25,897 bases of DNA from an uncultured Candidatus Saccharimonas sp. Lineage in GTDB: Bacteria > Patescibacteriota > Saccharimonadia > Saccharimonadales > OMJO01. The position numbers and the translations under genes are program-made. The stretch covers positions 1 to 25,897 of the forward strand of contig CAYIDS010000001.1 of NCBI GenBank assembly GCA_964362185.1, read 5' to 3'. The notes beneath the pieces are model-generated. The model ran no database searches. It was not told the origin of the DNA and saw nothing but the letters and a program-made list of their open reading frames with translations. This document shows, piece by piece, positions 1 to 25,897 of the stretch. How positions within the stretch are numbered: the first letter of the stretch is position 1; each line of letters starts with the position of its first letter.

Positions 1-361
1 ACAAAAAGTAAAAGTAGAAATCGTACCATGCCACACGTCCAAAATACAGCTGTTGTTGTAGCCACACCGTTGGCAAAACACCGCCAAACAGCCATCGATC
101 AAATCGCACCATCTCCATGTAATGAACATTTTTATTTATGAGTGGCGCCAAACTGCGCAATTTTTCATACGACAGTAGCAGTAGAACAAACGGCAAGAAA
201 TAAACTGTAAATCTTCGGCCTTGCCCAATTACCGCGAACAATACGAACAGTGCGATGAACATAACATCGGGTGTCCAAAAAGTCCGAACCGATGCGAACA
301 GCACTATTAGGCCCAGTACGTAGATTACGGCAAATGTCTTGCGGGTCGCGGAAAGCTTCAT
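1..361 (-). CDS. PAP2/AUR1 (inositol-phosphorylceramide-synthase-like) membrane protein, 3' end beyond window
   Basis: Not in the ORF track. Manual translation from ATG 361 gives MKLSATRKTFAVIYVLGLIVLF...YEKLRSLAPLINKNVHYMEMVRFDRWLFGGVLPTVWLQQQLYFGRVAWYDFYFYFL, open to the window edge. It has several TM segments and a D..LFGG.LPT.WLQ motif that I associate with PAP2_3/AUR1-like proteins. The catalytic motifs lie outside the window. Confidence 0.6.
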   Translation of the reverse strand, partial: MKLSATRKTFAVIYVLGLIVLFASVRTFWTPDVMFIALFVLFAVIGQGRRFTVYFLPFVLLLLSYEKLRSLAPLINKNVHYMEMVRFDRWLFGGVLPTVWLQQQLYFGRVAWYDFYFYFL

Positions 362-386
362 GACTACATTGTATCGCAACCATGGC

Positions 387-523
387 ACGGTCGACCACGA
401 CAGACCTGACACTCAAAACACTACACAAGCTACAAGAAGTTACAAGGTTGAACCTTGTAATGTGTTGTAGTTTCTTTTTTGGTCGTTACAATCAGGGGCG
501 GTTTTGAGTGTCAGCTCGACCGT
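387..523. repeat. Nested inverted repeats in a divergent intergenic region
   Basis: TTACAAGGTT-g-AACCTTGTAA (440-460); CTACAA/TTGTAG (430-435/465-470) share the same centre; CTGACACTCAAAAC/GTTTTGAGTGTCAG (406-419/501-514); ACGGTCGA/TCGACCGT (387-394/516-523). Confidence 0.8.
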
Positions 524-635
524 ACTTGCTCGTTATCAGAATCTACTATGGGGAATTATGCTTCATTGTGCTATGATTAATGTAAGCAAGTGGTTACTAA
601 AACCTCTCCGTTGTCATAATTCGTTCCTCAAAAGA

Positions 636-667
636 CTTACTATCACCTACGGTTGGATGATAGTAAG
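636..667 (+). promoter_or_regulatory. Hairpin in the leader of the RRM gene
   Basis: Perfect 10-bp stem CTTACTATCA/TGATAGTAAG, ending 36 nt before the ATG at 704. Function unknown. Confidence 0.45.
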
Positions 668-703
668 GCGGGCGAAATAAGTTTAATGGAAGGATAAATA
701 TAA

Positions 704-985
704 ATGTCAATGAAACTATATGTAGGCGGATTAGCTTACAGCGTAACAGACACAGAGCTAGAAACACTTTTCGCGCAGGAAGGTGCGGTTACTAGCGTAA
801 CAGTTATAAAAGATCGTGATACTGGTCAGTCAAAAGGCTTCGGCTTTGTGGAGATGGCTGATGTTAAAGAAGCCCAAAACGCTATCAAGAACTTGAATGG
901 TAAAGAGCTTAGCGGTCGCGCCATTATGGTCAACCAAGCTCGCCCACAAGAAGACCGACGCCCAAGCGGTGGCAATTTTCGATAG
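704..985 (+). CDS. RRM (RNP-1) RNA-binding protein
   Basis: RNP2 KLYVGGL, RNP1 KGFGFVEM, and the C-terminal VNQARP typical of single-RRM bacterial proteins. Confidence 0.95.
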   Translation: MSMKLYVGGLAYSVTDTELETLFAQEGAVTSVTVIKDRDTGQSKGFGFVEMADVKEAQNAIKNLNGKELSGRAIMVNQARPQEDRRPSGGNFR

Positions 986-1061
986 ATTTTAACTAGAAAA
1001 CTATTTCCGGTTAAGCAGTAACAAGATCGGGCTTGGTATCAAGTCCGACGGACGGGTGCAT

Positions 1062-2132
1062 ATGAAAAAATTGAATAAGCACATAGAAATTGTGTGCTCT
1101 GCTACGACGTATCTTAGCTCTATGAGTCAGGCTTCGCGAGACGCCGTTTTAGAAGTGCTGTCAAAGCATTACGCCAAAGTTGGCATTACGATTGTCAATA
1201 ATTTGTCGGATCTCGAGGCTCTGGTAGCAACAAGGCCAGACCTGGTCTTTTTGGGCATGAAGTTTGTGCCTACGGATCAGGCACTGGGCATGGAAGACCC
1301 GAAAAAAATTTGGATTGCCAAATATCTTGACGATTACGGTATAGCTAATACTGGGTCCGATCACTTCGCGCATGAACTTGAACTCAATAAACCGATGGCA
1401 AAGCAACGCGTTACCCAGGCTGGTCTCAAAACAGCCCCCTCTTTTGTTGCTGCCCAAAGTAAGCTATTAAGAAGTGAGGACGTCACCCTGGCGTATCCGG
1501 TATTTATAAAACCAACCAATCGTGGTGGCGGGCTAGGGATTGATAGTGACTCGGTGGCTCATAATTATGAGCAGTTGAAGGCAAAAGTTAACGCCATCGC
1601 TACTAATCTTGGGTCGGATTCGTTAGTAGAAGAGTACTTGCCAGGTCGTGAGTTTAGCGTGGCTATACTAAAGGATGAGCTATCTGGTGAGTTCGCGCTT
1701 ATGCCTCTTGAGCTGATTGCCCCACTAGATGAACGCGGCGAAAGGTTGCTGAGCGAGGCAGTGAAGTCCTCAGATACAGAGACTGCCATAAGAGTCACAG
1801 ACGAAGCCGTAAAGTCCAAAATTACCAGTCTGGCAATTAATGCGTTCTACGCGCTTGGAGCGCGTGAATACGGGCGCGTAGATATTCGCTTGGACAAATC
1901 TGGAATACCGCACTTTCTTGAGGCCAACTTGCTACCCAGTCTAATAAGGGGCTATGGCAATTTCCCAAAGGCCTGTTTCTTAAATGGGGGGCTCGACTTT
2001 GAACCAATGATCTTGAGTATTGTCAGACTGGCTCTAGTACGTGACGTCAAAGTTATCGAGGATATCCCAATATTTAGTACAATTTTGCCATCCCTAAAAT
2101 TAATACCCGATCCAGCTCCTGTAGTTGCCTAG
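1062..2132 (+). CDS. ddl: D-alanine--D-alanine ligase-like ATP-grasp enzyme
   Basis: ELNKPMAK, YPVFIKP, LVEEYLPGREFSV, YGRVDIRLD and FLEANLLP are Ddl-type ATP-grasp motifs. ATG 1062 is preferred over GTG 1056. The GSS.G loop reads GGGLG, so substrate identity is not certain. Confidence 0.7.
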   Translation: MKKLNKHIEIVCSATTYLSSMSQASRDAVLEVLSKHYAKVGITIVNNLSDLEALVATRPDLVFLGMKFVPTDQALGMEDPKKIWIAKYLDDYGIANTGSDHFAHELELNKPMAKQRVTQAGLKTAPSFVAAQSKLLRSEDVTLAYPVFIKPTNRGGGLGIDSDSVAHNYEQLKAKVNAIATNLGSDSLVEEYLPGREFSVAILKDELSGEFALMPLELIAPLDERGERLLSEAVKSSDTETAIRVTDEAVKSKITSLAINAFYALGAREYGRVDIRLDKSGIPHFLEANLLPSLIRGYGNFPKACFLNGGLDFEPMILSIVRLALVRDVKVIEDIPIFSTILPSLKLIPDPAPVVA

Positions 2133-2209
2133 TGATAGGCGTTAATGGAATCGAGCGTGGGACAGCCAGACGGCTCTTGCGTAAGTCAACCTTACTATTC
2201 GGACGGTGG

Positions 2210-2422
2210 TTAACCTCTGTCCCAGTTAGCGATTGTTCCTGCCGCGTCCAGCATAACACTCCAGGTACTCTTATCGCCTCGGTTTACAAACAACTTTTGT
2301 CTGACAGGGTTACTGGCATATCTTACAAACGAATCTTTAGACACGGGGTCTCTTTGACGTAATACACGGCTGAGCGTACTGGTCAGGAGCCACCCCGGAG
2401 TGAAAAACTGAAAAAGATACAT
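2210..2422 (-). CDS. Possible 70-aa hypothetical protein
   Basis: ATG directly follows the TGA of the upstream gene (TGAATG) and fills an otherwise empty 290-bp gap. No recognisable motif. Confidence 0.3.
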   Translation of the reverse strand: MYLFQFFTPGWLLTSTLSRVLRQRDPVSKDSFVRYASNPVRQKLFVNRGDKSTWSVMLDAAGTIANWDRG

Positions 2423-3670
2423 TCAGGCCGCCAGTGATAGCTGATCAGCAGATTGAGGGAAGGGATTATCCGCGAATTCGGGGTGATCCACTCGCCACTG
2501 TTTAAGCGGATCTGGTATTTGCTGTCCTACCTCACCGGCATCTCTTAAGGCTGCCAACAAGGTGGCTTCACCACCCCTCGCGCTGGCTATGCTAAGACAA
2601 CTGGGATATGCGACAAATTCTAGATCAGGGCGTTTAGGGGGCAGTATCTCTAAGGGGATATTAAAATCTGCCGCCCTGGCTATGATCTCCGGGTACAAAG
2701 CTTGCGCTGGGTTGTCTGCTGTTCCGGGGATAAGCACACAATGTGCAACATCATATACTCGGTTGTAGGTAGTGTCATCGTCGGGAGTGTCATTTGGTTC
2801 GAACCGCCCTATGTGAAAAAGTAATGATACGCCGCGGCGAAGTTCCACCATGTCATTTGGCCCTATCCAGCTTTTCTTTTCTTCACTAACATCGTTAACA
2901 ACCAGACCTTCTAAACCTTTAATTTCTTTGGCTGATGCCAAAAATTCTGCAGTAATATCCTTCCACGAATCAGCTATCGTAAAGCACATTTTGTATTCTC
3001 CGTCCTTAGACGTTCTGGTAGTCACGCCGATTCTGCCATCTGGCAGTCCGACATAACGTACGCCCTTGGTTCCTTCGTCGGACTCAACCAGACGCTCTAA
3101 TTTATCAAGGTTGCCGCCAATTGCAGTAACGGATTTAAACGCACTGCCCTGTGTGGGGTCGTTTGGATCATTGGGCTTAACCTCTACCCAGGTAACTACC
3201 CAGTTGCCTTTTACATAAGAAATAGCTGGGTCTTGAGCAATCTGACCTGCTGTTAACTCCGACAAATTCGAGATTGCAGCAGGGTAACAATCCCTGCCAT
3301 CTTCACTGCATTGGTAAATGGCAAGCTTGGAGGTAAATTCTCCCCCAGCGCCAATTTCTTCCTCTCGGACTAGCATATGCGGTATTTCGCCGACCTTAAA
3401 CATTTTACTGGCGTTATATACGGATATGCCTGGCGGAAGTTCGTGAAACTCCACAGGCCATGCATCGGACTCTGGTTTTTCGTATCGTTCCAATAAATCA
3501 TCTATTGATTCCGCCCCCATAACAGGATCAACTTCTTGTCCTTCTACAAAACCGTCTAACAACATGACACCTCCTAAATTTTCTAACCCTAACCGTACCA
3601 CGTCGTCTACTCGATCTGTATGCATCGAGCCGAATTGTTCTATATCTTTTTGTTCAATGGTTGCACTCAT
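2423..3670 (-). CDS. DUF1861 / MTP-1 (GT108/GH130-like five-bladed beta-propeller) protein
   Basis: Ordered motif matches recalled for DUF1861: VYN.S..F, QDP, KGVRYVGLPDGRIGVTTR, WIGPND, HIG, EIIARAADF, KRPDL. Confidence 0.6.
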   Translation of the reverse strand: MSATIEQKDIEQFGSMHTDRVDDVVRLGLENLGGVMLLDGFVEGQEVDPVMGAESIDDLLERYEKPESDAWPVEFHELPPGISVYNASKMFKVGEIPHMLVREEEIGAGGEFTSKLAIYQCSEDGRDCYPAAISNLSELTAGQIAQDPAISYVKGNWVVTWVEVKPNDPNDPTQGSAFKSVTAIGGNLDKLERLVESDEGTKGVRYVGLPDGRIGVTTRTSKDGEYKMCFTIADSWKDITAEFLASAKEIKGLEGLVVNDVSEEKKSWIGPNDMVELRRGVSLLFHIGRFEPNDTPDDDTTYNRVYDVAHCVLIPGTADNPAQALYPEIIARAADFNIPLEILPPKRPDLEFVAYPSCLSIASARGGEATLLAALRDAGEVGQQIPDPLKQWRVDHPEFADNPFPQSADQLSLAA

Positions 3671-3901
3671 TGCGTATAGGGTTTACAATTTTGGGTGATT
3701 TATTTTTGTTTGACTACATATGCTAAAAATTGCTTAACCTTATTTATCGTTATACTCCTATATAACCGTCTTGTCTAGCCCCTCATGCTAAAAGCCATAA
3801 AACTTATAAACCACAGGAGTTAATTGGCTAGGCGCGTTAGTAAGGGTAGAACTTTAGCTATCTGGTAGCATAATTCGACTCTATCGGTGTAGAATATTGC
3901 C

Positions 3902-4588
3902 ATGGTCACTAGTTTATTCAAACACAAAGTATACAAAGCAAAAAATGAGCAAAAAATCCTGTTCTTTTTTCCCGCCGGGTTTACAAAATTATGGTGGTAC
4001 CACTTTACCTTTAATTTTCTGAACCGAAAAAACATTACGGTTATAGCGTTTGATCTAGATTGGCATCGAGCAGTTAGTGAACTCGATCCAAACAAGTTAC
4101 ACCGACTACTAGATGATATTAATGAGATTGTTGAAAAAGTTCAAAATGATCATTCAAATGTTACTGAATACTCAGTTTTTGGCACAAGTTTTGGAACAGT
4201 TATTGCTCTGTACATAGCCAAAAAACACAAAAACATCCAATCAATTATTCTAAACATGCCTTATGGAACTATCGCGCACCTATTATGGACGCATAAACCT
4301 TCTAGGCCATTCAAAGATCACGCTATCGCTAGCGGTCTTGATACCGAGTTTAAATTACACACGGCATTAATGCCCATAGAGACACAGGCGAATTTAGAAA
4401 TATTGTCTGACCGAAAGGTAGTAAATTTTACGGCACTAAACGACAAGATTGTTTTTGATGGTCGAGATTTCGCAAATGCTTTAAGTAAAACTAATACCTC
4501 GGCTATTTTCCATGAGACACAATTTGGTCATTTTTGGGGCGGGATAGAAAACATTCTTTCTAAACGCAAGTGGGATTCCATACTCTAG
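3902..4588 (+). CDS. Alpha/beta-fold hydrolase
   Basis: Nucleophile elbow GTSFG, candidate acid in NDKIV and His in GHFWG, in the expected order. Confidence 0.8.
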   Translation: MVTSLFKHKVYKAKNEQKILFFFPAGFTKLWWYHFTFNFLNRKNITVIAFDLDWHRAVSELDPNKLHRLLDDINEIVEKVQNDHSNVTEYSVFGTSFGTVIALYIAKKHKNIQSIILNMPYGTIAHLLWTHKPSRPFKDHAIASGLDTEFKLHTALMPIETQANLEILSDRKVVNFTALNDKIVFDGRDFANALSKTNTSAIFHETQFGHFWGGIENILSKRKWDSIL

Positions 4589-4773
4589 ACACGCATTTCG
4601 CACTTAGCCGTTGATGCTAGGTTGCAACTAGGACGAGAGCGAAAGCTTTTAACTCGAGCAAAGCATAACTATTCAAAATATCCGTTCATCATCCCTATTC
4701 TGCAATCATAAGCCCGAAATTAATATGGTATCCTTACCATAAGGATGTTGTATGTGATGTTTGGGTGCTGTCA

Positions 4774-5679
4774 ATGACAAAACATAAAAATAAGCCTAGT
4801 CAAGGCAAGTCCGTAAGGTTTATTCTTTTAGGGCTGGTCGGCTTGGGGCTGATCATTGCAACAATGTTGCGTGGCAGTGACGTTGTGCTGTTAAACCCAA
4901 AGGGTGCGGTAGCCGGGGAGCAGCTTAAGCTGATGATATTTTCGGCGACCCTGTTGTTGACAATTGCTGTCCCGACTTTGTTTTTCTTATACTTTTTTGC
5001 CTGGAAATATAGAGAATCTAATGAAAAGGCTATGTATAGCCCACATGCCCGTCATGGCAAATTCTTTGTACTTAGCATGTGGGCGATTCCAACTGTTTCT
5101 ATAGCGGTGCTGGCAGTCGTTATGTGGTCGGCTACCCTTAAACTTGAACCTCAGAAACCAATCGCTTCTAATGCCAAGCCTCTCATTGTTCAAGTAGTGG
5201 CTTTGCGCTGGAAGTGGCTCTTTATCTACCCTGAGCACAACATTGCCACCATTAATTATGTTCAAGTTCCTACCGGTATCCCGGTGCAATTTGAGCTAAC
5301 GGCCGATGAGGCACCAATGAGTTCGTTCTGGATTCCTCACCTGGGTGGTCAATTATACGCGATGACTGGGCATTCGAATCGGCTGAATCTTATTGCCGAT
5401 ACACCGGGCGACTACCCAGGCAGATCGGCCGAAATAAACGGCGCTGGCTTTGCCGGAATGAAGTTCATAGCACGCGCTAGTTCAAAAGAAGATTTTGCTC
5501 TATGGATACAAGATGTGCGACTAACTTCAGCAGTACTTGATTGGGCAGGATATGAAAAGTTGCTTAGGCCAAGTGAGTACAACCTTGCCGAATTCTACGC
5601 CATGGCCGAAACAGACTTATATGATAAAGTGCTTATGAAATACAGGGGGTCTCACGACCACAACACGGGGCAAGAATGA
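4774..5679 (+). CDS. cyoA: Cytochrome bo3-type quinol oxidase subunit II
   Basis: LLNPKG, AWKYR, WKWLFIYP, MSSFWIPHLGGQLYAM, SAEINGAGFAGMKF. No CuA Cys motif, so it is a quinol-type subunit II. Confidence 0.95.
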   Translation: MTKHKNKPSQGKSVRFILLGLVGLGLIIATMLRGSDVVLLNPKGAVAGEQLKLMIFSATLLLTIAVPTLFFLYFFAWKYRESNEKAMYSPHARHGKFFVLSMWAIPTVSIAVLAVVMWSATLKLEPQKPIASNAKPLIVQVVALRWKWLFIYPEHNIATINYVQVPTGIPVQFELTADEAPMSSFWIPHLGGQLYAMTGHSNRLNLIADTPGDYPGRSAEINGAGFAGMKFIARASSKEDFALWIQDVRLTSAVLDWAGYEKLLRPSEYNLAEFYAMAETDLYDKVLMKYRGSHDHNTGQE

Positions 5680-7766
5680 AACAGCAACTCATCGGTAAAT
5701 TAAACCTGCACGCTCTGCCACACGAGTGGTTTACTATCGGCGGCACAGTTGCCCTTATCGGAATGATGTTGGTTGTTGCCATAGTTATTACGCGCAAGAA
5801 ACGCTGGAAATGGCTATGGAACGAGTGGCTGACCTCAGTTGATCCAAAGAAGATCGGCATAATGTATTTTATTGTGGCCGGATTTATGCTCCTACGGGGT
5901 GGGCTGGATGCGATGATGATTTGGCTCCAGCAAGCGCTGTCGGCTGGATCTTCGCATGGTTTCCTCTCAGCTGACCACTTTCAGCAAATTCTTACTGCTC
6001 ATGGAAATATCATGGTTTTCTTTGTAGCCATGGCCTTTATTTTTGGGCTCATAAACTACATCGTGCCATTGCAAATTGGCGCACGAGATCTGGCTTCGCC
6101 TTTTCTGAACACCTTGGGTTTTTGGCTGTTCGTGGCTGGTGTAGTAATGGTAAATATGTTCTTTCTACTTGGCGGAGAGTATGCTGCGACCGGCTGGCTG
6201 GCCGTTGCGCCGCTGTCGAGCAAGCAATTTAGCCCAGGCGTAGGCGTTGATTATTGGATATGGAGTTTACAGATTTCTGGTATTGGGACGACACTGGGCG
6301 CAATAAACTTTATTATGACAATTCTTAGAATGCGCGCTCCTGGAATGACCCTATGGAAAATGCCTTTGTTTACCTGGGGATCCCTGTGCAGTATGATTAT
6401 GGCAGCAACCGTTTTCCCACTCCTTACAGCTACACTTTTCCTGGTGTTTTTCGATCGGTATTTAGGCACGCATTTCTTCACCACCGACTTGGGAGGTAAC
6501 GCTATGATGTACACCAATCTCATCTGGATGTGGGGACACCCGGAAGTGTATATTTTAATGCTGCCGTCATTTGGTGTGTTTTCAGAAATAGTTTCAACCT
6601 TCAGTCGAAAGCGCGTTGCCAGCTACTTGTCTAATGTATGGGGTATGATTGGTGTCTCGACGCTAGCGCTTTCGGTGTGGCTACACCATTTCTTCACTAT
6701 GGGCGCCGGCGCGAATGTAAACGCATTCTTCGGGGTAATGACGATGGTGATTGCGATACCCACGACTGTACTGGTGTTTACCTGGATTGCCACGATGTAC
6801 AAAGGTCGGATACGGTTCGGTACGCCGATACTGTGGTTTCTTGGATTCATTGGCACATTCGCGATTGGCGGAATGACAGGTGTAATGTTGGCTGTTCCAC
6901 CTGTCGACTTTCAATTGCACAATAGTTTGTTCCTGGTGGCACACTTTCACACTATGGTTATAGGCGGGGTGGTCTTTGGTGTATTCGCCGGGATATCGTA
7001 CTGGTTTCCGAAGATAGCAGGATTTAGGCTCAACGAACGGATTGGCCGATATGCTTTTTGGTGCTGGCTAATTGGATTCGTCATGGCCTTTGCTCCGCTC
7101 TATGTGCTTGGGCTTATGGGAGCCACCAGAAGGCTTGATCACTACGACTCCTCAACTGGTTGGCAGCCGTTTTACGTCATGGCACTCATGGGAGGGATTA
7201 TTATCATGATTGGTGTCGCTCTCCAAATTGTTCAAATTATTGCTAGCTTTATTCAAAGAAGGCAACTGGTTGACACTACCGGTGATCCATGGGATGGGCG
7301 TTCACTTGAGTGGTCAACAGCTTCACCACCACCATCGTACAATTTTACCGTCATCCCCCATGTTATGTCTCGTGACGCATACTGGGAAATGAAACGACTG
7401 CATATGCCAAAGCGTTCCTACGAAGACATCCTTATCCCCAAGAATACAGCTTCAGGTATTTATATTTCTGCCTTCGCCTTTCTAGTTGGCTTCGGCTTCG
7501 TTTGGGAGATTGTCTGGCTGGTTGTCATGTCAATAATTGGCATAATAGTTTGCGTAGTTGCCCGAACCTTTAATGAACATACCGAATATACTCTCACGGC
7601 TGACGAGGTAGAAAAGCTAGAGGCGACCCGAGCCAAAAAAGCCGCTACCACGCACGCGGATAAGGATGCAGACTCGGGTGAGGACATGGGTCTGCTGGAA
7701 TTTGTCAAGTTTGTGGTTGTGTGGGCACGGAATTTTGTAAGGAAAAAACAATGGCGCACTCGGTAA
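5676..7766 (+). CDS. cyoB: Cytochrome bo3-type quinol oxidase subunit I
   Basis: Heme and CuB ligands present (TAHG, GHPEVY, WLHH, AHFH), as are the quinol-site R/D (LLRGGLD) and H/Q (DHFQQ). ATGA overlap with cyoA. Confidence 0.97.
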   Translation: MKQQLIGKLNLHALPHEWFTIGGTVALIGMMLVVAIVITRKKRWKWLWNEWLTSVDPKKIGIMYFIVAGFMLLRGGLDAMMIWLQQALSAGSSHGFLSADHFQQILTAHGNIMVFFVAMAFIFGLINYIVPLQIGARDLASPFLNTLGFWLFVAGVVMVNMFFLLGGEYAATGWLAVAPLSSKQFSPGVGVDYWIWSLQISGIGTTLGAINFIMTILRMRAPGMTLWKMPLFTWGSLCSMIMAATVFPLLTATLFLVFFDRYLGTHFFTTDLGGNAMMYTNLIWMWGHPEVYILMLPSFGVFSEIVSTFSRKRVASYLSNVWGMIGVSTLALSVWLHHFFTMGAGANVNAFFGVMTMVIAIPTTVLVFTWIATMYKGRIRFGTPILWFLGFIGTFAIGGMTGVMLAVPPVDFQLHNSLFLVAHFHTMVIGGVVFGVFAGISYWFPKIAGFRLNERIGRYAFWCWLIGFVMAFAPLYVLGLMGATRRLDHYDSSTGWQPFYVMALMGGIIIMIGVALQIVQIIASFIQRRQLVDTTGDPWDGRSLEWSTASPPPSYNFTVIPHVMSRDAYWEMKRLHMPKRSYEDILIPKNTASGIYISAFAFLVGFGFVWEIVWLVVMSIIGIIVCVVARTFNEHTEYTLTADEVEKLEATRAKKAATTHADKDADSGEDMGLLEFVKFVVVWARNFVRKKQWRTR

Positions 7767-8350
7767 CAGCAGAAGATAACAAACACGAAGAAGCCGCGAC
7801 TGACAGGACCATGTTTGGCTTCTGGATCTATTTAATGACTGATCTTTTGATGTTTGCGGTGTTATTTGCGGTGTATGCGGTTTTGCGTGGCAATACCATG
7901 AGCGGCCCATCAGGCCGTGAACTCTTTAGTCTCCCACTGGCTTTGACCGGAACGCTAATTCTACTTACCAGCAGTTTTACTTGCGGGCTCGGAATGATTG
8001 CCGCCAGACGAGGCAACAAAAACCAAGTCCTCGTGTGGTTCGGCATTACATTCATACTAGGCTTGGCGTTCTTGGGCTTAGAGCTAAAGGAATTTACCGA
8101 GCTTATACATGAGGGCCACACTCTTGCCAGCAATGCGTTTCTGTCCTCATTCTTTGCGTTGGTTGGTACGCACGGGCTCCATATTATTTCGGGGCTGCTG
8201 TGGATAGCGATAATTCTGGCATTCGTCTTTGTTCGGGGCCTTAACTCGCACATGGTACGGAAGTTGACCTTGCTGAGTCTGTTCTGGCACTTCTTAGATA
8301 TAGTGTGGATATTTATCTTTACAATTGTGTATTTAGGGGCATTCGTATGA
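7751..8350 (+). CDS. cyoC: Quinol oxidase subunit III
   Basis: FGFWIYLMTD, LLTSSFTCG, LVGTHGLH, FWHFLDIVW. ATG 7751 is preferred over the ORF-track start at 7721. Confidence 0.95.
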   Translation: MAHSVTAEDNKHEEAATDRTMFGFWIYLMTDLLMFAVLFAVYAVLRGNTMSGPSGRELFSLPLALTGTLILLTSSFTCGLGMIAARRGNKNQVLVWFGITFILGLAFLGLELKEFTELIHEGHTLASNAFLSSFFALVGTHGLHIISGLLWIAIILAFVFVRGLNSHMVRKLTLLSLFWHFLDIVWIFIFTIVYLGAFV

Positions 8351-8440
8351 GTCCCGTTAGACTCCAGAAGACGGCTGTATCTAGTAGTACGACTGAACAC
8401 GTGACAGCTTTTCAGCCGTTCAGTGATAATAGAAAGTTAA

Positions 8441-9127
8441 GTGGAGTCTAACGGGATGAGCAAGACAAATAGCGAGCACGGTACTATGCTGTCTTATGTA
8501 ATTGGATATATTTTGTCTTTGGTGTTCACATTCATACCTTACTATATGGTGGTCAATAAAACCGCTTCTGGTACTGCATTACTTGCAACAATTCTTGGAT
8601 TTGCGGTTTTTCAGATGATCATCCAGATACTATTCTTCCTACATTTGGGACGGGAGCCAAAGCCGCGTTATAACCTAACATTCTTCATTGCAACGGTTAC
8701 TATCATTCTGGTAGTAGTAGGGGGCTCCTTGTTCATCATGAGTCATCTTTACGATAATATGACACCAACAGAGGTGACTAAAAAGCTTGCTCAAAACGAG
8801 GGTATCGATCAGGTAGGTGATGAGAAGACAGGTGCTTGCCAACAGCTTTATATTAATCACAAAGTAATTATTGCCAACGGCAAGGTAAGTCCCATCAATA
8901 CCGAAGCAGGCCTTTGCGACACCCTAACATTCCTCAACCAAGATGATAAAGTGCGCGTTATTACGTTCGGAACGCATCCAGACCATAAAAATTATGCCGG
9001 GCAGACTGATCAGTCAGTGCGTAAGGGACGAGGTAAGTCGATAACACTTAATCAGGAAGGTACTTATCAATTCCATGATCATCTTGATCCGGGGGTAACA
9101 GGGTATTTTACTGTAAAGTCGCGGTAG
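8441..9127 (+). CDS. cyoD: Quinol oxidase subunit IV fused to a C-terminal cupredoxin-like domain
   Basis: N-terminal ~110 aa: YVIGYILS, QILFFLHL, GSLFIM (CyoD). C-terminal ~95 aa: VSP...GLCDTLTFLNQD...GTHPDH...GTYQFHDHL, a cupredoxin-like pattern. Alternative start ATG 8456. Confidence 0.85.
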   Translation: MESNGMSKTNSEHGTMLSYVIGYILSLVFTFIPYYMVVNKTASGTALLATILGFAVFQMIIQILFFLHLGREPKPRYNLTFFIATVTIILVVVGGSLFIMSHLYDNMTPTEVTKKLAQNEGIDQVGDEKTGACQQLYINHKVIIANGKVSPINTEAGLCDTLTFLNQDDKVRVITFGTHPDHKNYAGQTDQSVRKGRGKSITLNQEGTYQFHDHLDPGVTGYFTVKSR

Positions 9128-9138
9128 GTTTGCTAAGT

Positions 9139-9236
9139 GACGGAGGATGGCTTCGACCTACTTCGCTAAAGCTACGAAGCCCTACGCAATCCTCCATAGC
9201 TGATCCTAAAAGGATCTGCGACGGAGGATGGCTTCG
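9139..9236. repeat. 17-bp direct repeat enclosing nested palindromes
   Basis: GACGGAGGATGGCTTCG at 9139-9155 and 9220-9236. Between them are CTTCG-ctaaagcta-CGAAG and ATCCTCC...GATCCT-aaa-AGGATC...GGAGGAT. Confidence 0.85.
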
Positions 9237-9300
9237 GGACTAGGACTCGAACCTAGATTGTCCGCCTCAGGCGGATGTCCTACCGCTTAACAATCACTCC
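9229..9300 (-). pseudogene. tRNA-Gln-like remnant
   Basis: Minus strand reads GTTAAGCGGTAGGAC-A-TCCGC-ctgag-GCGGA-CAAT-CTAGG-TTCGAGT-CCTAG-TCCCGAA-G-CCA. T-arm and 3' CCA are intact, the anticodon loop is only 5 nt, and the 5' acceptor strand does not pair. The Gln assignment is inferred from discriminator G and context. Confidence 0.7.
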
Positions 9301-9344
9301 TGGCTGGGGGCACGGAATGATTATAGAACTGTCCAGAGGTCAAA

Positions 9345-9527
9345 ATGACTTTTCTATCGTCAATTCAAATCCCTGAAGAAAAATACCTAGAACTCAAAGC
9401 TATTCTAGAAAACGAACACGGTAAAGATTTTGACATGGAAGATGTAATAGAAATAGCTGATGATCTCGTTGAGCTATATTTACTACTGTATTTTTCACAA
9501 AAGAGAGCCGTTGAGGAGAAAGATTAA
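9345..9527 (+). CDS. Small acidic helical hypothetical protein (60 aa)
   Basis: Clean ORF with biased acidic/amphipathic composition (ELKAILENEHGKDF..EDVIEIADDLVELY), first gene inside the putative island end. Confidence 0.6.
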   Translation: MTFLSSIQIPEEKYLELKAILENEHGKDFDMEDVIEIADDLVELYLLLYFSQKRAVEEKD

Positions 9528-9531
9528 ATAG

Positions 9532-10692
9532 TTATCTACCTATTCCAAAAATGTAAGCACCAACCAGAAGAACAATTAAACCAGCAATAATTTCCATGAT
9601 CCACTGTAACCATATATGGTCGTCCGTCTGATTAGTAAAATTCTTGATGTGGGTTTTTTGTTTATTGCGAATTTTACCAGTGTTAGTCCCTACTGAAGTC
9701 CCAATAGGACCGTAATAGTTATTGATATGTTGTACAGACTGCTGTTCTGACTTTGTGATTTTTGGATCCCACTTGCTAGAAGGGTTAATTGGTTCTTTTT
9801 CCGGAATGCTTTTCATTTCCTCATCACCTATAATCTCTACCTGATCTTGTCGTCTCAACATAGCTGCGAGCGTTGCTTCATCCGGCACGTGTCTACGATG
9901 TGAGTCGGGCCATGTAAAAACCATAAAAACAGCATCATGATTCTTTTTAGTACGCACAAGTCTTGTACTTGGCGATTTTACGCTTTGTATATTCTCACCA
10001 TCCTCTAGTTCACCCAGCCTTTTGTCCGTTAACTGAACAAACGCACCTCCCTCCAAACCAAGGGCGTTTTTTGTTTCTGAGTCAGGTATGTAATGTTTAA
10101 CATTTGCTTTAACAATATACTTGCGACCGGTGGTGGATTTTACGAGTCGTAAAGATCCACTTGGCTTTTTTTCAGACCGCTTGATGGGTATATTTTTAAC
10201 AAGTTTTTTATCAATGTCTGCGTCAGCAAAGTATGCCGTACTGAAATCCTCAATTATTAGCTTACGCCTTGGAACATTTTGGAAAACTTCGTTATCTAGA
10301 ACTTTACGTATATTCTCTAGTTGCTCCTCTTCAGACTCCAGTTGCTCTGGAGCTAATGCTGTTTGTTTTTTCCTAACATATATTTGATTAAGAAGGGCGC
10401 GGTACTTGTTTATTGCAGAGTTGAGAAGTTTGTAGGTTTCACCATCGACAGTCATTCTCTTCATGCTTACGCCATCACTATTCCTAGCCTCTAATAACCT
10501 ATTGATTACTCTTTGAGTGTATTCGATCTCGGTATTTATTTGCTTTGTCCCCGCGTCAGAAATGTTTTTGAGCAGACTTGTATACATGTTCAAAGAAGCT
10601 ATGAAAACGTCGTAAGACGATACATACCAACTTGTACTGTATGGTGCGGTATCAGTAAGATTCTTTAGTTTATTTTTTTCAGCTTCATTCAT
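9532..10692 (-). CDS. Hypothetical protein with two internal repeats and a C-terminal TM anchor
   Basis: Repeats KYIV..NVKHYIPDSETKNALG and VFMV....HRRHVPDEATLAAM; C-terminal WLQWIMEIIAGLIVLLVGAYIFG. ATG 10692 is preferred over 10719. Confidence 0.8.
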   Translation of the reverse strand: MNEAEKNKLKNLTDTAPYSTSWYVSSYDVFIASLNMYTSLLKNISDAGTKQINTEIEYTQRVINRLLEARNSDGVSMKRMTVDGETYKLLNSAINKYRALLNQIYVRKKQTALAPEQLESEEEQLENIRKVLDNEVFQNVPRRKLIIEDFSTAYFADADIDKKLVKNIPIKRSEKKPSGSLRLVKSTTGRKYIVKANVKHYIPDSETKNALGLEGGAFVQLTDKRLGELEDGENIQSVKSPSTRLVRTKKNHDAVFMVFTWPDSHRRHVPDEATLAAMLRRQDQVEIIGDEEMKSIPEKEPINPSSKWDPKITKSEQQSVQHINNYYGPIGTSVGTNTGKIRNKQKTHIKNFTNQTDDHIWLQWIMEIIAGLIVLLVGAYIFGIGR

Positions 10693-10789
10693 GTTTAAAT
10701 ATGCAACAGACCCAAACACCTTTCAGTTATATTATACAATTCTTTTTTCAGATGTTTATTGGAATTGGCAAGTATGAGGAGGGGTTACA

Positions 10790-11653
10790 CTAGGACTTTA
10801 TAAGAATACCCGCAATAACAGCCATCACCCCGGCTGTTATTTTACGAGGCAGGCGATCAGTCTCTTTCAAGAGAAGAACACCTAATAGCACAGATAGAAT
10901 AACTTGTGCGGTGAGTAACACCACAACTACACCTCGATCTGGGGCGTTGCGATAAGCAAAGTATGAGAAGACGAAGTACCCTGTACTGCACGCCGAAGCA
11001 AACAAAGTCGCTTTAGCTACGGTAGTTTTTTGCTTAATAAGCGTCTTTATGTCTTCTCGAACCCGTTTGATGTAAGCCAACCACACAATTAGTGTAGCTC
11101 CTCCGAAACTAAGCAGCAGGTATGTACCGGCTGGCATTGTCTTAGCTAGTTCAGCACTACTCACCTGGAAGACAGCAAAGAGTAAAGCAGAGGCCAGTAT
11201 GTAGAGTACTGCTGGCTCAATCCTCTTTACGCCCTTCTTGTATTGAACTAGTAGTATCGCTAGGAACAGTACCACAATACCTATGAGCTGCTTGAATGAA
11301 AAACTGCTGTCTAGAAATAGCACCGATAGGAGTGTGCCCCATAGCAGTAGTGACGAAAAAGCAACAGCTGCAACGCTTGCCTCAAGATTAGCTAGCCCCT
11401 TGAAGAACAAGATATTGCCCCCAGCTTGAGACACAATCATGATTAGCGTAATAAGCCATAGTCCCGAAAGCCCACTAAAAGATATTCCGCCAACAAACGG
11501 GCTTATAAGCAGTGATAATACGGTGGCCCCTCCAGTGAAAAGTACCGCTTGTGTCATCGGGCTAACTTTTGCTCGATTACTCAGTACCTTAACTGCAACA
11601 CTCATAAGTGACCTTGAGCAGATAGCCAAAATTGTTAAAAGTAGCCAATTCAT
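10790..11653 (-). CDS. EamA/DMT family transporter
   Basis: About 10 TM helices in two repeats, with motifs FFKGLANLEAS and LGVLLLKE. Confidence 0.9.
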   Translation of the reverse strand: MNWLLLTILAICSRSLMSVAVKVLSNRAKVSPMTQAVLFTGGATVLSLLISPFVGGISFSGLSGLWLITLIMIVSQAGGNILFFKGLANLEASVAAVAFSSLLLWGTLLSVLFLDSSFSFKQLIGIVVLFLAILLVQYKKGVKRIEPAVLYILASALLFAVFQVSSAELAKTMPAGTYLLLSFGGATLIVWLAYIKRVREDIKTLIKQKTTVAKATLFASACSTGYFVFSYFAYRNAPDRGVVVVLLTAQVILSVLLGVLLLKETDRLPRKITAGVMAVIAGILIKS

Positions 11654-11924
11654 TAAGTTAACTATAGCAAAAGCAATGCTAGATAAGTATCTGCAGCAAA
11701 GATATTACAAAACGTTGTTGTAATTCTTGATGATGGGGATAAGGGACAACCAAACTGGGGTGGAAACGGCAGCTTTTAGATTAACCAAACTTATTACAGG
11801 GGTAGAAATTTCCAAATCTATGGCTGGGTATAAGGGACGATTTTCGAACCTTACTTTCTTGAGAGTAGCTGTCTACTTTAGTTAAAAATTGCAACCAAAA
11901 GTAGTTTATTATATAATAAGTCAT

Positions 11925-12803
11925 ATGTTGATTGAAAGACAGCGCTATAGCCCAAACGGTGCCGTAAGTGCAGTCACATTTGATGAAATTAAGACATTGC
12001 AAGCTCAAGCAGCTGATGCGTACATAGACTTTGTTCGTGAGTCTGGAGGATTAACGGGAGCGGAGTACGTAGCACATGTTATTGTCGCTAGCGAAGTAGA
12101 CAGTGATCTGCAGCCATATCTTGGTGGCGATCTAACTGATGAGTGCTTGGTAGAAGAAAGCACAAGGGATTCTTCTAATCTCACCACTGTGTTTAACTTA
12201 GCAACTCAAGTTGGTGTTCAGCGAGATGATCATGGACCAAATCAAGCTTTAGATTACTATGAGCTTGATGAAAGTTACTCGAGGTTATTTGGGTTCAACT
12301 TAATAGGAGAGGTTTTTGAAGCAGGTACCTATCCCGAGTTATCTCTGCTAGCAAGCACAAAAGGGCTGGAGTTAATAGACCCGGCAGATCTGCCAGCACG
12401 AATTATGACCCCAGAAGAACATAAAAGAGCGCGAGCAACAGCACATCTAAGTCAGTTCACGTTAGCGCAACTTGGGCAGGTAATATACCTATACGATCGA
12501 GTAGCGTATCCTGATCGGGACCATAGGCCACGTTCACTAAGCGATATTGAGCAATTCTATCGAGCATTAGAGCAAGGAGAAATGCTAGGATTACGAACCG
12601 GAACAAAGTACCTTGATTGTGCCAAGCACATACTTGCTGCCGATACTCGTACCGATGAGCTACAAACTCGAATGTATCTTAACTATGACATTCATGTAGG
12701 TCCAGTGAATTTGCACTTTAGGGAAGACATTGATATGGCAGTAGAATTTGGCGAAAAAGCAGCAAATTATTTTAGTGAAGCGGGCATACTAGTAGCTTCT
12801 TAG
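11925..12803 (+). CDS. Hypothetical protein
   Basis: Long open frame with no family recognised. ATG 11925 lies 7 nt after TATAAT. Confidence 0.75.
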   Translation: MLIERQRYSPNGAVSAVTFDEIKTLQAQAADAYIDFVRESGGLTGAEYVAHVIVASEVDSDLQPYLGGDLTDECLVEESTRDSSNLTTVFNLATQVGVQRDDHGPNQALDYYELDESYSRLFGFNLIGEVFEAGTYPELSLLASTKGLELIDPADLPARIMTPEEHKRARATAHLSQFTLAQLGQVIYLYDRVAYPDRDHRPRSLSDIEQFYRALEQGEMLGLRTGTKYLDCAKHILAADTRTDELQTRMYLNYDIHVGPVNLHFREDIDMAVEFGEKAANYFSEAGILVAS

Positions 12804-12887
12804 AACCTAGGTTATTTTCGACACTTTTTATAATCAAATGATATTTGTTAATTAAAACAAAAACACCCTACCAAGCCTACGTTTAGT

Positions 12888-13379
12888 CTAGTTATCTTCT
12901 CTTATTTTTACCGCTTCTTCAATCCAATCCGCTATATTTTCAGATATAGTTTTATATACATCCTGGCTAGTTGTACCAGCTGGATTATAAAGTTTGACCG
13001 TCTTGTCCATGTTTTCGTCACCTATAGTGAGCGTACTAAATGGGTTGTCTCCAAAAGAAGACTTTTGACTGTCCTTATTAAGTAGATTATGTATTCTAAT
13101 CCCCACAACGCCCTTATTGCTATTCCAAGCCTTGATTATTTCATAGTTAATCCATTTTCTACCTGCAGTATCCGATCCAACAAGAACAACTGCACAAGAT
13201 CTTCCAGAAAATTGGTCGTTGATCCACTTCTCTATAGCACTATCGCCACCCTTTTTTACATCTTCCCATGTATTATCACTAGCTGGTTGGTTGCCCTCTA
13301 TCTTACCAATGCTACGGACTGTCGCTGCGCGCCAACTGTCTACGTCGTAGTGAAAACTGAAAAATACTTTCCTTGCCAT
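12888..13379 (-). CDS. TIR-domain protein (MTH538/DUF1863, Thoeris ThsB-like)
   Basis: RKVFFSFHY..D.WRA..VR, AIEKWINDQ, CAVVLVG..TAGRKWINYEI with the catalytic Glu, and KGVVGIRIHNL. GGAG SD upstream. Confidence 0.9.
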   Translation of the reverse strand: MARKVFFSFHYDVDSWRAATVRSIGKIEGNQPASDNTWEDVKKGGDSAIEKWINDQFSGRSCAVVLVGSDTAGRKWINYEIIKAWNSNKGVVGIRIHNLLNKDSQKSSFGDNPFSTLTIGDENMDKTVKLYNPAGTTSQDVYKTISENIADWIEEAVKIREDN

Positions 13380-13392
13380 AATTTAATCTCCT

Positions 13393-13800
13393 TTATTTAA
13401 TTACCAAAAAATAAGTTGTTAACATTAATACCATCAAAATTGGCCCATAAAACCACATCAAAGTAGTTGAAAAAATTGTTTTTGACCACGAACTAACCCC
13501 ATTAACAACAGAAGTATTTAACGAAAAAGAAATATCCTTCTCTTGGGTCTTCCGAACTTTGTCGTATAATCCACGAAACAGTCTCTCTTGGTGGAGGTAG
13601 TATGCGTCTAATACCCAGAAACTAATAACGGGTAAATAAGCTATTAGTATATATTTTTTTGTACTACTAACCGACACCGCAAAAAGGGCTGCAACAAGAG
13701 TTACACCCCATGCTTTTAAAAGAAAGGAATTAGCCGCCATCCTCACTATTGTTAGTTGTATGAACTCTAAGTGTTTTATTTTATTGTCAATTTTACCCAT
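13393..13800 (-). CDS. 3-TM membrane protein (candidate effector)
   Basis: HLEFIQ..IVRMAANSFLLKAW, FWVLDAYYLHQERLFRGLY, three hydrophobic segments. ATG directly follows the TAA of the upstream gene. Confidence 0.85.
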   Translation of the reverse strand: MGKIDNKIKHLEFIQLTIVRMAANSFLLKAWGVTLVAALFAVSVSSTKKYILIAYLPVISFWVLDAYYLHQERLFRGLYDKVRKTQEKDISFSLNTSVVNGVSSWSKTIFSTTLMWFYGPILMVLMLTTYFLVIK

Positions 13801-14085
13801 TTAGCACTCCGGCAGACTTAATAAGTTATTAGACCATTTGTTATCGGCTGCAGTTTGCAGAAACTTTGTCCCATACGAGCTTGTATTGACATAGCAATAG
13901 GCTTTGCCAGCAGGGCTAACTACATAAGCTTGGCCCCCACCTTCGATCCAGCTCACCATTTCTTGACGAGCCCCAATGCCGGTCTCGTTAGTCTGTTCAT
14001 CCACCCAGCGATAATGTGTAACTGCTTCATGCTGGTTCGCATGGTTACCATTATCTTTTCTTACTCCCGTAATACGAACTGCCAT
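13801..14085 (-). CDS. DUF3892-family protein
   Basis: RITGVRK, FLQTAAD..WSNNLLSLPEC, the C-terminus I recall for DUF3892. AGGAGG SD upstream. Confidence 0.8.
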   Translation of the reverse strand: MAVRITGVRKDNGNHANQHEAVTHYRWVDEQTNETGIGARQEMVSWIEGGGQAYVVSPAGKAYCYVNTSSYGTKFLQTAADNKWSNNLLSLPEC

Positions 14086-14340
14086 GTCTAGTTACCTCCT
14101 GACAGATTAAAATGATTATTTTATTTCAATCTTTGTTTTAGCAAGAGGTGACTTTTCCACAAGTAATGCATTTTTTGTTCTTGCTTGTAAAGCATAAGCG
14201 GTTTACTATGTTAGTGAAGCGCTTCAACGCGTTACTTGTAGTTATTTAGCTCAAGTATCTTAAATGATAACAAAAATGCTAACGCTTGTCAAGTGTAATC
14301 TGCTTTTTTGCTCGTTTTATCTCAATAAACATGATATTAT

Positions 14341-17300
14341 ATGCTTTTTGGTGGGCAGAAAGCTTGGTATAGATTGTCAGAAGCAGAACAGGCTGAAGGA
14401 TTAATAGAGCCCTTTGCTGGAGCTATAAGCCCAGTTGCCCTTTTTACGGAGGGCGATGTTGCTAACATATATTTCAATGAACGATCTAGGTTTTCGCCTT
14501 CAGATAAGGCGCTAGATAGTAATCTAACTCCTGTTGGCGTAGGTAACCACTTTGAACTTTGGCAAGTCCTGACTACTCCAGCTGCTGATGCTGAAGGAAT
14601 CTTAGGCCGACAAGAGATAATTACTTGGCTGATAGATAACCCCGATACAAGCGCAGAGCTAGGCGGATTAAGTTTCGGCGCCGCAAGACTTAAAGACGAT
14701 TTAACCAACTTTGTTAACGCCAGATATGAAGCAGTACATGGTGAGATAGAGGATGACAGCCGTTCCGCTAGGCGGCATCGTGGAGAACAACGAGAAAAGG
14801 TTGATCCCGAGGTCGCCAAACAAACCTATACTGATACTTTGGCGACTTCTAGGGCGTTGGCCGATCAATTAACTACCTGTGAAGAGCCTTTCTTGCAGGC
14901 TTGTGGCTCTAGCTTAAAAGCTGTCTTGGAACAAGCAGGCCCAGAGTTGGAGCCCAATAACGTTGACCAACGAGTTATTACTAACAAATTCGAGCCCTTT
15001 GATCCAGTAGTCAAGAAAGCAACCGCTACAGTTACTCAACAAGCTAAAGAAACCAGTGCCTTTCCAGTCTTTGCATCTCACGCCCAAAGAGAAGGCTTTG
15101 TGAAAGTTGGACTGACCGATGATGCCAGTGCTCAAACACTTGGCGGTATGTGGAATCTCAAATTCGAACGGACTAAGCGGAACTGGGGAGGAGATGAAGA
15201 ACCAGCTCAAGTTGCTAACGACACCCCTATATCCCGACCGACTGTTTTACTTACTGGCAATAACGCTTCTGGCAAAACCTTTCATCAAGAAGCTCGATTG
15301 TTTGCCCAATTAAGCGCCCAATCTTTTGGCTATGCACCGGCTGAGACGGCAGTTATACGACCCGTTCGTAACATTGCTGTTCTAGAGCGAGCCCGAACGG
15401 ACGCCGCAAATGAACTCAGTGCTTTTGGTTCTGAGGTTAAGACCTTAGCTCGTGCCTTAGCTACTGTAGAAGAATTTGGTGAAGATACGCTGGTTATTAG
15501 TGACGAAGGTTTTTCTACTACCTCACCAGAGGACCAGGCTACGTTACTTTCAGCTACTCATGCATGGCTAAGGAAAAACGGCGCAGCCATTTTAGCAGCT
15601 ACTCATAACGAAGACTATGTAGATTTAGTTGAGCAACAAGACCCAGACGCTTTATTCCATTTCCCATACGATAGTCAAACAGACCGTTATTCTCATGAAG
15701 TGACCTTGGTGCCAACCTTTCGTTTAGAAGCTGGTAAAGACGATGCTCACGCTATCGAAGTTGCTAAACGATATGGGCTTAATCAAGACATACTTGATCG
15801 AGCAGGTCAGTACCTAGAAGGTGGCATAGAACCGGTTGAATTGCCCAATAGGCGCTGGAATCGTATAAAAGCAATGCATCCTGATACCAGGAGACAAAAG
15901 TTACAAGATAGTGCATCAACTCGAGCCTTATACCTGTTTGCTAATTATTCGATAGCCGACAAAGTGGAGATTAGAACCTTCGACTTTGACTCAACAGAGA
16001 CCCGCACCGTGGTAAGAAGTTTTATTGATGACTCTCGCCACGATACGGATGGGTTACGTAGTGCAGTAAGACAAAAAACTATGGCTAGCGATATACGAAC
16101 CCGGGATCCTATATACATATATAGCGGCAATACCTATGGTTCTGGTCAGATATATGCATACGACAGGACTGTTACCAATTTCACCCTTGGCGGAGAAAGG
16201 TCGCAAGGCAATCAGTTTATTGATGAGTTCTTAGTTACTGGTGCCGTTTTTAATCCTGAAGAAATAGCCGAACGCCAGCAACTCTTTACTGAGCTTATTG
16301 ACCCCGAAAAAAGAGCTAAGGTAGAAGAAGCTTTACTTGAACTTACTCATGTATATCACTGGGCAACGGCTGAGCATGGCGACTACGGATGGCATGAGGG
16401 AGACTTCATCTCAGAAGTATTAGTTGAATTTTTAGATAATGTAGCCGAATCTGGCTCTCGAAGTCCCCTCGCCATAAGGGTAGCTGCTAGTTTGGCACGT
16501 TGGCAGGCTGAAGAAAGGGGCGACGACAGTCTTTTAGCTAGCGCAATACAACTAGGGGCCATCGCTGATGGTCAAGAAGCTCGACGTTTAGAGCATGATG
16601 CTCTAAGAGACCAAGATGATAGCTCCGAACGCTTATCAGGGCTTGAGCGTCAGAGGAGAGTAATAGATGGCAATAATATTACTATCGCTCTTGCAATATC
16701 ACTTGGCCTTGAAGGTTTTGAGTTAATTGAACTAGATGCTGAGCTTGAACTTGAGCAGTTTATAGAAACCTACCATCTTGTAGACGCTGCACAGAACGCC
16801 ATTAATTTGCATATGCAGACGCTTGTTGGCCAACTAAAAGATAATTTTGAAGGTCGTGAACAAGCTATCGATGAGATAGATTTTGAAGCCCTATCTCACC
16901 ATAGTTCGGAACTGAGAGAGCGTATCCTTGCTCTTCAAGCAGAAACTGGTATAGGATCTTTTTCTTTTATGCATTTGCCGAATCGTCTTAAACAATTGAT
17001 TTTCTTTGCCGATAAAGAACCTCGGGCACAACGAGCAGTTGAGGCGCTTCGCTCAATTGACTCTGTACATATGCATAATCTCGCTAATCACTTTGAGGGT
17101 TTATTGGCGGCACAAATGGAAGGCCAACCAACGGGCTACGACTGTGGCGTGCTACTCAAAGAACGTCTACGAAAAATGAAAGAGTCACGCGAAAGACTGT
17201 GGAGTCATGACGAAAACCAATATCTATTTAGTGGCCTTAACTATAACCACACTTTGACAGGTGAGCTATTTAGAGCTCGATCAATTGTTGATCTGGCTGA

Positions 17301-17994
17301 GGCTATGGACACACAGCGATACACTCCGGTTCACTTTAATGACACTGGAGCTATAAACGTTGTTGGGGCACGTAATATCAACAAAGGTGTTGATGACCAG
17401 GAAGCTAACGACTTTGTGCTAAACCCCAAAGGTCAGCTCCATATCCTGACCGGTGCCAATATGAGTGGCAAGACTTTTCACTTAAAACAGATATTATTTA
17501 ATCAGCTGATGGCACAGTCGACTGGATATACTGCCGCTGTGAGTAGTGACGTACCGCTATTTAGTAAGATTATCTACTATGATAGGCCAGCCAATGAAGA
17601 AGGTCGGGATTTAAGTGCTTTTGCAACGGAAGTTACCCAGTGGAATAGGATGTTGAAAGAGCTTGAGGGTAAGAAACGGGCATTGGTTATAATCGATGAA
17701 CCCTTCTCGTCTACTTCGCCCAGGTATCAAGCTGCTCTAACTTTTGCACTAGTCGAACATCTCATGACTAAAGGCCACACTGTTGTTATGGCCACTCATC
17801 ATCACCAGCTAGCCGACAAATTAAAGGATATGTACGGTGAGGCTACTGATTTAGCTCATTTTGAGATAAATAAAGAAGGGGACGAGGTTACTTTCTCTCA
17901 TAAGAAGCAAGAAGGCCACGCTCCCTCTGATGCTATAGCTGTTGCTCGTTCTTTGGGCGGGTCTATTATGCGGCGAGTTCTGGAAGGGCTATGA
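14341..17994 (+). CDS. Tandem double MutS-family ATPase (1217 aa)
   Basis: Two complete MutS-V motif sets: GNNASGKT / LSAFGSE / SDEGFSTTS / ATH / AIEVAKRYG and GANMSGKT / LSAFATE / IDEPFSSTS / ATH / AIAVARSLG. Each set is preceded by a lever-like I..RQ motif. No mismatch-recognition or Smr domain seen. Confidence 0.85.
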   Translation: MLFGGQKAWYRLSEAEQAEGLIEPFAGAISPVALFTEGDVANIYFNERSRFSPSDKALDSNLTPVGVGNHFELWQVLTTPAADAEGILGRQEIITWLIDNPDTSAELGGLSFGAARLKDDLTNFVNARYEAVHGEIEDDSRSARRHRGEQREKVDPEVAKQTYTDTLATSRALADQLTTCEEPFLQACGSSLKAVLEQAGPELEPNNVDQRVITNKFEPFDPVVKKATATVTQQAKETSAFPVFASHAQREGFVKVGLTDDASAQTLGGMWNLKFERTKRNWGGDEEPAQVANDTPISRPTVLLTGNNASGKTFHQEARLFAQLSAQSFGYAPAETAVIRPVRNIAVLERARTDAANELSAFGSEVKTLARALATVEEFGEDTLVISDEGFSTTSPEDQATLLSATHAWLRKNGAAILAATHNEDYVDLVEQQDPDALFHFPYDSQTDRYSHEVTLVPTFRLEAGKDDAHAIEVAKRYGLNQDILDRAGQYLEGGIEPVELPNRRWNRIKAMHPDTRRQKLQDSASTRALYLFANYSIADKVEIRTFDFDSTETRTVVRSFIDDSRHDTDGLRSAVRQKTMASDIRTRDPIYIYSGNTYGSGQIYAYDRTVTNFTLGGERSQGNQFIDEFLVTGAVFNPEEIAERQQLFTELIDPEKRAKVEEALLELTHVYHWATAEHGDYGWHEGDFISEVLVEFLDNVAESGSRSPLAIRVAASLARWQAEERGDDSLLASAIQLGAIADGQEARRLEHDALRDQDDSSERLSGLERQRRVIDGNNITIALAISLGLEGFELIELDAELELEQFIETYHLVDAAQNAINLHMQTLVGQLKDNFEGREQAIDEIDFEALSHHSSELRERILALQAETGIGSFSFMHLPNRLKQLIFFADKEPRAQRAVEALRSIDSVHMHNLANHFEGLLAAQMEGQPTGYDCGVLLKERLRKMKESRERLWSHDENQYLFSGLNYNHTLTGELFRARSIVDLAEAMDTQRYTPVHFNDTGAINVVGARNINKGVDDQEANDFVLNPKGQLHILTGANMSGKTFHLKQILFNQLMAQSTGYTAAVSSDVPLFSKIIYYDRPANEEGRDLSAFATEVTQWNRMLKELEGKKRALVIIDEPFSSTSPRYQAALTFALVEHLMTKGHTVVMATHHHQLADKLKDMYGEATDLAHFEINKEGDEVTFSHKKQEGHAPSDAIAVARSLGGSIMRRVLEGL

Positions 17995-18455
17995 GCGCAA
18001 GTAGAGAGCCTTTAGATGAAGCTGCAGGCATCGGAAATAGGTTAGTTGTAAACACTCCGGTTTTTCATCAAGGTGAGATCGTCCCATCACATATATTGCT
18101 GACTGCTCAGATGATTGATCATATTACCGATAAAGCACTAGCAGGTATTGACGATTACGTTGGGAATGATACAAAAGCGGCAGCCGCAGAGGCCTGGCTT
18201 GGACGATTTGCAACTGATGAATTATACGAGCATGGATTTGAGGTTGGAGGGTGGACAGCAAATTTTAATATGAAAATTTCTAATTCAGACGCAATTGATC
18301 CGGCAAGGTCTTTGCCATTTTTGGCACAGATAGATATGAATTCTTTTGAGCTTAGTACTGTTGAAGCTAGCCCCGAAATTGTTGAAGTGGAAAACGACTT
18401 TACGCCTCGAGCGGTGGTTTTTATGTTAGAAAAAGGTATCATCAGCTTAACTTAA
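17991..18455 (+). CDS. Hypothetical protein coupled to the double MutS gene
   Basis: ATGA overlap with the upstream stop. No family recognised. Confidence 0.7.
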   Translation: MSASREPLDEAAGIGNRLVVNTPVFHQGEIVPSHILLTAQMIDHITDKALAGIDDYVGNDTKAAAAEAWLGRFATDELYEHGFEVGGWTANFNMKISNSDAIDPARSLPFLAQIDMNSFELSTVEASPEIVEVENDFTPRAVVFMLEKGIISLT

Positions 18456-18633
18456 CGTATATACGTAACTACGAGTATTGATAAATCACAGCAAAGGAAA
18501 TACAGAGCTTCATAGATAAGAAACTTATTCTGAATTTTTTTACTCGTTATATATTGATAACCTATATAGATCATCAGTAATAGTGTTCAAAGAAGACGTA
18601 CTTCTTTAGGTGTTATTCTGTGCAAAATAGATC

Positions 18634-18695
18634 TGGCTGGGGGTGCAGGATTCGAACCTGCGAATGCCCGCCAGAGGCGGATGCCTTACCACTTG
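18634..18695 (-). pseudogene. tRNA-Gln-like 3' remnant
   Basis: Minus strand reads CAAGTGGTAAGGCA-TCCGC-ctctg-GCGGG-CATTC-GCAGG-TTCGAAT-CCTGC-ACCCCCA-G-CCA. It shares the D-loop and CATTC with the intact tRNA-Gln, has a 5-nt anticodon loop, and lacks the 5' end. Confidence 0.8.
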
Positions 18696-18706
18696 CATAA
18701 TTTCTC

Positions 18707-18889
18707 TTGGCTCATTTCTACAACGAAGCTCGAACCTATTTTGTTGAAAAAGCGTGATGACGAGCTCAGCCCCGCCGCCTGCTTGCGATTGTCGCAAGCC
18801 ACCCCGACAAGAAACCGCCTTTTAGTTTTTAGATATTCCCGCCAATTCCTTATTTTTCAAAGGAAAAGGTCGGTTTTCCTGTCGGTGCG
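18707..18889 (+). repeat. Left att arm (P'), inverted copy at 20694-20878
   Basis: 183 vs 185 bp, 5 substitutions and 2 indels by manual alignment, with the 85 bp next to the core identical. Contains the dyad GCTTGCGA-ttg-TCGCAAGC. Confidence 0.95.
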
Positions 18890-18938
18890 TTTTGTTAGAT
18901 ATAGCAAATATGTGACACGAAAGGTACAATCATCTCAA

Positions 18939-19080
18939 GTGGTTTGCCACTTTTGACCTAAACCATGTAATTGGCATGGTCATAAACCCAGTGAAGAATA
19001 CTGAGCTCGTCGTTCAGGTATCTTCACTGGTCGCAGTCCGAAAGGATTGTGGGGGACGAGAGTCTCCGCTTGGCGGCGAG
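18939..19080 (+). other. Multi-hairpin structured leader, candidate ncRNA or cis element
   Basis: ACCATG/CATGGT; CCAGTGAAGA.../...TCTTCACTGG (18988-19030); CGCAGTCC-GAAA-GGATTGTG (19032-19051); GGGGAC-GAGA-GTCTCC (19052-19067). Confidence 0.5.
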
Positions 19081-19114
19081 CTTTTTGTTCCCGTCCTAAA
19101 CTAAAGGAGAAAAC

Positions 19115-19690
19115 ATGTCCGACACAAAAGAAGTCAAAGCATCACAACATGAAAGCTACGGCGCATTTACAATAATCTCAATACTTTTACCCATAGTTGG
19201 AGTAATTTTAGGTATTGTTTTTCTTACCAAGGACAAGAAACTTGATAAAAAATTAGGTGAACACTGCATCGCTATAGGCGTTCTGTTCTCAATTATTTTC
19301 AGCGGTGTTTACTATTATTGGCTTGGGATTCAGACGACAACGATTCTTACAAACCCATATACCACACCACTGACAACGTCCAATTATCTTGACGACTATC
19401 AGCAACAGCAAAGTGTCGCAAAGGATGCCGTTAAAGTAACAAATACTTCCGTTAAAGACCAGGGTTATGGAATATACCAAGTAGTTGGCGAAGCAACCAA
19501 CGGCAACAGTACAGCTAAAACATTTACCTTGAAGGCTACATTTTATGACACCGCTGGCAAAATCCTTGGAACAGCAACTGGAGCACTGGATAATGTGTCT
19601 GCCGGTGAAACCAAAACATTTACTCTAGTATCTACGGATAAAATAGCTGGTTATGCAAACTATAAGGTTCAAATAGATTCCATATTTTGA
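19115..19690 (+). CDS. Membrane-anchored FxLYD-domain protein
   Basis: Two N-terminal TM segments; C-terminal VVGEATN...KATFYDTAGKILGT...GETKTF. AAGGAG SD. Confidence 0.85.
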   Translation: MSDTKEVKASQHESYGAFTIISILLPIVGVILGIVFLTKDKKLDKKLGEHCIAIGVLFSIIFSGVYYYWLGIQTTTILTNPYTTPLTTSNYLDDYQQQQSVAKDAVKVTNTSVKDQGYGIYQVVGEATNGNSTAKTFTLKATFYDTAGKILGTATGALDNVSAGETKTFTLVSTDKIAGYANYKVQIDSIF

Positions 19691-19790
19691 TTTTTTTTGC
19701 GGGTCTAATACTAAAAATATCGAGCAGAACCTGAGAGTTATTTAAGCATAAGCATTAGTCCAAGTAGACTGAATGTTGTACAATTTAAGT

Positions 19791-20300
19791 ATGAGTAACG
19801 TAGCCAATAGTAAGTATGAGAATGCAATTTTATACCTCTGTAAGCAACAGGGCGGGGTGCTTCGTGGCAAAAAGAAACTTGCCAAACTACTTTATTATCT
19901 TGATTTCGATAGGTACGAATACAAAGAGTCCACTAAATCGATAACTGGCGATACTTACACAGCATTGCCAATGGGGCCAGTACCTGACCACTTTATGCAA
20001 ATAGTCCAGCAGCTTGAAAAAACAGGCAAACTGCAGAAGGAAACACAGGAAGACTCGCCAGGATATAATCCTACAGAAGTATATATCTGCAAATCTGAAC
20101 CCGACATGTCGGTATTTGACGAGGACGAAAAAGCCATACTGAATCGTGTATTTACAGTCTATGGCCATCTTAACGGTAAACAGCTAGAAGATTTGACTCA
20201 CGCTGAAGCTCCGTATGTCGGCACCGAGCTGAGTAAAGAAATTGCTTACGACCTGGCTTTTTACCGAGGAACTGACTTCAGTGAACTTTCTACAGCATGA
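19791..20300 (+). CDS. Panacea (DUF4065/SocA-like) antitoxin
   Basis: KLAKLLYYLD, ITGDTY.ALPMGPVP, YGHLNGKQLEDLTH.EAP. Confidence 0.85.
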   Translation: MSNVANSKYENAILYLCKQQGGVLRGKKKLAKLLYYLDFDRYEYKESTKSITGDTYTALPMGPVPDHFMQIVQQLEKTGKLQKETQEDSPGYNPTEVYICKSEPDMSVFDEDEKAILNRVFTVYGHLNGKQLEDLTHAEAPYVGTELSKEIAYDLAFYRGTDFSELSTA

Positions 20301-20643
20301 CGAGTTTGTTAACGAGCTAAAGAAACTTAGCAAATACCCAAGCCTACAGGGTGGCTTAGACTCTGTGAAACGACTTCTCGAGAAACAATTTGATCCGAAT
20401 AACCCTGAGGTAGTTATACCTCCTGGGAAAATACACAGAGTGCACCAAAATACTGTCTGGTCGCTTTGGAAAATAGAAGTAGTTTTACCGAAATCTGGGC
20501 TACGACCAAGCCAATGGCCTCGTATGTGGTTCGCTGTGAGTGGCGATAAGATTGCGTTCTTATGTATCGCTGCTCATATGCAGAATTACGATAACAATAC
20601 TATCGATGCCTTAGCCACCAGCCGAGCATCAGATTATTTTTAG
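20281..20643 (+). CDS. Putative RelE/ParE-fold toxin
   Basis: EFVNELKKLSKYPSL...WKIEV...SGLRP...RMWFAV..DKIAFLCI. Overlaps the antitoxin stop. GTG 20281 is preferred, with GAGGA upstream. The fold call is by resemblance only. Confidence 0.55.
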   Translation: MNFLQHDEFVNELKKLSKYPSLQGGLDSVKRLLEKQFDPNNPEVVIPPGKIHRVHQNTVWSLWKIEVVLPKSGLRPSQWPRMWFAVSGDKIAFLCIAAHMQNYDNNTIDALATSRASDYF

Positions 20644-20693
20644 TTGCCTCCATTTCAAGCCAAAGCCTCGACCGCCTCTGCCCGCTAGGGCAG

Positions 20694-21003
20694 CGCACCG
20701 ACAGGAAAACCGACCTTTTCCTTAGAAAAAATAAGGAATTGGCGGGAATATCTAAAAAATAAAAGGACGGTTTCCTGGCGGGGTGGCTTGCGGCAATCGC
20801 AAGCAGGCGGCGGGGCTGAGCTCGTCATCACGCTTTTTCAACAAAATAGGTTCGAGCTTCGTTGTAGAAATGAGCCAATTTGAAACTTTTTGGGTTTTCA
20901 GAAGAATTTTGAAGGGCGGCACGGAGTGCCGTCCAATGTTTTTCAAGGGGGGATTTCTGAGCTTCAGGGTAGCGAAGCTGTGCTTTTTTGTTGGATAAAA
21001 TGA
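20694..21003 (-). repeat. Internal inverted attP-like junction (P-core-P')
   Basis: 20873-21003 is the exact reverse complement of 22506-22636 (131/131 by manual check). 20694-20878 matches 18707-18889. The two arms share the AGCCAA core at 20873-20878. Confidence 0.95.
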
Positions 21004-21119
21004 CCGCCATACGTGGTTTTGGTATAATACAGAAGCACCCACATCATGATTGTTCTTTTTTATGGCCGTCTTTGGACCGCATTGAGCAATCATTGTGGGT
21101 GCACCAAGGGCGGTCATTT
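20998..21119 (+). promoter_or_regulatory. Putative recombinase promoter and long leader hairpin
   Basis: TGgTATAAT (-10 at 21023-21028) and ATGACC 17 nt upstream; IR AAATGACCGCC/GGCGGTCATTT (20998-21008/21109-21119); inner stem GCACCCACA..ATGATTG/CAATCAT-TGTGGGTGC. Confidence 0.5.
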
Positions 21120-21136
21120 AAGTTAAGGAGGGTGAT

Positions 21137-22750
21137 GTGGCTGAAAAATATTTTCTTTACGCAAGGAAATCAACTGACGTTGAGGATAAGCAAGTTTTGT
21201 CCATAGAGGCACAATTAGCAGAACTACGTAACTATGCAAAACAAGAAAACTTACAGATTATTGAGGAATTAGTAGAAAAGCAATCAGCTAAAATACCAGG
21301 TCGCCGAATTTTCGGCGAAATGCTTAAACGCATTGAAGCTGGCGAAGCCAGTGGTATTTTGGCGTGGCACCCCGATAGACTTGCCAGAAACTCCATTGAC
21401 GGTGGACAGATAATCTACTTACTTGATATGGACAAAATACAAGCCCTAAAGTTCCCTAGTTTTTGGTTTGAAAGTACATCACAGGGCAAATTTATGCTTA
21501 GTATTGCTTTTGGACAATCCAAGTATTATGTAGACAACTTAGCTGAAAACACTAAACGAGGTTTACGCCAAAAAGTAAGACGAGGCGAATACCCTAGCCA
21601 TGCACCTATTGGCTACATAAACGATACTAGAAACAAAACAATTGTCGTGGACAAACGGCGTTCACTGATTGTCCGACAGGCATTTGAGCTGTACGCCAAA
21701 AACAATAGCCGATTAGAAGACATAGCCAACTTTTTAGCTAAGAACGGCATAAAGACATCTAGTGGTAAAACATACAAGAAAGACCGCATATCTTTCATGC
21801 TTGCTAACCCCTTTTATTACGGCCATTTCCGCTACGTTGGCGAACAGTATGAGGGTAAACACACACCAATCATCACGAAGAAACTATTTGACCAAGTACA
21901 GGCAGTGCTAACGCAGCGTGGCAAGCCACGCAAGCACCCGTGCAACCAGCCAAAGGCTTTTTGTGGTTTATTAGCCTGTGGTAGCTGTGAAATGGGTGTA
22001 ACTGCTGAAAAACAGAAAGGCCATGTGTATTATCGCTGTACGAGGAAAAGCAAAGCCATGAAATGTATTGAGCCTTATGTTCGTGAGGAAGAATTAGACA
22101 ACCAACTGTCTGACTTGCTTATAAGCTATTCAATGCCTAATGATTGGGCGCAGGACTTGCAAGCCAGATTAGCCAAAGACGAGCAAAAGAATCAAACTGC
22201 CTCTGGTGTGTTTGTGGCTAATGCCCAAACAAAGATTCAGAGTTTGCAAAGCAAACTCCAACGACTTCTTGACGGCTATTTAGACCAAGATATTGACCGA
22301 GATACCTATGTAGAAAAGAAAGCTGAGCTGATGAGTGAAAAGAAGTCATTGGAGGAACAATCTTCCAAGCTAACGCTTGCCAATACAAGTTGGCTCGAAC
22401 CATTCAAAGAATGGATTACAGAGGCTTCTAGCCTTCGTAATGTCGCCAAGTCTGATGACTTAACCGAAAAGAAAGCCAAACTTCGTAAAATCTTTGGCTC
22501 GAACCTCATTTTATCCAACAAAAAAGCACAGCTTCGCTACCCTGAAGCTCAGAAATCCCCCCTTGAAAAACATTGGACGGCACTCCGTGCCGCCCTTCAA
22601 AATTCTTCTGAAAACCCAAAAAGTTTCAAATTGGCTGGGAGTGAGGGATTCGAACCCCCGAATGCCAGGACCAGAACCTGGTGCCTTACCACTTGGCCAA
22701 CTCCCAATAATGCGTATCTAACAGGGGAGATTGTAGCAAACATTGGGTAA
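21137..22750 (+). CDS. Large serine recombinase (resolvase + recombinase + Zn ribbon + coiled coil)
   Basis: YARKST catalytic Ser, DRLARN, NLAENTKRGL, P.GY, CGSC...YYRC...C. GGAGG SD before the GTG. The last 37 codons are read from the antisense tRNA and its upstream region. Confidence 0.95.
   Translation: MAEKYFLYARKSTDVEDKQVLSIEAQLAELRNYAKQENLQIIEELVEKQSAKIPGRRIFGEMLKRIEAGEASGILAWHPDRLARNSIDGGQIIYLLDMDKIQALKFPSFWFESTSQGKFMLSIAFGQSKYYVDNLAENTKRGLRQKVRRGEYPSHAPIGYINDTRNKTIVVDKRRSLIVRQAFELYAKNNSRLEDIANFLAKNGIKTSSGKTYKKDRISFMLANPFYYGHFRYVGEQYEGKHTPIITKKLFDQVQAVLTQRGKPRKHPCNQPKAFCGLLACGSCEMGVTAEKQKGHVYYRCTRKSKAMKCIEPYVREEELDNQLSDLLISYSMPNDWAQDLQARLAKDEQKNQTASGVFVANAQTKIQSLQSKLQRLLDGYLDQDIDRDTYVEKKAELMSEKKSLEEQSSKLTLANTSWLEPFKEWITEASSLRNVAKSDDLTEKKAKLRKIFGSNLILSNKKAQLRYPEAQKSPLEKHWTALRAALQNSSENPKSFKLAGSEGFEPPNARTRTWCLTTWPTPNNAYLTGEIVANIG
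22632..22706 (-). tRNA. tRNA-Gln(CTG)
   Basis: TGGGAGT/ACTCCCA acceptor, GCC-AAGTGGTAA-GGC D-arm, CCAGG-ttCTGgt-CCTGG anticodon arm, GGTTCGAATCC T-loop, G-CCA end (75 nt). Confidence 0.97.
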
Positions 22751-22789
22751 AAACGCTAGTGTGATACAATGCTCTCAGGTTAACAATTT

Positions 22790-22997
22790 AAAAAATATAA
22801 AGAGTGCAGTGATCCTTCTTCGTTTATAACTACGGAAGGAGAGCAAGAACTAGCTCTATGCCGGCAACCCATTGTTCTGAATCCTGAATATGGAAGCCCG
22901 ATGACTGAATTAAAACTTCAGAATTCAGAATTCTGATTTCAAACTTCAGACTTTACGGTGCTCCATCTAGACCGCCGTTGGCGGAAAGATGTTTTGC
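22790..22997 (+). promoter_or_regulatory. SAM-I-clan riboswitch (SAM-I or SAM-I/IV) with large insertions
   Basis: Core motifs in order: ATAT-AAAGAG, GGCAACC, GGTGC, P4 hairpin, GAAAGATG; P1 AAAATAT/ATGTTTT; located upstream of metK. Confidence 0.75.
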
Positions 22998-23011
22998 AAA
23001 CTTATGCATAT

Positions 23012-23046
23012 CCTTTCTGCCTATAACGGCACAGAAAGGTTTTTTT
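23012..23046 (+). terminator. Intrinsic terminator (riboswitch expression platform)
   Basis: Stem CCTTTCTG/CAGAAAGG followed by T7, ending at the base before the metK ATG. Confidence 0.75.
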
Positions 23047-24156
23047 ATGTCAAAAACATTATTCACTTCAGAAAGCGTGTGCGCTGGACACCCAGATAAA
23101 ATCTGCGATGCCATCAGTGACGCTTTGCTAGATGAAATATTACGCCAAGACCCGCTCAGTCGAGGTGCCATAGAAGCCGTGGCTGGTGCCAACCAGGTTA
23201 GTTTGTTTGGCGAGGTCAAAACAACCGCCAAGTTGGACTACAAAAAAGTCGTCTTTGATCTGATAAAAAAATTTGGCTATACCAACCCTGCCTGGGGCTT
23301 TTCGGCGGAGTCGCCATTTAGCAATTTTATTCATGAACAATCGCCAGAAATTGCCCAAGGCGTAGATGTAGACGGAGCCGGTGACCAAGGCATGATGTTT
23401 GGCTACGCTTGCAAGGAAACCCCAGAGCTGATGCCCATGCCAATAACTTTGGCACACTCGTTGACTAGGCGTATTGATGAGGCCAGGGAAAGAGGCGAGC
23501 TAAAGTGGCTGCGACCTGACGGAAAATCTCAGGTTACGGTTGAATATGAAAACGGCAAACCCGTGCGGGTTGTAAAAGTAGTGGCGGCTGTGGCACATAG
23601 TGAGGATGTCAGCCCGAGGGACGTTCGGGCAGGCGTGATAAAAACTGTCATTGAGCCTGTTTTGAAAAGTTATGGCTTTGAACTTCCAAAAGATACAGAC
23701 ATTATCATAAACGGCACTGGCGCATGGTACATTCCTGGTCCAGAAAGTGATGCTGGTTTGACTGGACGCAAAATTGTCGTTGATGGCTACGGCGGCTATG
23801 CCCGCGTGGGTGGTGGGGCCTTCAGCGGCAAAGACCCAAGTAAAGTAGACCGTTCTGGTGCCTACGCGGCGCGCTACATTGCCAAGAATATTGTGGCGGC
23901 AGGTTTGGCTGAGCGCTGTGAAGTAGGTTTGGCGTATGTCATCGGGCAGCCAAAGCCGCTGATGCAGACAATAGATACTTTTGGTACAGGCACGGTTAGC
24001 GATCAAAAACTCCATGCTTTCAAAGACAAACTAATTGACATCTCTGTTAAAGGCATCATAAAAACTCTCAATTTGCGCCGACCAATCTACAGCCAAACTA
24101 GTGCCTACGGTCACTTTGGCAAACCCGATTTGCCTTGGGAACAAATAAAAAGCTAG
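23047..24156 (+). CDS. metK: S-adenosylmethionine synthetase
   Basis: FTSESVCAGHPDKICD, GAGDQG, DGKSQVT, GLTGRKI, GGGAFSGKDPSKVDRS, YGHFG. Confidence 0.98.
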   Translation: MSKTLFTSESVCAGHPDKICDAISDALLDEILRQDPLSRGAIEAVAGANQVSLFGEVKTTAKLDYKKVVFDLIKKFGYTNPAWGFSAESPFSNFIHEQSPEIAQGVDVDGAGDQGMMFGYACKETPELMPMPITLAHSLTRRIDEARERGELKWLRPDGKSQVTVEYENGKPVRVVKVVAAVAHSEDVSPRDVRAGVIKTVIEPVLKSYGFELPKDTDIIINGTGAWYIPGPESDAGLTGRKIVVDGYGGYARVGGGAFSGKDPSKVDRSGAYAARYIAKNIVAAGLAERCEVGLAYVIGQPKPLMQTIDTFGTGTVSDQKLHAFKDKLIDISVKGIIKTLNLRRPIYSQTSAYGHFGKPDLPWEQIKS

Positions 24157-24674
24157 ATCGGTTCGATTTTGCCGCAGGCTAGGCGAGGGCCACCACTGTG
24201 GCCAGAGCCAGATTCGCCAGGGGTGTGAGGGTCTTCGTTGCCGTGTACCATAATTGATGTGCCTTCTTCTGGCTGCAGAATAGAAACCGGTCCGGCGGAG
24301 AGGGTTACACGAGTGGTAATGGTTTCTAGTTCGCCCTCGCCATTCTCATCGATTACGATGTTGGGCAGGTCACCAGCATGATAACCGTGATTGGCATCAG
24401 GGTCGCTGTTGCCGTTGGGACCCGGGTCAAAGTGCCCACCGGCGCACTTGAAGCCTTCGCACTGGCAGTCGCCCTTTTCGTGAATGTGCACGGCGCGTTT
24501 TCCGGGTTTTAGCACGGAAGGGTCTCCCTTGAGAGAAAGACGCAAATGAACGTACTTCCAGCCGTCAACGTCGTATTCTGTAAAAGTGGCTGTGCCAGCT
24601 ACGTTCGGTCCAGCTACATCTGCCTTGGCGTGTCCAGTAACTTGTTTATTATCGGCTAATAAATCAACTTTCAT
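24153..24674 (-). CDS. sodC: Cu/Zn superoxide dismutase, no signal peptide in frame
   Basis: HIHE, AGGHFDP, HAGDLPN, IMVH..ED, GPRLACG. ATG 24674 follows GGAG. Convergent 4-bp overlap with metK. Confidence 0.92.
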   Translation of the reverse strand: MKVDLLADNKQVTGHAKADVAGPNVAGTATFTEYDVDGWKYVHLRLSLKGDPSVLKPGKRAVHIHEKGDCQCEGFKCAGGHFDPGPNGNSDPDANHGYHAGDLPNIVIDENGEGELETITTRVTLSAGPVSILQPEEGTSIMVHGNEDPHTPGESGSGHSGGPRLACGKIEPI

Positions 24675-24789
24675 TTTTATGTCTCCAGACCACAAAAAGT
24701 ATCATCGTCAATAACGCCGCCCCGACAACCAGGCTGTTGATGTTCATTTCGGTGCTATGAAGCACAGTGTGGCGTGCCAATATATCCAT
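24664..24789 (-). CDS. 41-aa single-TM small protein overlapping the sodC start
   Basis: Manual translation: MDILARHTVLHSTEMNINSLVVGAALLTMILFVVWRHKNES. Below the ORF-track cutoff. Confidence 0.55.
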   Translation of the reverse strand: MDILARHTVLHSTEMNINSLVVGAALLTMILFVVWRHKNES

Positions 24790-24930
24790 AAATCTTTCTT
24801 TACTGCTGGTATTTTAGCATTAAAGAGCGATCAAGCGGATTTTCCTGCCTTATGCAGATATATAATTAACGCCTATGCTTGCTATTAGCGGATGGTTATT
24901 CCAAAATGAGCATGACTGAACGGAGAGGTA

Positions 24931-25897
24931 ATGTCAGAAACAACAGCACTTATTATCGGCGATGGTGGCAGGGAGCACGCTCTAGGACTGGCAGTTTCGC
25001 CAGATGTAGACAGAGTCTACTTTACTCCAGGAAATGCTGGTACTGAACAGGTAGAAAATGGTACCAACTTGCCACCGGGCGACCCTGTCGAATTTGCCAA
25101 AGCAAACCAGGTAGACTTGACTATCATTGGTCCTGAAGCCCCGCTGGTAGCTGGTGTAGCTGATCGTTTGCGAGCTGAAGGTTTGACTGTGTTTGGACCT
25201 GATGCAGGTGCAGCCCGATTGGAATCAAGCAAAATATTCGCCTGCGGCTTTATGGGCAGGCATGGAATACGATACCCAGCCACCAGTTTGCTGAGAGACC
25301 CAACAAAAATTGTCGCTGCCACGGATTGTATAAATACGCTAGATGTTGTGCTGAAGGCCGACGGGTTGGCAGGTGGTAAAGGCGTAGTTTTGCCCGACAC
25401 GTTTGAAGAAATGCAACAAGTTCTATATGGCATGTTGACGGGAGAGCTGTTTGATGGTGCTGGTAAAAATGCTGTGCTCATGCAAGAACGTTTGTCTGGT
25501 CCTGAAGTATCAGTGTTTGTGATAAGCGACGGGGAAAACTTTACCATCTTGCCGTATTGCCAAGACCACAAGAGACTAAAAGACGGCGATATAGGACCAA
25601 ATACAGGTGGCATGGGAGCATATGCACCAGTTCCAGACTATATGATTAGCGAGCAACAATGTGCACAAATTTACGAAATAGCCGAGAAGAGCATCGCTGG
25701 TATGAAAGCTGACGGCATACCATACAAGGGTGTTCTGTACATGGGGTTGATGCTGGCAGACCAGTACGACGGTGCACCGACAGTTATTGAGTATAATGTC
25801 CGATTCGGTGACCCAGAGGCCCAAGTTGTATTGCCGATTCTGGGGCAAGCAGGCGTCAGTACCTATGAACTACTGGGGTCCAGTGATCATAAATTAG
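24931..25897 (+). CDS. purD: Phosphoribosylamine--glycine ligase, 3' end beyond window
   Basis: Not in the ORF track. Manual translation: MSETTALIIGDGGREHAL, GPEAPLVAG, LESSKIF, KADGLAGGKGV, QDHKRL.DGD.GPNTGGMGAY, EYNVRFGDPE. GGAG SD. Confidence 0.96.
   Translation, partial: MSETTALIIGDGGREHALGLAVSPDVDRVYFTPGNAGTEQVENGTNLPPGDPVEFAKANQVDLTIIGPEAPLVAGVADRLRAEGLTVFGPDAGAARLESSKIFACGFMGRHGIRYPATSLLRDPTKIVAATDCINTLDVVLKADGLAGGKGVVLPDTFEEMQQVLYGMLTGELFDGAGKNAVLMQERLSGPEVSVFVISDGENFTILPYCQDHKRLKDGDIGPNTGGMGAYAPVPDYMISEQQCAQIYEIAEKSIAGMKADGIPYKGVLYMGLMLADQYDGAPTVIEYNVRFGDPEAQVVLPILGQAGVSTYELLGSSDHKL

Follow-up and report, generated by a model that had tools for sequence, protein, structure and literature searches.

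Within the A family of heme-copper oxidases, the closest described relative of the enzyme considered here is the cytochrome bo3 quinol oxidase of E. coli, CyoABCD (PDB 1FFT, 6WTI). The K-pathway lysine of subunit I, K362 in E. coli numbering, is a textbook essential residue of this family; its role, as a proton conduit, a charge gate, or both, is debated, and it has so far been studied almost solely by means of crippling point mutants. Mutating K362 inactivates E. coli bo3. In R. sphaeroides aa3, the K362M variant is likewise fully inhibited as an oxidase, as stated in PMC7601700 (citing Vygodina 1998). Oxidases of the B and C types use a K-analogue pathway that is free of lysine (PMC3084760, Table 2), and, according to PMC8239418, the archaeal family A oxidases include some in which the K channel is altered or lost. 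As for the cyo operons of CPR bacteria, passages of PMC8407418 and PMC6031116 propose that they adapt organisms that do not synthesize quinones to life in oxic habitats. No description of a lysine-less bo3 variant was found in the literature searched.

The window, that is, the whole stretch of 25,897 nucleotides that was analyzed, harbors genes in the order cyoABCD, all on the plus strand, as determined from open reading frame calls and profile matches, and all four reading frames are intact (Table 1). Judged from its sequence, and with activity counted in, the locus on balance probably encodes a complete, selectively maintained four-subunit quinol oxidase of the bo3 type (A family) in a Saccharimonadales (CPR) host; the first-pass annotation had guessed Saccharibacteria or CPR, and the record titles of the relatives indeed name Saccharibacteria or Saccharimonadales. 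In HMMER searches, CyoB matches 1FFT chain A (E = 5.4e-244, about 60% identity) and CyoA matches chain B (E = 4.4e-68), whereas the match of CyoB to the ba3 oxidase of Thermus thermophilus only reaches an E value of about 4e-8. As in E. coli, subunit II lacks the CuA ligands. With respect to the NCBIfam equivalog cut-offs for bo3, CyoC (237.8 bits, TIGR02842, cut-off 223.75) and CyoD (88.7 bits over residues 13-107, TIGR02847, cut-off 81.45) score above them, and CyoA (251.9 bits, TIGR01433, cut-off 266.2) and CyoB (955.2 bits, TIGR02843, cut-off 1020.35) below. The full cyoD reading frame (8441-9127, plus strand) comprises an extra domain downstream of three predicted transmembrane helices (residues 16-39, 45-69, and 75-105).

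Table 1. Coordinates in the window of the cyo genes, of the added segments, and of the residues discussed (E. coli numbering for the equivalent positions).
Feature	Position	Strand	Basis or remark
cyoA, subunit II	4774..5679	+	ORF opens at GTG 4765; ATG 4774 is the likely start
GTA, Val102, at K-pathway entry glutamate E89 of CyoA	5068..5070	+	HMMER alignment to 1FFT_B
cyoB, subunit I, 696 aa	5676..7766	+	ORF; matches to TIGR02843 and 1FFT_A
TGG, Trp83, at R80	5922..5924	+	Alignment; Arg near-universal in A-family subunit I
GGT, Gly148, at D-pathway S145	6117..6119	+	Alignment
GGC, Gly208, at D-pathway T204	6297..6299	+	Alignment; Gly is the general A-family consensus
ATG, Met285, at A281, between the two Trp preceding CuB ligand H284	6528..6530	+	Alignment
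ACG, Thr363, equivalent to T359, upper K-pathway threonine retained	6762..6764	+	Alignment
CTG, Leu366, at K-pathway lysine K362 of CyoB	6771..6773	+	HMMER alignment to 1FFT_A
GCC, Ala372, at F368, helix VIII, cytoplasmic side of the K362 position	6789..6791	+	Alignment
CyoB C-terminal extension, about 40 aa, Leu-type clade only	7638..7763	+	Alignment past the E. coli C-terminus
cyoC, subunit III	7721..8350	+	ORF; likely ATG start a few codons inside
cyoD part, subunit IV, three predicted TM helices	8441..8761	+	TIGR02847 match, residues 13-107
Cupredoxin-fold domain fused to CyoD C-terminus, predicted outside the cytoplasm	8762..9127	+	PF13473 and fold matches

The first-pass annotation had proposed, from remembered E. 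coli sequences, that K362 of CyoB is replaced by Leu and E89 of CyoA, the entry glutamate of the K pathway, by Val. The remembered strings turned out to be identical to the tool-derived E. coli sequences, and alignment, which could have placed a Lys and a Glu at the equivalent positions, placed Leu and Val there instead. Leu366 faces K362 with no gaps near the site, its position having been counted from the printed alignment, and the alignment of CyoA is ungapped from residue 41 to beyond Val102, which becomes Val99 if the protein starts at ATG 4774. Of the residues that characterize an A-type K channel (Lys354, Thr351, Ser291, and Tyr280 in P. denitrificans numbering; PMC3084760, Table 2), the lysine is thus Leu, and the equivalents of the other three (T359, S299, and Y288) are present, as is T352 among the upper hydroxyls.

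Most of the remaining catalytic machinery is retained, as the annotation had also noted. Aligned by MAFFT to the E. coli K-12 protein (NC_000913), CyoB of the window is seen to keep H106, H421, H419, H284, H333, H334, and Y288, and thus, as in other A-type enzymes, the six His ligands and the cross-linked Tyr of helix VI, as well as D135, N124, N142, E286, R71, D75, H98, and Q101. The six His ligands of the binuclear center are found in all 16 Leu-type loci in addition to the window. An alignment of 73 Leu-type rows shows no variation in the redox ligands or in Y288, D135, N124, N142, E286, T352, and T359, and S299 is retained in 66 of them. The quinol site is also well preserved in these rows (R71 in 72; D75 in 63, with E in 9; H98 in 72, the other being a gap; Q101 in 61, with E in 11). 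H98 and E14 are even better kept in the Leu type (72/73 and 65/73) than in the canonical clade of Saccharimonadales (9/13 and 0/13). The D-channel equivalents Y61, T201, and T211 are retained too, and S145, which we take to be Ser134 of P. denitrificans, is Gly, which leaves the channel intact at most of its positions but not at every one. The reference set for this channel is that of Sousa et al. (2011; PMC3084760, Table 2), namely Asp124, Asn199, Asn113, Asn131, Tyr35, Ser134, Ser193, and Glu278 in P. denitrificans.

Beyond the two K-pathway positions, the locus differs from that of E. coli by the replacement of R80 by Trp, by S145G, T204G, S159F, L160F, and A281M, by the CyoB extension and the additional domain of CyoD, and by the location of cyoE outside the operon. 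The R80 position holds Trp in 95 of 96 lysine-less rows, whereas all 14 Lys-type rows and 118 of the 120 A-family representatives that cover it have Arg. T204G and F368A look like adaptive changes relative to cyo relatives, but both correspond to the general A-family consensus, Ala at the F368 position being common in other enzymes of the family. The loss of R80, S145G, the CyoD domain, and a second cyo operon in the genome had been overlooked in the first-pass annotation.

The Leu substitution characterizes a large clade. In the best 120 clusters at 90% identity, the K362 column contains Leu 116 times, Ile twice, and Val and Lys once each, and the 67 non-duplicate species-level loci have either Leu or Val there. 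The clade makes use of all six Leu codons. The change from Lys to Leu requires two base changes and has been fixed across a large clade, which argues against chance. For cyoB pairs within the Leu clade, pN amounts to 0.083-0.116 and pS to 0.70-0.80, indicating strong purifying selection that is no weaker than on the canonical paralogue, with its pN of 0.115-0.214.

In phylogenetic trees, the Leu clade, which belongs to Saccharimonadales, is nested within a broader clade of cyo oxidases that lack the lysine and have Gln at K362. Grouping of the Leu and Gln types has SH-aLRT support of 100, and the sister of the lysine-less clade is a canonical Lys/Glu clade of Saccharimonadales (SH-aLRT 99, and 93 in a second tree). 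As read from these trees, the lysine is what was lost first, by a Lys-to-Gln change on the stem of the wider clade followed by Gln to Leu. The two losses had been described as concerted and compensated. Glu remains at the E89 position in 9 of 21 Gln-type loci, and hence the losses were not concerted; in the Leu type, the column is variable, with Val commonest and Glu and Asp in 1 and 5 of 65 loci, respectively. Nothing visibly compensates either, since CyoB gains no new conserved charged residue, and the variation at E89 looks like relaxed constraint following the loss of the lysine rather than compensation. The surprise of finding lysine-less enzymes is tempered by their frequency in databases, where they account for 53 of 147 covered A-family representatives.

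The two neighboring clades help to order these features. The canonical operons of Saccharimonadales share the host order and the operon layout with the window, but they keep K362 and E89 (13/13 each), R80, and S145, and their CyoD is short; CyoB of the canonical paralogue (L028) exceeds the TIGR02843 cut-off with 1045.1 bits. The Gln type, one CyoB of which (L101) scores 969.8 bits against the same profile, shares R80W, S145G, S159F, L160F, A281M, and CyoA S209E with the Leu type, from which it differs by its Gln, by the retention of E89 in part of its loci, by a short CyoD (110-145 aa), and by the lack of the CyoB extension. Its hosts are, by record title, Levyibacteriota, Doudnabacteria, Paceibacteria, and Microgenomates, along with small MAGs labeled Gammaproteobacteria. 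R80W is common to the lysine-less clade, and the cupredoxin-fold domain of CyoD was added in the Leu clade.

What the sequences show directly is the residue pattern with its degree of conservation, the phylogenetic placement, and the arrangement of domains; an activity, a proton route, and a physiological role are inferred from them. All in all, the enzyme is somewhat more probably than not a working quinol:O2 oxidase that supplies its protons without the lysine. In its clade, the lower half of the canonical K pathway has been dismantled: Leu is fixed at K362, the entry glutamate on subunit II appears freed from constraint, and a second near-universal buried positive charge, R80, has given way to Trp. 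The essentials of O2 chemistry and of the D pathway (six His, cross-link Tyr, D135/N124/N142/E286, S299/T352/T359, and the quinol-site R/D/H/Q) are kept. The enzyme would oxidize scavenged quinol and reduce O2, with protons reaching the binuclear center via the D pathway and E286, or along a residual, water-filled stretch of the K path beneath T359. Its turnover would probably be modest, and the role might be that of an O2-consuming, membrane-energizing oxidase in an ultrasmall epibiont. B-type oxidases such as the ba3 of T. thermophilus provide a parallel, as a K pathway without lysine can deliver protons there according to PMC3084760 (Table 2), but they have no D pathway and polar residues replace the lysine, whereas the D pathway is largely intact in the window and the replacement is Leu. 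Counting against a working oxidase, K362 substitutions put an end to turnover in model A-family enzymes, no new conserved charged or protonatable residue replaces the lysine anywhere in CyoB, and Leu is a hydrophobic residue where B-type enzymes have Thr. The mutants made in the laboratory at this position (K362M/L/Q in R. sphaeroides aa3 and E. coli bo3) also have an uncharged replacement; however, they carry a single change in an otherwise canonical enzyme, in contrast with the clade of the window, where the change is ancient, fixed, and accompanied by further clade-specific changes.

The lysine-less clade, under selection, with E89 drifting, R80 lost, and the catalytic center and most of the D pathway kept, represents a natural test case. 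If active, its members should reveal a proton route able to replace the lysine and the co-changes that permit it, and they bear on the question of why ultrasmall, quinone-less, largely fermentative CPR bacteria carry cyo operons. It is conceivable, though we hold it doubtful, that a CPR-wide A-family lineage works without both the K-pathway lysine and the Arg adjacent to the low-spin heme, as a D-pathway-only proton-pumping oxidase or as a proton-motive quinol:H2O2 peroxidase. Were this true, evolution would have performed an experiment beyond the reach of K362 mutagenesis, namely A-type turnover without a lysine gate.

That the enzyme is instead a low-rate scavenger or detoxifier of O2 in a fermentative epibiont, reducing its binuclear center very slowly as the K362 mutants do, lacking a proton route that compensates, and conserving little energy if any, strikes us as rather unlikely. 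The drifted entry Glu, the lack of a compensating residue in CyoB, the oxic-habitat adaptation proposed for CPR cyo operons in the passages mentioned above, and the finding of no UbiA-family gene besides the heme O synthase in this genome are consistent with it, but the D-pathway carboxylates and asparagines, E286, and, S299 aside, the hydroxyls of the upper K path do not vary, pN/pS is no higher than for the canonical paralogue, and a mere scavenger would be expected to let its pump machinery drift further.

Operation of the peroxidase half of the cycle only, in which quinol reduces H2O2 rather than O2 and all protons arrive through the D pathway, appears quite improbable. The peroxidase activity of known oxidases requires millimolar H2O2, and the active-site ligands are no different from those of O2 reductases, even if most of the D pathway is retained and the genome, which is 88.9% complete, yielded no catalase. 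In favor of this reading, the R. sphaeroides K362M enzyme, as reported in PMC7601700, loses its oxidase but keeps its peroxidase activity, the latter phase relying on the D channel only.

The CyoD domain raises the question of a non-quinol donor, with the domain serving as a new electron-entry or metal-handling module and the proton-pathway changes accompanying an altered reaction cycle. Of the 54 Leu-type loci with CyoD, 51 carry the domain, and it is missing from all 20 Gln-type loci. Its predicted structure (pLDDT 77-90 in most blocks) is a cupredoxin β sandwich, with Atlas TM scores of 0.67-0.69 to amicyanin/plastocyanin clusters and a Foldseek E value of 5.7e-8 to amicyanin 2idq (TM 0.68 by target); the match to PF13473 (Pfam Cupredoxin_1; E = 5.8e-4, 20.3 bits) lies under the cut-off of 27. 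Among its Foldseek matches is also AcoP, a cupredoxin of Acidithiobacillus ferrooxidans that associates with a cytochrome c oxidase. The only Cys of the CyoD domain, C133 and C159, both invariant, however lie early in it, and the His, Cys, His, and Met ligands of type-1 copper are not assembled: the Cys-x-His-x-Met loop is absent, the C-terminal loop has His/Asp/His without Cys or Met, and the candidate His vary across relatives. Quinol-site residues R71/D75/H98/Q101 are conserved, and since the Gln-type enzymes lost the lysine without acquiring the domain, the two events are unlinked, all of which makes this reading very unlikely.

Reduction of NO or another non-O2 substrate, which the first-pass annotation had contemplated, is highly improbable. 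The heme-copper superfamily does include NO reductases with altered proton pathways (PMC11214002), but these carry, according to PMC3084760, the motifs H-X-(aromatic)-X-E and H-H-X-(aromatic)-(aromatic)-X17-E. They also lack the cross-link Tyr. Here, the CuB histidines and Y288 are invariant, the helix-VI motif His-Pro-Glu-Val-Tyr does not fit, and no conserved Glu or NOR-type Glu cluster has been gained in CyoB. Lastly, a pseudogene, strain-specific decay, or a sequencing or assembly error is practically untenable, being favored by none of the evidence and refuted by four intact frames, a two-base substitution common to 119 of the 120 best relatives, and strong purifying selection.

The preferred reading of a working, lysine-free oxidase also has a genomic setting. 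The same genome bin holds the second cyo operon mentioned above, which is canonical (G000:C60), but the Leu-type enzyme is usually the only heme-copper oxidase found in relatives, since a search with the query from the window yielded no other subunit I in 15 of 16 genomes carrying this type. Neither cytochrome bd nor a UbiA-family gene beyond the heme O synthase was found in the 88.9% complete genome, no RNA run was listed, and an NDH-2-like gene is present. The single UbiA-family gene (C156), not adjacent to the operon, encodes heme O synthase (NF003348, 333.3 bits, cut-off 285), in keeping with the use of heme O by bo3 enzymes. The CyoB extension contains conserved acidic and Gly positions, an amphipathic stretch, and a basic tail. 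Positions beyond the E. coli C-terminus stay conserved in 14-16 of the 16 Leu-type loci, and all 13 Lys-type loci have gaps there. Across the sampling as a whole, the majority of cyo copies are non-canonical bo3.

The 696-residue subunit I of the window matched that of E. coli bo3 (PDB 1FFT_A) over residues 6-650 with an E-value of 5.4e-244 and the Bacillus aa3-600 quinol oxidase with an E-value of 2.4e-192, ba3-type enzymes reaching just about 4e-8; subunit II matched 1FFT_B at 4.4e-68. CyoC and CyoD scored above their NCBIfam cut-offs, and CyoB and CyoA missed the equivalog cut-offs (955.2 vs. 1020.35 bits and 251.9 vs. 266.2 bits, respectively). In HMMER alignments, ungapped near helix VIII, K362 of E. 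coli CyoB falls opposite Leu366 of the window, as counted along the alignment, and E89 of CyoA, the entry glutamate of the K pathway, falls opposite a Val. Translations of the E. coli K-12 genes in NC_000913 gave both substitutions again. The window enzyme is therefore devoid of both the lysine and the glutamate of the lower K pathway, the two residues that define it in A-type enzymes according to Table 2 of PMC3084760. The residues for binding of hemes b and o3 and of CuB, for the His-Tyr cross-link and for quinol binding are all present, and the D pathway is intact for the most part, S145 being Gly; the six His ligands, Y288, D135, N124, N142, E286, S299, T352 and T359 are kept in the alignment with E. 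coli K-12, as are R71, D75, H98 and Q101 of the quinol site. The first-pass annotation had proposed both replacements, together with the retention of N124, D135 and E286 of the D channel, of the cross-link Tyr, of all six His and of the quinol-site Arg, Asp, His and Gln, and the alignments agree with it on each of these.

Coordinates of the oxidase genes, of the two K-pathway positions and of other loci considered (in the window unless stated otherwise)
Feature	Location	Strand	Remarks
cyoA, cyoB, cyoC, cyoD	4765-9127	+	adjacent ORFs; cytochrome o/bo3-type quinol oxidase by NCBIfam and Pfam
Codon opposite CyoA E89	5068-5070	+	GTA, Val
Codon opposite CyoB K362	6771-6773	+	CTG, Leu366
DUF1861 protein	2423-3670	-	directly upstream of the oxidase operon
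Small alpha/beta hydrolase	3902-4588	+	directly upstream of the oxidase operon
1217-aa protein	14341-17994	+	sole Pfam match MutS domain V, residues 1035-1203 (extreme C-terminus); no assignment for the first 1000 or so residues
Large serine recombinase	21137-22750	+	Resolvase, Recombinase and zinc-ribbon domains
Second cyo operon of the bin (L028)	contig C60, 9-4236		K362 Lys, E89 Glu
Third kind of subunit I (L030)	G010:C24, 6418-9613		Ala at K362, Trp at E286

Loss of the lysine is, on good evidence, a genuine character conserved in a clade rather than a lesion. When 61 genomes were searched (that of the window and 60 of the same order), subunit I was recovered in 27, and the matches fall into two classes. 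The first, hereafter Leu-type, comprises 16 loci with 72-82% identity to the window and Leu at the K362 column in every case; their E89 column holds Val in eight, Asp in two, Ser in two, and Glu, Ala, Gly and Leu in one each. The second, canonical or Lys-type class comprises 13 loci of 56-62% identity, all with Lys and Glu. In 15 of the 16 Leu-type genomes, the Leu-type protein was the sole subunit I recovered with the window query. In a large protein collection, the 120 best clusters at 90% identity have Leu at the K362 column in 116 cases, Ile in two, Val in one and Lys in one, the last being an E. coli-like outlier. A further 51 non-duplicate loci with Leu or Val, from a scan of species-representative genomes, bring the total to 67, most of them with record titles naming Saccharibacteria or Saccharimonadales.

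Selection on the window-type oxidase is strong. Synonymous sites of Leu-type cyoB are saturated (pS 0.70-0.80), and pN amounts to 0.083-0.116; for the canonical paralogue it is 0.115-0.214. As dS was saturated throughout (pS 0.66-0.86), the comparison uses pN, pS and a few unstable dN/dS ratios of 0.03-0.13. Since the pN of the Leu type lies below or near that of the canonical paralogue, selection on it is no weaker. All six Leu codons are in use at the K362 position (53 regex-matched loci, 8 duplicates among them). Sequencing error and decay are ruled out by the clade-wide Leu, the codon diversity and the low pN relative to pS, and the earlier view that the substitution does not reflect random decay is thus upheld, with Leu in 16/16 near relatives. 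Three DNA sequencing runs from one groundwater study contain all or part of the window; no RNA runs were among the runs listed, which has no bearing on expression.

The same genome scan showed lysine-less enzymes to be more widespread: Gln stands at the K362 column (Gln-type) in cyo operons of other Patescibacteria, under record titles that name Levyibacteriota, Doudnabacteria, Paceibacteria, Microgenomates and Parcubacteria, and in those of some small MAGs labelled Gammaproteobacteria (genomes of 1.2-1.7 Mb, one subunit I each). In 101 further database relatives of one Gln-type protein, the column reads Gln in 77, Leu in 14 and Lys in one, the pattern being unmatched in nine. Trees were rooted on aa3-type sequences and built by quick searches under LG+G4 and a C20 mixture model, with SH-aLRT as the sole measure of support. 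The lysine-less sequences form one clade (SH-aLRT 100), and within it the clade of Leu-type sequences from Saccharimonadales (100) sits among Gln-type branches. Sister to the entire lysine-less clade (99 with LG+G4, 93 with C20) is that of the canonical Saccharimonadales sequences (98), and Lys is present in every more distant quinol oxidase of the trees. A first tree had suggested that the Leu type arose by direct duplication from the canonical Saccharimonadales type, a reading revised once the added Gln-type sequences placed Leu within the Gln grade. With AAA/AAG, CAA/CAG and the Leu set seen at the position, the simplest path would run from Lys (AAR) through Gln (CAR) to Leu (CTR), one base per step.

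The K362 and E89 losses had been proposed to be concerted. This is not borne out: of 21 Gln-type loci, 9 retain Glu at E89, which indicates that decay of the glutamate followed the loss of the lysine and did not accompany it. In the 65 Leu-type loci with CyoA, Glu persists in one and Asp occurs in five. Columns were further compared between 96 lysine-less rows (8 duplicate loci) and 14 Lys-type rows, and exactly two conserved charged positions differ between the classes, K362 and R80, the latter being Trp in 95/96 lysine-less rows. We take R80 to be the counterpart of bovine R38 and Paracoccus R54, adjoining the low-spin heme; since 118 of the 120 representatives of diverse A-family oxidases that cover this position have Arg, the loss of R80 is no less unusual than the loss of the lysine. 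No column of CyoB has gained a conserved charge (K/R/H/D/E in at least 85% of lysine-less rows and at most 15% of Lys-type rows), and a relocated lysine or compensating charge in that subunit was rejected on this basis. Common to the whole lysine-less clade are S145G at the D-pathway serine, S159F and L160F in helix III, A281M beside a CuB ligand, and S209E in CyoA. Confined to the Leu type are replacement of G360 by Ser, Thr or Ala, F311A, F165Y, Asn in position 108 and about 40 extra residues at the C-terminus of CyoB. Neither T204G nor F368A counts as a special adaptation, Gly and Ala being the general A-family consensus there. At the S209 position, Glu is found in all lysine-less loci checked save one with Asn (L100), Asn being also the residue of the canonical Saccharimonadales clade; this Glu is presumably the equivalent of the Glu of the Mg site, which lies within the CuA motif in cytochrome c oxidases.

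The window oxidase would still turn over with O2, and the binuclear centre would receive the protons for its reduction without the lysine, either from the D pathway by way of E286 or via water below T359. This upper K-pathway residue is kept in 73/73 Leu-type and 19/21 Gln-type rows. The main difficulty for lysine-free turnover is that, according to passages of PMC7601700, the substitution kills oxidase activity in model enzymes, and that no residue can be seen that would compensate for it. A slow, uncoupled scavenger of O2 is the best placed of the alternatives, if an unlikely one. That the enzyme is a quinol peroxidase is quite improbable; in its favor, the same passages report that K362M leaves peroxidase activity intact.

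A further possibility, that a cupredoxin domain provides a new electron entry, is more doubtful still. CyoD measures 222-233 aa in 51/54 Leu-type loci and 110-145 aa in 20/20 Gln-type loci. The added 120 residues match Pfam Cupredoxin_1 weakly (E 5.8e-4, below the cut-off) and resemble amicyanin/plastocyanin models of the ESM Atlas (TM 0.67-0.69); for an AlphaFold model of CyoD (pLDDT 69 for the whole protein, 77-90 for most 10-residue blocks of the domain), the best PDB match was amicyanin 2idq (E 5.7e-8, TM 0.68 by target). The domain follows the third transmembrane helix and would lie outside the cell, because the loop ahead of that helix is basic. Its invariant residues include two Cys, one His, one Asn and one Asp, and the Cys-His-Met loop of blue-copper proteins is absent from it. 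Nor is it tied to the lysine loss, since Gln-type enzymes are without it. Reduction of NO was ranked least likely and is very improbable. Representatives at 50% identity, whose best match had 48% identity and which are too coarse for cyo phylogeny, served for a survey of the K362 column alone: among the 150 best matches to the window CyoB, 147 cover the column, with Lys in 94, Gln in 21, Leu in 11 and other residues in 21. The K-pathway lysine is thus missing in 53 of 147 covered representatives, and lysine-less A-family sequences are not rare in databases. One well-supported clade of the survey has mostly Gln at K362 and mostly a length of about 780-860 aa, that of COX1-COX3 fusions, and has largely lost N124 and N142 of the D pathway. 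L030, a third kind of subunit I from the same family as the window (39% identity to the window's), clusters with representatives of about 830 aa, at least one of them a COX1-COX3 fusion.

K-channel variants and losses are discussed for archaeal family A enzymes in passages of PMC8239418. For CPR cyo oxidases, no description of the lysine loss was found in the main-text passages of the literature searched: it goes unmentioned in those of PMC6031116, PMC8407418 and PMC7507113, and supplementary figures may show the residues (Additional file 4, Fig. S2B, of PMC6031116; Supplementary Fig. 7 of PMC8239418). In its main-text passages, Starr et al. (2018; PMC6031116) credit subunit I with "some functional residues" and refer to a "discrepancy in the functional residues" in a supplementary figure.

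The bin of the window (743 kb, 88.9% complete) carries an NDH-2-like gene and a single UbiA-family gene, which NCBIfam identifies as a heme O synthase; no quinone prenyltransferase of the MenA or UbiA type, cytochrome bd or catalase was found in it at this completeness. This gene content fits the published views, as expressed in passages of PMC6031116 and PMC8407418, that soil and groundwater CPR with cyo operons need scavenged quinone and heme; it likewise fits the view, in passages of PMC7507113, of the genes as transferred from other bacteria. In a comparison with loci L002, L003, L007, L010, L013 and L015, the window CyoB shares 82% and 81% identity with copies from other families of the order and 74-77% with those of its own family, which suggests operon transfer within Saccharimonadales or imprecise family assignment. 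The bin also holds a second, canonical cyo operon (L028) on the 4.2-kb contig C60, with a CyoB above the TIGR02843 cut-off, and is alone among the 27 oxidase-bearing genomes of the 61 searched in having both types; the composition of C60 fits the bin, and the contig may come from a co-binned relative. Another relative (L029, G007:C4) has two canonical-type cyoB copies, one with an in-frame TGA inside the match. In the window itself, the serine recombinase suggests that the downstream part of the contig may contain an integrated mobile element.

Follow-up and report, generated by a model that had tools for sequence, protein, structure and literature searches.

The window analyzed here, a 25,897-nt stretch of DNA from an uncultured Candidatus Saccharimonas sp., contains at 18707-22636 an integrated element of 3,930 bp (~3.9 kb) at the CCA end of a tRNA-Gln gene. 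The tRNA-Gln(CTG) itself is intact, has its CCA encoded, and forms the B′ half of the target (22632-22706, minus strand; ARAGORN and attR consensus). A sequence search placed the core TTGGCT, which is the tRNA's ...AGCCA plus one base, at 18707-18712, at 22631-22636, and, in reverse complement, at 20873-20878, and a junction alignment shows these 6 bp to be common to the three junctions. At the left boundary, the attL core (18707-18712, no strand assigned), a B-O-P′ junction by sequence and by the three-junction alignment, is followed by the P′(a) arm (18713-18889, plus strand), which is supported by its inverted repeat with 20694-20872 (~96%) and by the family P′ consensus and whose first 45 nt encode an orphan native tail, HFYNEARTYFVEKA plus a stop codon. 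At the right boundary, the P arm (22506-22630, plus strand; inverted repeat and terminator scan) is the 3′ coding end of the LSR gene, and the attR core (22631-22636, no strand assigned; sequence and junction alignment) supplies the Leu499-Ala500 codons and is the reverse complement of the tRNA's ...A-G(discriminator)-CCA plus one base. Two inverted repeats run through the element: 20873-21003 against 22506-22636 (131 nt, 100% identity, 6-nt core included) and 18707-18889 against 20694-20878 (~96%, two indels). Because a second, inverted attP is retained in the element, the LSR gene body is flanked by 131-bp perfect inverted repeats and the cargo by 183-bp inverted repeats of ~96% identity.

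In the B flank, 11 nt outside attL and not part of the element, lies a tRNA-Gln-like 3′ fragment (18634-18695, minus strand; direct repeats D1/D3) that runs from the D-arm to the CCA without the 5′ acceptor strand. It is 84-86% identical to the tRNA-Gln at 22632-22695, receives no ARAGORN call, and has no counterpart beside attL in 25 other elements.

The cargo, all on the plus strand, begins with a gene for a 191-aa FxLYD-domain protein (19115-19690; NCBIfam NF038353, E = 1.5e-7), which also has a sub-threshold Pfam match to DUF1425 (E = 0.0056; 17 bits against a cut-off of 28.3) and no match in a PHROG search. It is followed by a 175-aa SocA/Panacea antitoxin-like gene (19773-20300; PF13274, E = 3.5e-19; phrog_1281), the end of which is overlapped by a 133-aa ORF (20242-20643, from the ORF list) with no family match in Pfam, PHROG, or NCBIfam; this ORF may encode the toxin partner of the Panacea gene. 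Profile searches of the 3.9-kb element with Pfam, PHROG, and NCBIfam returned no replication gene or origin.

The LSR gene in its integrated form (21137-22750, plus strand; ORF, domain, and profile searches) encodes 537 aa with the Pfam domains Resolvase, Recombinase, and Zn_ribbon_recom. A resolvase-type catalytic domain is present (PF00239, residues 6-151, E = 3.5e-21), followed by DBD1 (PF07508, residues 177-261) and then the zinc ribbon DBD2 (PF13408, residues 275-326). The enzyme has the motif YARKSTD, and the nucleophilic serine, S12, is invariant in our 30- and 45-sequence alignments, as are Cys281, Cys284, and Cys310; Cys276 and Cys301 are invariant in the former and nearly so in the latter. 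A coiled-coil of antiparallel helices (residues 335-382 and 388-417, pLDDT 80-90) is predicted by AF2 to be inserted in the zinc ribbon, and the nearest solved relative of the C-terminal domains by sequence is the A118 integrase (4KIS, E = 1.5e-5, over residues 197-414). The best NCBIfam matches, CcrB, XisF, and CcrA, all fall far under their cut-offs (112 bits versus 900, 95 versus 375, and 89 versus 700, respectively), and the LSR is not an SCCmec Ccr/XisF equivalog. The region's best promoter-like site, recognized by consensus match only, is ATGACC-17-TATAAT with TG; it sits at the inner edge of the repeat (21000-21028, plus strand), 108 nt 5′ of the LSR start.

The original prediction placed the att core within the LSR reading frame, and the sequence bears this out: TTGGCT forms the codons of Leu499-Ala500, and the ORF of 537 aa continues into the antisense tRNA-Gln. 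As the tRNA-Gln(CTG) occupies 22632-22706 on the minus strand, LSR residues 1-500 are native and residues 501-537 are translated antisense tRNA plus flank. The attP core lies 14 codons before the LSR stop, and therefore attP x attB recombination removes the native tail HFYNEARTYFVEKA and fuses the antisense tRNA in its place, so that, as had been proposed, the last 14 residues of a 514-aa product give way on integration to the tRNA-antisense tail of a 537-aa product. The att core lies within the integrase ORF in >100 relatives too. The predicted 514-aa C terminus has an exact match in the minus-strand translation of 20825-21010, which reads ...KSFKLAHFYNEARTYFVEKA followed by two stop codons. 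The junction at 20828-21003 is not a sign of excision but the family's standard spare inverted attP.

This second complete attP (P-core-P′) lies inverted at 20694-21003, at a distance of 134 bp upstream from the start codon of the LSR. It preserves the native tail frame, and its junction encodes ...FKLA-HFYNEARTYFVEKA and a stop. On the minus strand it comprises the P′(b) arm (20694-20872; repeat, translation, and junction alignment), in which 20828-20872 encodes the native tail and its stop, the core (20873-20878, AGCCAA on the plus strand; sequence and junction alignment), and the spare P arm (20879-21003), which, as part of the 131-nt 100% inverted repeat, is an exact copy of LSR codons ~458-498. 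Read on the plus strand, the spare P arm contains terminator-like hairpins at 20914-20934 and 20960-20979 (terminator scan), just before the LSR promoter. A spare inverted attP was found in most of ~150 related loci; the internal inverted junction is a permanent, constitutive spare attP, not an excision product.

A TCGAACC motif is common to P′ and the tRNA T-arm, at +16 to +22 from TGG in the tRNA half-site and at +20 to +26 in P′, that is, 4 bp farther from the core in P′. The LSR DBD2 motif is known to lie ~4-5 bp nearer the center in attB-type half-sites, and in SPbeta the same motif is 4 bp farther out in the attP-type than in the attB-type half-site (PMC11722253). The element thus has the short attP and attB with a small common core and the attB-type motif offset that characterize LSRs, and TCGAACC is probably read by DBD2. 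The antisense strand of the P arm at 22506-22630 contains hairpins at 22595-22575 and 22549-22530 that are terminator-like by scan and would end tRNA-Gln transcripts; the arm may thereby give the tRNA a new terminator. Of 63 family P arms, 45 have terminators on the antisense strand and 9 on the sense strand; the expectation from shuffles is 4.1.

The element belongs to a very large family of small elements with cargo in CPR/Patescibacteria, in which an LSR performs the insertion at the CCA end of a tRNA gene; at a strict threshold, such elements are present in ~14% of 400 sampled genomes. We found no published description of the family in the literature, and it represents a dominant, apparently undescribed vehicle of gene flow in these bacteria. 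At 60 of 80 GTDB loci, involving tRNAs of 12 amino-acid types, the LSR reads into an antisense tRNA, and in roughly two-thirds an inverted copy of the LSR 3′ end, at least 100 nt long and mostly of 98-100% identity, lies upstream of the gene (63 loci in the terminator comparison). Twenty-six elements of 2.9-10.3 kb could be delimited by attL, spare attP, and attR. The elements carry toxin-antitoxin, defense, or single metabolic genes, and among those 26 the cargo genes are unrelated, no accessory gene is shared, and some have one metabolic gene as sole cargo. No RDF candidate had been evident within this element, and no conserved one was found among the cargo of the 26; a host-encoded or very divergent factor may exist.

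The states of the family were counted with LSR residues 1-450 as the query, and because this query excludes the repeat, the census is free of repeat bias. Of 52 classifiable loci, 49 are tRNA-fused, one is flipped (a pseudogene), one is possibly flipped, and one has the native tail. The flipped loci L052 and L071 were confirmed by translation, and these two relatives suggest that inversion occurs in the family. One contig with a 514-aa form (L016) may be a product of misassembly across the 131-nt repeat.

The native tail comprises the last 14 residues of the 514-aa form, past the crossover. A comparison of C termini supports the expectation that the ..ARTYF.. tail is the conserved one: it is present in 56 spare copies and in 9 of 119 database homologues. 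In those 56 copies the tail conforms to [LFI]Y[ND]x[AVI]RT[YFH]F, with a stop 7-9 codons past the conserved Arg, and is thus 13-15 residues long. In these copies, the Arg codons are CGA (35), AGA (16), CGC (3), and CGG (1), with one Gln; the Thr codons are ACC (37), ACT (10), ACA (7), and ACG (1), with one Asn; and the Phe codons are TTT (48) and TTC (7), with one His. Variants at Arg, Thr, and Phe thus number 45 synonymous versus 3 non-synonymous, a pattern which indicates that the tail is under constraint at the amino-acid level. The tail is also partly conserved at the DNA level, in that Ala is always GCT and the third bases of TAC-AAC/GAC are kept. What is new here is that the native tail is conserved family-wide, with codon changes that are mostly synonymous. 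The fused tails vary in sequence and in length (~5-60 aa) by tRNA target.

The LSR has an extra C-terminal segment of ~48 aa. AF2 models residues 495-513 of the 514-aa form as a helix (pLDDT ~66-70) and places residues 492-537 of the 537-aa form at pLDDT <50, in models of modest confidence overall (mean pLDDT 70 and 63). When residues 491-514 were docked as a split chain onto residues 270-490, the score was 0.71 versus 0.03 for the best control. In the calibration, 51 of 78 solved complexes attained this mark, as did 2 of 108 mismatched pairs; the 24-residue chain is outside this calibration and represents a covalently linked helix as a separate peptide. The predicted contacts of the docked tail are with residues 337-348, 415-426, and 477-490, and the 415-426 patch includes W419 and W426, both invariant in the family alignments. 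In the docking model, 11 of 16 contacting tail residues are beyond the crossover. The native tail is predicted to be the outer two-thirds of a terminal helix packed on the base of the coiled-coil. In SPbeta integrase, RDF helices act at the coiled-coil base and restrain it (PMC11722253), and the predicted docking site of the tail is this same region.

We consider it reasonably probable that insertion leaves an attenuated enzyme, to be restored either by excision or through inversion at the spare site. The proposal that the tail swap governs activity or directionality gains indirect support from the amino-acid-level constraint on the tail, from its predicted docking where RDF helices act in SPbeta integrase, and from the prevalence of the swapped state among integrated copies. 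Loss of the tail would yield an attenuated or "off" enzyme, which would lock the element in place and prevent attacks by the internal attP on other tRNA genes of the cell. Return to the native enzyme would occur on excision, by rejoining of the orphan tail HFYNEARTYFVEKA and its stop, in the P′(a) arm of attL, to the LSR, or alternatively through a flip of the gene body between the P arms that joins it to the spare attP. Such a flip could proceed by homologous recombination or, if attR with its tRNA half-site serves as attB, by the LSR itself. The tRNA-fused state would be a sink, because a flip from native to fused would disarm the enzyme. Integrated copies are overwhelmingly tail-swapped, which fits an "off" or locked form better than an excision-prone form. 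More tentatively, and with rather more doubt than confidence, the C-terminal helix can be viewed as a built-in, covalent control module that replaces the RDF: integration would switch the recombinase off or change the site pairs that it synapses, the spare attP would act as a DNA-encoded re-arming latch, a flip of the gene body returning the helix to the enzyme, and the system would relax to the disarmed state because the native enzyme could itself flip attP x attR, attR keeping the tRNA half-site.

The tail swap might instead be a neutral by-product without effect on the enzyme, attP merely overlapping the gene end, with the tail and its spare copy kept as P′ half-site DNA and by homogenization of attP copies. 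The excess of fused loci could then stem from transcriptional context and not from the tail, the two states differing in whether the LSR and the tRNA are convergent or co-directional, a possibility that also counts against a switch. The invariant third codon positions (GCT, TAC, AAC/GAC), the coincidence of the ART codons with the TCGAACC motif that P′ shares with the tRNA T-arm, and the P-arm antisense terminators, which point to roles of the arm beyond coding, are all compatible with this explanation; canonical LSRs are, moreover, already inert on attL/attR without an RDF (PMC11722253), so that a lock is not strictly required. However, the Arg, Thr, and Phe variation obeys the genetic code, the change from CGA to AGA breaks TCGAACC but retains Arg, the position of the tail stop codon is conserved, and the helix is predicted to dock on invariant Trp residues at the coiled-coil base; a by-product is unlikely in our estimation.

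A reversal of roles, in which the native form serves as integrase and the tRNA-fused form is excisionase-competent, recombining attL x attR with no need of an RDF, would account for the lack of a conserved RDF gene, and removal of a tail located where the SPbeta RDF helices act could alter the coiled-coil trajectory. Ready excision would make integrated copies unstable, yet 49 of 52 census loci and 60 of 80 GTDB loci are fused, and with fused tails so variable only the loss of the helix could account for a gain of function; we regard this reversal as distinctly improbable. The chance that chimeric joining of integrated and circular forms created a false inverted junction is practically negligible, even though the MAG is in 162 contigs and the P arms are 100% identical over 131 nt, near read and k-mer length. 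The two P′ arms differ by 5 substitutions and 2 indels and continue into different unique sequence. Independent Logan contigs span the LSR-core-tRNA junction at 22381-22827 without differences, and one from another run covers the internal junction (20794-21020), with only 17 nt in unique sequence past the repeat; none of the low-depth Logan contigs shows this element flipped or excised, or its site empty. Dozens of independent assemblies, produced with different software and with closed genomes among them, show the same layout, which is therefore neither chance nor an assembly artifact.

The LSR shares its domain order and short core with the large serine integrases of phages and ICEs (Listeria A118/LI, SPbeta SprA, phiC31, Bxb1). 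Unlike in those systems, attP is within the integrase ORF, nearly any tRNA gene can serve as target at its CCA end, most loci have a second inverted attP, no RDF gene is conserved among the 26 delimited elements, the last helix of the ~48-aa C-terminal segment is removed by integration, and the elements are tiny (about 3-10 kb) with non-phage cargo. Integration is known to rewrite the 3′ end of the integrase gene in Mx8 (IntP/IntX) and to split the gene in SSV1-type elements, and the prophage therefore encodes an enzyme different from that of the free element. Both have attP inside the int gene, as here; the element has only serine-recombinase domains and no tyrosine recombinase fold or chemistry and is an analogue, not a member, of that class. 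We know of no spare inverted attP in Mx8/SSV1-type integrases, and the piece swapped here is, unlike theirs, a helix whose predicted docking place is the base of the coiled-coil. To our knowledge, Ccr enzymes and TnpX also lack a dedicated RDF, and the present family resembles SCCmec CcrA/CcrB/CcrC, XisF, and TnpX/TndX in seeming to have no dedicated partner, but differs in its targets, att-in-ORF design, and inverted spare site. As in the yeast 2-micron plasmid (FLP/FRT) and the Hin/Gin invertible segments, the recombinase site lies in long inverted repeats that part two unique segments, and, hin-like, the recombinase gene is within the potentially invertible segment, although the enzyme is an LSR and neither a tyrosine recombinase nor a small invertase. 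With an inverted site pair but no replication gene or origin, and integrated in the chromosome, the element is not a 2-micron-type amplification plasmid.

Serine integrases are prized genome-engineering tools, simple and one-way, the reversal of which needs a separate, hard-to-find RDF. Here, control is seemingly encoded in cis, by a terminal helix that recombination removes or restores and by a flippable spare site. If true, this would constitute a new form of directionality control and a compact design for DNA latches, a self-contained, RDF-free circuit in thousands of elements targeting any tRNA gene, and would offer integrases directed to a universal target, the tRNA-gene CCA end. Stacked arrays at two loci (L017 and L073) show attR reused as a target, and the inverted repeats may be the reason that numerous CPR contigs break off close to a tRNA gene.

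The source MAG is of the CPR type (743 kb, 162 contigs), and the window is one complete 25.9-kb contig. The LSR ORF (21137–22750, + strand, 537 aa) has Resolvase, Recombinase, and Zn_ribbon_recom domains and is distant kin of the CcrB/XisF-type LSRs and of the A118 integrase (4KIS). Its frame reads ...KSFKLA up to and across the core TTGGCT at 22631–22636, which encodes Leu499-Ala500, and then runs for a further 37 codons in the antisense tRNA and its flank. This tRNA, tRNA-Gln(CTG) (22632–22706, − strand), is the single ARAGORN tRNA in the window and retains an encoded CCA. A second copy of TTGGCT is found at 18707–18712, with codons for HFYNEARTYFVEKA and a stop directly after it, and the reverse complement of the core is present at 20873–20878. 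It is at this internal core that two pairs of inverted repeats meet, 20873–21003 vs 22506–22636 (131 nt, 100% identity) and 18707–18889 vs 20694–20878 (~96% identity, two indels). With P as the LSR 3′ end, O as the core, P′ as the post-crossover sequence, and B′/B as the tRNA and flank, the element order is B-O-P′(a), cargo, [P′(b)-O-P] inverted, LSR body, P-O-B′, and its expected empty site is tRNA...AGCCAA followed by GAGAAATTA. The arrangement shows that the CCA end of tRNA-Gln is occupied by an LSR element with its core inside the ORF and its tail swapped, and that the spare inverted attP retains the intact tail within the element. The coordinates, the residue numbers, and both C-termini (514 and 537 aa) of the original prediction are all correct on translation.

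The cargo of this element consists of an FxLYD-domain protein, a SocA/Panacea antitoxin-like gene, and a 133-aa ORF (20242–20643, + strand) that lacks a family match, overlaps the 3′ end of the antitoxin-like gene, and may encode its toxin partner in a PanA-type pair. Outside attL, at a distance of 11 nt, is a 62-nt tRNA-Gln-like 3′ fragment (18634–18695, − strand) that extends from the D-arm to CCA with 84–86% identity to the intact tRNA-Gln, minus two bases of the anticodon stem and with no 5′ acceptor strand. We considered this fragment as the true att repeat and rejected it, as the family repeats stop at CCA plus the discriminator; no such fragment is found beside attL in 25 other elements, and it is probably the scar of an older event at the same tRNA locus and not a family trait. 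Two additional, distantly related LSR-like genes or fragments, with 28% identity to the LSR, are present in the same MAG (C71:1901–3130 and C13:1507–1950).

The junctions were verified independently in Logan contigs. The LSR-core-tRNA junction is spanned in two groundwater samples (22381–22827, zero differences), and the internal junction is spanned by another contig (20794–21020), only 17 nt of which lie in unique sequence past the repeat. An assembly chimera is disfavored because the P′ arms have diverged and each runs into different unique sequence; with the independent junction contig and the recurrence of the layout, an artifact is ruled out. In a contig from a second groundwater sample (run X1), the attL arm leads into the left end of the cargo and yet has the P′(b)-type states T>C, A>C, A>G, +T, and G>T (at 18792, 18807, 18810, after 18817 for the insertion, and at 18825). 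The P′ arms have therefore exchanged sequence in this population, presumably by gene conversion or double inversion. No flipped or excised form of the element was seen in Logan contigs (depth 2–5), and its empty attB and attP junctions gave zero exact matches in JGI metagenomes. One contig (L016, 1,617 nt) holds the 514-aa ORF and ends 4 nt past the stop, an arrangement that a circular form, a flipped isomer, and wrong resolution of the repeat would explain equally well; three other short native-tail contigs (L102, L103, and L105) are compatible alike with a circle or an isomer.

The window element shares its layout with a huge family in CPR/Patescibacteria, for which this design is the norm. 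A protein search returned thousands of matches, the best 120 of which share 42–100% identity with the LSR. At least 85 of 119 of these best homologues (the query and its 514-aa form left out) end in a peptide typical of a translated tRNA T-arm (G.EGFEPP, GIEPT, GLEPP), and 9 of the 119 have a C-terminal tail resembling the native one of the element, e.g., RFYDEARTHFERNC or PLYAEIRTYFQQNV. Four close homologues (P0005, P0010, P0022, and P0034) have a common non-tRNA tail (G.RVWEYNF-like). We also inspected 80 GTDB loci from Saccharibacteria, Parcubacteria, Magasanik-, Doudna-, Nomura-, and Peregrinibacteria, and others. The antisense tRNA begins exactly at the end of family similarity in 60 of the 80, and the targets comprise tRNAs of 12 amino-acid types. 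About two-thirds of the loci have an inverted copy of the LSR 3′ end, at least 100 nt long and mostly 98–100% identical, that lies roughly 60–330 bp upstream of the LSR gene and ends 4–5 nt inside the tRNA, at CCA plus the discriminator. The core co-varies with the discriminator of the targeted tRNA, reading TTGGCT at Gln, TTGGAG at Gly, and TTGGTG at most others. In 56 loci, the spare copy extends to an open native tail, [LFI]Y[ND]x[AVI]RT[YFH]Fxx[NK]x, with a conserved stop position; alignment of the C-termini, with these 56 copies and the nine homologues, thus upholds the expectation that the native-like tail is the conserved one. The junction at 20828–21003, originally read as a trace of excision, is instead a constitutive second attP, because spare copies of this kind are standard in the family. 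The 26 fully delimited elements span 2.9–10.3 kb, and the window element, at 3,930 bp, is typical.

An unusual member, L101:1289–5503, has both of the usual repeat pairs, but its target is a degenerate tRNA-Gln-like sequence, TGGCTGGGGAAAGAGTTCACGAA, that gave no match in Rfam and may be a pseudo-attB. Very many LSR genes among the relative loci (L021–L100 and L106–L174) begin 100–500 nt from a contig end; evidently, perfect inverted repeats of 100–220 nt break short-read CPR assemblies beside tRNA genes.

The native tail carries constraint at two levels. Among the 56 spare tails, which come from related loci so that counts are non-independent, Arg is encoded by CGA (35), AGA (16), CGC (3), and CGG (1) vs one Gln; Thr uses four synonymous codons vs one Asn, and Phe two vs one His. 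The sum is 45 synonymous vs 3 non-synonymous variants, with ~30% synonymous expected under random change, a pattern that speaks for constraint on the amino acid sequence as judged from codon usage. At the DNA level, Ala is always GCT, the third bases of TAC-AAC/GAC are kept, and the antisense T-loop motif TCGAACC is embedded in the Ala-Arg-Thr codons. The offset of TCGAACC from TGG is +16 to +22 in the tRNA half-site and +20 to +26 in P′. This 4-bp outward shift matches the SPbeta integrase structures, in which the DBD2 motif is located 4 bp further out in attP-type half-sites (PMC11722253), and therefore P′ looks like a mimic of the tRNA end that would be read in the attP register. A "bodiless tail" ORF of 60 aa with an ATG start (20828–21010) might be translated on its own to give a tail acting in trans or an RDF-like peptide, but this was rejected as a trait of the family; an in-frame ATG is present in 11 of 51 spare copies and a Shine-Dalgarno-like motif in 2 of 51.

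AlphaFold2 models of the 514-aa form place a helix (residues 495–513, pLDDT ~66–70) across the crossover, and residues 492–537 of the 537-aa form have pLDDT <50. When residues 491–514 were folded as a separate chain against residues 270–490, the pair scored 0.71 (best control, 0.03). The calibration set attained this value in 51 of 78 solved complexes and in 2 of 108 mismatched pairs, but it does not extend to a chain as short as this one (<30 residues). The predicted contacts of the tail are with 337–348 and 415–426, two strands at the base of the coiled coil, and with helix 477–490; two of the contacted residues, W419 and W426, are invariant in family alignments. Of the 16 tail residues that make contacts in the predicted complex, 11 are encoded past the crossover, so integration removes them. 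As the extreme C-terminus of phiC31 belongs to the RDF interface, these modeled contacts at the coiled-coil base suggest that the tail may occupy the site of directionality control in characterized LSRs.

The original remark that no RDF candidate is evident in the element extends to the 26 delimited elements, whose cargo has no family in common: all-against-all BLASTP of their 125 cargo ORFs, and Pfam, PHROGs, and NCBIfam, revealed no conserved accessory or RDF gene. Several of these elements carry one cargo gene, encoding an alcohol dehydrogenase, an alanine racemase, or a 1,328-aa GNAT protein. Family cargo, as seen in L046, L051, L055, L067, L021, and L042, frequently amounts to a single ordinary metabolic gene or a pair of them instead of phage or conjugation genes; examples are zinc alcohol dehydrogenase, alanine racemase, SDR with 2-hydroxyacid dehydrogenase, a BtrH-like protein, and the GNAT protein. 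This pattern resembles self-mobile gene cassettes.

In a circle whose two inverted attP sites are nearly identical, either site should serve for integration, and a native LSR directed away from the tRNA would then be expected in half of the cases. A census of 400 genomes across the phylum, with LSR residues 1–450 as the query (repeat excluded), returned 69 loci. The tRNA-fused state accounts for 49, and there is one flipped locus (a pseudogene), one possible flipped locus, and one native-tail locus. The others are truncated at a contig boundary or could not be assigned to a class, and tRNA-like tails are present in most of those without a class. Among the first 80 loci, the flipped state was verified in L052 and L071, in which the tRNA-fused P arm is inverted and upstream of the gene. 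Both isomers exist, and the tRNA-fused form predominates, roughly 25 to 1. Native-tail LSRs in long chromosomal contigs number two, each the older member of a stacked array (L017:1367–10339 and L073:3536–8255, at tRNA-Gly and tRNA-Ile, respectively) in which the older, native-like-tail LSR joins the P′ arm of the newer, tRNA-adjacent element. The tail of the older LSR in L017 is unlike that in its own spare copy, which implies that stacking can supply the older enzyme with a foreign but native-type tail. Such stacking shows that attR, in which the tRNA half-site is kept, can serve anew as a target (attB), and it makes LSR-catalyzed inversion between the spare attP and attR plausible.

We lean modestly toward a reading in which the tRNA-fused enzyme, having lost the helix that would anchor the coiled-coil base, is attenuated, the insertion is stabilized, and the native form is regenerable. 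Attenuation would stabilize the insertion and spare the other tRNA genes of the cell from the intact internal attP; the native enzyme would be regained via excision or when the LSR gene body inverts to join the spare attP, and a flip back onto the tRNA would disarm it again, making the fused state a sink. The strong version of the self-switching idea, in which the tRNA-fused form becomes competent for excision, fits poorly, since it is precisely the fused form that genomes retain. We consider it unlikely that the tail swap is a neutral by-product, and attenuation remains our preferred reading. No published account of the family, nor of any LSR whose ORF contains its attP, emerged from full-text searches on serine recombinases and integrases in CPR, Patescibacteria, and Saccharibacteria, tRNA/CCA-targeting serine integrases, and Mx8-type att-in-gene integrases.

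The P arm harbors two terminator-like hairpins on its antisense strand. At attR, these would end tRNA-Gln transcripts, and in the spare copy they stand ahead of the best promoter-like site of the region (21000–21028). Antisense terminators are present in 45 of 63 family P arms vs 9 of 63 on the sense strand, with ~4 expected from shuffles.

Follow-up and report, generated by a model that had tools for sequence, protein, structure and literature searches.

Introduction

Bacteria of the CPR, or Patescibacteria, have tiny genomes in which few mobile elements have been recognised. Serine integrases, known from other mobile elements, are widely used as genome-engineering tools. The large serine recombinases (LSRs) that have been studied join attP to attB only, or attL to attR when a directionality factor is present. 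The canonical rule of site choice for these enzymes is attP with attB only, and attB half-sites have the motif of the outer DNA-binding domain, DBD2, 4-5 bp nearer the centre than attP half-sites do (PMC11722253). In the literature we found no description of an element with an inverted spare attP, and the recombinase family treated here is apparently unpublished.

We analysed a stretch of 25,897 nucleotides from an uncultured Candidatus Saccharimonas sp., called the window below. The host is an ultra-small CPR bacterium, and its genome assembly is a short-read metagenome-assembled genome (MAG) of 743 kb in 162 contigs.

A small integrative element with three attachment sites

A small integrative element of 3.9 kb is inserted, as a single copy, at positions 18707-22636 of the window, at the 3' end of a tRNA-Gln gene. 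From left to right, a chromosomal B arm is joined to a P' arm, followed by the cargo, an inverted P' arm joined to an inverted P arm, the recombinase gene, and a P arm joined to the tRNA. The element is bounded by the hybrid sites attL (core 18707-18712) and attR (core 22631-22636), and a complete inverted attP (20694-21003) lies inside it. The features are as follows, in window coordinates.

18634..18697, minus strand: tRNA-Gln-like pseudogene, 5'-truncated; chromosomal B arm directly left of attL
18707..18712, plus strand: attL core TTGGCT, equal to tRNA positions 76-72 plus one base
18707..18889, plus strand: P' arm, left (attL) copy, with a P'-type half-site, 14 tail codons and a stop (18713-18757), and a 3' untranslated part
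18955..19067, plus strand: LOOT RNA (RF03000), 5' leader of cargo gene 1 (Rfam, 78.4 bits against a gathering score of 46.4)
19115..19690, plus strand: cargo gene 1, membrane protein with FxLYD domain (NCBIfam NF038353, E = 1.5e-07)
19773..20300, plus strand: cargo gene 2, SocA/Panacea-domain antitoxin-like protein (Pfam PF13274, E = 3.5e-19)
20281..20643, plus strand: cargo gene 3, open reading frame (ORF) for a 120-aa protein, overlapping the Panacea gene; a gene call on contig L104 (600-962) maps here
20694..21003, minus strand: internal complete inverted attP, with P' arm 20694-20878, core 20873-20878 and P arm 20873-21003
20914..20979, plus strand: pair of terminator-like hairpins that face inward within the internal P arm (20914-20934 and 20960-20979)
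21000..21028, plus strand: recombinase promoter candidate (ATGACC, 17-nt spacer, TGnTATAAT)
21137..22750, plus strand: large serine recombinase gene, 537 aa; residues 457-500 from the P arm, 501-537 from the tRNA antisense strand and the flank beyond
22506..22636, plus strand: P arm, attR copy, with the recombinase C-terminus (sense), a P-type half-site and core 22631-22636
22595-22575 and 22549-22530, antisense strand: two terminator-like hairpins in the attR P arm
22632..22706, minus strand: tRNA-Gln(CUG), intact, B' half of the target (ARAGORN; Rfam, 62.2 bits)

Repeat search and BLAST showed that the P arms (20873-21003 and 22506-22636) are 131 nt long and 100% complementary. The P' arms (18707-18889 and 20694-20878) gave a 185-nt alignment with 96.2% identity, 5 mismatches and 2 one-base gaps. 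Because their first difference is at 18792, the 85 nt next to the core are perfect. An initial annotation, made from the window sequence, had read the architecture correctly, and its perfect 131-bp P repeats and approximately 96% identical P' repeats, with 85 bp perfect beside the core, were found where it had placed them. The 6-bp core TTGGCT was common to the three sites (18707-18712, 20873-20878 as reverse complement, and 22631-22636), and these were the sole site copies in the 743-kb genome.

Each junction in the window was also supported by independent contigs from Logan. The attL junction was covered by Logan/ENA contigs X2 record 9 and X1 record 2, the internal site by X3 record 20 (spanning 20794-21020), and attR with the entire P arm by X1 record 7 (spanning 22381-22827). 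The cargo was covered by independent contigs L103 and L104.

The pseudogene left of attL shares direct repeats D1 and D2 with the real tRNA. Alignment A3 showed a 2-nt loss in its anticodon stem-loop and absence of the 5' acceptor strand, and neither ARAGORN nor Rfam called a tRNA there.

The recombinase

Judged by its domains, the enzyme is a canonical LSR. A resolvase-type catalytic domain with the serine nucleophile (PF00239, E = 3.5e-21) occupied residues 6-151, and R10, K11, S12, T13 and D14 were invariant in 70 relatives. The Recombinase domain (DBD1, PF07508) and the zinc ribbon Zn_ribbon_recom (DBD2, PF13408) were matched, with invariant zinc-ribbon cysteines C281, C284, C301 and C310. 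The A118 integrase structure 4kis aligned to residues 197-414, and long helices were predicted at 335-453 in an AF2 model. NCBIfam scores to CcrB and XisF were far under the cut-offs.

The ORF crosses the P arm and the antisense strand of the tRNA to give 537 aa; a joint of P with P' would give 514 aa ending in HFYNEARTYFVEKA. This natural tail is conserved in length and has the motif YNxARTYF. Residues 494-514 had pLDDT below 50 in the AF2 model; the swapped tail is predicted to be disordered, and it falls beyond the domains common with A118 integrase.

Profile searches and gene layouts revealed neither a conserved small gene accompanying the recombinase nor an evident directionality-factor gene in the elements. 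A 60-aa ORF at 20828-21010 (minus strand) was rejected as a separate gene for a C-terminal peptide, its start codon being unconserved outside the closest clade. A phage origin of the element is unlikely because IMG/VR gave only 4 matches, all weak or partial.

The promoter candidate at 21000-21028 was the best promoter-like match in the region (10/12, a consensus match only) and likely drives the recombinase.

Attachment sites and a probable embedded terminator

The attP sits in the last codons of the recombinase's own gene. A block of 6 nt in this element, and of 3-5 nt in relatives, is shared by attP and attB, and the smallest block common across 27 loci was G(T/A)G, corresponding to tRNA positions 74-72. 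The B arms were unrelated to P. From the symmetry of the half-sites we infer CT at 18711-18712 as the crossover dinucleotide.

The P' arm mimics the T-arm and T-loop of the tRNA. Measured from the core, its GAAC motif in the window is 4 bp further out than that of the tRNA, and the same offset was found in 34 of 38 loci. This offset matches the spacing rule for DBD2 in attP and attB (PMC11722253). Differences between the two copies of an arm were depleted in the 40 nt adjacent to the core, for P' (odds ratio 0.32, p = 1e-4) and for P (odds ratio 0.56, p = 0.006).

Of 60 P arms, 37 had an inward terminator-like hairpin and only 2 had one in the sense direction; compensatory changes were seen at all 6 pairs of the inward stem across the family. 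The hairpin is on the antisense strand of the P arm and faces the tRNA. Sequence comparison showed three apparent roles for the P arm: the C-terminus of the recombinase, a half-site and, on the other strand, a terminator replacing the one lost by the tRNA. The design is compact, a 131-nt arm being protein end, recombination half-site and tRNA terminator at once.

Distribution in the family and variable cargo

Public data contain thousands of members of the recombinase family, and the elements target 13 tRNA types. The P inverted repeat was present in 50 of 55 testable loci; identity between its copies was 100% in 26 of the 50, 98-99.9% in 11 and lower in 13. The P' inverted repeat surrounded a cargo of 1.1-8 kb in 27 loci, including one in the complete genome CP064994. 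Judged by these loci, the normal design of the family appears to include a spare attP, complete and inverted, that separates the cargo from the recombinase. There are two complete attP-type sites per excised element, not one as in standard LSR elements. Among clustered proteins, P0121 and P0122 were unrelated peptides, and the odd tail of P0137 came from a truncated tRNA remnant, not from P'.

Look-ups with the cargo proteins returned only two short contigs, identical to the window. The cargo encodes a membrane protein and the Panacea pair, and profile searches found no replication gene in it. The product of cargo gene 3 had no family match among Pfam and NCBIfam profiles; it is presumed to be the toxin partner of the Panacea gene. 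Across the recombinase family, toxin-antitoxin, defence, glycosyltransferase and transport genes were carried as cargo. The LOOT RNA was rejected as a part of the family and assigned to the cargo because, among 12 sequences scanned, only the window and L081 were positive.

Inversion of the two modules

Because crossover cores bound each integrated module in inverted order, either module could invert without a change in junction type. As the initial annotation had pointed out, it follows from the sequence that a flip regenerates the same junction types and joins the recombinase gene to the HFYNEARTYFVEKA tail. The flipped arrangement that it proposed to look for in relatives was found for both modules. 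Homologous cargo was inverted between loci L052 and L037, and the coding strand of the cargo relative to the recombinase was the same in 11 loci, opposite in 11 and mixed in 5. In L110 the recombinase was flipped, and this assembly is unambiguous because its P copies are only 84% alike. Flips in L051, L071, L111 and L112 pass through perfect repeats and could be choices of the assembler.

The recombinase module pointed into the tRNA in approximately 60 loci and away from it in 2-3. Among unambiguous copies, which are old and have decayed repeats, the ratio was approximately 17:1. From the bias of approximately 60:3, flipping must be rare or strongly biased. In four runs holding the window sequence, at 2-6x coverage, we saw no second orientation, circle or empty site; these runs were examined as Logan contigs (k=31) only, for which the order across the 131-nt repeat is not resolvable. 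A search of IMG/VR did not reveal a circular form either. A recombinase module with tRNAs on both sides, the product expected from recombination of the internal attP with a second tRNA, was not found. In sample S1, which represents the population of the window, the left P' arm was a mosaic carrying five variants of the internal arm.

One tandem array, L020, had a joint at which, from the core outward, 229 of 229 positions were identical on the P' side and 58 of 94 on the P side. The position of this joint, exactly at the core, suggests a looser pairing, of attP with a hybrid site. An ENA contig with the 514-aa natural tail, L019, was considered as a flipped or excised form; it is explained by a collapsed repeat, as it starts 66 nt from the repeat and stops exactly 55 nt, one k-mer, into P', with 2x coverage.

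Role of the spare attP

The spare attP is probably a working joint between the modules, allowing rare inversion, stacking and module exchange. The LSR inserted the element at the last bases of tRNA-Gln. The recombinase may also use hybrid sites carrying a P or tRNA half, as the tandem arrays jointed at the core suggest; such use would make these rearrangements possible, and the long arms would be kept alike by host recombination. An excised circle would hold two equivalent inverted attP sites, in the manner of the 2-micron plasmid. The window would show the element at rest, as it usually is, with its recombinase gene directed into the tRNA, and the change of its C-terminal tail is most likely a harmless by-product. 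Several observations count against this explanation. We know of no precedent for an inversion between attP and attR by an LSR, the pairings described above being those of the enzymes studied. The orientation bias and the absence of a second orientation, circle or empty site from the four runs also weigh against it. Most of the flipped examples (L051, L071, L111 and L112) may be due to the assembler, and RecA-type gene conversion alone could explain why one arm is a mosaic and why the arms are nearly identical.

The strongest alternative is possible, though clearly less probable. The recombinase would be limited to attP with attB, the spare attP would give the circle two equivalent sites or be a tolerated duplicate, and inversions, mosaics and homogenisation would come from host homologous recombination between repeats of 130-360 nt. 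This agrees with the canonical site rule (PMC11722253) and with the rarity of flips. The arms, far longer than a half-site and in most cases 98% or more alike, are what gene conversion would give, and the mosaic arm in S1 fits a conversion tract. However, equal use of both attP sites would be expected to leave approximately half of the integrants flipped, against the observed 60:3. The two copies were also kept more alike in the 40 nt adjacent to the core than in the rest. The L020 joint goes beyond homologous recombination and calls for attP with a hybrid site, because identity is 100% on one side and 62% on the other, with the change exactly at the core.

An unlikely possibility is a self-locking switch, in which the recombinase flips its own gene through the spare attP in place of a directionality factor. 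Once flipped, the gene would be downstream of and co-directional with the tRNA and would have its natural tail, so that enzyme is produced and the element can move. In the usual orientation, it would converge on the tRNA behind two terminators with a foreign tail, leaving the enzyme off and the element locked. If true, this would account for the orientation bias of approximately 20:1.

The initial annotation favoured frequent self-flipping between natural and tRNA-antisense tail isoforms with different activities, as a phase-variable switch. The sequence logic holds, the natural tail has a conserved length and motif, and the strong orientation bias implies that the two states are not equivalent. 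We nevertheless regard this reading as improbable: a frequent isoform switch was not supported because of the same orientation bias, seen also in old copies with decayed repeats, the single orientation in the population of the window and the predicted disorder of the tail (pLDDT below 50), which lies outside the A118-like domains. L019, a collapsed repeat, offers it no support, and the overlapping DNA half-site can account for the conserved tail.

It is very unlikely that the internal attP is a regulatory or decoy site without crossover, titrating the recombinase, repressing the promoter or acting as a DNA cofactor for excision. In all members, the internal attP precedes the recombinase gene by 130-330 nt, the -35 element of the promoter abuts the repeat boundary, the core-proximal part is conserved, and the elements have no conserved directionality-factor gene. 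However, the core is 126 bp from the -35 element, far for simple repression, and cargo and recombinase modules were inverted with end points at these sites. Folding of a single-stranded form into a double-stranded attP, as in CTXphi, does not suit a serine recombinase, an enzyme that cleaves both strands, and was rejected on this reasoning. Misassembly and a single relic left by double integration in this genome can be dismissed. The initial annotation had raised both, and the perfect P arm and the 162-contig short-read MAG are in their favour. However, independent contigs cover each junction, and the same layout was found in 50 of 55 relatives, which come from many assemblers and include a complete genome; many of them have imperfect repeats.

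Comparison with known systems

Should the layout prove as general as it seems, it would be a main route of gene gain in CPR bacteria, by recombinases that target a universal feature, the T-arm plus CCA. Pairing of attP with hybrid sites, if it occurs, would broaden the known site choice of serine integrases.

The element resembles those of large serine integrases (A118/LI, SPbeta SprA, phiC31, Bxb1; CcrAB, XisF, TnpX) in the resolvase and recombinase domains and the zinc ribbon with coiled coil. It also resembles them in its short and unlike attP and attB with few central bases in common, in the hybrid attL and attR around the element, and in the outer (DBD2) motif lying 4 bp nearer the centre in the bacterial half-site. 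Unlike in those systems, the recombinase gene contains attP in its 3' end, and integration is at the 3' end of nearly any tRNA, whose T-arm is imitated by P'. Each element also carries a further complete attP in inverted orientation, and a directionality-factor gene is not apparent. In at least one array, attP must have paired with a hybrid site.

The likeness to the yeast 2-micron plasmid (FLP/FRT, 599-bp inverted repeats) is in the inferred circle, in which two unique segments would lie between site-bearing inverted repeats, with the recombinase in one. However, the plasmid has a tyrosine recombinase, FLP, and as a replicon uses flipping for copy-number amplification, whereas the present element has a serine recombinase and no replication gene and is integrated at a tRNA, its circle not having been observed.

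As in the serine invertase switches (Hin, Gin, Cin, Pin) and shufflons, a segment between inverted crossover sites can flip, and, as in Mu G, P1 C and shufflons, a flip exchanges the C-terminal coding end of a gene. In those systems the sites are identical and the two orientations occur side by side, and the enzyme is either a small serine invertase with a helix-turn-helix (HTH) domain and a Fis enhancer or the tyrosine recombinase Rci. Here, in contrast to Hin and Gin, the enzyme is an LSR of approximately 500 aa, the paired sites are hybrids with only one arm in common, and across genomes one orientation dominates by approximately 20:1. In archaeal viruses of the SSV1 type, the recombinase gene likewise contains the attachment site and is cut there on integration, but the SSV integrase is a tyrosine recombinase whose gene is split into two inactive parts, whereas here only the last 14 codons are exchanged.

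Repeat geometry in the window

The initial annotation described two pairs of inverted arms meeting at a shared core, and the repeats were found exactly as it had placed them.

18707-18889 and 20694-20878: P' arms (cargo-side half of attP), 96.2% identical over a 185-nt alignment, first mismatch at 18792
20873-21003 and 22506-22636: P arms (recombinase-gene-side half of attP), perfectly complementary over 131 nt
21137-22750: ORF of a large serine recombinase (LSR) with Resolvase, Recombinase and Zn_ribbon_recom domains
22632-22706, minus strand: tRNA-Gln(CUG)

A 6-bp core, TTGGCT, is common to all three att sites of the element and, given the position of the tRNA gene, therefore overlies the tRNA CCA end. 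The recombinase ORF continues through the P arm onto the antisense strand of the tRNA; if the gene were fused to P' instead, its C-terminus would be HFYNEARTYFVEKA. The window is an entire contig of a 743-kb genome in 162 contigs, and no further att-site copies were found anywhere in that genome.

Conservation of the layout in relatives

We retrieved 85 recombinase loci from relatives (protein identity 53-84%). Of the 55 loci with enough sequence, 50 carry an inverted copy of the final 106-185 nt of the recombinase gene, placed 57-330 nt ahead of its 5' end. The P copies were 100% identical in 26 loci, 98-99.9% identical in 11 and less similar in 13. In 27 loci, one of them in the complete genome CP064994, the same core also marks the start of another pair of repeats (P', 136-360 nt) with 1.1-8 kb of cargo between them. 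The imperfect repeats in these relatives cannot have been produced by repeat collapse, and in the window attL, the internal joint, attR with its whole P arm and the cargo are all covered by independent Logan/ENA contigs. The inverted-attP structure is not an assembly artefact. It represents the usual plan of a very large family of elements in Candidate Phyla Radiation (CPR) bacteria whose serine recombinases target tRNA genes. No published description of this layout was found in the literature.

Differences between repeat copies were depleted in the core-proximal 40 nt, for P' (odds ratio 0.32, p=1e-4) as well as P (odds ratio 0.56, p=0.006). This pattern is consistent with selection on both half-site copies; gene conversion could contribute.

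Inversion of the two modules

Both modules had been proposed to be invertible, and when flipped arrangements were sought in relatives they were seen for each. Homologous cargo lies in opposite orientations in loci L052 and L037, with the recombinase module collinear. The coding strand of the cargo relative to the recombinase was the same in 11 elements, opposite in 11 and mixed in 5, and the LOOT RNA, inward-facing in both cases, is on the left-arm side in the window and on the right-arm side in L081. For the recombinase module, locus L110 has the order tRNA-Met(+), inverted P, recombinase, P, P', cargo; its P copies are only 84% alike, which makes it an unambiguous flipped copy. Four other loci (L051, L071, L111 and L112) appear flipped, and their paths cross perfect or cut repeats, where the orientation may be the assembler's choice. 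Recombinase orientation was about 60 to 3 overall, and about 17 to 1 among loci whose P copies are <98% alike, so flipping of this module is rare or strongly biased.

L110 is composite (1-5794), with tRNA-Met(+), the flipped recombinase module, one cargo module and the beginning of another recombinase module, about 76% similar. One cargo can be shared by modules of different elements.

Four groundwater runs contain the sequence at 2-6x, available solely as k=31 contigs, and in these contigs no alternative joint, empty site or circle was seen. One contig of sample S1 (18588-19409) carries the internal-arm variants at 18792, 18807, 18810, +T after 18817 and 18825, lacks the two inner internal-arm variants, and extends into the cargo from its left side. 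Such a mosaic P' arm shows recent exchange or conversion between the two P' arms, with no indication of the enzyme responsible.

The recombinase tail

Alignment with A118 integrase was limited to residues 197-414 of the recombinase. In the AF2 model, the last zinc-domain hairpin is at 457-466, followed by a low-confidence helix at 479-492 and by residues 494-514 with pLDDT <50. The isoforms would differ solely in an end predicted to be disordered. Conservation of the natural tail coincides with the overlapping DNA half-site. The 514-aa form in L019, with the P'-encoded tail, was rejected as a real alternative isoform, because repeat collapse at 2x coverage accounts for that contig. A frequent isoform switch, as first suggested, is therefore unsupported in view of the orientation ratio, the lack of a second orientation in the contigs of the four runs, the collapse in L019 and the predicted disorder.

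Terminator-like hairpins in the P arm

Two terminator-like hairpins face the tRNA:

22595-22575, antisense strand of the P arm: terminator-like hairpin
22549-22530, antisense strand of the P arm: terminator-like hairpin

A hairpin with a T-run is directed inward in 37 of 60 P arms of the family and outward in 2. Compensatory changes were found at all six stem pairs in an alignment of 48 arms; the stem sits within the conserved recombinase codons W-x-A-L-R-A-A, yet it covaries. The inward direction and the covariation suggest that the P arm gives the tRNA a replacement terminator. The internal P-arm copy holds mirror images of both hairpins, and would thus guard the recombinase gene on its cargo-facing side.

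Cargo and neighbouring remnants

Strong matches to LOOT RNA (RF03000) lie at 18955-19067 (+; 78 bits), inside the 5' leader of the gene that opens the cargo and encodes a membrane protein with an FxLYD domain, and in L081 at 9244-9361 (-; 84 bits), upstream of a 1484-aa ORF. Among 12 sequences scanned, it was not found beyond these two cargo modules. At 19773-20643, a SocA/Panacea antitoxin-like gene overlaps a 120-aa gene without a family match, a candidate new toxin partner.

A TGGCT lies about 11 nt beyond each of two similar 5'-truncated tRNA-Gln-like pseudogenes (9235-9330 and 18634-18712). The one at 9301-9330 leads into a sequence resembling P', in which GAAC has the P' spacing. Between the pseudogenes lie 9.3 kb with TIR and double-MutS genes, possibly the cargo of an earlier element of this type. 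Record 3 of the Logan contig set X1 (18588-18639) comes from a near-identical genome in the same aquifer, in which another element's P' arm (TATTATGTACCAGGTTAGAACC...) is attached at position 18639, where the tRNA-like pseudogene has its 3' end; this pseudogene end is therefore a target as well.

Proposed use of the internal attP

In locus L020, an intact element is adjoined by an older one with a collapsed recombinase module. Compared from the core outward with the internal site of the intact element, their joint matches at 229/229 positions on the P' side and at just 58/94 on the P side. An identity step located precisely at the core is a signature of site-specific crossover, in this case of an incoming attP with an attR (or attL) already resident. 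To our knowledge, the LSRs studied do not pair attP with attR or attL. The pairing that L020 suggests is the same one that module inversion would require. We propose that the spare attP acts as a functional link between the modules, used rarely by the recombinase, and that host recombination would keep the long arms similar.

Attachment sites and tRNA targeting

The recombinase 3' end adjoins a tRNA 3' end in at least 60 loci, with 13 tRNA types as targets. When attL, the internal site and attR from 27 elements were aligned, the common block was just 3-6 nt, the smallest being G(T/A)G, tRNA positions 74-72. From half-site symmetry, we infer that the crossover dinucleotide would be tRNA positions 73-72 (CT at 22635-22636 in the window). 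The left flanks of these elements are the next tRNA or ordinary terminator-like sequence 3' of a tRNA.

L033 and L055 occupy different tRNAs (Gly-CCC and Leu-UAG); their att arms are 99% alike and their recombinase modules just 86%. The arms are better conserved than the gene, and the choice of target is broad. In L028 and L109 (both 11530-11545), the target tRNA is truncated 12-13 nt past the core, just short of the T-loop, and gives way to unrelated sequence.

Both in the window (22494-22505) and in relatives, the P repeat stops on its inner side at or beside TCGAACC within the invariant FGSNL codons, a motif shared with the T-loop and P'. This may be either a second binding site or a coding coincidence.

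P' contains a conserved motif, TAC.AC...GCTCGAAC. In 34 of 38 loci, its GAAC is placed 4 bp farther out from the tRNA end than the one in the T-loop. According to cryo-EM studies of SPbeta integrase (PMC11722253), the second DNA-binding domain lies 4-5 bp nearer the centre in attB half-sites than in those of attP. The 4-bp GAAC offset matches this attP/attB spacing, so the system obeys canonical attP/attB logic, with P' imitating the T-arm.
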